DNA of 64,000 nucleotides from Amoeboaphelidium occidentale (taxonomy: Eukaryota): the NCBI GenBank assembly GCA_023515795.1, contig JALGPX010000014.1:248001-312000 (forward strand). Direction: 5' to 3'. How positions within the stretch are numbered: position 1 is the first letter of the stretch; each line of letters starts with the position of its first letter. Below the pieces are notes generated by a model. The model was not told the origin of the DNA. It saw nothing but the letters and a program-made list of their open reading frames with translations, and ran no database searches. Positions 1-64,000 of this stretch are shown piece after piece. Position numbers and translations under genes: made by a program.

Positions 1-11
1 ACTAATTCCAG

Positions 12-803
12 AGTCAAGTACGGAACTTTGAAGGACTGCGGGCAATGCGATTTAATTGTCATTACAGCTGGCGCAAAGCAACGCGAGGGAGAGACCAGAG
101 TTCAGTTAATCGATAGGAACCATGCCATTCTGAAGTCCGTTATCAATGGTATGAAACCTCTGAAGCCATCTGCAATTCTTCTACTGGTATCGAACCCGGT
201 CGACGTTTTGGCTTACTTTGCTCAAAAACTGTCTGGTTTACCTCCTAACCAAGTCTTTGGTTCTGGAACATTCCTTGATACCGCGAGATTAAGAAGAGCT
301 ATTGCGCACAAAGTCGGTGTTGCGGATACCGCAGTTCATGCTTATGTTTTGGGAGAGCATGGCGACTCTCAATTCTGTGCTTGGTCTTCTGCTCATATCG
401 GGTAAAGAGTTGCTTTATGAAACGTATTGACTCTGTTAGAAATGTTCCACTGTTGAGTTTCGATGACTTCAAGGATGAGAATGAACTTAATGATATTGCA
501 ACAAAAACCAAGAATAAGGCGTACGATATCATTAAGGCTAAAGGTGCTACTTATTTTGGCATTGCTGCTGTTGTTAGCTCTATCGCGGAAGCTGTTTTCA
601 TGGATCAGAGACACATTCGTCCTTTGAGCGTTTATGATGATAACTTGAAAGTTTGCATCAGCCTTCCTGCAGTTGTTGGAAGAAATGGTATTGAGCGTAT
701 CATTCGAATTCCTTTGAACGAGAAGGAATCTGCTGCATTACAGTCGAGTGCTAATGATCTTCGTAAGATTATTGATCAGTACGAAGAAAAACTTCCTCAA
801 TGA
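12..803 (+). CDS. LDH: L-lactate dehydrogenase (5'-partial; 38-nt intron 402-439)
   Basis: ORFs 28..405 and 381..803 join via GT-AG intron 402-439 (HIG|NVPL). Motifs ITAGAKQREGETR (Gln specificity loop of LDH), SNPVD, GTFLDTAR, GEHGDS, KGATYFGI. Confidence 0.93.
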
Positions 804-976
804 GACGTTCCAATGGTTGAACTAAATAAAGCGATAACGCATTTTGGTATTTCTTAATAGTTTGTTTCACGTTAATCTTGGCTTTTATGTTAGTGTTACA
901 AAATGTCCCTTTTGCAGATCTGAAACGAAACTTGGCCTCGTGATTCGATATTTATGACACTTTCAATTTCCGAACA

Positions 977-2635
977 ATGAGTTACGCTTCCGCATATAAA
1001 AACTTCATGATATCCCAGAAAGCCGAAACCAAACAAGGGGCACAGGATACTGATGCGATATCACTCAAGTTTAAGCAGGGCTCGATATTCTATGAGCCGC
1101 AACATGGCGAGGCTGCTGGTCCGAAGAAAGCTGAGTATCACGCTGAGGAACACAACACAAAAGACCCTTTAGTGGATCATTCCAAATCGAAAAACAGTCT
1201 CTTCTTTCAGGATTTCTCAGTATATCCAAATTCAAGGAAGGATACTACGTTGGATAATCCGGTATCATATGATCATGCTCCTGCTGCTTCGAAGAATTCG
1301 ATATTCGATACTCCGGTCAGCGCAGGTCTAAGCAAGAATTCTATCTTCAGTATTGATACTACTCCTGCATCAAGTTTAGCAGTCAAAACAGCCTCTCTTC
1401 CTGTTGTTATCACGCCTATCCAGTCTCCGACCGATGGAGTCACATCAGCATCGTTCACTCCAAGATATCAGGATGTTATTAATCAAGAAAAGTCATTTCA
1501 GCTTCCTTTTGTTCCAACTAAGAAGAATATGCTGGGAGAAGGAAGGTTTGGAACGGTTTATCGTGTTTCAGATGGAAAGCACGATTTCGCTGTTAAGAAA
1601 GTATCTCCTGACCCAGAAGCTCAGACAAATGGCTTAGTGGAAGCGTTCGTTTTGAGAAAGATACAAAGCTGGTCATCTTATGAAAGAACTAAGAACATTG
1701 TTAGGTTTTATGGTGTTCAGGTTGAAGAGCAGGGAAAAGGTGACAGTGAAAGTTGTCCTTCCTTTATGCTGGTATTGGAGTTTTGTCCATGCGGTGCATT
1801 GTCAGAATATGCGCTAAATTATCCCTCTGAATGTGGTCGGAGGATGTGGATCAAATGGTGCAAGCAGATTGCCCAAGCTGTTGCGTTTTTACACAGAGGC
1901 TGCAATGACGAAAAAGTCATCCATGGCGACTTAAAGCCGCACAATGTTTTGCTTAATGAGAATCTAGATGCTAAACTGGCTGATTTTGGTAATGCAAGTT
2001 TTATCGAGAATGCCACTGTCTTCACTGAGCTTAGCGATGGATTTGGAAAAGGAACAACTGCGTATTCAGCGCCCGAACTTTTGAATCCACCTTATTCATT
2101 TACTTTCTCTTCGGATATTTACTCTCTGGGCGCATCTTTTTACTTTCTATTAACAGGCCGTGAACCATTTGCTGATATTAGGAACCCATCCTTGCAATTG
2201 TGGTACATACAGAAGGGCTTTATCGACAGCGGTGCAAATCCTTTATCTCCTACTTCTGGCAGCTCATCTGACAAGCAGCTCATGCCCACAAGATCATTGC
2301 AGGTGGTTAGAAGAGATGTCACTGCTCAAAAAGAACCAACAAGCCCGACTCCAAGCTCTGATATTCCTTTGCTTAAATTTTTGAATGGGGAAGTTTTGCA
2401 TTCTTTAAGCGTTCATGATAGTAAAGCATCAACGCTTATATCCGGACTTATTAAGTCTTGCACGCACAAGAGAGCCGAATCTAGGCCATCTATCGACGAG
2501 GTACTATATTTGCTGGATCAGATAGACGACAGTCTTATTCCTGGAGATGGATTTAGTGCAGATAATCGCATGACTACTATCAAGGAAAGTGTCGTGGAAA
2601 AAGTTGCAGGAGGAAGACGAGTGACACTTAAATGA
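977..2635 (+). CDS. Ser/Thr protein kinase with low-complexity N-terminus
   Basis: LGEGRFGTV, AVK, HGDLKPHN, DFG, GTTAYSAPE, SDIYSLG, RP; single 552-aa ORF. Confidence 0.9.
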   Translation: MSYASAYKNFMISQKAETKQGAQDTDAISLKFKQGSIFYEPQHGEAAGPKKAEYHAEEHNTKDPLVDHSKSKNSLFFQDFSVYPNSRKDTTLDNPVSYDHAPAASKNSIFDTPVSAGLSKNSIFSIDTTPASSLAVKTASLPVVITPIQSPTDGVTSASFTPRYQDVINQEKSFQLPFVPTKKNMLGEGRFGTVYRVSDGKHDFAVKKVSPDPEAQTNGLVEAFVLRKIQSWSSYERTKNIVRFYGVQVEEQGKGDSESCPSFMLVLEFCPCGALSEYALNYPSECGRRMWIKWCKQIAQAVAFLHRGCNDEKVIHGDLKPHNVLLNENLDAKLADFGNASFIENATVFTELSDGFGKGTTAYSAPELLNPPYSFTFSSDIYSLGASFYFLLTGREPFADIRNPSLQLWYIQKGFIDSGANPLSPTSGSSSDKQLMPTRSLQVVRRDVTAQKEPTSPTPSSDIPLLKFLNGEVLHSLSVHDSKASTLISGLIKSCTHKRAESRPSIDEVLYLLDQIDDSLIPGDGFSADNRMTTIKESVVEKVAGGRRVTLK

Positions 2636-2654
2636 TCTTCAATAGAACAGTTTT

Positions 2655-4322
2655 TCACTTATATTTCTCTTGTAGTAGCCTTAACTGTTTCCATGCCAGA
2701 AATTGTTGAAACAGGGGATCTTTCACACCAATCGATGCTCCAGCGTCCTTAGATATTTCTATATCAGGCGTAAAATCTTGATTTAATCCCAAAGCGGCCT
2801 CATAAAGTATTCGAAGTTTTGCGTCACTATTAGGATTAACGATATTATCCACCTGTGAGTAAAAATGACAAAGGCCAACCAACCACTAAACATAAGTCTG
2901 TAAAGTAATAATAAGTTACATCTTTTGCATCTTCAGGAGTTGTTCCCGAGGCTTCGGCATCTGGAACATCAAGATTTCGTTTCAGGCTGGTCGAAGCGGG
3001 CCCATAGTGCTTCTTAATCTCCGTTGGTGCTGTGACAAACTCGGAAACGGTCTTTTCCTCATTATTCTTTTGTATGAAGTTAAGTTTTATGCTTGTTTCG
3101 GGTAGTCTGTAGTTGACTCGCCGCGATCTTTCAAATGCAAGATTATTAGGATACGGTTCTAGAATTATTTCTACATCTCCATCATTCTTAAAAGCAGGAT
3201 CAGTAACTAAGACATCGATGGTTTGCCCAGCCACTTTACGCTTCTTAACCAACAGATCATCCGCGTGCGCAGGACATGTCCATTTCTTGTTCGCAGGCAC
3301 TGGAGCTGTAAGCGGCGGGCTTAAGCAGTCAAGATGCCAAAATAAAGGACAAGAATCGCAAGATATTATCGGGCCATTGAGCCCGGTGCCTCCACACTTA
3401 TGACAATGTATCGGCTTCCCTTCCTCTGTGACAAGGCGGAATAGTTCTGTATCGGTGCGCCTACAAATCAATTCTCTCGACTTGTCTAACATTACCCTTT
3501 GTTAGCGACTTTAGATTCACTGGTATCGACGTAAACACCAGAATCATTCCAGCTTACTAAGAATGATGAGTAAAAGCCGCATTAAAGCCTACCTCCTTCG
3601 AAATACTTCTTAATTCCTTCGGGCAAGCTAAAGCTGACAGGATTCATTCGTTCAATGTTCATCAGAAGCTCTTTAAATGGGCCCTTATACGAGTAACTTG
3701 AAGGCGGGAATCTTTCTGAGCGGCAGGATTTACAGTACCATTTCTCCAGGGATCCAACCTTTTCCCTGTTCACTGGCGGCTCCGCGCATAGGAAATGAAA
3801 CGAGTTGGGGCAACCTTCACAGCACACAACATCACCAGAGTATCTTGGACCACAGAACTCACAGTACTCATTGTTGACGAATGAATTATCCCTCCCAGTG
3901 AGCGTGTTCGCTCGTGATCTTGTCTCCCGTCTAAGAAATAAGTTAACCATGCTCACGATCATTTACATTATCCCAGAAGAAGTAGTACTCCCGTGCGCTA
4001 CCGAATTATAATCCTCCCGAGCACTTTCTGCAGCCTTCGATTGCATTGATTCTAACAATGTCGATAAATCACCGTCCCGCTCAGGATCCCAAGGGCTTGG
4101 GCTCTTCATATCTTGAGCATGAATTTTCTGTACCACTTCATCCAAGTTCCGTATCGCTGCATTCTTATCTTCATCATCTATTTTAGTTGCTTGACTATAT
4201 CTTTTGAGCCTTGGGCTTGATTTCACTGACATTTGCGTATCTACTGCCTCCGTGCCTTCTTCTCTAGTAATATCGTGCCTGGTAAAAAACGGGTTCTCTA
4301 TATTATTTAAATCTACTTCCAT
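2655..4322 (-). CDS. Double PHD-finger chromatin protein (Rco1/PHF12-like, Rpd3S/Sin3 subunit); 5 exons
   Basis: PHD1 CEFC..CCEGCPNSFHFLC..WYCKSC and PHD2 CHKC..CDSCPLFWHLDC..WTCPAH, plus NPxSFxLP and LPExSIKLNFI segments. Frames join via introns 3931-3966, 3557-3592, 3461-3495, 2886-2919 (34-36 nt). Confidence 0.8.
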
Positions 4323-4400
4323 CGACAGGAATCCACAGGGTTGCTCTCGATGAATTTGTAGTAGAGTGTTTTGTGGCGCAAGGAAAGATACGAGGAAAAT

Positions 4401-7400
4401 CTATTGTCCGTCGGATTTTCTGAAAAGCTCAAGTAGTTGCTTTCGTTCAGAAGGCTCTAAACTCTCAGCATAGCGCTTAAGCTCTTGTCCGTTATCCTTC
4501 TCTGGTCTGAAGGCACAAATTAATGCGCTTTCTGCAGCGGATCTAACCGGAAGCACCCTATCTTTCAAACAAGCCATTATTACTGGTACAACGTTACTTA
4601 GATCAAGGTCGTTTCTTCGTTTCTGTAGTATCATTTGTAAAGCAACAAGAGCTGCCTTTCTTAAGTCGCCTAGTTCGTTGCTTAAGTAGGAGGTGATTCT
4701 TGGCATCAAAACAAGACCTTCTCCGGGTAAACACATCATGGCGCCCACAGATTTAATTGCAGCTTCTACAACAACAGCCTTTGTATCTTCTAGAGATGCC
4801 AGAACTAATAATTCCATGCTCTGGTGTTTACAGCCCAATATGAAATACTCCGAAGCGACTAAGCAAAATCCAAGTCTGTAACTTGCATCCTCTGATTTAG
4901 CACATTCCTTTAGTAATTCAAAATCAGTATCCGAAACACCACAACCTTGCAGCAATTTTGCCACGCATTTGCAAATGTATTCCTGCACAAGATCTGATTC
5001 AGTGCACCATAATTTCTTCATAAACAAGTCTTGTCGAACAAAGTCGTGCAACAAAGCAAACTTGTCCTTGGCGATGCAAAGAGAATACAATGCTTTTAAG
5101 ACGAAGCCGCCTTTATCTCCATCCTCTGGTGTAAATGCCTTTTGTAGCTCCTTAACAAGAACATCCGCTTGAGGCATGAATTCAGCCAAACACACTATGC
5201 CATTTACTGCAGCATTTCTGACGACAGCATCATCATCTGTCAAGGACTTTATGAAGATTCTTTGCATTTGCGGCAAAAACGGTCTCGTCTGCGCAGGTAT
5301 TTTCTTTAAAATCGTAGTCAAAGCAGATGTAATGGACACTTTTGTTTCAGAAGATTGCTTATCGCCGAGAGCTCTAATCAAAGAACCAACAAGACTGAGA
5401 GCAAGCGGTTTGATAACGACAGGGTTTGCAACTCCAAGCAAAACATCGGTGAACTTTGAACTTTTCTCCTTGGTATCCATGTTTCCAACCAAGAGGCCTT
5501 GAACTAAAAGTGGAGCTAGAAGAGAAAACAGCTTGTCAACATTTTCAGCATGAAGAGATTCGAAATCTAACAAGAATAAGGCGTCCGCAATCTTGCCGCA
5601 ATATGCAGCATAATTCTCCCGTTTGATAGACTTCAAAATAGTTTCTAAACAATCGATAGCACTATATCCATCATCAAGAACCAAGGTAGAATACTGAACC
5701 AAGCATGGTATCCACAAGTCGTAATGCTCGACGAGATTGAATTGGCCACTTGACTGGAGCAAATGGAACAATCTTATTCCAACGGTTTTCTTTTCTTTTT
5801 GCTCGTCGTAAATAACAACATTGTAAAGCGTCTCTACAAAATTATCCAAAGATTCCGCTTTAACGCTGAGTATCAAGGCCTTTAGAAGCGATTCAAGAGG
5901 TTTAGAATGACTGTTTTCCAAAACAAACTCGAAAACAAGATTCAAATCTGAGGCCCTAATGTCCTTTGTTGACTGCAACAAAACAGATAAAACCTCCAAA
6001 TGATCTTCCTCTGTACTTGAGTTCTGCTGCAGCCTCGATAAGAAGAACGGAAGCACAATAGAGCTCTTTACAGCCATCAACTGTTTCAATGCCTCAACCG
6101 AATTGCGAGAATCCTACTAATAAGAAATTTAGATAAAAATATTACCTTTGTCGCGAGCGTTTCATCAATTAATTCAGGCACGACATCTTCACTGAGCGTG
6201 TTGCCAAAAACGTTGAGATAAACTTCAAAGCAAGAGGCAGCCGCACTCTTCACCATTACGTCGCTATCTGCTAATCCATGTATCACTCCAAGGCGAAGAG
6301 CCTTCATTGTAGACTCCTCAAACTCAGTTTCAACGCATGGAATCAAATATTTGAGAGCCATATGAGCTCCACGTCTACAGTTCAGACTATCCGACTTTGA
6401 ATACTCCAATAAGCTCGGAATAACATTCCTTTCAACAATTTCTCCCATTTTGACACCAAGTTCTTCCAAAACATTAATAGATATCGCTTTTGCGGCTTCA
6501 TTTTCCCCTATTCTGGTGACTATTCTTTCCACAACATGAGGCAAAACTTCTTTTGTCATCTTTGGAGTATTTAGCACAACCATTTTCCAAACTATGATAG
6601 CAAATTGACGCACGGAAGCTATCTGATCACATCTAGACATGAAAAGGCTGGCCATAATTGTAACAAATCTGTCGTGGCCGAGATATTTGATAACATTTTT
6701 TCTCTCAATAGTGCTATCTTCTTTGGCGTCCTCGTTATCGACTTGCTTAGAGTCCATATCCCTAAGCCCAGATATAATCTTGAATACGTCTCCAATTAAG
6801 ATTAAAGAGGCTTCTCTAACTCTGGACTCTGCATGGAACAAATTGTTTTCCAAATCTGCCAACAGCTGCAGCATAACGGATTTACCTTGCCCCATAGTAA
6901 ATCGCTCAATGATTACCTGGAATGACTTCATTGCAGCCTGCCTAACAGCATCGTTGATGTTTGAAAGAAGGTCCAACAAACATGGAATAACTTTTGGCAA
7001 GAAAACAACAAATTTCGATCCATAAGTGGCTGGCAAGTAAACCAATAAGGTGCTGTATCCTTCTTGAGTTATGGATTCCTTCGCATACACATTGTTTAAA
7101 ATTTCAGGTAATCTTGTTTCTAAAGTTTCAGTTCCAAGTGCTGCAAGAACTTCAGCTAGTCCGTTTGCGAATCCTTGCCTATCGATGCCAGTGTAAGATT
7201 TCAGAGAACTAAAAAATTCTTCTAGTAAGCCAGGAAAAGTATCCTGTCCGAGAACTTGGAAGAAGAGGCCGAAGCTTTTTGCTGCAACACTTCTCACTTC
7301 AGGAAGGGCGTCAACAAGTACTTGCTTCAAGTATGCTACAAGAGAGTTCAAGTGAATAGATAGATCTTCGAGTTCTGTAATAGATACCACACTTCCAACC

Positions 7401-10400
7401 AGCTGCGCTGCCAGCTTCTTCACAGATGAGCCATTTCTTTGTTGCAAGCCGCGTTCTACTACTGGAATAACTAGCGCCAAAGATGAAGAATCGAGATAAT
7501 GAGTAAAAGCAGTCTTCATAAGAGCACTTATCGCCTCTTCGGTGTACTTATTTGGATCCCCTAAAGCCTGCAATAAAATCGGAACATGGTCTCTGATTTC
7601 GGGGCATTCAATAATATTGGTGAAGTTTTCCAAAGATTCTTTTGCGGCCTTCTGCACATTCTTGTGAGAATCTGACAAGGCGATAGTAAGTTTTGGAATG
7701 ATTTTAGGAAGATACATGGCGAGCAGTCGCTTTTCCATGTAGGCAGTGGTTCCCAATAACTCGACTCCTCCAACTTTAGTTCTCCATCTCATATCTTCCA
7801 ATGAACGCAAAACTGTCGGGAGAATTTGCTCTACACAATAAGCACTCATGTTTGCCATCAGATTCTTTGATGTGTCTGATGCTGCTTTACGAACATCAGC
7901 AGATGAATCTCCAAAGAGATCCAACAATAACGGTGCAAGTTTAACTATTAACGGCTCGCATTGTCTCTTGAATGTAGAAAATACAATTTCAAAGACAATC
8001 AGTGCACCTTGACGAGTTTCAATCTTTTTATCCTTCAGCGATTCGAATAGTCTCTGTGTGATATTGAAAGTTTTCAGCGATCTAATACCGACGCCATGAA
8101 GAATACCAACCAATGCGTATGCGGCTCCTCTTCTTGCAGCATAACTCTGTGAATTCAAACATTTTTGTAAGAGGCCTTCGACATGGTTCTCTGCAAGATT
8201 CGGAGACACTTTCAGAATTAGTGCAAGGCAGTTGCGAACAGCTTCTTGTATTGTTTCAGAAGGGGTTTGTGAAGCAGACAATAGCATATCTATGACTTTC
8301 ACAATAGATGGGTCTCCTCGCTTTAAAAATTTTCCAGATGTGCCAATTAAAATAACAACTGCTTCCCGGACTCTATCTTGAGAACCATCTTTTGGAGCTG
8401 GGGTTGCTAAATACTCTTGAAAGAAATCAATGAATTCATGAGCTTTTTCACTGCCAAAGGATATAATGAGCTCTTTTGCCGCAGAAAGGAACATGTTCCA
8501 AACTTCATCGTCTTCATCAGCAAGTCCTCCTTTGTTATCAATTATAAAACTGAGAGATGGTTCGATAATCTGGGTCATATTCCTGGTCCAACATTCTCTG
8601 AAGGAATGAGCAACACTTACACGCCTATTCTTCAAAATAATATAATCCTGCTCCACAAAACGACGTTTTTTAAAATCTTCATACTCAGCCAGTTCTGATT
8701 TGTAAAGATTAATTAGCGAAACAATGGTTTTCAAACTCTCATCTGGATGAACATCTACAGCGCCAGCGATCGCTCTTGCTACGCTGTTTCTAACGATGGA
8801 TGATTTGCTTAAGAGTTCAGGTAAGAGGAAAGTATTAAACTCTTTGCCTATTTGGATTCCATTAGTATCCCAAATGTCTCTCGCAAGCAGCGCGGTAGAC
8901 TCATCAGAGTCATGGCATGCAATCCAAATTCTTGTAGAAAATTTTTCTACCGAACTCTGGTCTATATCAACAAACTGCAAAGCCTCTAAACAAGCATATC
9001 TTGTCTTCGCATCTGAAGACTGAATACCATCTAAAAGTGTACAAGTCTCCTCGGTGCAGTTTTCCCCTTCTTCGCCAAGCACAAGCATAACATCACAAAC
9101 AACAGCGCGAGCTCTTGAAGACAATGCATGGCAATTTTCCATAATATCAATGAAATCTTTTACAAGATATTGCGATATAGGACTCAGACTGTATTTGGAG
9201 TGGGCGCCAACAATGTCTACGACAGTTTCAAGCAATTGAATATCAGGCTTTTCCTTCTTAAGCTCACTCGTGATAAGACAATGAAAGAATTCGTAAACAA
9301 AGAGAAATCCTGAGCGACTCAAAGGTAATTCCAATGACTCCATGCTTTCAACGACGGTATTAGGCTCCACAATTAAGGGTATCAAATTTTCTTTACCGCA
9401 CGAAGATGCGATAAATTTTTCATAGCTCTGGTTAGTTTGTAAGATGTAAAACAACATCGGCGTCGCGAACGGAAAAAGTTTTTCCTCAGAATATTTTACG
9501 ACTGTCTCGGTTATTATGTATACTTTCCATGCCAAATCAGCAAGGTCGCTCTGTACAAGGGAAAATAAAATAGCCGTAAGACTTCGCGAGAATACAAAAT
9601 ACATATCCTCCATCAAATCTCCAAGGGCGTCAACAATTTCTAAACATAGTGATACATCATTGATACCCTCTTGTACTGACTTTCTGATTCCAGATTCTAG
9701 GGCTAACCGGTCTTCTACCAGTTTCTTTTCATCTTTTGTTAGATTATTTTCCCTTAATCTTTTCATTTCTAATTCTTTCTTTAATTCAGCTTCCCAATCG
9801 CCTTTCCTGCCTTTTTTCGAATCAGTAACTTCAGTCTCTCCTTCAAGAACATTCTTGAATAATGAACCCGCTGGTGTTCTCCAGATGCCAATATCTTCCT
9901 CGGTAAACTGTAAAAGTCTTTCATTGCATCCTCTTAGCCTTAAATTTACAATAGATCCAACGCTTTCAGCGACTAATCGGCGCGACACGACCGTGGTGCA
10001 TTTCAAGCAATTTAATATTACTAGCTTGTTCGAATCTTCATACTTAAGGTTTCTGAAGTCTTCCATTAAACGAGGCAGAATCTTGGTCATCAATTCCGAC
10101 GCTGAGAGGCCATTATTAACAACCATATTCGGCCAAATCAGGACAGCGTCACCACAGCCATTTACACCAACATTCGCAGGTTTGAACATTTTCAACAATC
10201 TGCTTTCCAAGAATTTCTCGTTTTCTCGTTCCAAAAGCGATTCAAGCAAAGATTTTGTATCAAAGCCTCCATTCAATGAGTTGCTGTTCGTTGTAATTAC
10301 TAGCAACTCACTTAATAACATATCAAAGTATGAATCTGACGTACTCTTTGATGAGACACGACAAATTAATCTAGAGACATGTAATAGATCACTGAAATCT

Positions 10401-11851
10401 TTCTTGTTATTCGATGATATAACAAGGGCAACATAAGCTTCCAAACAAGAGGGCACAAGAAACTTTGCCTCATGCGAGTTGACTAAGTAATCTGCGCAGG
10501 AAGCGTAAGCCCGCAAATCTTTACCTCCTAGCTTAGTGACCAGTTTCTTTGAGCCAAATAAGGAGTTAACTAGGTTGCATTCCAAGCCTCTTTCTAACGC
10601 AATACATGCTGCATACATTAGTTCTGAAGGAGATTTAGCGCTTTTCTCGGCGGTTTCACCAACAACTTTAGAGCAATATTTTTCAACATCCTCATTTAAT
10701 TCTTTCTTCTCAAATAAAAGCATAAGATATCTGCCAACTACTTCAGAGTCCTTGTTCTTGAGCATTATTTTAGCAGCAGATAGCAATTGCACGTCAGAAT
10801 CTGCGTTTCGTTTCAAGATTACAGAAAGTACATCACAAAGCTCTACGAGGAAGCTAGGGTTATTCTCTTTTGATAGCCTTTCGATTAGCAACGTTATGGA
10901 TTCGGCTGGACAATATTTATAGGAGGAAAGGAAAGTAGCCCTGATATTGATTGCGATCGTAGAATCCGTCAACAAAGAATTCAACTTTAAAAACGCTCTT
11001 GAGGTTTGTTTAGAGTCTGATTTAGACGCCAAAGTATCCCAAAGTGTATTTGCGTCTTCTCGTACTTTTGAATTAGTTGACTTTAAAGCCTTCAAGATTT
11101 GGTCGCTCAAGTCGCAGAATACTTCAGCAAGATCAACAGACGCCGCCATGAAACAAGTACTCATAATCTTAATCACAATCTCAGGGCTCCTCAGTATTAG
11201 TTTGTCGATGCCTTCTATGAACCGCGCGAAATTGGTTTGTTTAAAATGCTTCGCCATGAAGGGTTTGATGCATTTTACAGCGTATTCTTCAGGTTCCGTT
11301 CTTGAGTTCAATACAGACTTCTTATAATAATCAATGATTGCTGATTTAGAGTCTTCTGACAAGTTATCAGTAAACCCTGAAATGCAGCATAAAAGCACAG
11401 TATTTGTATAATCGCAACTTGAACTACGCGCAACTTTGATAATCTTCTCAATATACTTTCCAAAATGCTTTAAAACTCTGTTGCGTAGAATATTTTCATA
11501 TTTGCTACGTTTCCTTGATAAGATACCAACGACAAGTTGACCCAACACGTCAAGCAACTTGACCAGAAGACCTTCTGCGGCGTCTAGCCTCAGCCCTTGT
11601 ACCAAAACGATTCTAATGACCATGCTGTAAAACACCAAATCTATAGGGCTCAAGTTTGCAAGTGATTCTAGTTTGGAACCACACGAGGTCTTGGACATAA
11701 TCTCGTCCAGACATGCTTTGCTCCATTCCATCCATTTATCCAAATTTTGCATATCAGCGGATGAAATTTCATCTTTAAGCTGAACCACAAAGCGTTTCCG
11801 CCTTTTTAAATCTAAAGGCATGCCAGGAAAGGCGTCAACTTCGACTGCCAT
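4401..11851 (-). CDS. GCN1: Translational activator GCN1 (HEAT-repeat, ~2470 aa)
   Basis: ORFs 6086..11851 and 4401..6089 join via 32-nt intron 6114-6145. GCN1-type segments RRGAAYALVG, WRTKVGGVELLG, FTHYLDSSSLALVIPVVERGL, RPFLPQMQRIFIKSL. Confidence 0.92.
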
Positions 11852-11894
11852 TTGATCAGAAGTTTTTCTTTAGAAAACTTCTCGACTTGTCTCA

Positions 11895-13343
11895 ATGATC
11901 AAGCTGACTTTGAGCGATGATATTCTTAAAGAACTCAAAGAAGACAATTTGCTTCTAGTTATGATAGAATTGAGGAGTATATTCGATGGGGCAGATACGG
12001 TTTTCATGAGATCGCTATGCACAGCTGGTTTAGTTCTGCCAGATAATATCAGATTGATTGTGGGTTTGCATGATATAAATGATACTTACGGAGAAGAAGA
12101 GGGCATTATATCTGATCTCATAGAATTTTATGGCTCGCCAGCACCTCGAGGTCGCATGTGGTTCGCTGATGTGATGCAAATCAAAAAGATTTATGACGCA
12201 CTTTCAAGCTTTCCTTCGAGTGTAATGGCCATCGCTGCAGTTGGTGATACTCTTCAAATTTTACCGTCTGGTGGATATCAAGTAGAATTTGATGAAGACT
12301 TTCATGATGTCATACTTCGCATGCTCACAGATGAAGGGCGCACCAAGCTTTTCAATATGTCGATTTTGGCAAAGTATCATTTGAATGCCAGCTTAGAATT
12401 GTCCTCAGGGGCGTTTAATTTTGATGAATTTTATGATTTATTTGAAGACTTTAATGTGGATATCGGGCTGCTGTTCAATTGCCTACTTAAAACGGGAATT
12501 ATTCAACGGAAAGCAAATTCTGGCGAATATCTTATAGCTCAAGACTGTATAAATAATCGAGAGAAATCACAGGAATTTTTAGCAGAATTGATGATATGGT
12601 CTAAATTACAAAAGTCAGAACTGAAACCTGTTGTAGTGGCGAGAAAGCGGAATCGAAGTAACGATGAACCAAATACATCTTCCGTCAAAAAGCTTAATTC
12701 TTTCCTCGAAAGCAATGCATTTCCTACAAACTCAGAAAACATGCGGGACTTCTTCAAAATAGTTGAATTCAAAGAGAGTTGTGCGTCTAACATATTCTCG
12801 GCCGCAACGCAAACTGGAAAACAATATCAATGCATTATTTCAGTACATGAGACGGAATTCCTTTCCAGAAAATTTGGTACTCAAAGCGAGGCTATTGAAG
12901 ATGCATGCGAGGCAGCTTTAAATTTCTATATAATTTTTGATGAGGTTGTTCACAGCCAAGAAAAATTAGTCGCAACTCAAAGTCTCTACGCTGTTATATC
13001 CAATGGGATATCCATGAACAACAAAAAGGTCAAGCCGGAAACGACCAAGGAGTCTGATAGTTCCTCTACTATACAATCAAAATCGGCGATAATTCTTATG
13101 AATGAGTTTTGTCAGAAAGCGAGATTGCCCGTTGCATTTCTATTTGAGCAGGGGAAAAGTGTGTCAAACTCTTTGATATTTCAAGCTAAACTCGTTGTGA
13201 ATGGGAAAGTTTGGAGAGGTGATAATTTTTGGGTCAAGAAAGCAGATGCAAAGATAGAAGCTGCGAGTTTATTCCTACAACATCTTGTTAACAAATTAAA
13301 GAGAGATGGTCTTTTGAATTACAATAGTTCAGATCTAGAATGA
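11895..13343 (+). CDS. Uncharacterised protein with C-terminal double-stranded-RNA-binding motif(s)
   Basis: C-terminal SAIILMNEFCQK..FQAKLVVNGKVW..KKADAKIEAASLFL fits the dsRBD consensus; a second partial motif YQCIISV..TQSEAIEDACEAAL; N-terminus unassigned. Confidence 0.6.
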   Translation: MIKLTLSDDILKELKEDNLLLVMIELRSIFDGADTVFMRSLCTAGLVLPDNIRLIVGLHDINDTYGEEEGIISDLIEFYGSPAPRGRMWFADVMQIKKIYDALSSFPSSVMAIAAVGDTLQILPSGGYQVEFDEDFHDVILRMLTDEGRTKLFNMSILAKYHLNASLELSSGAFNFDEFYDLFEDFNVDIGLLFNCLLKTGIIQRKANSGEYLIAQDCINNREKSQEFLAELMIWSKLQKSELKPVVVARKRNRSNDEPNTSSVKKLNSFLESNAFPTNSENMRDFFKIVEFKESCASNIFSAATQTGKQYQCIISVHETEFLSRKFGTQSEAIEDACEAALNFYIIFDEVVHSQEKLVATQSLYAVISNGISMNNKKVKPETTKESDSSSTIQSKSAIILMNEFCQKARLPVAFLFEQGKSVSNSLIFQAKLVVNGKVWRGDNFWVKKADAKIEAASLFLQHLVNKLKRDGLLNYNSSDLE

Positions 13344-13378
13344 TAAAATGAATAAAGCATAGAATTTTATGATTCTAT

Positions 13379-14602
13379 TCATGGATAGTTTCGAACATGC
13401 ATTTTCGTTCTTTGCACTCTTCTTTGTCTGTTGAAGAATAACTGTGACATATCTTTGACAACTGTGAATACACAACCACCTATTAAACTCCACTGAAAAT
13501 AGTCTAAGTGATAAAGCCCAAAATCGAAGGAAAACTTGGAAGACGCAACTGCTCTTTTTAAAAAACGCCCAGTAAATGCAGCTAAACCAGGATAAAACAT
13601 AGTATAAACAATACTTTTCATTGCACTATGAGCAGTTAATCTGTCGCTTTGAACGCCTTGTTGAGGAAGAAGATCATAATCTTCGAAATTTATCTCATCG
13701 CTTGTACTAGAAGCATCCTGTAAGGGTTTCTTTTGAACCCCAACAATAAGAGGCGCCAAAAACCTGTCATGTAGTAATCTGTAGAAATATCTCACAACGA
13801 AAAGTCCACAAATTGTCGATATCCTTCGTCTGACAAGATTTGATAAGAGGCTGCGCTTCAAAGGACCCATAGAAACACTCATTTCCACAAGATAATTCGA
13901 AGCCAAAGTAGAAATACCTGCATACAGAAGAACTCGACTAAGTTTTCCGAAATGAAACGCAGTTGCGTAGAATGGAATTGAAAAGAGGCCAGCGACCTCA
14001 AGCAAACCCCAATTGGAAGATTTTAGGTGCAAGGTTAGCAGATCTTGTGGGCCACAAAGTGTTGTAACGACGTACCAACCATAAGTCGCAGCGGAAGATA
14101 CTACGAAGAATGATGCGCTGATTATTGCACCATAAGGCACAAAGGCATCAAAAGCAACGGTGACCACGTTGTAACTGTTCATCAGAAGTGTTAATATGTA
14201 ACCCCTCTTAGCGATTTCAATCCTGTAAGGGGTTTGACATTGTGGGCATTTTATCAAGTGTTCTTCCAACTCTATTTGAGCATCATCCACTGTTAAACCC
14301 AAACGGGCCAAAATATTCTCATTCTGCTGCGCTTCTGGTTGGGCAGCATTCTCCTGCCTATTCAAAATTTCCTGAAGATTATCAGGCTGGTTGTGCTCAT
14401 ATATCAGAACAGGCACAGGTTCTCCTTCCGATGCTTTCTCACTCTGCTTCCTTACGATCCAAGTTAGAATACAAGTCTCATGCGCCCATTTCGTATCTCC
14501 TGAGCATCGACAAGGTGAAACCCATCGCTTCGGCTGAGATGTGCCTTCTAATTCCTCAGCCTCCGAAGCAAAACAGATCCAGCATAGTTTCGAGCTTGAC
14601 AT
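13379..14602 (-). CDS. RING-CH membrane E3 ubiquitin ligase (MARCH5-like)
   Basis: CWIC..WVSPCRCSGDTKWAHETC..CPQC RING-CH (with ~70-aa insertion before the last CxxC), several TM segments, GGCVFTVVKD motif; ATG at 14602. Confidence 0.8.
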   Translation of the reverse strand: MSSSKLCWICFASEAEELEGTSQPKRWVSPCRCSGDTKWAHETCILTWIVRKQSEKASEGEPVPVLIYEHNQPDNLQEILNRQENAAQPEAQQNENILARLGLTVDDAQIELEEHLIKCPQCQTPYRIEIAKRGYILTLLMNSYNVVTVAFDAFVPYGAIISASFFVVSSAATYGWYVVTTLCGPQDLLTLHLKSSNWGLLEVAGLFSIPFYATAFHFGKLSRVLLYAGISTLASNYLVEMSVSMGPLKRSLLSNLVRRRISTICGLFVVRYFYRLLHDRFLAPLIVGVQKKPLQDASSTSDEINFEDYDLLPQQGVQSDRLTAHSAMKSIVYTMFYPGLAAFTGRFLKRAVASSKFSFDFGLYHLDYFQWSLIGGCVFTVVKDMSQLFFNRQRRVQRTKMHVRNYP

Positions 14603-14631
14603 TCCGGTAAGAAAATTGTTACAAGATCTAT

Positions 14632-15513
14632 TCAACCATATTGAACACTTTCATCAAAGCCGACATTCCAAAACCCGGCAGGCGTGTTACTCTTAGGCAA
14701 TACAGTTCGATGCTTTGAAACTTGCTGCTGCAATGCTTTAGAATCAACCAAGCCCGATATCGCTCGAAAGTATCCACTGCAACAAGGACAATCATTACCG
14801 TGCATCTTCTTCCTGTTTTGCTTAGTGCGGTTACCTTCTTCCGGAAGTTTATAGCTGCTAAACTTATCTTTAAAAGCATCTTTCTTCTTGTGAGTATCAT
14901 CAAAGTATAGCTTATCCGGGACGTTTGTAGTACCATTGCCATTATCATTATGATTCTCGAGATCATTATCATCAAGTTCATCAGTTTCAGGCACTTCAAC
15001 GTAATTCGCTTGCCTTACAAGATTTCGCGTAGGAGTTACTGAGGAGCGACTTCCTTGAGAGAATCTTCGGTTCAAAGCCAAAACTGGAGAATTAACATCA
15101 CTTGGGTCTGTAGGCGCATCTAAGCCGTGCTTAATAATCATAGTAGCTGGTACTTCATAAGCATTTCCAAAACCTATAGAGCTTTTGAACGCAGGGCTCT
15201 TAACGGAACTTGAGCCTGAGCGTTCTGTCGAGTCCTTTTGTTTCAACTGTTCTGACTTTGGCCTCATGCCCTTCTTTTGATAAATTTTTGCTTTGAGGGC
15301 CTTCCACTTATTGTAAATATTTGAATATTCACTCTTAAGGCCGCCATACTCAGTGCGTAATGTATCCAGCTCTTCTTGCACAAGCTTTTTGTCCTCGTTA
15401 CTTTGATCTAGTTCTGCCTTCAGCTTCAAGTTTTCCTCTACCAATGAATTATAACCATTCTTGAAGCTCCAAAGCAACTGTTCCATTTGCTCTAATCCAC
15501 TTGAAACGTTCAT
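14632..15513 (-). CDS. SAE2: Sae2/Ctp1/CtIP DNA end-resection factor
   Basis: N-terminal coiled coil; C-terminal RKKMHGNDCPCC..SKHR..TPAGFWNVGF signature of CtIP/Sae2. Confidence 0.85.
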   Translation of the reverse strand: MNVSSGLEQMEQLLWSFKNGYNSLVEENLKLKAELDQSNEDKKLVQEELDTLRTEYGGLKSEYSNIYNKWKALKAKIYQKKGMRPKSEQLKQKDSTERSGSSSVKSPAFKSSIGFGNAYEVPATMIIKHGLDAPTDPSDVNSPVLALNRRFSQGSRSSVTPTRNLVRQANYVEVPETDELDDNDLENHNDNGNGTTNVPDKLYFDDTHKKKDAFKDKFSSYKLPEEGNRTKQNRKKMHGNDCPCCSGYFRAISGLVDSKALQQQVSKHRTVLPKSNTPAGFWNVGFDESVQYG

Positions 15514-15636
15514 TTAGTTACTTCAATGCAACCCACAGTTCGAATCTGTAACCACGCGCGGATCAAGCAACCCAACAAAAAAAGACAAATTCTTCTTTTC
15601 ATAGATATCTTCCCCATTTCATTACACTTTTATTAG

Positions 15637-16347
15637 ATTTCCTACGCTGGATCCAAAAATATCGCCGCCTAAACGTGTGCAAGTAAAGGTATGCTTCTAA
15701 TCTCGTGCTGTATTAATAGTTTAGACTGGTTTGTATCCTGTGATTTGATTTCTAACCATTTAGCGTGTGTCAATTGCAGAAAGGCCTGCAAGAAGTGCGA
15801 AATGCAGCGTCCATGTTGTCGCTGTGTTCGTCTTGGTTTGCAAGATTCTTGTGTCGATTACGTTCGCAAGATTAGACAAAAGGGGCTGAAACGCGGCCCT
15901 TATAGAAAAGACAAAGGGATCATGGTGTCTTATGATGCTTCCTTTTGTTTGCATAGTGGTGTTGATACTTCTGGTTCTGTTGTGTGTGCTCCTGTGGTTT
16001 CCTGTGATACGGCAAATGTTACCGTCGAGCCTTTGGTTTTCCGTGTGGTTGGTAAGGAATTGAGCAGTTTCAGAAATGATGGTGATGCTTCTTCGGATGA
16101 TAACAATTCTGCTTCCTTCAGCCTCAGCACGCCGGAAGATTCCCCTGTTATTCCGTTTGCTCAAAGTTTCGGTGTTGATTTGACTGCTGGCGAAGGCGTA
16201 GAGATTTCCATGCGCCACAATGGCAACTTGGACAGCACATGCGATGACTTCTGCGGTTTCTTCACGGACGATTTCTGGAAAATTCAGTGCGTTACCGTAG
16301 TGAACACAGAAGAATTTGCTAGTGATTTTGGGCTATGGCAACTTTGA
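15637..16347 (+). CDS. Zn(II)2Cys6 fungal-type transcription factor (start unresolved; micro-exon)
   Basis: CVNCRKACKKCEMQRPCCRCVRLGLQDSC..RQKGLKRGPY; upstream exon encodes PPKRVQVK, joined via introns 15689-15724 and 15729-15763. Confidence 0.8.
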
Positions 16348-16434
16348 CACAAATAAACGCGATTAAAGTCTTCGCGTCCGGACTTCTCCATAGCAAACAA
16401 CAGACTTCGTCAATGCATCGTTTGAAACATCGAT

Positions 16435-16478
16435 GAAATTTATCTGCAGATAAACAGTAATATCTTCAGATAAATTTC
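16435..16478. repeat. Inverted repeat / palindrome
   Basis: GAAATTTATCTGCAGATA (16435-16452) vs TATCTTCAGATAAATTTC (16461-16478): 17/18 complementary, 8-nt loop; embedded perfect 16-bp palindrome TTTATCTGCAGATAAA (16439-16454). Confidence 0.85.
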
Positions 16479-16590
16479 CTTTTCAGTAAAGGGAATATCG
16501 GCTGATCTATTCTCAATGAGTCTTGGATGTTCTTTGAATTCACAAAAGCATTGACTTCACGCTGAAAGTGATTCGAAACTCAAACCGAAC

Positions 16591-16920
16591 ATGATGTATG
16601 AAGTTCATGGTAAAGTGATACTGACAGAGAAAATGAAACCGAATGTGATCAAGTTGAAGAAAGAGTTGGTAAAGAAGAAGAAGTATTGACAGCTTTTTCA
16701 AAATACTGCCAGAAGCTCTTATCCTCTCTACAAGATCCGATAATGAAGGAACTAGAATTCTGAAGTGCAAAGACTACAAGACCTCAACTGGGCTCGATAT
16801 CATGGCTAAAAAGGATGTTAAAGCGGCTCATTACATGGCAAATATCGCGATTTAAGTGAACGGAGAAAAAGGGACTTAAAATGCGTCCTTTTCTTTGGCA
16901 ACCTTTACTTGTAGCGTAAC
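16591..16920 (+). pseudogene. Possible decayed C-terminal fragment of a second Fanzor/TnpB-like gene
   Basis: Across frameshifts: KPNVIKLKKELVKK / SKYCQK / RILKCKDYKT..KKDVKAAHYMANIA / MRPFLW, in the same order as the Fanzor PxxxLxxxL, TSKxC, RxCxxC..NRDxNAAxNI and RP motifs. Confidence 0.35.
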
Positions 16921-17120
16921 AGATGAAAAAAGAAGCTGGAACCGAAATGAAAGAATAGAATTTTTGCAACTTTTGTGATCGGTTCGAGTCTTTTTCATAN
17001 NTGCGTCTTTTTCTTTGGCAAGCCTTTACTTGTAGCGTAACAGATAAAAAAAGAAGCTGGAACCGAAATGAAAGAATAGAATTTTTGCAACTTTTGTGAT
17101 CGGTTCGAGTCTTTTTCATA
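16882..17120. repeat. Gap-flanking overlap duplication (118/119 bp, 3 differences) around NN at 17000-17001
   Basis: 16882-16999 repeated at 17002-17120 with C/T, +G and G/A differences; scaffolding artefact joining non-identical copies. Confidence 0.85.
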
Positions 17121-17127
17121 TTCCGAT

Positions 17128-19487
17128 ATGAAGAAGAAACGCAAACTACCTGATGATGACGTCGAAGAATATGATCCTGCTGCTGAGGATGATGTTGCTG
17201 CTGAGCCCATAGATGAGCCTGAAGAAGAAGAAGAGGATGATATGACCCCTATCCCAATGACGTCAATTGTGACTAGAAAGACTGGACTGAACTCCTTGCT
17301 CCCTAATGAAATACTGAGGACGAAGATAAGAGATTTGGTTGATGCAATGAATTTCATTCGCTATCATGGGTCCCGACTCCTTCATCTATATGTAGTTCAG
17401 ATGTGCTCAGAAGGACGTGATTTGGGGTTGTTGACCTGTAGTTATGGAGGTATTCTACGACACTTCTTTGTGGCAGTCTGTTATAATTCTGGCAACATCC
17501 ATGCCAAACGTCTTGATAATAATGTTGCCCCTCTGGCTGAAATTTATAGAAATACGGCTTTTGAATATGGTATAGAGTTTCCTTTGAATACTGGCATATC
17601 CAGCACTTTGAACAATATGGTGGCGTCTTATGAGACCAATTTAATGAATTAGATTACAACTACAACTGTTGGTAGAGTTCGGAGGTGGTTAATGCACTTG
17701 TTGGAACTGGAATATCCGGATTGTTTCAAAGTCAAGAAACGGAGTACATCCGGGGCCAATTACTGTATTTCATCGTTGAGTGCACTTTTGGAAGAGAATA
17801 ATGAGTTGCCGGAGCTTCCAGATATTCTAGAAAAGTTTGCAAAGAAACATGATAGGGCGAGAATCATGAGGGCTCTTAGAACAGTGCATATAATTTTAGT
17901 GGCCGAAACAGAAGAGAAAAAACTTTCTTTAGAAAAGGAATTTTTTGAAGGAATACTGGTACAAGTTTTTTTACCTACAGTATCACATTCTTGAACACTT
18001 TACGAAGTACTCCGAGGCGGATGCGCAAGCTAGATTGGAAGAGAATCGGCGTGGCAAAGGTTTAAGACTTTTCACCATGGTGCCGTTGGCTGATATCAAG
18101 ACTTCTCATGCGTTTTTCGACAGCAGTGGTCTTTCCGAAGTAGTTCACATGGCGTTCGAAGACGAATCATTCGTTGCTCCTCCAAATCATCCAAGAAATC
18201 TAAATGTTACATCTCGAAAGGCGCTTTTTACAGGCAAAAAGTCGAGGGTGCCGTTGTGGAATTGGGCTGTTGAGTTAAAATGTGTAAAACATACGAATCT
18301 GGACTTCAACTACTCATTTAGTACTGATGGGGTAAGTGTGTCTGTTCACTTTAAAAAGCCTGGTTTCAAGGAACGACTTAATGACAAAGGGTTTCTGTGG
18401 AGTAACCAGATGAAGTATTCACCGATTGGCATTGAAAATCGGGTCGTTGTGGGTGTTGACCCTGGAAGAATTGATTTGGTTGTTTGCAGTGATGGCTCAA
18501 GGAAGAGTTTTGGTTGTTCAGGAAAAGAATGGCAAGAGATCGCTGGCTTTAGGTATCAAAGATGGCGTCAGAAAAGTTGGTCAGATAAGAACGATAATAT
18601 CCAANNNNAAACATAAGAATCTGGACTTCAACTACTCATTTAGTACTGATGGGCTAAGTGTGTCTGTTCACTTTAAAAAGCCTGGTTTCAAGGAACGACT
18701 TAATGACACAGGGTTTTTGTGGAGTAACCAGATGAAGTATTCACCAATTGCGATTGAAAATCGGGTTGTTGTGGGTGTTGACCCTGGTAGAATTGATTTG
18801 GTTGTTTGCAGTGATGGCTCAAGAAAGAGTTTTGGTTGTTCAGGAAAAGAATGGCAAGAGATCGCTGGCTTTAGGTATCAAAGATGGCGTCAGAAAAGTT
18901 GGTCAGATAAGAACGATAATATCCAAACAATTATTAGGGATATGCATTCAGCAAAGGTTAGAAAGGTCGAAGTCTATCTAACGTATCTGAACTACATTCT
19001 AAGACACTACGCTTCTCTTGCTGATTTTTACGGTTCTCAAAGGTGGAGGCAGCTAAGAAGAAAAACGGATATTATGAAAACCAAAACCTTTGATATTGTG
19101 TGCAGAAGAATTGCTGGAAACAACTTTGAAAGAGTTGTTGCTTATGGCTCTGGTGGATTTTCCAGCTGTTCGCGTGGGCATGCACCGTTACGGGTGAAGG
19201 GTTTGTTTAAAGCGTTGAAACAGAAGAATGCTCTTGTTCGTCTGGTTTGGGAACATCGTACAAGCAAACTTTGCTGTCAGTGTGAAGGCGAGTTACCTGA
19301 AGGCAAAAGATGGCAGGTGAGAATTTGCAAGACTTGCAAAATACACTGGAATCGTGATTTCAACGCTGCTAACAATATAAGGAAGATTCTGAAACACATG
19401 GAGGAGAACAGTGGAGATAGACCGTGCAATTTTCTAACGAAGAAACAACAAAAGAGCAAGGGAAACGACTTAATTGTCGGTGGATAA
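17128..19487 (+). pseudogene. Fanzor1-family RNA-guided endonuclease (TnpB/Cas12-like), disrupted in this assembly; reconstructed ~678 aa
   Basis: RuvC-I VVVGVDPG (D at 18458 and 18780), VVAYGSGGF, RuvC-II VWEHRTSK (E at 19251), Zn finger CCQC..CKTC, RuvC-III WNRDFNAANNI (D at 19356), FSTDGxSVSV, terminal RP. In-frame TAG at 17650-17652, extra T in T6 run 17941-17946, gap duplication 18287-18926. Confidence 0.92.
18287..18926. repeat. Gap-flanking overlap duplication (318 bp, 10 substitutions) around NNNN at 18605-18608
   Basis: 18287-18604 repeated at 18609-18926; 5 synonymous codon changes and 4 amino-acid changes (T/K, V/L, K/T, G/A). Confidence 0.9.
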
Positions 19488-19535
19488 CCTTGGCTAGCTG
19501 GAGTAAAGCATTATTATCGAAAATCATTAAATTTC
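19445..19535 (+). ncRNA. Candidate Fanzor omegaRNA (scaffold plus guide) overlapping the ORF 3' end; limits approximate
   Basis: Expected position for TnpB/Fanzor guide RNAs. Nested stems AGC-AAGG (19455-19461)/CCTT-g-GCT (19488-19495) and CGAC (19466-19469)/GTCG (19476-19479), then a small GCT/AGC hairpin (19497-19509). Confidence 0.4.
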
Positions 19536-19668
19536 ACGTTGAAGGAGCTATTTGGTTCATCTATTTGGTTTCGGACTCGTATAATTGATATGATTTAATA
19601 AACGCTTTCTAGACTGAGTACTATCATGCTTCGTTAAGATTTCCATTTAACATACTTTAAAGTAAGTG

Positions 19669-21312
19669 ATGATTAGAAGTAGTGCGCGGAAAGTTCTTGT
19701 AACGACGCCAATTTTCTATGCCAATGCAGGTATCGTTCCAAGAAAGACAATCTTACTTAATTGCGGTAGATCCTCATATAGGGCACCTGACCAGTGCAGT
19801 TTACGCGGATATCTTGAATAGATGGAACTTATTGTCTAAGCGGGAATCGTTTATGCTAACAGGAATGGACGAGCACGGTGTAAAGATTCAACAAGCAGCA
19901 GCATTATCGGGCATGAATCCAAAACAGAAGGTCGACAATGAAGCATTAAAGTTCAAAGAGTTGTTCGACACCGCTGGCATCGCTTATTCGCGGTTTATAC
20001 GCACGACTGATGCTGATCATGCAGCTAATGTCCAAGATATCTGGAGAACACTAATGGACAATGGTTACATTTATAAGGGAAAGCATTCTGGTTGGTATTG
20101 TGTTCAGGATGAGTGTTTTTATGGAGAACAAGAGGTTCATGATATAATGAATAGTTTCGGTCTTCAGAAAGTTGCCAAGGAAAGTGGTCGCAGTGTTGAG
20201 TGGATACAAGAGGATAATTACATGTTCGCCCTGTCAGGGTTTAAAGAAAAGATAAAGCAATGGCTTAATTCGAATCCTGACTTGATACATCCAAAAGAGA
20301 GACGCGCAGACGTATTTCGATTGCTTGACAGCAACTCTTTTGGTGATGTTTCTGTTTCAAGACCTAAAGCACGACAATTCTGGGGCATTCCAGTACCTCA
20401 TGATGAGAATCATACTGTTTATGTTTGGTTTGATGCGTTATTGAATTATCTTACTGCATCAACTGGGTTGTCAAAAGATGGTCACCTTTCTATGAACCAT
20501 GTCATTGGAAAAGACATATTGCGCTTTCACACTATTTTATGGCCAGCTGTATTGATGGCTGCTGATATACCCCTTCCAGAACGAATAATTATTCATTCTC
20601 ACTGGACTGTGAATAACATGAAGATGTCCAAGTCGATCGGAAATGTGTTTCATCCTGATGCGCTCATAAGGAAGTACGGACAAGACGCTGTAAGATATTT
20701 CATTGCAAGAGACGCTGGATTAAAAGAAGATTCCGATTATTCAGAGGATCTTCTTCGAATGAGGTATCAAGTGGAACTAGCAGATCGTTTAGGTAAAACC
20801 CTATAATATTATCAGACTTTTAAACTGTAGGAAATCTACTCTCAAGATGTTTTGGTCGCGCTTTAAACAAGAAAGCTGCAATGCCTTCATTCACAAAGGA
20901 TATTCTTGGAGATCTGGATACGGAAATGATAAACAACATAAACTCGGTTTCAAGAAGAGTTCAGAAAGAAATTGAAAGAGGAGATATCTGTGAGGCATTT
21001 GAGCCTGTTGTTCAATTGATAAATCAGACAAACAAATACCTTCAGATTAATGAACCATGGAAACTTGTTAAATCGAAAGATGAGAATGATTTACAAAAGG
21101 CCAAGAATGTTCTTTATATAAGCCTTGAGGCTCTTAGAGTGAGTGGATTATTATTACAACCTGTTATGCCCTCGTCTATGGACAAGCTCTTAAACAAGTT
21201 GGCAATCTCTCCAGAGCACAGATACATTGATAACGCGGTGTTTAATGATAAAGCTGAACGAAAAATGGATAGCTCTCCTCTGATATTATTCCAGCGACTT
21301 AAAATTGAATAG
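19669..21312 (+). CDS. MSM1: Methionyl-tRNA synthetase, mitochondrial type
   Basis: TTPIFYAN|DPHIGH (intron 19730-19769), GMDEHG, YVWFDAL, IGKDILRFH, KMSKS; second intron 20793-20830; C-terminal anticodon-binding domain. Confidence 0.92.
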
Positions 21313-21341
21313 ATCGAAGGTTACAACCGTTTTTTGTCTGG

Positions 21342-24300
21342 ATGACATCCTCAGCAGCGACGCACCAACAAGTTACAAAATTCTACGAAACTTTCAAGCA
21401 GGAGATTTCGAGCATTTCTAACGAACTTGAATTCTATTCGGCAGCGTTTTATGAAGTATTTTGTGGGATCGTGTCAGCATGGCTCAGCACCAAAAGCCTG
21501 ACATTGGGTCAGAAGACTGAAGCCATTCAGATTCTTCTAAATACTGCCTTGCGCGAATTTCCTGGATTCGTAGAGCCTTTGGTCAAGTGTACGCTGTACC
21601 TAATCGACGTATTAAGCAAAGGCGCTGTTGACGAGGACGACGTTGCTCCCGTGCTAAAGAAATTTGCGTACATGATTAACAACGATGAGATGGTCAAGGA
21701 GTGCATTGAGAGTCCCTCGCTGTTACAGAAAGCTGATATTTTGGAAAGCGCTACGGACTTTAATCGGAAGATAATTAAGATAAACACTTCCTTGCTCTAC
21801 AAGCAGCAAAAGTACAATTTGTTACAAGAAGAATCTGAAGGTTATTCCAAGTTAGTCCAGGGCATTTTGCATCAGAAGATTTCAAAGGCAAGTGAAATTT
21901 ACGAGTTAATTGGGTACTTTGACTTAGATCCTAATCGTGTTGCTGATTTAATTGTCCAAATTGGTGCAGCCTCATATGATCGCGCCAAAGATGGAAACTA
22001 TTATTTGACTTTCCTTAAAAAGTTGGATGTAAGTTCTAAGCGTCTTTGCAATATTTTGGGATTTGTTCTTTCATCAGATTCTTTTGACAGCGATGGATGT
22101 TTTGACTTTGTGTCTCTTCTTTTACGTTCTGGTTTAGTTCAATTGGAAGACCTTTACCCTTATCTTGAACCTGACGATGCATCATTTCAGGCCTTTGGTT
22201 CAAAGGCTAAATTGGGTGATGGAGTAGGAGGAAGCACTAGCAAAATATCGTTGTCTTCAAAGTTGGGATCGCTTGATGATATGGATAGCAATGATATGAT
22301 TATTGTTGAATCTGATAATAAGGATGATAAAGCTGTTTTCAAAGCAAAAGGTCGTGATGGTATTATCAATAGCAAGGCATTCTTATTTTCCGCTTTGCTG
22401 AGAAACGGCTTGTTACACGAAGCTCTGAGCGTTTTTAAGAGACTCCAATGGCCAATTGAAAGTCTATTAAATTCCATGAACATGGCATTTTTAAGTAATT
22501 GTCTGGAAACATGCATTGAGCCTTTGTATGCGGAAGTTAGAATTCGGAAGAATTCGAAGACAGAAACAGAAATCAACCAGCAAGGAGACAACCCTCTTAT
22601 TTGTAACTCAATTGATGATTTTTATTCCAAAGTTTGTCCTGTTCTGTTGAAATTCGGGAAGTTTGGGTTCACTGTGAAGCTGCTGTCTAAATTGATAAGA
22701 ATTGGTTGCAAACATGTGAAGGAACGAGAAGACTTGTGGTTTGAACTTGTGAGGCATGTGCTTACAAAGAATCAAGAAACCAATGTTGGTTATATTATTA
22801 TGCTGCAGAAGATGTTTGAAGAGTTTCCTTCGAAAGATATCAAGTATAAAATTTACTCTTGCTTGGACAATGAGACCAAAAGAGGAGCTGTTATTGAAAC
22901 CAGAAGAATTTTGCGAAGAATTACCAAAGACAATTACAAAGAATTCGGAAGAGCTCTTAGCAAGCTTTGCCATGAAAATCCCTTTTCTTGCTTCAACACA
23001 ATTTTGGATCAAATTGAAGCTTATGATAATCTCATTCACCCAATGGTAGATTGTCTGCGATATCTAACACCTTTTGAATATGACTTGATGCTTTGGCTCA
23101 CTACAAGCAGAATTAGTTCATCTTCAAAGCCAAGATTGAAGGAAGATGGCACGAATTACAGTCAATGGCTCTCTAATCTCTCCCAGTTTATTGTTCAATT
23201 ATACAAGAAGTATTCTCCAACTCTGAAAATTGATTTCCTGTTGGAATATGTGTATTACAATGGATTATCAAGATCTAGCGATTTTGTTGATTCCTTAGTC
23301 ATACTAACAGATCTTGTTAAGTCTATGACCGGTATTGAACAGTTGCTTGATGGACTTTCCGACAATTATCTTGAAGGAATGAGTGGTGGACGATTACTCA
23401 GACAAGAAACCATCAATTCAACAAACAATGGTGCTTTTGGTAAGAACTCGATGAAACTTTTGGCTTCTATCAATGAGATTGGTTTGGTGACGAAATTGGG
23501 TATTTTCCTTTATGAATTGCGGGAAAAGACCTTGTTTAACGATACTTATTCTGACATCAATCCAAAAATTGTTTCATCGAACTACGACAATTTTCATTCT
23601 GCTTTTGTTCTATACAAGAACTTCATTACTTATTGCGTAAACATTAACGATCAGCTGCATTCAAAGTTTGATAAGGATGATGATATCTATTATGCCTTGC
23701 TGAACAGAGAAATGTTAAACGTCACTGATGAGGTAAAGAATATATCAGGAGGTTCTATGAAGGACGAAGACATGTTGATGGATCTGTTTTGGCTGCTGGA
23801 TTATTCACTTGTTTCTGTTCCTGTTGGTAGATATAATTATGAGATTGAAAAGTTGAAGAGTTCATGCCGCCAAGTAGAGTCTTCCTTAGCACAGAAAGCC
23901 GAATTCTATCCATCGAGCAACGAGGTTAAAAGGCTTGCGAAAGAAAAGGAAAAACTCGAGTTGCTTATTTCAAAGTTAGAAGTTGAGCTTACGAACAGAA
24001 CTGAAAGCGTCGAGAAAAACCTTCAACATCTTCAAGAGATCTTGGTTACTGTCGATTTTGATACAATTGACTGGGAATTATTCGTTAAAAAGTGTTTATA
24101 CCCTAGAGTTAAGATATCGCCTTTGGATGCCATGTTCTCAGCCAAATTTTTGTCAATTGTTAAAGGTTCTTGTAAGAAAGGCGATCTGGTCATATTAAAG
24201 CTGGTGCAGCTGCTTTCTGACTACAACTATACATTCACTAGCTCTCTATCACTTTCAGAGTCGAATAATTACGGAAGACTGTTTGCTGGCTTATTGAAGG

Positions 24301-25761
24301 AACTTGATGCTAGGAAAGATCCAGATGACTACAGTTCGTACCATATTTATTCGCAGTTAACAGAATCATTCAAGAAGCTCTTGCTGTCTGAGGATGATCT
24401 AAAGATCAGGAACGCGATTGTTGTTCTTGATAAATTGACAACCAACTTCCCACTGTTTAAAGATTTTGGAATGACTTTGATCAAAACAATGGATACTGTT
24501 TACGATCATCTTATTAAAGAAGGAAAAGACGACTTGAAAGTGATGGCTAACAGATACAAAGGACAGCTCTCAGTTTCCGAGAGCTCGCTCCTTAGTAGCA
24601 TTTACCAAAAGCCGAATTTCGTTGATGTTTCTGTGACGGCAAATCAAGAAGATGATAAATCTGTTTTAAGTGAGTATGAAGAAGGTATGATTGATATTCC
24701 GTCGGCAAATGGAACTAAGAATGACTCTGATACTAAGGAGAAAGCACAGGAGTCGAAGCGACCTGAAGTGAAGAAAGAAGATACACAGTCAAGTCGTAAA
24801 CCTGACCAAGCAAGAAAAGATCCAGTAGCAGTTGGCAATAATGACAAAAAACAGACGCCTTACAGGACCGATGATAATTACCGTTATAGAAAAGATAATT
24901 TGCCAGATAGAAAAGGTTTCGATAAAGGCAAACCATATGATTCCGAACGTCGACCTTCACCTCGTTTCGGTGGCGCTTATAATGATGCTGCTAGTCGATC
25001 TCCACGTGTCCCAAGTGATAACAGGAATGCAAAAGATCAAGTCAGCAAAGTACCGCGAGATGCACCTAAAGATAATCGAGATGACAACTACTACCGGGCA
25101 ACACCATCCTCTTCTAAGCCTGCAGATAGAAACGATCAAGAAAGGGATTATAAAGGAAGTTCAAGTGCCGAAACAAGTCAGAAGCGACCACATGACAGAA
25201 CAGATGGAACAAACGCTGACTTGAACAGAAATCATTACGTCGAAGCATGGGTTGATAATAGTGGTAACAGCAAAAAGAGAGCTAAAGTAGAAAGCAGTGC
25301 GTCTCCAAAGAAGCCAAATGTTTCTTATGACGAACCGCGTTATGTAGAAAGAAGAGATAATCGCGGAAGCAGTGATTACAACAAGTCTAAAGAAACATTT
25401 CAAATAAGCAGATCTAGTGGCGCTAAACAAGGACAAGACGATGAAGCAAGAGCAGAAAAGAAGTTTGAATTTCGTCAAGGTAGGTACCGAAGAGTTATTC
25501 CTTCAGCTATGGATGCTTTGAACAACATCCAGAGATCCAATTATGATAACCGACCAAGAGGATCCANNNNNNNNNNNNNNNNNNNNNGAAGCAAGAGCAG
25601 AAAAGAAGTTTGAATTTCGTCAAGGTAGGTACCGGAGAGTTATTCCTTCAGCTATGGATGCTTTGAACAACATCCAGAGATCCAATTATGATAACCGACC
25701 AAGAGGATCCAACCCAGAAAATCCACGCGAAACAAAAAAGTACGATAATAGGCGAAGATAA
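21342..25761 (+). CDS. THO2: THO complex subunit 2
   Basis: INTSLLYKQQKYNLLQEESEGYSKL, LIGYFDLDPNRVAD, QIEAYDNLI, IRNAIVVL; charged tail. True 3' end reached after removing the gap overlap (25444-25565 repeated at 25588-25709). Confidence 0.92.
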
Positions 25762-25867
25762 TAAACCAGAAAATTTCTAAGTTGCGTGTAAAATATGCGA
25801 GCTAACATGAAACTGTTTGGCACAAGCTCCAAGCTTTGATTGACGTAACAAAGTTCGATTTTGCGCA

Positions 25868-27301
25868 ATGAAATCGTTGCAGTTCCTGTTAAAGAGAAAC
25901 TTGGCTACTGTCAAGCAAAAGACTTCTTTTGGTCTTAAGGATGAAGACAGAATATTTAGCAACTTGTACGGACAGGCTGACTGGGGCTTAAAAGGAGCTT
26001 TGGCCAGAGGCGACTGGTACAAGACTAAAGAACTCATCATCAAGGGCGACGACTGGATTATCAATGAAATGAAGGCCAGTGGCTTAAGAGGAAGAGGCGG
26101 AGCCGGATTTCCTAGCGGCCTTAAGTGGAGCTTTATGAACAAGCCAGGCTGGGAGAAGGACCCACGGCCGCGCTATCTTGTTATAAACGCTGACGAAGGT
26201 GAACCGGGAACATGTAAAGACAGAGAAATTATGCGCCAGGAACCTCACAAACTTATCGAAGGTTGCGTGTTGGCCGGCAGAGCAATGAATGCGAATGCTG
26301 CGTATATTTACATTAGAGGCGAATTTCACTTGGAAGGAAAGCGTTTACAGGCTGCAATTGACGAGGCATACAAGGCTAAACTTATTGGAAAGAATGCCTG
26401 TGGCTCTGGATATGATTTTGATGTTTACTTGCACAGAGGTGCTGGTGCGTACATTTGCGGTGAAGAGACTTCATTAATTGAAAGTCTCGAAGGAAAGCCT
26501 GGTAAACCACGATTGAAGCCTCCATTCCCTGCTGATATTGGTTTATTTGGATGCCCTACGACTGTCGCTAACGTTGAGACCGTTGCTGTCGCTCCTACTA
26601 TTTTAAGAAGAGGAGGTTCTTGGTTTTCTGGTCTTGGAAGAGAACGCAACGCAGGTACAAAGTTATTCTGTATCAGCGGCCATGTGAATAATCCTTGCAC
26701 TGTTGAAGAAGAAATGTCTATTCCATTGAAAGAACTTATTGAGAAGCATTGTGGTGGTGTTCGCGGTGGTTGGGACAATTTACTGGCTGTAATTCCAGGT
26801 GGATCATCTACTCACATGTTACCAAAGAAAGTCTGTGATGAAGTATTGATGGATTTCGACTCTTTGAAACAGGCTGGATCTGGTCTGGGTACAGCTGCTG
26901 TTATTGTTATGGACAAGTCAACTGATATTGTTCATGCTATTACTCGCCTTAGTGCATTTTACAAGCATGAATCTTGCGGTCAATGCACACCATGCAGAGA
27001 AGGTACCACATGGCTTTACAATATGATGAAGCGTATGGAAGTTGGTAATGCTAAATTACAAGAGATTGATATGTTGGAGGAATTAACCAGAGAAATCGAA
27101 GGTCACTCTATTTGTGGTCTAGGAGACGCTGCTGCTTGGCCAATTCAAGGTTTACTAAGACACTTCAGACCTGAGCTTGAGCGACGTATTCAAAACTTCC
27201 AGAAGGCTTCAACAAAGGAATACATTGTAGGAGGATATCAAAAAGACGAAACCAAGAGTATGGCCGAGTTAAATCAGCCAACTAATGCGTTCTACTCTTA
27301 A
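25868..27301 (+). CDS. NDUFV1: NADH:ubiquinone oxidoreductase 51-kDa flavoprotein subunit
   Basis: [49 protein letters not shown]. Confidence 0.98.
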
Positions 27302-27377
27302 TAAAAAGATAATGACAAGGCGCAAGTTAAAGGAGCGTTCAAACTGTTAATCGATTTCCTTATCGTGTAATTGACGT

Positions 27378-28923
27378 ATGGATCAGAATCTTAATGTTCC
27401 GAGTATAGAAAGTATCAGAGGAGATAAAAGCAGACCAATAACAAGAGTGCATCGAGTGCCTTCCAGCAGGGAATCTTCACCAACGAGACAGCATCCCATC
27501 ATGGCGAAGGAGCTTTTAGCCACAAAGAACGAGATCACGCCAAAAATGGTACACTTTCTACATATCATCACAATGCTGACATGTGCAGATAATATTCATG
27601 TGTGGTTTACCGGCTACAGGGAAGTCTTATATGGCAAAGAAAATCAAAAGATATCTTAATTGGATCGGATTTAAAACGGAAGTGTTCAACGTTGGTAATC
27701 GGCGGAGACTCAGTACTATGCCTGATAATGACACAGCCATAAGGATTTTGTCTGGGAATATGAATGGTTTGAGTATTGATCAGAGTAATGATCGCAGTGA
27801 TGATGCTTCGTTCAGGGCCACCAGCTCACATAGCCACAAGTTCTTTGACCCGACAAACCAGGAAGCTAAATTGCAAAGAGATCGCTGGGCGTTAGAAGTT
27901 CTGGAAGATGCTTTGCATTGGCTATCGAATGAGGGTCACGTAGCGATCCATGACGCAACAAATTCCACCGTTGAACGAAGAGCACGCTTAATTCAGGCAT
28001 TGAAGGATAAAAATCTAATTCCTGGAATAGTACCAATATTCATAGAGTCTTCATTGACAGATGAGAACATTCTGAATGAGAATATTAAGATGAAGCTATT
28101 GTCACCAGACTATCGGAATATGACGCCGGAAGAAGCAAGGGCAGATTTCTTGCTTAGAAGGAAGAACTATGAAAAAGCATACGATAGTTTAGGGGACAAA
28201 GAAAAGAGTAATGGAATATCGTTTATCAAAATTATCAATGTGGGCAGAGAATTGGTGACCAACAGAATCAAAGGTTTTCTGGAGTCACAGCTTGTGTTCT
28301 ACCTGATGAATATTTCAATTAAGCAGCGTACGATTTGGCTAACGACGCACGGTGAATCTTATGTCGATGAAAGTACAGGAGAAAGAAGGCTCACACGAAA
28401 AGGCAAACAATACGCTGATGCATTAGCTCAGTTCCAACAATCGGAGTATTTCAAGAATGAACCACACAATTCAAAAATGGAAATATGGACATCGATGCTT
28501 GGTCGATCTATTGAGATGGCTGAATTTTTCCCATCGACTTATACTTACAAGCACTCGATGTTATTGAATGAGTTGTATCCAGGAGAATTCGATAAAGTCA
28601 ATACGGACAGCAACTACGAAAGCGTTATAATTGAAAGACTCAGGCCTGTTTTGATCGAACTGGAACGGATGCCTGTCAGTGTTACGATCATCGCGAGAGA
28701 TGTCGTACTAGGGGCACTTTGCGCATACTTTTTCGATGTTCCTGCTAAAGACGCTTTAAAACTTCGTGTCCCGTTACATACAGCTGTATGCTTGAAACCG
28801 AAACCTTTTGGAACAGAAGTACTATTATTTGAATACGATCAGGAAAAGGAGTCATTTTACGAAAGCGTCGGAACATGGCGAGAAATTCTGGGCAATTCAA
28901 GTACCGAAACTTTCATAGATTAA
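27378..28923 (+). CDS. 6-phosphofructo-2-kinase / fructose-2,6-bisphosphatase family (phosphatase domain degenerate)
   Basis: Intron 27549-27588 joins the ORFs; P-loop CGLPATGKS, FNVGNRRR, DATNST..RR; phosphatase motif reads THGES rather than RHGES. Confidence 0.88.
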
Positions 28924-28939
28924 TAGAAATCATAGCAAA

Positions 28940-29614
28940 TCATTTCTTTATAGCTTTCAAGTAAAGTTTGTACCATCCAATGGATCCAGCGATCAGAGCA
29001 CAAAGAGCTTGGAAGCGTGGAGCTGCATCAAATTCCATGATATCGTAGTAACAAAACAAAAAGTCCGCCATCAGTTTAGCAATTGATATACGATTAAGAA
29101 ACAGTTTCTTCTTTAACTCTTTAGACTCTATAGAAGCATCATCCTTCTTCTGCTTGCCAACCAATTTCTTGTGAGCTTCAAACTGATCACGCAAATCGAT
29201 CATTGTACAGATCAACCATAAATAGTTTGCGTAGAATTCATACCAAAGCCCACGCTCCTTTGAGACAACCCCAATTTTACACAGGCAGACCATATCATCA
29301 AAAAAATCATTAACAACAGACAGAAAAGCATTCAAATTCCCAATAGTAACAAGTTGCTTTGATGAACTTAAAGAAACATGCGAACAGTTTTCTATAAGTT
29401 CCTCCAGAGGTTCTAGACCATGCCCAAGTCTAATGATCTTCCTGGCCATTGAGAATGCAGAGACCAGAAGTTGCAGCTTTTTAGCACTGTCAGTTTTAAC
29501 TTGTAGCGGTGATAGAGACAGAATATGAACTTTAGAAAGGTATTGGATGATCTTTAATGTTTTATCTCTTCCATCCGTCTGCCTGAGAACTATAAGGATC
29601 GAAGCCAAATTCAT
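28940..29614 (-). CDS. PEX11: Peroxisomal membrane protein PEX11
   Basis: QTDGRDKTLKIIQY, FSMARKIIRLG signature; hydrophobic C-terminus. Confidence 0.88.
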   Translation of the reverse strand: MNLASILIVLRQTDGRDKTLKIIQYLSKVHILSLSPLQVKTDSAKKLQLLVSAFSMARKIIRLGHGLEPLEELIENCSHVSLSSSKQLVTIGNLNAFLSVVNDFFDDMVCLCKIGVVSKERGLWYEFYANYLWLICTMIDLRDQFEAHKKLVGKQKKDDASIESKELKKKLFLNRISIAKLMADFLFCYYDIMEFDAAPRFQALCALIAGSIGWYKLYLKAIKK

Positions 29615-29660
29615 TCTTGCGATAGTTTCAAAAGAGTGAAGTGATCAAACACAAAGAAGA

Positions 29661-30658
29661 ATGTCAGACAAGAATGTCCTCATAGAAATGGGATTCCCTC
29701 AAGAATTAGTCGAAAAGGCTTTAAAGTCGACAAATAATTCCGGGCTACAGCCTGCGCTTGACTGGATAGAGAAATATCAGAATGGGCAGATTGTTGAATC
29801 CACCGAGCAAGGCAGCAGCTGTAAGCTTTCAGAATACCTTTGAACAGATCGTTTACCTTTGTAGCTGCTAATAAGGATGAGCACGCTGAGGATTACGTTG
29901 TCACCGATGCAGATGCTAAATCCCTCAAATGCGACGACTGCGGTAAATTGCTCAAGTCTCCGGAAGCTGCGCAACTTCATGCCGCGCGCACACAACACAC
30001 CAACTTTTCTCAGAGCACCGAAGAGATTAAGCCTTTAACGGAAGAAGAGAAAAAGCAAAAGTTGGAGGAACTGAAACAGAGGTTGGTTGAGAAGAAGGCC
30101 CAGAAAGCTGCTGAAGAATTGGCTGAGCAGAAGGAAAGGGAGAAACTACGACGCATTAGTGGAAAGGAAATTGTTGAAGCCAAAGAACGGCAAAAGGAAG
30201 TGGAAATGAAGAAGGCGGCCGAGCAGAAGAAGAGAGAACAGAGGGAAGAACGTGAGCATAGAGCTCGTGTTAAAGCTCAAATTGAAGCTGATAAACTTGC
30301 AAGGGCACAGAAAGCGCAACGAGAGAAAGAAGGGCAGAGTGCTGTTGGTGTTTCGCCTGTTTCAGCTCCTCCAGCTGCTGCATCTAATCAGTCGGATGCT
30401 ACAGTCTCTTCCAAGGATTTTACAGAAACTAGAATACAAATTCGTGCGCAAGGAAAACCGCCAATGACGAATAACTTCAAGGCTGATGATAAGTTCAATG
30501 CGCTTATTGAATATCTTGGTAAGCAAGGTTTCAGCTCAGGTTCATACACACTTCAAACAACGTTTCCGCGTAAAACATTCAATGAAACAGACTATAGCAA
30601 GACCTTTAAAGATCTTAACTTGGTCCCCTCAGCTGCATTGGTTCTGAGTATGAAATAA
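29661..30658 (+). CDS. UBA / C2H2 / coiled-coil / UBX protein (UBXN1-like Cdc48 cofactor)
   Basis: LIEMGFP..ALDWI (UBA), CDDCGK..HAARTQH, ETRIQIR..TFPRK..LVPSAAL (UBX); intron 29821-29864. Confidence 0.9.
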
Positions 30659-30685
30659 AACAGATTTCTGTAAAGTGTTATTCAA

Positions 30686-31659
30686 ATGGTATACAGAAGT
30701 TGTTTCAAGGACGATTTGCTAAAGGGATGCGTTGCTCTTGTAACAGGTGGTGCTACGGGAATAGGAAGAGCAATTGCGTATGACTTGGGTTCACTGGGAG
30801 CTACAGTTGTGCTTGCAAGCAGAACAACTGAGAAGTTATCAAAGACTGCAGCAGAGATTCAAAAGAGCATTGGCTCAAAAGGAACAGTAGATTATGTCAA
30901 ATTGAACATTAGGTCCAGTGAAGATATTTACGCTGCTATTCAGGAAGTTTTAAAAAGGCACGGAAAGCTTACGCATTTGGTGAACAACGCTGGCGGACAA
31001 TTTTTGAGTCCAGCTGAGCTGATATCAGAGAAGGGATGGAAGTCTGTTATAGACCTGAACTTAAATGGAACTTTTATGATGTGCAAGGCTGCGTTTGAGC
31101 TATACATGAAGGAGCACGGTGGTTCAATTGTGAATATCACCGTCGCGAATGCAAACGGGTAAGAACGAATACGTTTCACACAGTCTAATTAATTTGTAAA
31201 AGGTTCCCGTTTATGGCCCATTCAGGAGCCGCAAGAGCTGGAGTTGAGAACATGTCAAAAACTTTGGCTGTTGAATGGGGCACTTTCGGTGTACGCGTTA
31301 ATTGTGTTGCTTCAGGCACTCTAATAGGAAGTGGAATGAAGAATTATCCTGTTGAAGCTCAAGTACAAGTCACAAAAGAAGTTCCACAAAGAACTGTTTT
31401 AGGTAGACTTGGAACAGAAGCAGAAATTGCAAGCTGCGTCGTGTTTCTTTGCTCTCCTGCCTCTGCTTACGTCACAGGTGATACAATTAAGGCTGACGGT
31501 GGAATCACATTGCAGAAGTATTTGATGAAATCTGAATCTGAGCCCAGGAATGGTACAATGTTCCTTGGTTTTGATTCCATAGAAGAGGCAGTTGGAAATG
31601 ACGCGCCACCAATGTTCAAGGAATTACTACAGAAATATCAACAAAAGTCTAAATTGTAA
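30686..31659 (+). CDS. Peroxisomal trans-2-enoyl-CoA reductase-like SDR
   Basis: TGGATGIG, NNAGGQF, HSGAARAG (PECR-type), C-terminal PTS1 SKL; intron 31159-31202. Confidence 0.88.
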
Positions 31660-31750
31660 GCCAAGATATCATAAAACTCAGAGCCCTCAATTAATTTTTG
31701 TGCCGGATTTGCTATTTGAAACAGCGAACGCGACTTCATTTCTGCACAAG

Positions 31751-33218
31751 ATGCTCTTCGTAAAACGAAATCCGTTGGTGGATTCTGATGCGTCAAGTAA
31801 GCCCTCCAACTATCTTTATAAGCGCTGACATTTCAAGAATACACGAATACCGTAGTGACGGACGAAGGGAACGAAAAGACCGTCTTCTTCACGCCTTTTG
31901 ATGAGTTCCGGAAGAACATTGAGCAAGATGCGTTGAGTTCTTATAAGAAACCTTCAAAGTTCGATATGGATTCCGTTGCCTTGGCTACGAAGGGTAAGTC
32001 ACAAAGTGTAAGCAACTGAGGCCTTTTATAGAAATTATGGCTAAAGTCAAAACTGCGGCGCAAAAGGCAGGAGCAGAAACTATCGCATCTCCCGTGAAGA
32101 CATTAAGCTTTGGACTTTTCAATGACGCACCGAAGGATATCAAAGAGAAGCAGTTAGAGGCGTGGAAGAAGTCTGGGCTACTTGAGCATAGCGGCGTTTG
32201 GGATCAAAAAGTGGCTGCGAAAGTGGCGTTGGCTCACGGGGTTCCATCAGAATTACGGCCAGAGCTTTGGAAGAAGTTTGCTGGTAATGCGTTGAATGCC
32301 ACTCCGGAACTGTTCAAGATATTTCATGGTCATGCTACAGATTTAGTTCTGCCTGTGAGCACTGCTGAGGCTGATAAAAGCGAGGAATTTGAAGAAGTTA
32401 GTTTAGTTGAAGCTGATGATGATGTCTTTGATACTGCCTCCGACTCAACAATAACGCCTGAAAAAGTAGACAAGCTGAATAATTCTGAGAACAGAAAAAT
32501 GCTGGGCAATGAAAAGTCTGTGTGTTTGATATCTGTCGATTTACCTCGCACTTCCTCCAACACCCAATTGCTAAACACAGATGATAATCAATCTCAAGCA
32601 ACCACAAAAGAAAAGAAATTGAAAATGAAAGAAGCTCTGGAAGCTTATGTTTGTTATAGGCCTGATTTAGGATATGTTCAAGGGATGTCGTACTTAGCCC
32701 AAGTCTTTGCTTCAATCGATCAGTATGAGGCTTACGATGTATTTCTGTGTATGGCAAATGTATTGAACAGAGAATGCTTAAGAACGTTTTATTCAATGAA
32801 CCGAGAACAGTTAGATGTTTACTTCAGTTTGTTCAATTTATACTTCAAAGAACATAACCTTCCGCTGTACAATCACTTTAAGGAAATTGGCATTGAAGCG
32901 GAACTGTTTCTGCTTGAATGGATTCTGACATTATTTTCTCAAGTACTCCAGCTGAATGTTTGTTACAAAGTCTGGGATTGCTTGCTTGCTTCTGGAGACA
33001 GTTTTTTATTCAGAGTTTCTATTGCAATTCTTCAAGTTCTCTCTCCTCATTTACTCAGGATGTCATTTGAAGAAGCTGCATCATGGCTTACAAGAGCAAA
33101 CATGGAAATATCTCTGCTGTTGGGAGAAGATGCTTTGTTTACTGCCATAAAAAACACCAAGATCTCCAAGACGAAATATCGTATTTTGCTGAACGAATTC
33201 AAAAGTAAATCCAAATAA
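31751..33218 (+). CDS. TBC-domain Rab GAP (TBC1D12/14-like)
   Basis: GVPSELRPELW, ISVDLPRT, YVCYRPDLGYVQGMSY, WILTLF, VWD; upstream exons via introns 31797-31837 and 31994-32031. Confidence 0.87.
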
Positions 33219-33222
33219 ATAT

Positions 33223-34388
33223 TCAGTCCTGCAAGCTTTGATAATTTGCATGTCCTCTCATCCTATTAAAACAATATTGTGCTTTGCTGAAAAGCCATTG
33301 ATCAATCTGTTCATCTTGGCTTTTCAAGCTGAAACTCAAGTTAACCAACAAGAAGCCGCAGACAACAAAGAAAGACCCAATAATATACCCAACAGTCAGC
33401 TTTAATCCCAGGAAAATATCGAATACGAGTACAACTGGTGTCATTAGAGATAATCCAACTGTTGCAACAAGTGGAGAAGTCAGCAACGAAGCTCTCAACC
33501 ATAAAAATTCTGACAGTGCAGTTCCCAAGAGCCCGTTAAGAACGAGTAAAATCCAAGTTCTGCTACCAGCCGGCCACGAGAAATGCTCTATCCCTATTGC
33601 ATCAAAGAGAAAGAATAATGGCCAAAACAATAGGAAATTGAATACACCAACTAAACCAAAGAAAAGCATCATAGATACCCTCGACTCATCCTTGATTTTA
33701 ATCTTCAGCAGCGTTATGTAAATTGCATAAGAAAAAGCGCTTCCCAATGACATTAAATTACCAACCCAACTGTTTGACTTGTCGTTTTGAGGATTGTCCT
33801 CTGAAGACCTGCGCGTATTTGATGTAGCAACCAGTACTACGCCAACTACAGAAAACACAACAGCCAGTATACGTGTTGAGCTAAGACGTTCAATTTTTAC
33901 TAGAACACCAGCTAGTAAAGTCCATATAGAGGAAGTTGAAGCAAGAATCGTCGTGCTTGTAACCAAAGTCAGAGAATAAGACATGTTATTCAGAAAATTC
34001 GCAATGAACCATATACAGCAGAATTGAAGGCTTAGAAGCGCAGTATTTTTAACAGAAAGCTTTTCTTGGGGCTCATCCAATACAGGCACTAAATCTTCTT
34101 CCAGACTACCACTGGCATCAACACCATTCACTAGCTCGCTCTGTTCCTTCTCAGCACATTTAGACAACCCATGTCCCAAAAGAAATACGCTGAAACACGT
34201 CGTATTTAGGAAAGTTGCAAAAAATGGCTTATTATAATCCGTTTGGAACAAATGCTACAGAGGTTCAGCATGATTCCTTTGCAGACGTTTACCTCCATTA
34301 GAAAAGCAGCTGATGCCCACAGAAAAACGACACAACCGATGCATAGAATTCCCATAAGATGCCTACGACGTTCTTTTCCCAAAAGCAT
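33223..34388 (-). CDS. DMT/EamA-type transporter (SLC35F5/Thi74-like)
   Basis: About 10 TM segments; YNKPFFATFLNT, TILASTSS, LLTSPLVATVGLSL; intron 34255-34292. Confidence 0.87.
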
Positions 34389-34411
34389 TGATTTTATTAC
34401 GTCACTTTACG

Positions 34412-35029
34412 TTACTGATTTGTCTCAAAAGGATATTGACAGCCTTTGTGGTCAACCTTGATAAGAATCGAAGTATCATAGCCCAAGTCTTCCAAGCGCT
34501 GTCTCATCTCCTGGACCCATTCAGCTGGAGGGTTTGGCATTCTTGTGAATAACCATAAGCCTGAGTTATTGAAAAATGTCCCAGTCTTGCAACGACCATC
34601 CTTGCCTTTCTTAGTTGGCAAGCCGCCTGACACGATCATCCAGTCGTAAGTTTCTTGGTTGCCACGCGGATAAGTGTCAATAACCCAATAAGGCCCACGA
34701 ATGAATCTAGGCATGTACTTAAACCCTACCAACCAGTGACTTGGATTTCCCATGTCTTCAATAATACCATGCAACTTAGCTGAACCTTCCTTGCCATCAA
34801 CGGTATCAATGTTCCATGTTGTCGTCATGAAAAGCGTGTCAGAACCGTCCACAGTGTAACGATCTACGACGCAGAACATTTCATTGGGCTTTTGGTAAAT
34901 GACAGACATCTGCTCCTGAGAATACCACGGGCTTTGAATGAATGCGCTTAAATTCAATTGTGGAACGTAAGATACGTTTGGTGGAGGGCATTGAAGCGCT
35001 GCGAACAATAATTGTTGTAATAGTTGCAT
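34412..35029 (-). CDS. Secreted lipocalin-like protein
   Basis: Signal-like N-terminus; LNLSAFIQSPWY (SCR1-like), GPYWVIDT..YDWMIVSGG (SCR2-like), GLWLFTR (SCR3); intronless. Confidence 0.75.
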   Translation of the reverse strand: MQLLQQLLFAALQCPPPNVSYVPQLNLSAFIQSPWYSQEQMSVIYQKPNEMFCVVDRYTVDGSDTLFMTTTWNIDTVDGKEGSAKLHGIIEDMGNPSHWLVGFKYMPRFIRGPYWVIDTYPRGNQETYDWMIVSGGLPTKKGKDGRCKTGTFFNNSGLWLFTRMPNPPAEWVQEMRQRLEDLGYDTSILIKVDHKGCQYPFETNQ

Positions 35030-35133
35030 GATTCCGGTAAACGGAGAGTTTCAGGTGAGGCTTTGAGTTTACACGCGGTCTGGCTCCCACGGTTCATAAA
35101 GATAACATTAAAACTAAATTAACGACATATTTA

Positions 35134-36426
35134 TTATTTCTCTGTATTTCTTTTGCGTTCTTGCTGCTCAACAATCTCCATGGCACTGATCAGACTGCCA
35201 AATATCACAGGATTAGAGCCATCATCGTTAGCGCTTTGCGCAGGTGAAGAGTCAAATCGTTGCCTCTCTGTTGTAGAATTATAAGGTGAAGACACATTTT
35301 CTTGTTCTGCAATATTGGACGCAGATAAATTAGGTGGAGATTGTGCATAATTACTCAAAGCATAACTTGGCCTCTGCGGAATTACAGACTGTTCACCAAG
35401 AGCTTCTCCCGTATATTTCCAATACTTTTCCTTCTGATACTGCGGTAGATAGTCCGGTGCTTCAGTATTGACAAAGAAGTCGTTTGAACTTAATCTTGCC
35501 CTCATTAGAACTTTAAGTCTCGATGATAAACACTCTAAGAATGGATACTCTGTAAGAACTTTGTCATGTATCATATTGAGCGTTGATATTCCGTGTTTAG
35601 ACATCATCCGTATCAATAGTTCATCAACAACTTCTGGCGATAACCATCTTTTTCGATCTGCTTGGCTCAGGCCCAATTGACTTGTAGATTGCGAGTGTGA
35701 TAAGACAACATTAGGAATGCTGATATTAGAATTTGCTCGTGACATGCTGTTCGGCGTGAAGCTGTTGGGCGTGTGATGTTGTTGTTGTTGTTGTTGTAAC
35801 ATGTGATGATCAACTGTTTGCATCTTCAGCTGATTTAATTTTGCCTGTAGCTCTTCTGTATTCAGCCCAACTAAGTCTTGGCTTAATTTAAACTTAACAG
35901 AAACATTTTTCTGTTCAGCATCCAGCCCTTCAAATTCATAAATTCGATCGCTATTGCCCTCAGAGGTCGCAGGCAATTCAGGCAGCACGCAAAATCCATC
36001 AAAATACGGCGTATCCTTCCCATTAACTGAAAAAAATAAAATTTTCCACTAGAAGAATTATAAATAACCTTTTATAGGACAACTGCAGTGATAAAGTAAC
36101 TGGCCAGTCTCAATGTGCAATCCAATAATCAACTGGAACCGTAGCTCAGGCACGCAAACCCAATTACACAGACTTCCAAAAAGCCACGGGAAAGGGCTCA
36201 TCACATGTCCATTAGGAACTGGCGATGGTATTGGGCTTATACTAACTGAGCCACAGGTCACTGTCCAAGTTCCACTCGATCTTGAACTCTCCACAGTGAT
36301 TGAGCCAAGAATTATTTGTTTAGCTCCACCTGCTTCTCCTCCTCCTCCTCCTGCTGCTGTTGTCGTACTCTTTGTCGTCTGGTCTGAATCGATACGCATT
36401 GCGACCGAAGGGTTAATCGATTCCAT
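35134..36426 (-). CDS. Divergent forkhead-like (winged-helix) protein with possible N-terminal FHA-like region
   Basis: Intron 36027-36068 joins the ORFs (..CPIK|VNG..); poly-Q linker; TLNMIHDKVLTEYPF..MRARLSSNDFF..KYW follows the forkhead pattern. Confidence 0.6.
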
Positions 36427-36835
36427 TCCAGAGTGTCTCAAAATATCCAAAAATCGTTCTGCTAAAAAGCTTTGTGCTGTTTGAAATTTCCCCTTGATAG
36501 CGTTTCAGCGTAACGTAACAAGTTCCCAGGGGCGCATTAAGACTTAATGTTTTTGATGTGTATGTTGAGATGCGGGTTCAGATGTTGTTGCGAATACTTG
36601 CCGTCGTAAATTACAGTGATCACGCTGGAGGCGGTAATGTAAGAGAACCCTACGCTTTTACCATCGATTACCCCTCGATTCCTCCGCGCGCTGAACCATC
36701 AGCTGTTGAGATATGATCTATCGCTTTATGATCATAATCTCTGCAACTCATATCCGTTGCGCCAATTGGCTGATTCAAGTCAAGATCAACGTCTAACAAA
36801 ATCTTTCATCTCTTCAAGCGATTCTCTTCAGCTTA

Positions 36836-38326
36836 ATGAAACGAACGCATTTCTCAGCACCCTCTGCTTCTTCTTCTGTATCTTCGATATCATCTCATAC
36901 TAATGGATTCTTTGCGACGGGGACGTCGAAGCTGATTGTGCTTTTGAGCTTGACTTGCTTACTTCTATCTTCATTGGTGGTTACAAATGAAGCACTTCCG
37001 GAGAATTACTGTAGACTAAGTGGAATAGTAAAAGATACTTTAGTGGATTACGAAAAGCTGGACAATATCAATGAGAAAGTGTATGTTCACTTGAAGGAGT
37101 TGATGCACACAGAGTTCTTTCGATATTACAAGGTATGTTTAGATTGTTCTTATGAAGATTCTTACCTTTTATAGTTGGATTTGAATAAAGAATGTCCATT
37201 CTGGCCTGAACCGTTCTTGTGCACGAATCGAGACTGTTCCGTTAAAGTTCTGGACAATGCACATCTGCACTTACGAGAACACTGGGAAGAAGAGAGCCAC
37301 TTTGGCAATGTTGATCTCGGCAAATTGACTTATTCTTCTGTTAAGAAGTCTTCACCCTTCTCGTCACACTGCGATCAGTCTGAGAGTGATTTTTGTGTTC
37401 AGGAGGATCTGGACAGCGAGAGCGCTGTATATGTAGACCTCATAATGAATCCAGAGAGGTTTACAGGATATTCCGGAGATTCTTCTTGGCGTGTATGGAA
37501 ATCTATTTACGAACAGAACTGTTTTAAATTTGTATATGGGGAACAAAAGTCAATGGCTGATATAACACTATTGGCTCCACAGGATGACGTCTGTCTAGAA
37601 AAACGAGCATTCTATAAGGTTGTTTCAGGGCTGCACTCTTCCATCTCTACACATCTATGTGAACAGTGGCTTAACAAAACCACCGGAACATGGCAACCTA
37701 ATCTGGATTGCTTTCATACAAAAGTAGCCGAGTATCCAGATAGACTGAAGAATATGTACTTCTTGTATACTATTATTGCAGAGGCTGTTGCTTCCTTAAA
37801 GGATAAGCTGCATGATTACACTTTTTGTCACGCTAACAAGATGGAGAACATGAAAACTAAATCCCTCCTAGAGAATATTATCTCTGATTTATCGGCTTCT
37901 TATCCTTTGCTAGAAGAAGATAAAATGTTCAATGGTAATCAAATGTTGCTGGCAGATTTCAAATTGCATTTCCGGAATATTTCTCGAATTATGGACTGTG
38001 TCGGTTGTGAGAAGTGTAGACTTTGGGGTAAAATACAAATAAGTGGAATAGGCACAGCTATGAAAATCTTATTTTCTAATGAGGAGACAGATGGGCCTCT
38101 AAGACTGCGACGAAGTGAACTTGTTGCACTGTTCAATGCGTACACAAGAATCGCAGAGTCGATCGATGCTGTGGAAATATTTAGAAACTTATACAAGGAA
38201 CGTTGGGATCAAGTCAAAGAGAACGAAAGGAATAATAGCTTCGTTTCAGAATGGTACTCATATGTCGTTTCAAGGATCTCATCACCAACAACTTTAGTAG
38301 ACTTATATCGAAAACTGTTCAAATGA
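36836..38326 (+). CDS. ERO1: ER oxidoreductin
   Basis: FFRYYK|LDLNKECPFW, DLIMNPERFTGY, SGLHSSIS, RIMDCVGCEKCRLWGK; intron 37133-37174. Confidence 0.96.
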
Positions 38327-38478
38327 TAGTAATAAACATCGTTCATAATTACTTGGGAACTTTCTGTGGTGCGGCAACTGTTAAAATTCTGCGTGGCTTT
38401 TCGTTGGGTCAAAATTGTGGCTTTTCTGGCGAAAGTTCAAACTGACCCAAAAATAGATTTCTGCTTAGTGCCTTAGCG

Positions 38479-40120
38479 ATGAGCTCATTCCAATTACCCA
38501 CTACCAAAGGAGGCACTCTCTCCAGAAAGAGTAAAGCTCCAACTATGAATGAACCTACGGGTAAAGAGATAAGAAATGCTTTGAAGGAGGGATGGATAAC
38601 GAAGCAAGGAAACTGTAATGATATCATTGATCCTATCCAAGAACCTCTAACTGATGCGCCTGTGTAGATATCAAAAATTGGCGACCTCGATGGTGTCAAT
38701 TATTCGATGGAATGCTTGTGTATTATAAAGAACCTACGGTGGAACCTGTTCCTACAAACTTCTTCATGCTGGCTGGTTGTTCCGTTGGTCCCTACGAGAA
38801 AGTTGGACCAGGATGTTTTGAACTAGTTATGGCGAATGGAGAACGAAGGTACATGCAAGCGCAGTCGAAAGTTGAAAGGGATGAATGGATAAAGGCCATC
38901 AGAGACGCCGGAAATAAGCGACCTCTCTCTGTGGCGTTCGGTGATTCTGTGACTAAATCAGTGTCGGTAGCTTCCATAACAGACTTACCAGGTTCTATAA
39001 AACCATTCGATAAGCTGAAACCAGATGACTTTAACTTTTTGAAAGTGCTCGGGTAATTACTTCTATGACTTCTGATTGTGTAGCAAAGGAAACTACGGAA
39101 AAGTTATGCTTTCTACTCTGAAAGAAGGAGATGGCCGTTACTACGCTGTTAAGGTCATTAAAAAGACGAGTCTTATTGACGAAGAATCGCTTGAACATGT
39201 TTTAAGTGAAAATCGAGTGCTGCAAACTCTTGATCATCCGTTCCTAGTAAGACTTTATTGTTCCTTTCAAACTGAAGATCGTTTGTATTTCGTTATGGAA
39301 TTCGTTGCAGGCGGTGAATTATTCTTCCATATTGGCAGAGAAAAGAAGTTCTCTGAGGATCGCGTTCGTTTTTATAGCGCAGAAATTTTATGTGCTCTAC
39401 ATTATCTTCATTCAAAAGGTGTTGTATACAGAGATTTAAAACTGGAGAATCTGCTACTAGACGAAGATGGTCACATTAAGATAACAGATTTTGGTTTAGT
39501 CAAAGAAGGTATTGGTTATGAAGACACCACATCCACATTTTGTGGTACTCCAGAGTATTTAGGTAACTTTTCTGATTTCAGTTTAACAATTTGTAGCTCC
39601 CGAAATTCTAGAAGAAGAAAATTATGGTCGCTCGGTCGACTGGTGGGCTCTGGGTGTTGTAATGTACGAATTGTTGTGCGGTAGACCACCGTTTGGCGCA
39701 ACTTCTAATATGGAAAAGCTGTTTGCAAATATTCTAAATCAGCCAATTAATTTCCCTCCATCTTTATCGCCGGAAGCTCGTCTGATATTGGAAAATTTGC
39801 TTGAGCGAGACTATACTAAGAGAATCGGTCACGGTCCCAAAGATGGAGAAGAAGTTATGGCTCATCCATTCTTTGCCGCTATTAATTTCACAAAGTTGAT
39901 GAAGAAGGAGCTAGAGCCTCCTTTCAAACCTCAGGTTAAGACACCAACAGATGTTGGTAATTTCGATAAGGAGTTCACGAACTTGCCTCCAGTTTTGACT
40001 CCTATCATGGAGAATGATCACTTCAAGACTGCATCTGATGTTAAAGATATCAAATTACAAGACTTTTCATTTGTTGGAGATCCTTCATTCCTTTCAAAGA
40101 AGACACAACAGCACGAATAA
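38479..40120 (+). CDS. PH-domain AGC kinase, Akt/PKB-like
   Basis: [21 protein letters not shown] (intron 38615-38667); kinase [36 protein letters not shown] tail PPFKP..NFDKEFT..LTP..DFSF; introns 39053-39083, 39563-39596. Confidence 0.88.
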
Positions 40121-40139
40121 ATCTTACGATCAGTATATT

Positions 40140-42133
40140 TTATGCCTCCTTTGAGCTGACCACAGAGCTTAATGCAGTTTCTTTGCTCTTTTTCTTTGAA
40201 TACTCTGAATACGTACCATTAGCTTCAGGGCTGAAATAAGGATCAACCAGAGTCGGCATGTTGATGAAATCTGCTTCATAGTAAGCAATCATGCGAACAC
40301 TCAAAACCAAAACTCCAACCCAAAGAGCAGTGTAGCGGTCAACATCAACAGTAATTAATGCATAAACAATCATGAAAAGTGATATCAAAATCAATGATGG
40401 AATAGCATAAAATTGAAGTGAATGATGGTTCTTCTTGTGAAGCAACTGCAAAATGTAATTGTTGTTGTAGAGTAAACTTAGTTGAACATTCCCGGTTACC
40501 AAATCGTACGCATCCTATAGAATAAGTTTTATCCGTTGTAAACTTTACCTGTTTCTTGCCATCTTGATAATTGTTCTTGATATAGCGTACAATAGAATTC
40601 ATCAAATCAGACAAAGCCCCATTTGTGCTTCTCTTTCCAGTTCTTGTGAAGTCAGTCTTTAATGCTCCTGTACCTGAATACTGCAAACTGATGACATCAG
40701 CATGGTCAGCCCATAAATTCTTGAAGGTTGAGAGCAGTTCATCATCCAAATGATCGCCAACAATTAAGCCAGCATCTTTCAATTGACTGATCAACAAATA
40801 CTTGGCGAGCTCGCTCTGAACAACGTTTGTCCTGTCTAGACAATCCATGCAATTCGATCGAATGAGTACATTCTGTTTGCTTGGAACAACCCCATGATGT
40901 GATACCGAATAACTTCCTTGTCCCAAGAAACCTTCCTGCTTCAGTTGATTAACAAGCTTTGAAATATTTTCCCATCTCATCTTACTACATTCCAAGTGAA
41001 AGTCAAAGTAAATGTATTTCATATTAAAAGCCTTTGATAATTTCTGGCTCAAGAATCCAAACACACTACTCGGCTTGTGTTCATAACCATGAGAGTTAAC
41101 CAAGTTTATCAATACTAACTTGTTTTCTTCCGGCTTCAGCTGCTGCAGATGCTTAGAAAAAACAATCTCATTAGTTTCCATATTGTCTAGAACTTGCAAC
41201 TTTGGCTGATACTTTGTGTTTATGACTTGACGCCAGAATATCGGCATCGAACCTCTTAGCTGCTTAAAAGAGTAAATCTTTCCTTGAGCAGTAATAACAA
41301 TTTGCTCAGTTTCAACAAAGTTCGAAACGTTCCCATTTGCATCAATACCACGCGAGAAATACCTTGTTCCAAGCCTGTTAACATTGCGTCTCGAAACAAG
41401 AGCTAATAAGAACGAGGAACCATCAACCACAGATTTAACAGATTTGATTTCAGCGAAACCAGTAACAATAGGCAATATGAAGGAACTCAGATCATCTTCT
41501 TCGTTTGCCGTAACTTCAATCATTTTCTTTTGCAAGAACTTATTGAACCAGAAATCTGGGTTGAAGTCCCTCCAAAGATCTTGACCAGTAGATGCCAAAT
41601 TCTCCGTAATGCTCTTGGTAAGATTGTAAGAGTATGAAAAGTAAAAGTAATCAGTCTGGAACAGTTGATTAATCGACTCCAAGTAAAACAACTCCAACTC
41701 CTTCTGCTCTTTAGCTAATGGCCGTAAATCTTTAGCAACAGAGATAATATCAACTTTCGTAACTCTGAAAATATCTTTCTGTAGCAAAGTTCCAACCTTT
41801 TGCTTGCCTGTAATCAAAATCAGATAATCGCCAGAGTACAGTCTGATAGTCCCAATGATACCAAAGCAAGTCACAACAGTTTCTTGCTTATAAACGGGCA
41901 ATGCCGGAACTTTTAAACTTTAGCAAAACATTACATGCGCAAAGATTTACCATTTCTTCTAATCACACCAGACTCTCTGTTAACAACCAAGTTCTCGCTC
42001 TGCACACTTGCATCCAAGTAACTGGGCTCGATGATTAAATTGTCAGGGTTGATGAAGCTACAGAGGCAGAGGCACATTAAAGTTTATTCATAAGTCTGTC
42101 TTACATTCGAAGCACCTCGTGAAGATTTGGCAT
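40140..42133 (-). CDS. SAC1: Sac1 phosphoinositide phosphatase
   Basis: GTRYFSRG, NFVETEQ, RSNCMDCLDRTNVVQ, QYSGTGALKTDFTRTGKR; intron 40515-40548 leads to C-terminal TM exon; short 5' exons up to ATG 42133. Confidence 0.93.
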
Positions 42134-42178
42134 GTCGCAAGTCAGATGGTGCAAACAAAGCGAGCCATGCCAGATTTG

Positions 42179-43156
42179 TTACAAGTTGAAGTCTTGCTGT
42201 ATCTTTAACTTCACGAAATCAGACGGATACGCTTTAGTTTTTCCGTGGCATTTGCTTATCCCTTTTCCGCTAGCTAGTCTTTTTTCCTCTAAGGGAATCA
42301 TTGTTTCAACAATCTCTTTGATATCATCGTCCTTGAATTTTCCTGTCAGGGCCATAGAGTCAATTACACGTATTCTCATATCTCGTGTTGCTTTCACTTT
42401 GAAGACTTCAGAGCTTGAGTTTTTCGTAGATGCTATTGTAGTTGCTCGTAATTGTGGTCCGTATGCAGGGGCATTGCCAGAGAGTTCAATGCGATAAAGC
42501 TTTTCTTGTAAATTCCTTATCCTGCGTAAATGTGCCTGTTGTTCATGATCATGAGGTTTGAAGAAAGGATTCGGTTTTCGCTCATAAACTGGTTCCATGA
42601 TGATATGATCAAGTTGTGTTTTCAAAGCTACTGCCGTAATTTCGAACTGCTTTCTTAGTTTCTCATCTGATTTTAGTAGTTTGATGATCTTGACAAGCTC
42701 TCTCGCGTACTTTTGCAGCTGTTTATGACTATCATTTGTTCTTATATTGTACTTGTGGCGGATATGAAGTTCTTCCAATTGATCTGCTATTTCAGTAAGC
42801 TTTGTTTGAATACGCTCGCTCTCTGAAACAGTCTCATCGTTTGTAGGCAAGTTTTGAATCAATTCAAGCTTTGTTTCGAGTCTAGACTTTGGCTCATATT
42901 GTTTCCGCTGGTCCGATTCTGCGTGCCCCGAGTCTCTCGACACGATTTCGTACAGACCTGATACAAGAACGTCGTTCATCGTTTCGATTACTTCCGCGTC
43001 TGCCTTTTCGTGATACGGAAGGCGTTTTAAGGTATAATCATCTGGTTTAGCTCTTCCATCAGTCAGTGCGAGTAGTATCTCAGATCCATTGACGCTCTTT
43101 GCGTGAATAGGGCCAAAAAGTTTGCCTTGAAACAATATCTTGACCTTTTGCGACAT
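42179..43156 (-). CDS. Hypothetical protein (~325 aa, coiled-coil middle)
   Basis: Uninterrupted ORF filling the intergenic space; no recognisable family motif. Confidence 0.6.
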   Translation of the reverse strand: MSQKVKILFQGKLFGPIHAKSVNGSEILLALTDGRAKPDDYTLKRLPYHEKADAEVIETMNDVLVSGLYEIVSRDSGHAESDQRKQYEPKSRLETKLELIQNLPTNDETVSESERIQTKLTEIADQLEELHIRHKYNIRTNDSHKQLQKYARELVKIIKLLKSDEKLRKQFEITAVALKTQLDHIIMEPVYERKPNPFFKPHDHEQQAHLRRIRNLQEKLYRIELSGNAPAYGPQLRATTIASTKNSSSEVFKVKATRDMRIRVIDSMALTGKFKDDDIKEIVETMIPLEEKRLASGKGISKCHGKTKAYPSDFVKLKIQQDFNL

Positions 43157-43322
43157 GTTTATCAAAATCTAAAAATAGAACAGCGTCGCAACGTTTAATT
43201 CTTTAAAGGTGTTGGTACACCATACTTCTATTGAGTTAACTCACAACTGGGCAGCTCTTTTACTAAAAATTAATCTGTTTCGTCAAATCCCCATTTCCAC
43301 AACCTCTCGTTTTACTTCAGTG

Positions 43323-45814
43323 ATGGTGAACAAACCTGATGGCGCGAAGGAATTATTCCTCAAAGTAAATGCGATGCTTCTTTAAAAGAATTAACATTAT
43401 AGTTAAAACCGATTTGTCTGTCTTTGCTCGACCAACGGAAGAAGAATGTTGAGCTTTTACCGCTTCTGCAGGAAATGTGTCGTATTTTGAGAGGTCTAGA
43501 CGATTCTTCAGCAGGAGACACTTTAAGTTACTTTACTTTTCCCATACTGGAACTGCTTGCAAAGAATACATGTGGATCTTTATTGACTGAGCCGCTGCTG
43601 GAGATATTGTCCTTGCTAAAGATCGAAAAGCTGGGCATGGCGATACAAAGGCAGATTTTGTCACTTCTGAAAAAGCTGATAGCTGAGAACCATGGCCACG
43701 AGGAGCTGATTAAGTTGGCACTGGAAGCCCTTCGTCAGCTCATTTCGCCAATAACGGAGCGTGGTATTGAGTCTGATGTTGCGCTGCTTCTATTTATGGA
43801 ATTGGACATTATCGAGAAGAATAACTTTGTTGGCGTGAAAGTCGAAAGCATCGCAGCTATAACTCTTACGATACAGAAAATCAAGAATGATCTTTTGGTG
43901 TCAAAGTTTGCGCCAGGGATTTTGTCTGGGGCCGTGAACAAAGTTATTTCTGGAAAATCGGGTCACAGCAAGCTGATCAAGAATGCTGTTGAGTTACTCC
44001 GTGTTTGTACTTTGAGACTACTGGCGCCTTTCTCTGCGTTAACTGAGGATGAACTTGATGCTGACGAGAGAGCTAAAACATTGCGTCTGAACCTTCCTAA
44101 AGTGTTCCAGACACTTTTTAGTTTTGTCTCAAACAATACATGCAAAGCATTTGTTTTAGATGAAATAAGAGTATTCTGCGAGAGCTTGTTACTTGATAAG
44201 TTTATGATCATCTTGAAAGAAGGATTTATTCCAGTCCTTGATACTAATTATCTTTGTTGTGGCCTTGGTGCTGCTGAGTCGAAAGTTCGCTTAATGGATG
44301 ACTCCTCAACTTCCGTTCTGTTAATCATTCAGAACACTTTGATGGAAAAACTGAAGTGTTACAATCCATTTTACTCAACAGAACAAGCAGCCAGGATTCT
44401 TGTTGGCTACTTGGAGTTATTGCACAACAAAACCGACAATGTTTTAAATTACTCAGATGCGGCGCTTGATATCTTCAATGAAATAATTTTGAAAGGATCA
44501 TCCACAATTCTACCATTGCATAACGAGGAGTTGCTTAAATTCTTTGGAAAGAGCCTAGATTCCAACAGTGCTCTGATACAAAAGGCTCTCGACTCTATCG
44601 TGTTCAACAAGGATCATATATTTAACTGTGTTAATTATCTCCTAGAAGGATTGATTCTGAAAGATTCAGAATACGCCTCTGTCTTTTTCTACAAGTATCT
44701 GATGAAAATTGATGGTCTAGTATCATCTGATCAAACGGTGCTTGTTAGCCGTTGCTGTGTAGAAGGTATAGAATTATTTATAAGAAAATGTACTAGGAGC
44801 CGGGACCTTGAAATGATACAACAAGAGTTGGAATGTCTTTTAATCAATCTATTGTTCTTGATAGCCTCTGGAGTGCATTCGCAAACTTGCCTCAAAACGC
44901 TTAAATGTATCGCGTCTAAACTTCAGTACAAGGACACTGATAATTTAATCATACAGAATTCTGATTACTTGATTAATGCGATGATTATCAAGATCAGATA
45001 CGAAAGCCATGACTATGCGAAGTTCCTCTTGATTATTAACGAGCTTGTGAAGCTATGTGGAGTCAAAATCCTTCCTTATCTTGATGATATCTTTGAATTA
45101 ATCATGAAGGAAGTTCACACATCGCATGTATTCCATTATTCTGCAAAACATGTGATCCTGCTTTTGGATAGCTTTCTGTCTCTAGCAACGACTATTTATG
45201 ATTCCAGAGCTGAAAATCCTTTGATACAAAATGAAAATGAGGATGCAGTGGACCAAACTAAAGTTGATGATGGGAACGAAGAAGACCACGAACAAGAAGA
45301 TGAGGAAGAAAAGAAAGCTATCCCGAAATCCATGGAGGAGCACATTCTGGTTAAGATGGCCGATTGTATCAAGAACTTTGTAAACATGAATGATTTGTTT
45401 ATCAAAGTTAAAGCATGCAACGCTCTCACCAAGGTCATTGCAGCTTTCATGAGAATTGAATGCGTCGAAGAAAATGGCGAAAATCAAATCTCCAAAACGC
45501 TTGTTATGTTTAATGGAGCATTTCCACAAATTCTGTCACAACTCGAATCTGCTCAAAACTACGGACTTGTACTAGAATACATGAAATTATTCAAGACATT
45601 AATATGTGAACACAAAGAGGTGAAAGATTTTCTCTCAAGACAAATCAAACATGTTTGTGAGAAGGCTGTGATTCCTTATTTCAAAACTAATCCACGCGAT
45701 AGGAATCTAAGAATAATGAATGAGTACAAAGCATTTGTTATTCTCTCTTTGGAAAACGGATTGATAAGAGATGAAAAGATTCGCAAGTCTGTTGGGTTGC
45801 TGTTAGATTCGTAG
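43323..45814 (+). CDS. TTI1: TEL2-interacting protein 1 (TTT complex, HEAT)
   Basis: FLK|LKPIC (intron 43365-43402), YFTFPILELL, FAPGILS, LIIQNSDYLINAM match TTI1 blocks. Confidence 0.8.
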
Positions 45815-45818
45815 GCAG

Positions 45819-48620
45819 TTACTTTATTTCTTCAAGGACAGGGAAAGATATCACAGAATCATCTTCGTGAACATATTGAGTTCCAGAATAATGATTGTCG
45901 CTTTTTAATTCTTCAAATTCTCTTCGAAGCTTTCTGATAAAATCATTCTTTCGCTCAAGCTGCGTCTTGTACTTTTTGTATTCAGCAGTCAATTTTAAGT
46001 TGTATGATTGCAAAGACTTTTCTCTGTCATGTATCTTCGTTTCTAACTCCAAAACTCTGTTGAAGATTGTTTCCCATGCTAAAACAACTTCAGCAGAATT
46101 TTCATCTCTCGATGACATCGTCTTGTATAATTGAAGTTGCTTCTTCAAGTCAGAGTTATCCTTTTCTAGATCCGAATTCAGCTTGTTTAGAGCTTCTCTT
46201 TTAGCCTCGTAATCTCTCTTGTTTTCTAACTCCGAGTCTAATCGCTCTTGCAACTCAAAACATTTAAATTTGAACTCATTTAGTTTGGTTTCAGCTGAAG
46301 CAACAGCCCGCTCCATTTTAAGGCTTACTTCTGAACTGTTTGCAATCAATTTTTTGTATTCTTTCAACTGCGCCAGATATTGCGAATTCAATGATTCAAG
46401 AGTTGGAAGTTTATCTGCTAGGTGCTCATTTTCTGCTTTCAGCGAAATTTCTCTTATCTGTATTTGCTTGTTTGATCTCTCAAGGGATAAGTTACGATCC
46501 TGTAGCAATTTAACTTGTTGGTCAAGTTGCTTTAATCTGCTATTCTCCAGCTCCAATTCTTTCAAGTTGGTTACAAGCTTCGAATTGTGTGAGGACAGTC
46601 TTGCTACTTCATCATTCAGGTCGGTTACCTTCTTCATAGAACCGCTAACACTGTTACCAACATCCTTGCGATGAGTCCTGAGCTGGTCCTGTAAACTAGC
46701 ATTTTCTTTGCGAGCGTCGTATAGCATCGATGTGAGTCTATCAATTTGTTTACTTTGCTCTTCCAAATCGAACTTCAAAGAACTGTCATCATGAAGAGAA
46801 ATCTGATTTAAAGTGTTATCTCCTAGTTTACTCTCCAAAAATGCAACCTTTTCTTTCAGTCTCCTTTGAGAAATATCTGAATCTTTAATTCGATCTTTGT
46901 ACTCTGCCTCCAATATCTTCAAATCTTTCAATTCAACCGAAAGCTTTTCATTCAATTCATTCAACAATTTGTTTTCTTTTTCCAACTGTTCAACTTGCTT
47001 ATTGGCTGAATTAGGTTCTTCCATTTTCCCTCTTGTTGTTGGAGAAGTAAATCTGCCCTTGAATATTGGAATGTTGGTTCTAAACGCCGTTTTGCTTTGG
47101 TTGATTTGGGTTTTCAAGGATTCTATCTGTCTTTTCAGTTCCAGTTTCTCAAGGCGGAATAGTTCTCTTTGCTTGTTGAAAGACTTTTTTGTTTCCTCTT
47201 CTAAAGATACTCTCAGCTCCGCTTCAATGTTTTTTCGCAGAATTCTCTCTAGATTAGCTTTAATTTCCTCTACATCAGGAACTGTTTCAAGTACAGAGCG
47301 TTCATTTACATGTCTATCATTCTTGGGGCGATTAAGCTCTCTGTTCATGTCGAGTTTTGTTTTCTCCCAAGCGATTTTCTCCTGCTTATGGTTATCTTGT
47401 ATCTCTTTTAGCTGCTTGACAAGTCGCTGATTTTCAGCCTGAAACCCGTTGATGAGCCTTTCTTGTTCTTCAACCAAGTCGTTCAGTCTTTTGGTTTCGC
47501 CATCGGAAGGCGCGCTAACATCCTTTGTGGAGGAATCAATTCCTTTAGATCGAACAGGTAAAACGATTGATTTCTTCAGATCTTCAGTTTCTGCAAGTAA
47601 GATCTTATTTTCTTCAAACATTTTCGAATACTTCTCCTTCAGCTCGTATAACTCTACTTTTGTTTTGTCAAACTCTGACTTTGTTTCATCGTATTTACTC
47701 TGCATAAATTCAAGTTCTCTTCTGGCCATTTCAACCTCATCTCCAACGCCTCCGCGCGATGGCTTCGTCCTTTTCTTTACTTGATTATTTCCATCGTTGG
47801 CAGTTGGAGATTTCACAGTTTTGTTTCTAGCATTTTTCGACGCAGATGCAGCCAAATCGCGAACAAAGTTGGTATCAGTTACATCCAAACTTGTCTCGAT
47901 GTCATCTAAACTTGATCTGATGCTTTCAAGTTCAATTTCAAAATCAGGCTCCGTTTCCTGGACTTGAGGTTCAATCGGAACAGTTCTTGTTGTTTCACCA
48001 ATACGTTCTACCGTCGGAACTTTCTGGTCAACATTTTCTTTTATCGGAGGTATTTCCCTTGAGGAAAACGAGGTGCCTAGAATATCTGGTTTGACTTTTT
48101 CAAATGCTTCATCATTCTTTAACTCAAATTTCTGTACAGGATCATCTCTTGAACTGTTCTCTGTTGTTTCTGGGTGCACAGATTCTTCAACAAAATCATC
48201 GGCGTAAGTTGTGTCCAGGTCTGTTTCAACTTGTTCTGTCTTCACAGGTGCAGCTATATCAACCTTTACGTCTATGCCGTTTGAGCTTTGGCTTCTAGAC
48301 CTTGTAGGAGTAGAGAAACTGTCGTAAAACTGTTCATCCAAAGATTCATGAGAAGCATCCTGCCCTTTTACTTGCATCATAGTGCTTAAAGTCTTTTGTG
48401 GGAGTTCTTCTCTATCTCCTGCCTTTTTTATCCACTGGTCACCAGAGGTATCGAATTCTTTGAGTATCGGGGAAATATCTTCCGGATCGCTTTGCTTAGC
48501 GAGCTCTTCCTTCTCTTCAACACTCTCAGCACTATTCTCCTTCCCACTGGCTGAGTCCTCAAGAAAAGTATCCAAATCATCCAGGCCTTCCAAAACTTTG
48601 AGGCTACTCTTTGAAGTCAT
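45819..48620 (-). CDS. Long coiled-coil protein, CEP162-like
   Basis: Acidic N-terminus; EQERLINGFQAENQRL and C-terminal KNDFIRKLRREFEEL resemble conserved CEP162 blocks. Confidence 0.6.
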   Translation of the reverse strand: MTSKSSLKVLEGLDDLDTFLEDSASGKENSAESVEEKEELAKQSDPEDISPILKEFDTSGDQWIKKAGDREELPQKTLSTMMQVKGQDASHESLDEQFYDSFSTPTRSRSQSSNGIDVKVDIAAPVKTEQVETDLDTTYADDFVEESVHPETTENSSRDDPVQKFELKNDEAFEKVKPDILGTSFSSREIPPIKENVDQKVPTVERIGETTRTVPIEPQVQETEPDFEIELESIRSSLDDIETSLDVTDTNFVRDLAASASKNARNKTVKSPTANDGNNQVKKRTKPSRGGVGDEVEMARRELEFMQSKYDETKSEFDKTKVELYELKEKYSKMFEENKILLAETEDLKKSIVLPVRSKGIDSSTKDVSAPSDGETKRLNDLVEEQERLINGFQAENQRLVKQLKEIQDNHKQEKIAWEKTKLDMNRELNRPKNDRHVNERSVLETVPDVEEIKANLERILRKNIEAELRVSLEEETKKSFNKQRELFRLEKLELKRQIESLKTQINQSKTAFRTNIPIFKGRFTSPTTRGKMEEPNSANKQVEQLEKENKLLNELNEKLSVELKDLKILEAEYKDRIKDSDISQRRLKEKVAFLESKLGDNTLNQISLHDDSSLKFDLEEQSKQIDRLTSMLYDARKENASLQDQLRTHRKDVGNSVSGSMKKVTDLNDEVARLSSHNSKLVTNLKELELENSRLKQLDQQVKLLQDRNLSLERSNKQIQIREISLKAENEHLADKLPTLESLNSQYLAQLKEYKKLIANSSEVSLKMERAVASAETKLNEFKFKCFELQERLDSELENKRDYEAKREALNKLNSDLEKDNSDLKKQLQLYKTMSSRDENSAEVVLAWETIFNRVLELETKIHDREKSLQSYNLKLTAEYKKYKTQLERKNDFIRKLRREFEELKSDNHYSGTQYVHEDDSVISFPVLEEIK

Positions 48621-48680
48621 TTGATGTTTACAGAAGTTTGTTGCTTGATCGCGAAAAAGGAAAAGCTATTATATTGTTGC

Positions 48681-49544
48681 TTACTCGAATGCAGCGGAGG
48701 CCTGACTATTAGCATAGCGAGCGTAATGAGAAACTGTCGAAGCTTTTGATGCACCTTTCTTTGAAGTTGATGCAGCTGCGCTCGAGCTGAAATCATGAGT
48801 AGCCATCTCGACAATGTTACGGAAAGCAATGTAAGAGAATGCAGCACAACCAAGAATAAAAAAGTCAACGCATGCGCCACGGATCCTTAAATCGTCCAAA
48901 AACACTTGCCACATAAATAAACTTGCAATGATACCACACAGCAACTCAACGAATAGGAACACAGATATTCTCAAAAAAGCAGCCTTAAGATTGCGAATAA
49001 AATCACCATCCAACTGCTCCGAATGGGAGTTCTTCTTGCTAATGTATACAATCATTGTACAAATGAATAATGCGCCGACATCACCTAAACCTACAAACAG
49101 GTACAAAAAGAACCAGATGATTCTTGAACTGATGTCATTTTCAGGCAAACTCGATCCCTGAACTCCAGGAGACAATATCACTACAATGTATGCAATGATA
49201 GTCCCAAAAATGCTAGCTAAAATGGCGTAATTGATGTAAATCAACTTCGTGTTGGCTTGAAACAGTCTCAGTCTGTGCGAGACCGTGTACTCGTAATACA
49301 AGATTGTGATCACCCATATGATCTCGCCGATAGAACGAAGCCTCATGTACTCAGCATCATCTGCTTGATAGATCTGAGTGAAGCACTTGAAGACGTTCGT
49401 GGTCAGGATCATGAACACCCAGCTGAACATCCCTATCAAGAACCACGATGTTCTGTTCTTCATCAAGAAGAGTGCATAAGCGTTCAAGCCTAAGCACCCA
49501 ACTACAGTGAGTACTGCCATAACCATAGCTACAGTGTTGGTCAT
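48681..49544 (-). CDS. Multi-pass (6-7 TM) membrane protein, receptor-like
   Basis: Six to seven hydrophobic helices and a Ser-rich cytoplasmic-type tail; 287 aa, intronless. Confidence 0.7.
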   Translation of the reverse strand: MTNTVAMVMAVLTVVGCLGLNAYALFLMKNRTSWFLIGMFSWVFMILTTNVFKCFTQIYQADDAEYMRLRSIGEIIWVITILYYEYTVSHRLRLFQANTKLIYINYAILASIFGTIIAYIVVILSPGVQGSSLPENDISSRIIWFFLYLFVGLGDVGALFICTMIVYISKKNSHSEQLDGDFIRNLKAAFLRISVFLFVELLCGIIASLFMWQVFLDDLRIRGACVDFFILGCAAFSYIAFRNIVEMATHDFSSSAAASTSKKGASKASTVSHYARYANSQASAAFE

Positions 49545-50093
49545 TCTTCGTGATAATTTTGGGACTCAGCCAATCTATTATTAAAATGTAGTTCGTCACT
49601 TATTATCTTTGGATAATTTTAGCTGCTGCAGCCGAAGTAATCGCAGATTTACTCATTAAAGTATCTGCTTACTCGGCTAAACCTTAATCTTCCATTCTTT
49701 TGAGCGAAATTGCGCCATTTACAGTTGCATGCCAGTGATTTAATGCGACCATGTAGCGTTTTCTCTAGAGTCTCTCCACCATTTATTGTTACGCAGTCCT
49801 TCTTTTTGTATCCGCGTAGTTAATTCTAGAGTTTAAACTTCAGCTCTCGGCCCTTCGCTGCCGTCGATCATGTAGATAGCGATCTCGCGCTAGCAGCCTG
49901 GATCTCAGTTCCAACATAATGCCAAACCGCAACTTGTTCAGAATTGCAGAAGCAATTATTCGAAGTTAGAACGTCATGTCATGCTGCTACGTCAAAATGC
50001 TGGGCTTTTCTAACGTAGTTTTGCAAATTGTCAGTCGCTTAATCCTGATTGATTCGTCCAACATCACTCGCCGAGAATGATAGTATTCACAAA

Positions 50094-51299
50094 ATGTTAG
50101 TGGATCCTACACAGACATTAAGCGAGCGCGTAACATCATCCCCTTTGAAGCTCGCGGCTGAGCCATCGAAACGCAAGGCTAGCAGGAAGTTCAATAATGA
50201 GTTGAAACAAGATGGCGTTACCATTGATGACCCTTTGCTGGACAAGACCAAAATACACGAGCAAGGCCTTGATACTCTGTGGTATCGTGTAACTCCGGAG
50301 GATAACCAAAAGTTCTTATGGACCAATGGTATTATGTATGCATTGATGTTTCCCATATATTTTCTAATTGGGTTGGTTTGTACACTGTGCTTCCCGCGAA
50401 AAGCTCCGACTGATAAGGAAATGATAAACATGATATGCAACAGTTTATTATGCTTACAAGTTTCCGAAGGAACAAAATCAAAATACTGTTTGAACTTCAC
50501 CAAAACCTTTCTGCATACACGCGATGGCGAACCTATTGATTCTATGAAGGTGGACTTCGACGATGATCAAATCGTTTCATGTGAAGTTAATGGTAAACCA
50601 GAAACCGATCGTTCACTTATCATGGGATATCTCTTCGTCATTCATGTTGGGTCTAATCATACGAAAGTTCATGTCGTAAGCGCGAATCTAATGAAATACT
50701 TTGAAAGTATAAAGGAACGAAACGATCCTGAAGCTTATGCTGTGAAACAGAATTTGTTTCCAGAGGTTTTGAATACTACTAATAAGTTACATCACACTTT
50801 GTTGAATTCTCCATGCTCGCCTCTTTCCAACGAGCGCCCTTGGTTATTGTACTACATAACAAGCAAAGAGGCCCTTCTTGCTGAAACAGGTAATTGGACA
50901 TACTTTACTCATTCTGGTTTAAATACCATGAAGAATACCAAGTTGATTAAATTCTTGGAAAGATCTCGACGTGTTATGCGTGAAGAACTGCACAGAATCG
51001 GGCTAGTCCACTTGACTGAACCACTATTCACGCATACCGTTCTACATTCTCTTGATCACATCGAGTTTGGAAAACAAATTTTGCCGTTGCAGTTCTCTAT
51101 CGGAGTTAAAGGGACATCTTTGTGTGATTATATTGGTGCTGAGATATTCAAGCGTCAATTTGTTGAGCCTATTCTGTTTCCCTTTAACACAAACTTTATC
51201 AAAGAGGGCAAATCTGAATTTTGGAAGCGACTATATTCTCGTCTTAGCGAGTTGGATGCTGAATGGGCATCTGAGATCAACTGCAGCATAATGTACTAG
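50094..51299 (+). CDS. Uncharacterised His-motif protein with N-terminal TM segment (possible non-heme metal enzyme)
   Basis: ~400-aa ORF; HVGSNHTKVH and HTVLHSLDH motifs; hydrophobic helix near the N-terminus. Confidence 0.65.
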   Translation: MLVDPTQTLSERVTSSPLKLAAEPSKRKASRKFNNELKQDGVTIDDPLLDKTKIHEQGLDTLWYRVTPEDNQKFLWTNGIMYALMFPIYFLIGLVCTLCFPRKAPTDKEMINMICNSLLCLQVSEGTKSKYCLNFTKTFLHTRDGEPIDSMKVDFDDDQIVSCEVNGKPETDRSLIMGYLFVIHVGSNHTKVHVVSANLMKYFESIKERNDPEAYAVKQNLFPEVLNTTNKLHHTLLNSPCSPLSNERPWLLYYITSKEALLAETGNWTYFTHSGLNTMKNTKLIKFLERSRRVMREELHRIGLVHLTEPLFTHTVLHSLDHIEFGKQILPLQFSIGVKGTSLCDYIGAEIFKRQFVEPILFPFNTNFIKEGKSEFWKRLYSRLSELDAEWASEINCSIMY

Positions 51300-51341
51300 G
51301 CTGGAATAGTAAATCAATAAATTTAATCAATACGTATCTAT

Positions 51342-54300
51342 TCACTGTTGAATGTTACCTCCTGCTGACGAGGCGGGTGGTCTATAAAGTTCCGGAAGCA
51401 CGCTTAGTTGAAAGCTATTGAAAGCAAATTTTCCTTTCACATTCGTCGAAGCCAATGTCTCCTCGTCAAAAACATTTCGTTCCGCATTTCTCAGTCGAGT
51501 GCCTTCTTCTCCTCTTAAGCAATTCAATAAACTCTTAAATAAGGATTCATGCAAGTGGCACACTTTAGCTGGATCCTGATTTTCATCTTGTAGACTAGAC
51601 GAATTGAAGCTTGATGAGCTATAACTTCGAAGAACGTCTGATGAAGATCCCTTGACGCTTCCACCCTCGTTAAAACTCGATGAATAACTAAACCAACTAA
51701 GACGGTTGCTTTTTGATCTTTGGAGAGATTGTTGCTTCTCGTTTTCCATCGATACAAGGTCCTTAACTTGAATAGAAATGCTGGCGGGAAACCGAACCGA
51801 CATTGTTTGTTCAAGAGTAACACTCATGGATGTTCGGTCTTTTGCAGATTTACAACTAGTGAATCTTGAACAGAATGGTGTCGTCGGATAGAAATTTTTG
51901 TCCTTGTTCTTGTTGTTATCATTGACTGGAGATAAAACATTAAGCTGTGAAAGAACACGAACAAAGCTTTCAGTCATAAACAAAATCGTTGTATCTTTAC
52001 GATTAATCTTTGAGATTCTCTTATAGTAAGTTGACATTTCTGCTAAGAGATCATCCAAAGATCGTATAAGCTCTGAAGGAAATGACATTCCGCCATCGTG
52101 AGAATTAACCATGCTCTTGACATATTCTTTGAAGTTGCAATAGTATTTTTCTAGTGATTGAATGCCTTTGATGTTTATGTTATGCTGAATGATAGCGTCT
52201 CCTTTCCAATAAGCAAGAACTTGTTGTTCATTCAACCCCTGAGTAAAGAATAGCGGAAGTATCTTGATGAAGCGATTCTGTTTTCCTGATGGAATTGTGC
52301 CGTAGAACTTTTCAGGAATACCAACTGATATCAACAAGCCACCTTTATCTGTCCTGGAGAATTTAAATAAATCTTGGTTTGCGCTGGATAAGAAATGACC
52401 TTTAACAGGAGTAAATGGATGAACTTTCAAACGAATGCCTTTTAGACTCTCCACAGTTGAGTAGAAATCAATCAACATATTCTTTTCATCACCAAAAGCA
52501 CTAAGAAGACATTCAAAGGAGCACAAATAACCAACTTCAAATAAACATTTCCAAAAACAGTAGTCGCTTTGCTTTACATGAAACTTGTCTAATCGGGTCG
52601 GAGAATCGAAGTAACTTTTTAACAAGCCGATGAAACCTGTCGCCACAGCTCCCAGTAACTGAGACATGCAAGAGTCTAATTTCTTTCTAATCACTAGACT
52701 ACTGTCATATTTCATCTTTCTGAGATATGAGTCAATATCGGTAGTTGCTGTTCTCAGAGCCAAGTCCAGAGAGTCTTCAAGATTAGACACGCACATTGAT
52801 AAATCGTCAATCTCTTTTGGCCATAGTTTAAGAACTCGATCTAGCTCTGTTTTCATGTCGGGTATTATCGTGTTGTTAATATCTGAAATGAAATCATTTG
52901 AGTCTATCTTGAAACCATTCTTTCCAAAGATAGACTTGTAACTCTGGAGTTTGGTGACACATTCATGACCAAAAGATAGAAGCCCATCACATATTTTTTG
53001 AAGATCATCCTTTGTGCATTCTTCTGAATGAGACATCAAAGCCTCTAAAAGTTCTTTGCTCTCTTTAAAAAACAGAGCGTTATCGTTGAGAAGATTTATC
53101 ATTTCGCCTTTCATCTCATAAAATCTTAAAACAAGATCTTCTTTACCTCTTGACTCTTTTGTAACGGAATTAGAACTATGAACACTAGTACATGCGCCAA
53201 ATGTTGTGACAGTTAAACAATTTTTCAGGTGGCTATTTACATAATGAAATTCGTGTGAGCAACAGTTGATTGTAATCCAGTCCAGCTCTGCATTCTTCTT
53301 TTCTGAACTTTTCCGTAAATAACATTCTCTGTTCGAATAAGTGTTTATAACGTTTCTCAGAGTCTGTTTGTAATAATCCAGAATTTCTTGGTCTGGTTCT
53401 CCTTCATGCGGCATCTCAGAAGAACCAAGAAGAAAACGTAAATAAGAAACAGCAACCATCACTGGATAAAAGCTTTCATAACACCTGTCTAATACTCTTA
53501 TGCTGTGATGATTACTATCTGGTAAAGTGTATGTGTTTTCATAGAAAACTGGTTTAGTAAAATCATCCAGGCCAAGCTTACGCTCAACATTCTCCAAAGA
53601 AGACATCATTCTAATCGCAATATTAAGCTCTCCTACAATGGAGCCATCTTCTGGATGAAACAAATTCATCGTCATCATCTTGTTTGTGTTTTTCTTTGTT
53701 AGCTTGTGAATGCTTTGGTTAATGTTGAGCAATTGATGAAGAGAGCACTCAACAAAAGCGATGATTTCTTCTTTGCGGTGTGAGTTATCACGATGCATCA
53801 CTTCAATTCTGTAGTTACTATCTTTGTTTTCGATTCCCACTGGTGTACAGAATGTGGAAAAGAACTCCGCATGGTAAGTGTTCTGTATATCCTCCGCTTC
53901 AGTTATTTTCAAATCATCCCAGATATCTGTGAACTCATCCGCGCTACTGTGCTTTCTGATTTTTAATTGTATCATAAATTGATCATCTGATAAAGACCCA
54001 CTTCCTAACGTGAACGATCTTGATAAGCTCCGTACCAAGCTTTTTGGTCGTGCTTTCTCGTCCAATTCATCCACGTATTCATTATGTAGCCTGCAGGAAA
54101 ATCCAAGCTCAATGCTGTTCTGAGGGTCAGGGATATTTACAGGCTTATGCACAGAATCCTCGTGTTTATCTTCTTTTAGAGGCAATTGCTCTTCAAGGTT
54201 TAACTGTTCAAGATTCTCCTTGTTACCATCAGCAACATCCTCTGGCAACATAAGAGGTGATTCTTCTAGCACGGGCGCAGGGATCTCTTCATCTAAAGCA

Positions 54301-54908
54301 AAAGGAACAGGAGGCGATGGAGGACTAACTAGCTGCTTCTCTATAAACCTTTCCATGACAGGAGCAGTTATTCTCCGAGGCATAACTCCGTGCGTTTTAG
54401 AAAGAACATTTTCAGAAGCCTTTAACATTTCCAGCTCCAACAGAAGCTCTTTAATAGTCTGTTCGCGTTGCTGTAACTTATTCCACAGCTTTTCAACAAC
54501 ACTTCGCGTCCTTCTAATTAAGCTTAGTGATACAGCCTTAATCCACTCGTCGTAAACATTCTGATCTAGGCACGCTAACACATAATCGACTTCTCCAAAC
54601 TGATTTACGAGCTGAAATTCATAGTAACCATTTAAAGCATTGTAATTGCTGCCTTCTACGCGGTATCCTTCAAGTAGTATAAAATGTTCAAGCTTTTGTC
54701 CAATAAACAGAAAGAGCATATTTCCTTTCAGTATCGCCACGTACTCTTGCAAACTTCCAGGGCTCTCATTGGACTCGCTTCTACGCTCTATAAGACATAA
54801 GACATCTTTCTTTTCCACGTGTTCCTCTGACGAGCCAAACGCAGCAATCGCCGCAACGTTGGATCGCATTAGCAAAAGCGAAAAACCAGCTGACTGAAGG
54901 CTCAGCAT
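51342..54908 (-). CDS. INPP4: Inositol polyphosphate 4-phosphatase (type I/II family) with PH- and C2-like N-terminal domains; start unresolved
   Basis: Catalytic RFTSCKSAKDRTSMSVTLEQ, LFFTQGLNEQQ, FECLLSAFGDE, FAFN..LPELYRPP; PH-like LKGNMLFLF..DEWIKAV. Confidence 0.9.
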   Translation of the reverse strand: MLSLQSAGFSLLLMRSNVAAIAAFGSSEEHVEKKDVLCLIERRSESNESPGSLQEYVAILKGNMLFLFIGQKLEHFILLEGYRVEGSNYNALNGYYEFQLVNQFGEVDYVLACLDQNVYDEWIKAVSLSLIRRTRSVVEKLWNKLQQREQTIKELLLELEMLKASENVLSKTHGVMPRRITAPVMERFIEKQLVSPPSPPVPFALDEEIPAPVLEESPLMLPEDVADGNKENLEQLNLEEQLPLKEDKHEDSVHKPVNIPDPQNSIELGFSCRLHNEYVDELDEKARPKSLVRSLSRSFTLGSGSLSDDQFMIQLKIRKHSSADEFTDIWDDLKITEAEDIQNTYHAEFFSTFCTPVGIENKDSNYRIEVMHRDNSHRKEEIIAFVECSLHQLLNINQSIHKLTKKNTNKMMTMNLFHPEDGSIVGELNIAIRMMSSLENVERKLGLDDFTKPVFYENTYTLPDSNHHSIRVLDRCYESFYPVMVAVSYLRFLLGSSEMPHEGEPDQEILDYYKQTLRNVINTYSNRECYLRKSSEKKNAELDWITINCCSHEFHYVNSHLKNCLTVTTFGACTSVHSSNSVTKESRGKEDLVLRFYEMKGEMINLLNDNALFFKESKELLEALMSHSEECTKDDLQKICDGLLSFGHECVTKLQSYKSIFGKNGFKIDSNDFISDINNTIIPDMKTELDRVLKLWPKEIDDLSMCVSNLEDSLDLALRTATTDIDSYLRKMKYDSSLVIRKKLDSCMSQLLGAVATGFIGLLKSYFDSPTRLDKFHVKQSDYCFWKCLFEVGYLCSFECLLSAFGDEKNMLIDFYSTVESLKGIRLKVHPFTPVKGHFLSSANQDLFKFSRTDKGGLLISVGIPEKFYGTIPSGKQNRFIKILPLFFTQGLNEQQVLAYWKGDAIIQHNINIKGIQSLEKYYCNFKEYVKSMVNSHDGGMSFPSELIRSLDDLLAEMSTYYKRISKINRKDTTILFMTESFVRVLSQLNVLSPVNDNNKNKDKNFYPTTPFCSRFTSCKSAKDRTSMSVTLEQTMSVRFPASISIQVKDLVSMENEKQQSLQRSKSNRLSWFSYSSSFNEGGSVKGSSSDVLRSYSSSSFNSSSLQDENQDPAKVCHLHESLFKSLLNCLRGEEGTRLRNAERNVFDEETLASTNVKGKFAFNSFQLSVLPELYRPPASSAGGNIQQ

Positions 54909-55152
54909 GATGCACACTGAGCCGAACCGTGTAAGAAGCCTGGGAAATGGAAAATTGGTCCTGTTGAGCTACGTTTCGTTGTCCTGTTAATTCTGCGGAG
55001 ATGCCTTGTAGTGTTCTACATGATCGCATTTGCTTCAGGCATTATAAGACCATTATCAGACCGCTATGATACTAAATAGTTTCGAGATACTAAGTAGCCT
55101 CGAAGCTACCAAAATGTCGCTTCATCCCTGTGGTTTTCTTGTTGCGCACGAT

Positions 55153-56670
55153 ATGAAACAAGTTTTGTTGCTTGCTCTTGCAGTCGTATTTCTAGCTGGC
55201 AGCTCCCAGCAGTACAACCTTGTGGATAAAATGAACTCTGCTTACGATGACATCATCAAGAAGATTATAAATTACGATCATTTACTAAAGAGCACCTCAC
55301 CAAAGAAGGTCAAGCTTCATGCAAACCAAATCCAACAACAGCTGAGGCAACAGCAGAAGACGAATACACTGAAACCATCGCAATTTGATAGTCGATTTAT
55401 TGAAGCATTCTTTTCTAATTACGCATTCAACTCTGATGGCAGCAGGTCTGCTTTGGCGTCTGAAGATTCAATGCTGTGGAGAGACTTTGTCCCACAAATT
55501 CTTAATAATCGAGACTTGCTTCATTCGCTGCCGGAGAATTACATTTCTGCATTGGCTGAAGTTCTTTCCGTGGATGACGCTCCTTTGAATTCTTTGCAGA
55601 AGAGGAGCGCATTGGCAGCATTTAATGAAACTGGCCCCACGATTGAACTTCCTCAAACACAAACTTCAGCGAACTGTTCAAACGTCGGCTATGAACGAAG
55701 AGTTGTAGAAGAAGCGTATAATTGCAGTGGGACTATTGTCAGCAAACAGAAATTCAAAGAGTCTCCTGAATATTACACTTGTGATCAATGCAGTGCTCCA
55801 GGTGGAACATCTTCTCCTCTTCCAGAACCTACCAGTATACCCGTAGACGAGGGAGTAAATGCAACCTGTCTGGCTACTTGTTGTACTGAAACTGCTCCTA
55901 TTGAAGTGAGTGTTTGTGAATGTCCTGCTGATCGTTCTGGATCATCTTGTCAAACAGCGGCTCGTTTGGATTGCACCGTTGCAATTGAACCAAAGTACGA
56001 CTGTGACTCATCTGTGGTATTGTCTTATGAAGATGCTAAAGAATGTCCCGTGTTCGATCGAAACACAGACAAGTTTATTCGGACTTATGGAATCAAGTGT
56101 AAATCCAGCCAGGCAGATTTAGGTCCATTGGGAAACTTCACTTATGTTTACAATTCATCTGATGTAAATTTTAAGATTGACAATCTTAGTCTAATTTATT
56201 AGCTCGTACTCACTACTATTCCAAACTTGTTCCTCTTTGTGCATCTGGCAGACTTTCATCAACTGTGGGACAACATGCAAACTGCGGTGCTAGGACCACT
56301 CCAACCAGTACACCTCAACGGCTCAAGAACACTTTCGATAATTGCAAACATGACAGAAATTAATAGCCTTCGTGTGCCTTTCAAAATCGATTACACAGTC
56401 GGGAGTAGAATGTATTTTGAATCATGGATATTTGCTGCACCGACACAAGAACCTTCAAACCCTGTTATAGAATTTGTTAGGATCCCAACCAAGAATGTCT
56501 TTCTGAATTTAACTCCAGAGCAGAATAATTCATGGATGCCTCAGAGTTGGTCTGCTGGCGTATGGTTTGCAATCGCTCTATCCATTGTTTTCGTTGTAAT
56601 TGTGGTTCCTGTCACTATTTGGTACTTTTGGGTATGGAAACCAAATTCTTTGAAGTCAAAAATTGAATAA
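55153..56670 (+). CDS. Type I membrane glycoprotein with Cys-rich/EGF-like ectodomain
   Basis: Signal peptide MKQVLLLALAVVFLAG, dibasic LQKR site, CECPADRSGSSC EGF-like motif, C-terminal TM helix; intron 56164-56202 joins the ORFs in frame. Confidence 0.75.
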
Positions 56671-56705
56671 ATATCAATATGCATGGGTATTAATTTTTCC
56701 AAAGA

Positions 56706-57470
56706 ATGTTGCTTCAAAGCGAACTATCAACATCGCAAGACAAAACACCCGTCGTAAGCCCAGATAATGACTTTGCTCTTGCTAAAACATTCATTTCACT
56801 TATTCCTAAATTCGCATTACGGGAAAATCTATTAGAGTGCAGACTTCTGGGTTATGCTGCGATTGAATTTAAGTTGAAACAGGGTCATGCTATTCCGCTA
56901 CTCACCGAAGAGGAGACATACCTGACTTGCGATATTCTGCTATCCAAAGAAAAAGGCTCAGAAAAGTTATGCCTGAGATTATTTGAATTGATTTACGAAG
57001 TTCAGTGGGACCATATTGAACTGCTTGAGAACATGAAAATGATCATTAGCATGGAACACTTTGATATTTATTTGACTTCAGTGGAATGGACTGTAGACTC
57101 TAAAGAATTGGAATCTGTACTGTCAAGGCTCGTTAGCGACAATTCCAAAGTAGAAGATGATAACATCATTCGGTATAATTTGGACGTGTTGCAACAATAT
57201 GATCACTTCCTTCAAGATGTGCCATGGGATGAAGGCAACGAAGTAAATGACTTTATAAAAACATTCCTTGCAAGCCTGATACCTCAAAACAAAGTCTCAG
57301 ACAAGGACTGGCTATCTGTTTTCCAGTCGCGCAAGGCAGAGCTTGACGCTGAAAGCAAAGCGCTATTGGGAAATTCGACAATGACGGATGGATCATCGAC
57401 AGAAGAGGCATTAGACGCTCTTCTGGACCAAATGAAGGAACTCTACGATGACTTTCTCTGTCTAATTTGA
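56706..57470 (+). CDS. Hypothetical acidic helical protein (254 aa)
   Basis: ATG-to-stop ORF filling the gap between neighbours; no family recognised. Confidence 0.6.
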   Translation: MLLQSELSTSQDKTPVVSPDNDFALAKTFISLIPKFALRENLLECRLLGYAAIEFKLKQGHAIPLLTEEETYLTCDILLSKEKGSEKLCLRLFELIYEVQWDHIELLENMKMIISMEHFDIYLTSVEWTVDSKELESVLSRLVSDNSKVEDDNIIRYNLDVLQQYDHFLQDVPWDEGNEVNDFIKTFLASLIPQNKVSDKDWLSVFQSRKAELDAESKALLGNSTMTDGSSTEEALDALLDQMKELYDDFLCLI

Positions 57471-57517
57471 ATAGAAACCCAATGATCAAATAGCAATTTT
57501 CGTTTTTCTATACTCAA

Positions 57518-60500
57518 ATGGATAATCTGCTGATAACAAAACACGCCATTTACGAATCCTTCCTAAAGAATGCCAAAGTGGCTGTTGATACTCTGGCAGA
57601 CACGAAATTCGCGTGTGTCTTGAATGATAATGCTTTGCATGTATCCGCGTCCAAGCCTGGACAAAATCCAATCGATTATTGCTTTGAACTGCCTGAACAC
57701 GAAGGGGACACGGAAGAGCTTTTGGTTTTGAAATATTTTGCTGAAGTTGACGCCATCGTGGCAGTGACCAGTTGGAGAATATTCACGGCAAAGATCGGAA
57801 GCCAAACTGCAACTGTGATCGCAGACTTGTCGTCGAGATTAGTCGCGGCAGAGTTCTCGCCAGATGAAGAATTGTTGGCCTTAGTTTCTTCTGAGCGAAC
57901 ATTTCTTCTGTTGGTATTAGCTTCCGGTGATGATGATATGGAATGTGATTTGTTGAAGGAAGTTTACTTGGATGATTTAGAACACGGCCATGGCTTGGTC
58001 TCCGTTGGTTGGGGTACAGAAGAAACGCAATTCAAGGGCGCTGGTATGAAGGCTATCGAGAGATCTCAAGCTGTTTCTGCGGCAGTGTCCTCTTTGGAAG
58101 AGAAGGAGTTGGTTGATGAGGATGAGTCTTTTGCTATGATTAAGGCTGGTATTTGCTGGAGACAAGATTCTGATTACTGCTGCGTTTCTTACTGTGATAA
58201 GCAGAATGCATGCAAGCGTTTCTTGAGAGTGTTTGACAAGAATGGCGAGTTGATTTCTACTTCTGAGCCAGATGTAGTTGAAGATCCTTCAGAAGTTGCA
58301 ATTATTGCATGGAGGTCTATAAATTTGGTATCAGTTATTTCAAAGAAAGATGTTGCTTTTTATGAGAAGAACGGTTTACGGCACGGTGGTTTCTTGTTGA
58401 AGAAAGGACACACAACAGAGAAAGTTGTTAACATGGCCTGGAATTACGATTCTTCAATTCTCGCTCTGTGCATGGAAAGAAATGGTGTTATTGAATGTGA
58501 GTTATGGACTAATGCAAACTATCACTTTTACCGCAAACTAATATTGCCAATGCCATCAGTTTGCAATGTTAGATTTGAAGGCAATAGCATTTATTGTTCT
58601 GAATTTTCCGGGAAGTTGCACGAGTATCTTTTGTCGAAGGAAGTATTCAATTGTTCTCGAGGTGAAGAGAATCAAGCCGTTATCAAAGTTATTGACGGAG
58701 AGGAAATTCTTGTCACAGATTTTGCAAAGTTTGTTATGCCGCCTCCAATGTGCCAGACAAAGGTCAAGTGTAGTGCACAAGCTCTTCATGTGAATGGAGA
58801 TTTAGCGCTGCTTAGTGGTGGTACTGTTTGCTCTCTATCTAGAGGGTTTGAAGATTTTCAAACATCCGAAAAGGCCAGACAAGTTGCTCCTGTATGTGCC
58901 AATATTGTGGCTGTTTTGAGCAAAGATGACATGGGAACAGATATTATTTCAATCTACGACACAACAGGCAAGATTTTGAGGCAAATGGAAATAGTAAAAG
59001 GCGTTTCAAGGATGCTTCAAAACTCCTCCAAGTTGTATTGCTACACTCTCAGCAACGAACTGGTCCAAGTTGATTTCGAAAGTGGAAGAACAGGAACAGT
59101 TTTGAGTTTCACACAGAAAATGTCAAAGTTTATCGATATACTTTACTACCAGGACGAGTTGTTCTGTTTCCGCATACTTGCTGACAATTCTTTGGTTGTT
59201 AATGATGATCTGACTATTTCAAATGCATGCACATCTTTTCTGTTGACTGATTCTAGACTGGTTTATACGACTTCTAATCACGATGTCAACTTTGTTCTAT
59301 TCTCTTCATTACAGAGTGTAAGAGACGATCCTAGTTTATTTACGAAGTTTGTCTACAAGCGTGCAGTCGAAAGAGGTTCTGTAATAGTTACGGCTGCAAC
59401 AAAGAAAATGAAGATGATCTTTCAGCTTCCTCGTGGAAATCTGGAGTGCGTTGCACCACGTCCTTTCGTTATTGATTTCATTGTAGAGAGCATTTTAGAG
59501 AAGAAGGCATACAAGGCTGCATTCACTGCTGCGCGTAAACACAGAATTGATCTGAACTTGGTGGTTGATTTAAATCCTAGCGATTTTATTGAAAACCTGT
59601 CCGAGCTACTGCATAGTATTAGTGTTGATGACGCAAACTTGCTTGTTTCATCACTAAGAGATGTCAATGTTATCGAAGAAAAATTCAAGGCCTTGTTTGC
59701 TGGATCATCTTTATTGAACAATGCTTCTTTTGACTTTACTTCAAAGGTTAACTTTGTTTGCGAGGCGATAAGAAATGCCCTATCTAATGAATATTATCAG
59801 GATGCAGAGAAGAAGGAACAGTTCTTGACAATTTTAACTACTTACTTATGCCAGAGCCCTCCAAAGACTGAAGAAATGATGTCGTACCTCTCTGCCACAG
59901 TGAAGAGAACGAAAAAATCAGGTATACTTGACGAGGGACTCAAGTATGTTAGAAGTTTTATGAATTTAGAATCTCTTTTTGAGATATCTTTGGGTCTTTA
60001 TGATTTCGAGTTGGCTGTGTCTGTTGCCCAGCATGCTAACATGGACCCACGTGAATATGCTCCTATCGTAGAGTCTTTCAATGCAGAACCGAATGTGTTT
60101 TACCAAAAATACTTGGTTGATAATCACTTGCGTCGCTTTGACAAGGCTTTTGAGAACTTGGTCTGCGGTGCGTTTTACAAACAAGCTGTTAAATACATGG
60201 ACGAAAAGAAGCTGTACAAGAATGGGCTTGTTCAATTCTCAAAATTAGAATTCGGCGACGTGGAAGAATACTTTAATGAGACTGCTAGGTTGTTTGCGGA
60301 ATATTTGGAAACAGAAGGAAAATTATCAGATGCTGCTGGCGCTTATTTGCTGTCCAACGATAGTTCACTAGCAGAGAAAGCTTTTGAGCTTTATGTGTCA
60401 GTTGGTGAATATGAAAAGGCACAATTGGTTTCTTTGAAGTATCCTGCTTTGAAGCAAAATGTAGAATGGTATATCGAGAATATGCAGAAATTGAGTGATA

Positions 60501-61402
60501 TTCTAGCTGCAAACAGGCAATTTAAGGAAGCAGCTATTGTACGTTTGGAGCTCGTTAATACGTTCAAGTGCGGCGATATTGATGAAGCCATCAGCTTATT
60601 TATTGAAGGAAAGCTTTTCTGTGAAGCTGTCAAAGCTGCCTGCGAAAATGGCGTTCTGCAAATGTATGAGAGTGAATTGAAGGATGAACTAAAGAACGCT
60701 TTTGAATCCACCTTGATTCTCATTGAAGATTATTCGAATACATTCACCGCTAAATGCAAAAGATTAGCAACGATAAGACAAGAGAAGCCAAACATTCTAG
60801 TCAATGAGGATGCTGGTTTGAATGATAAAATGGTTGATATGATTAGCAATGCATCTCATTATACAGGAATGACAGGCGCAACTGGAGCGACAGGAGCGAC
60901 TGGCTCTTCTAGATATTCACAGACCTCAACTAGAACTTTTAAATCCGCAAGGAGCAAACGAAAGTTCGAGAGAAAGAAATACGATGCCCGTGAAGGCGGT
61001 TTTTATGAAGAACAGGGTCTTGTTAATGAGCTGAAATCGTTTATTACCAAATTTGGTGCTCTTAAGGACCTTGTTGTTTCTCTTACTGAAGCGGTTCCTT
61101 TCTTGAATACTTTTAAAATCATTCAGCTAGCTTCAAAGGTTCAAGAAAGTTACGAGGATCTTGTTGCACTTGCTGTCTCGAAAAGGTCAGAAATATTTGA
61201 ACCAAAGAATCCTTCCCTAAATGAACTGCCAGTTGAAAGAAGGTTTCAAATATCAGATTGTCTGCAGAATCCTGATGCGCCTCAGAGTGAAGCTATATCA
61301 TATCTTCTTCAAGTGTACATTCCTCTTGAAAAACCAGAGTTCTTTGCTTTCAAGTCTAAGAGTGGCACTAGCACTCTGTGGAAGTCAGAATTATTTCATT
61401 AG
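57518..61402 (+). CDS. ELP1: Elongator complex protein 1 (IKI3)
   Basis: VSVGWGTEETQFKG, FYEKNGLRHG, NYHFYRK, QLPRGNLE, RKHRIDLNL, DPREY, basic RSKRKFERKK tail. Confidence 0.95.
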   Translation: MDNLLITKHAIYESFLKNAKVAVDTLADTKFACVLNDNALHVSASKPGQNPIDYCFELPEHEGDTEELLVLKYFAEVDAIVAVTSWRIFTAKIGSQTATVIADLSSRLVAAEFSPDEELLALVSSERTFLLLVLASGDDDMECDLLKEVYLDDLEHGHGLVSVGWGTEETQFKGAGMKAIERSQAVSAAVSSLEEKELVDEDESFAMIKAGICWRQDSDYCCVSYCDKQNACKRFLRVFDKNGELISTSEPDVVEDPSEVAIIAWRSINLVSVISKKDVAFYEKNGLRHGGFLLKKGHTTEKVVNMAWNYDSSILALCMERNGVIECELWTNANYHFYRKLILPMPSVCNVRFEGNSIYCSEFSGKLHEYLLSKEVFNCSRGEENQAVIKVIDGEEILVTDFAKFVMPPPMCQTKVKCSAQALHVNGDLALLSGGTVCSLSRGFEDFQTSEKARQVAPVCANIVAVLSKDDMGTDIISIYDTTGKILRQMEIVKGVSRMLQNSSKLYCYTLSNELVQVDFESGRTGTVLSFTQKMSKFIDILYYQDELFCFRILADNSLVVNDDLTISNACTSFLLTDSRLVYTTSNHDVNFVLFSSLQSVRDDPSLFTKFVYKRAVERGSVIVTAATKKMKMIFQLPRGNLECVAPRPFVIDFIVESILEKKAYKAAFTAARKHRIDLNLVVDLNPSDFIENLSELLHSISVDDANLLVSSLRDVNVIEEKFKALFAGSSLLNNASFDFTSKVNFVCEAIRNALSNEYYQDAEKKEQFLTILTTYLCQSPPKTEEMMSYLSATVKRTKKSGILDEGLKYVRSFMNLESLFEISLGLYDFELAVSVAQHANMDPREYAPIVESFNAEPNVFYQKYLVDNHLRRFDKAFENLVCGAFYKQAVKYMDEKKLYKNGLVQFSKLEFGDVEEYFNETARLFAEYLETEGKLSDAAGAYLLSNDSSLAEKAFELYVSVGEYEKAQLVSLKYPALKQNVEWYIENMQKLSDILAANRQFKEAAIVRLELVNTFKCGDIDEAISLFIEGKLFCEAVKAACENGVLQMYESELKDELKNAFESTLILIEDYSNTFTAKCKRLATIRQEKPNILVNEDAGLNDKMVDMISNASHYTGMTGATGATGATGSSRYSQTSTRTFKSARSKRKFERKKYDAREGGFYEEQGLVNELKSFITKFGALKDLVVSLTEAVPFLNTFKIIQLASKVQESYEDLVALAVSKRSEIFEPKNPSLNELPVERRFQISDCLQNPDAPQSEAISYLLQVYIPLEKPEFFAFKSKSGTSTLWKSELFH

Positions 61403-61603
61403 ATTTTTAGTGAATAATTGATCATGGCGGGCTTTTAGGCAAAAATTACGCAATAAAGAGAATATTGGCTTCACTGAGGAAAGCATTAAACGTCATGGAT
61501 AATTTAGAACAAAGCTCGCATGACGAAACGCTAAAAAATGAATTTCGCATAGCACTTTCTAATCCGACACATAGATTGTTCTATTAAGCGCATATGTTAT
61601 GTC

Positions 61604-64000
61604 TCAGGACCACGGAGTTGTTTTTGTCATAATCTCATACATAACACAGGACAACGAGTAAATATCGAACTTTTTGAAATCAATCCCAGCATAATTCTTT
61701 GATCTAAAACTTCTGTAAGCTTCAGGGGCCGCATATTGTGCTGACAGTCCACGCAAATTGATGAACTGGAACATCTTTGATGCAAGAATTCTATCAGACA
61801 GAATTTGAGTGATTCCAAAATCAGTCAGGTAACTGGAAGGCCTACCATTGTTATCTTGAACAAGGATATTCTGTGGTTTGATATCGCAATGTGCTAAATA
61901 GTGGGAATGCATAATATTCAATGCTGTCGCAAGTTCAGCAATTAATCTCAGAATGGCGGCATCTTTGCATTGTCTCTTGCGTAACCATTCGTAAAGCGAA
62001 CCATCCGGATAATATTTCAAAATGATAGACAAAGGCTTTTCCGTATAGCCAATAATCTCACAGAAGTGGGGGAAAGTCGACAGCATAATCATTATTCCAA
62101 CTTCTTGATAGAAAGCTTCTTCCATAGCCGAGTTTGTGATTGTAACGACCTTCTGTATAACAAATTCAGCAACTTTCTTTCGTAACGCCGAATCCATCAC
62201 TTTTGCTAGGAATACTTCACCACCGCCACCAGATGCGACCTTTTTTACCCTGGCAAAAGCCGAGTGTTCAATTAGGTATGTAGCGTGTTTAGAGATGCCA
62301 ATGACAGAGTTGATAACGGTCTGTAAGTCTGTGACAGTAAAATCGGATTTTTCAACGGTATTTTCAGTGACTGTGGAATGTATAATCTTTCCCTGTTGCT
62401 TCTTAATCCTTGCCATGTAGGCACCTATGATTGCAACGGCAAATATTGCCGCAACAACGCCTATAATCAGCGAGATTGATCCTTCAAACTTCCAACTGTC
62501 GGTTAAGGAAGCTCTGACAGCCCTTTTCTGTCTAGTTCTCGCTTTTTTTGTTTCAATTAGAGCCGTAGAATGGGAGCCATAGCGCACAGGAAGGACTGGA
62601 TCAAACAGCAAGACAGAGCGATCCTCACTGCCTGCAATCACCGAGGAATTATGGCATAAAACAGCGGAAACGGACTTTGAGAAACCAGAGTATAAATCTT
62701 CATGTTTCTTAGTTACAGTATTCCAACGGCGAACGGCCCCTTCAGATCCACCGGAGAACAATGTATCGAAACAGAAAGCCAATGAAGTAACCGGGCCTAA
62801 ATGTCCAGGTGAACTCGAAGACGTCCTTTTGTACCTGAACTTTGGAGACATTTCTTCTAAAGACCATTCGATTATACTCTTATCATCTGAGGCAGAAAAG
62901 AGACTGCCGCCGTTAACAAGAAGATCATTAACTTGACCAACATGCCCTTTTAACTCAGATAGCTTTTCTTGGGTTTCAATTCTGAGTGAATAAATAACTC
63001 CTGATCTAGAGCCTGCATAAATCAATGCGTCTGTCGCAGCAACGCATACCAAGGGTGTCTGGAAATCAATAGTGATGGATGATTTTGTAGAATCTTTTCT
63101 GTCTTTAAGCACGACCTTGTCATCATCAGAAATAATAACGAAATTGAAGTTATTAATTGCAAGATCCTTGAGTGGTAGAGACTTCGAGTTGTACACATCA
63201 ATTGATTCGTTTTCTTCTGCAAGCGAAGATTGTAAAATAAGTCCATCAAGGCCCGAAGAATAAAGCGTGCCGTCAATGGCTGACAACGAGGTAACCGTTT
63301 TATCGTGATAGCTAAAGATTTTCATTAAAAACGCATTCTCAACGTCATATGATATAATTGATCCGCTTTTCAAACCAACAAATAACAAATTATTTTCAGC
63401 AGCAAGCGCGGTGACAGACGCATTCCTGTTTTCAAACGAGAATGCCACCTTTCGGGTTGCCATATTCCATTTTTTGATTGTTCCGTCAAATCCTGTGGAG
63501 TACAAAATATTTGATTCATCAAAGCAAAGAGAAAATACAACATCGTTGTGTCCTTGAAACAATTCGATAACCTGAAGCGAGTAAGAATCCCTCACTCTGA
63601 TAATTCCATCTGCGTGGCTAGTGTAAATCCTCATTCCCCGAGAAATCATGTTACCGCATGCAATTGTCTCTACAAATTAGACAGAATTAGTATGATTTTA
63701 CCGTCGATATTCGCCAAGACTTCACCACTCAGACTTGAAAGCCTCACTAACCCATCGGCTGTGCATGCTGCAATAGACTCTTCTGCGATCGAGATAACGA
63801 GAACACTTGCGAGTGCTATGAATTAAACTTCCGAAAGTAGGATTACCATTGAAAGTCTGAACAGTTTCAAGAGACTCGATATTCCATGCACGAATAGAAA
63901 AATCTGACGAACCAGAATACAAAAAGCTTGAATATCGCTGAATAGATTCCACAATAGTAGTGTGTCCTTCAAATAATCCCAATTGAGACCCGGATGAAAT
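61604..64000 (-). CDS. Receptor-like kinase: WD40 repeats + single TM + protein kinase (5'-partial)
   Basis: Multiple GH..WN/WS repeats, TM ISLIIGVVAAIFAVAIIGAYM, kinase SGGGGEV, HCDIKPQN, DFG, YAAPE; introns 63816-63846 and 63670-63701. Confidence 0.88.

Follow-up and report, generated by a model that had tools for sequence, protein, structure and literature searches.

A Fanzor1 gene copy within a probably non-autonomous, polymorphic transposon of the aphelid Amoeboaphelidium occidentale

Introduction

Fanzor proteins are defined by a sequence expression that combines a DPG motif, a Glu, a four-cysteine (C4) zinc finger and an Asp (PMC10711439), and a further Fanzor trait is that Gly or Pro takes the place of the canonical RuvC-II Glu (PMC10530073). 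The traits of Fanzor1 are a TDG motif in the WED domain, an enlarged REC domain and a length of ~600-800 aa (PMC10711439). The TAMs of the three solved Fanzor1s measure 3-4 nt (CATA, TTAA and ATN; PMC11423790). Fanzor1 scaffolds include target-site duplications (TSDs), and the guides reach ~15 nt beyond them, as in the reRNAs of SfAV Fanzor1 (PMC10711439). Homing by omega systems has also been described (PMC13565253).

The described proteins closest to the one analysed here are SpuFz1 of Spizellomyces punctatus (PDB 8gkh, 9ceu-9cez), PpFz1 and GtFz1, which are like it in the fold of both halves, the TDG and DPG motifs, the alternative Glu, the C4 finger and the size class; SpuFz1 is 16-20% identical to it. 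The protein is encoded in a stretch of 64,000 nucleotides from Amoeboaphelidium occidentale, a parasite of algae, hereafter the window, in which a first-pass annotation made from the letters alone had read a Fanzor1-type nuclease locus broken into four ORF fragments. The annotation missed the transposon that surrounds the gene. The new part of the locus is its anatomy, and we found no earlier description of the transposon family that carries the gene.

Results

All four ORF fragments, the TAG stop, the T6 run and the 318-bp gap overlap were found at the positions annotated for them, and the window ORFs that make up the locus end at 17652 (TAG), 17994, 18616 and 19487. The start of the fourth fragment had to be moved: the annotated start at 18426 belongs to a reading that crosses the N run out of frame, and the frame of the Fanzor starts at 18609. 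In this frame lie VGVDPG (18771-18788), VVAYGSG (19134-19154), WEHRTS (19248-19265), CCQC (19272-19283), CKTC (19326-19337) and WNRDF (19347-19361). A recount across the pieces (Table 1) gave 271+221+186 = 678 codons, the length annotated for the merged reading, and the RuvC catalytic triad and the four-Cys zinc finger are intact, again as annotated. The basic N-terminus of the first piece could serve as a candidate NLS. A separate observation concerns the region around the start codon, where a sliding scan of 17052-17200 (40 shuffles) found a strong RNA fold (z -4.6 at 17052-17151). A sigma-70 promoter scan, a model unsuited to a eukaryote, found none.

Table 1. Features of the Fanzor1 element and its gene copy, in window coordinates
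Feature	Positions	Strand	Remarks
Left 9-bp direct repeat	16352..16360	+	Starts with AATAAA; a Zn2Cys6 gene has its stop 4 nt before it
Mobile element as assembled	16361..19596	+	3,236 bp, of which 443 bp are N and gap-overlap artefact
Subterminal left-end hairpin	16435..16478	.	18-nt arms, 94% complementary; 75 nt inside the end
119-bp overlap	16882..17120	+	Duplicated around NN 17000-17001, inside the same element; scaffolding artefact
Fanzor1 piece 1	17128..17652	+	Basic N-terminus, acidic linker, start of WED/REC; ends at in-frame TAG 17650-17652
Fanzor1 piece 2 (REC)	17653..17946	+	Frame shifted by T6 run 17941-17946
Fanzor1 piece 3 (REC/WED, TDG, RuvC-I DPG)	17945..18604	+	
318-bp overlap	18287..18926	+	Copies 18287-18604 and 18609-18926 flank N4 18605-18608; 10 mismatches
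Fanzor1 piece 4	18609..19487	+	TDG 18645-18653; RuvC-I Asp 18780-18782; Gly at canonical RuvC-II 19146-19148; private Arg for conserved Pro 19191-19193; alternative Glu 19251-19253; RuvC-III Asp 19356-19358; C4 zinc finger
Predicted omegaRNA scaffold	19506..19605	+	Long imperfect hairpin 19521-19596, up to the element end
Right 9-bp direct repeat	19597..19605	+	
Predicted ~15-nt guide, right flank	19606..19620	+	By analogy to SfAV Fanzor1 reRNAs

Two of the checks proposed in the first-pass annotation, an HMM search and a structure search, agreed on the identity of the protein. A profile of nine relatives matched SpuFz1 (3e-39), PpFz1 (1e-34) and GtFz1 (3e-27), and among 25 matches the next best, of TnpB/Cas12-like kind, came at 7e-5 or weaker; the last piece also matches Pfam PF07282 above the cut-off (E 9e-9). 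In Foldseek searches with AlphaFold2 models both halves were closest to Fanzor1 structures. The model of the C-terminal piece (pLDDT 83.7) matched SpuFz (5e-12) and PpFz (4e-9) best, with the mimivirus Fanzor2 in 13th place, and for the N-half, modelled on the sister protein P0005 (pLDDT 70.5), all 7 matches at E<=0.001 were Fanzor1 entries. The protein fits the published Fanzor expression as DPG-x154-E-x6-CxxC-x14-CxxC-x6-D (spacings 154, 6, 14 and 6), and the canonical RuvC-II Gly, 35 residues before the alternative Glu, is invariant in 9 of 9 alignment rows. As for the Fanzor1 traits, the TDG is invariant, the N-half fold resembles Fanzor1 entries only, and the reading has 678 codons. The setting is that of a eukaryotic non-IS607 transposon, with empty sites, a direct repeat, fungal-type neighbours and no recombinase match in the element.

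Profile, motifs and the fold of both halves thus bear out the Fanzor1 identity, and the early-diverging fungal lineage proposed for the DNA is borne out by the host, an aphelid. A bacterial TnpB, or chimerism at the junctions, is ruled out by the profile, the N-half fold and the junction contigs. Intact copies of this Fanzor1 are likely RNA-guided DNA nucleases. At E<=1e-30 the profile retrieves 1,844 cluster representatives, and the 144 new relatives among the best 150 have a median length of 632 aa. On viral contigs, 20 loci out of 494 candidates hold distant relatives of 23-45% identity; at four viral contigs (L001-L004) the identity is 24-27% over ~250 aa. In the JGI metagenomes the left-end pattern had no match, and protein alignment confirmed none of 169 candidates.

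The claim of novelty fails, because the protein has already been catalogued. Gene callers had been expected to miss the locus; NCBI nevertheless lists a model for it (MP638_005688/KAI3661251.1, 728 aa), to which the C-terminal piece is 100% identical. Nor is the family as uncharacterised as was supposed: exactly this protein belongs to the 'Curated Fanzor set' in Tables S2 and S3 of PMC10711439, where its Table S3 row carries neither DNA positions nor notes. In the same supplement 84 rows name A. occidentale and 112 name Amoeboaphelidium. Outside Repbase and subscription journals we found no paper whose main text names Fanzor together with Amoeboaphelidium or aphelids, and no description of the element or of the activity of this Fanzor1; the two text files among the supplements of PMC10530073 hold no mention that we could find.

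The 728-aa model bridges the stop and the frameshift with GT-AG 'introns' of 33 and 49 nt and retains the gap duplication. Since the residues skipped in this way are conserved in sister copies, the two introns are false, and real introns at the two lesions are ruled out. Users of the published model therefore need to correct it for two false introns and the gap duplication, the natural reading being ~678 aa. Stop-codon reassignment, which is known from the congener A. protococcarum, is likewise ruled out as the cause of TAG 17650-17652. Under the standard code the window holds 24 stop-free frames of at least 300 aa (15,430 codons), of which 5 end in TAG, so TAG is a true stop, and not a sense codon, in A. 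occidentale.

At NCBI the family of the window copy (family A) comprises seven models: P0001, P0005, P0006, P0007, P0018, P0020 and P0021. Three of them span the TAG position (P0005-P0007, 70-75% identical to the 728-aa model) and all three have Tyr there; five span the T run (P0005-P0007, P0018 and P0021) and all five are in frame across it. In the sequencing runs one T is absent at 17941 in X1 (797 of 797 depth), X4 (38 of 38) and part of X3 (87 of 150), and in none of 3 in X2. Three further observations concern related models. A second, more distant multicopy Fanzor1 family of A. occidentale (P0002, P0014-P0017, P0019, P0023, P0027 and P0028) is ~37-54% identical to family A and has a different N-terminus and the same WEH-T-S motif before the zinc finger. 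P0007 (816 aa) has ~470 aa of unrelated host-like sequence, without Pfam match, fused to the Fanzor N-half, probably through insertion next to or into a gene, or through a wrong model. P0008 (416 aa), a 49-50% identical relative with triad and zinc finger intact, comes from a Logan contig that, with 3267 nt, is roughly as long as the element.

Not all differences at the locus need be biological. All three gaps of the window show overlaps (119, 318 and 124 bp), the gap inside a host gene included, and we therefore regard the overlaps as scaffolding artefacts and tandem duplication as ruled out. In the third gap (N 25567-25587) the duplicated 124 bp fall at the 3' end of the host THOC2 gene, where the end of the 1434-aa THOC2 ORF is probably an artefact. 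The two copies of the 318-bp overlap differ at 10 of 318 nt, equal to 4 residues, so the contigs that flank this gap may derive from different copies of the element.

We sorted by hand, into private and shared, the 31 coding rows contained in 40 of 744 variants. Thirteen of the 31 sites are private to the window, every covering run differing from it; with 3 synonymous and 10 missense changes they are near the 27% synonymous changes expected under neutrality. The other 18 are polymorphic within the family, and 13 of these are synonymous (p 1e-4 against the 27% expected; Fisher test of private against shared, p 0.011). One private change places an Arg where 118 of 143 relatives have Pro. The two single-base repairs once thought sufficient to restore the gene are therefore not enough, given an overlap with 10 mismatches and 10 private missense sites, the Arg at the conserved Pro among them. 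Judged by these sequences, the family looks conserved and the window copy looks either decayed or mis-assembled, no contig tying the interior of the element to its flanks. We retrieved no full-length intact copy: the A. occidentale models that we found are all either incomplete or burdened with duplications, and none of the contigs reaches from one end of the element to the other.

If mis-assembly accounts for the damage, the lesions and private substitutions would stem from faulty assembly or from collapsed copies merged into a mosaic, while the true copy at the locus would be intact. The middle contig is indeed bounded by two gap overlaps; X1 matches the flanks exactly, but no long exact interior piece occurs among the X1 pieces listed; all X1 depth at 17941 is without the extra T; and the private sites, 3 synonymous to 10 nonsynonymous, are distributed as random errors would be. 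Neutral decay of a true pseudogene, however, yields the same ratio, and contigs lose rare variants and the filter omits records. On balance we consider an intact copy at this locus somewhat unlikely. Fragmentary models could also mean that the whole family is extinct, with every copy decaying and no nuclease made, and all A. occidentale models retrieved are indeed fragmentary. Collapsed repeats give fragmentation as well, though, and both the insertion polymorphism between samples and the synonymous excess argue for a living family, which makes extinction very improbable.

The element that carries the gene is present in many copies, since X1 depth is ~104-107 in the flanks and ~670-3650 within 16335-19674, the duplicated bin excepted, values that are not to be read as a copy number. 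Depth is higher at both ends of the element than in the ORF. Empty sites occur in X2, X3 and X4, three of the four runs compared (three studies): their contigs join 16351 to 19597, with 9 letters that fit both sides, and their flanks are ~2-3% different from the window. The X3 flank runs on into 19606+ after 16360. The flank contigs of X1 show 0 differences over 968 and 954 nt and extend 107 and 50 nt into the element. This exact match, with entry at both ends of the element, indicates that the junctions are real. The insertion is thus present or absent depending on the sample, among samples ~2-3% apart. The 9-bp direct repeat is likely a target-site duplication, of 8 bp if the element starts at 16360; the length of 9 bp rests on a single site, no second pair of junctions having been seen among the junction contigs.

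Comparison of the element ends revealed no terminal inverted repeats (TIRs), and no transposase or recombinase was found in the element, whose short 5' ORFs have no Pfam match. The left-end hairpin has a strong DNA fold (z -4.76; none of 200 shuffles did as well) and is a candidate end-recognition or promoter element, and the right end shows no DNA fold (z +0.8 and +1.6). CGGAC occurs near both ends in the same orientation (16379-16383, ~16400-16405 and 19572-19576; the second, at ~16400-16405, is restored in other copies), and these motifs are candidate transposase-binding repeats. Several contigs have the left hairpin in common within 16387-16497 and diverge before 16435 or after 16487, which suggests that this left-end module is shared by related families or by short derivatives.

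The left repeat starts with AATAAA, the poly(A) signal. Of 31 long window ORFs, 11 have AATAAA in the interval -10..+60 around their stop, the insertion site being one of these; the corresponding counts are 2 of 31 upstream of the first ATG (p 0.011) and 5 of 31 for the opposite strand, and among random windows the share is 3%. Being enriched at the stop codons of the window, the motif behaves like a host poly(A) signal. A comparison of left junctions covered 24 of 51 loose ends. The alignment begins at 16351 for five X1 contigs whose flanks are unrelated (agreement 0.54), at 16353 for one and at 16347 for one X4 contig. The very end of one X4 flank is AATAAA, out of register by one base and 5 nt after a TAA, and two contigs, each present in X3 as well as in X4, begin at 16365 and have no AATAAA in register. 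Judged indirectly, from alignment starts and a single readable flank, AATAAA at the left junction seems common to several other copies, and host gene ends with their AATAAA signals may be preferred insertion sites of the element. A literature search for DNA transposons that prefer AATAAA poly(A) signals brought up nothing relevant.

The link to AATAAA would be incidental if the carrier were a Mutator/MuDR-like DDE element without TIRs, with an ordinary 9-bp TSD and a loose AT-rich preference. Intergenic DNA is AT-rich and genic insertions are purged, and the two X3/X4 junctions at 16365, without AATAAA in register, would fit such an element. The described MuDR-type Fanzor1 elements have TIRs, however, and the A. 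occidentale element has none; nor does a loose preference readily account for five X1 contigs at the same base, the further contigs at 16353 and 16347 and the X4 flank ending in AATAAA. We hold this origin to be possible but doubtful.

Alternatively, the enzyme that moves the carrier might be a Crypton-like tyrosine recombinase or a Helitron2- or Replitron-like HUH enzyme, the repeat being a recombination core or a duplication of variable length, as in MCi-2, MCi-5 and CRe-1/2/3. This would agree with the lack of TIRs and the strong subterminal hairpin, and with a fixed AT-rich hexamer followed by 1-3 variable bases, which is reminiscent of MCi-2 (ATAATT+N4-5; PMC3627910); CryptonS elements with the same pentamer at both termini (PMC13565253) and Replitrons with short terminal direct repeats offer further parallels. 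Against it, the element has no fragment of a recombinase or Rep protein, its right end has no DNA fold, and on the left the bases after AATAAA are the ones that the empty target has, as follows directly from a plain TSD. A mobiliser of this second kind also remains a minority view, and between MuDR-like and Crypton/HUH-like enzymes the choice is about even.

At the right end, the last 77 nt (19520-19596) fold into a single G-U-rich hairpin (z -3.0, 1 in 300 shuffles), the window for this test having been picked after the fold was viewed; the first two windows folded gave z -0.11 and -0.30, and wider ones -0.1 to -2.5. Bases 19511-19515 are predicted to pair with the right repeat (probability ~0.65-0.8), which would extend the scaffold hairpin. 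An Rfam search with the omegaRNA candidate gave no matches at E<=1. By analogy to known reRNAs, the fold is suggestive of an omegaRNA scaffold that contains the right repeat. If all of the right repeat belongs to the scaffold, repeat and guide would stand together at the filled right junction just as at the empty site, and the filled allele should be cut as well, which speaks against the reading favoured below; with described TAMs of only 3-4 nt, this calls for a TAM that extends past the repeat or for another guard against self-cleavage.

Discussion

Our results are probably best explained by a non-autonomous Fanzor1 transposon that is moved in trans, with the RNP of intact copies re-cutting empty alleles and repair restoring the insertion. 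This explanation builds on the Fanzor1 sequence and fold, the boundaries, the 9-bp repeat, the empty alleles, the open sister copies and the synonymous excess, and to these it adds expression, guide, TAM, cleavage, homing and a mobilising enzyme, all of which we infer. A transposase or recombinase encoded elsewhere would move the element and duplicate 8-9 bp of an AATAAA-containing target. A transcript through the right end would yield the omegaRNA, its scaffold including the right repeat, as TSDs are included in described scaffolds (PMC10711439), and its guide being the next ~15 nt of flank. The Fanzor RNP could then cut empty alleles, on the sister chromatid after excision or on the homolog, beside an A-rich TAM derived from the target, and repair from the filled allele would restore or spread the insertion, a form of homing comparable to that described in PMC13565253. 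As assembled, the window copy would make no full-length protein, but protein from intact copies could load its omegaRNA.

A bolder version, which we offer as a speculation and consider unlikely as a whole, is that this TIR-less Fanzor1 family targets host poly(A) signals: it would insert after stop codons in the sense of the host gene, duplicate AATAAA and rely on a long TAM or another guard. The left repeat would preserve the 3' end of the host gene and supply the core of the TAM, and the right repeat would be built into the terminal stem of the omegaRNA. Host 3'-end cleavage downstream of the right repeat could set the length of the guide, and a long TAM would read the base 5' of the repeat, which is A at targets and T at the element end. 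If so, the insertions would occupy the free space of a gene-dense genome, just behind the stop codons.

The Fanzor1 protein itself adds little, being catalogued already and part of a large family, and aphelid genomes are rich in candidate Fanzors, to judge by the 112 Amoeboaphelidium rows of one supplement. The case is tractable because a single site has natural filled and empty alleles, junctions are many and the host can be cultured. Two questions become approachable. One is the mobilisation of Fanzor1 elements that lack TIRs and have long, motif-based duplications, which has stood unclassified since MCi-2; the other is how cutting at its own right junction is avoided by a Fanzor1 with a TSD longer than the TAM.

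Set beside the Fanzor1 transposons described in PMC3627910, the A. occidentale element differs from SPu-1, which has 33-bp TIRs and a TA TSD, in having no TIR and a repeat of 8-9 bp. The MuDR-type elements ROr-4, PBl-3 as well as MCi-4 are alike in carrying only Fanzor; their TSD is 9 bp long, the length of the repeat at the one site here unless the element starts at 16360 (8 bp), and their MuDR-like TIRs are absent here. Cryptons have a tyrosine recombinase gene, and there is none in the window copy; Helitron2 elements have hairpins at both ends and asymmetric TIRs, whereas here a hairpin is found only on the left, 75 nt inside the end. Closest are MCi-2 and MCi-5, the Fanzor1 elements of Mucor circinelloides (PMC3627910), which share with the window element the lack of TIRs, a TSD on a fixed AT-rich hexamer, fuzzy 5' ends and an unclassified mechanism. 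By description, MCi-5 carries a Harbinger transposase and MCi-2 a partial Crypton transposase, with TSDs of 11-12 bp on an ATAATT core, whereas the element described here carries no transposase and has 8-9 bp on AATAAA.
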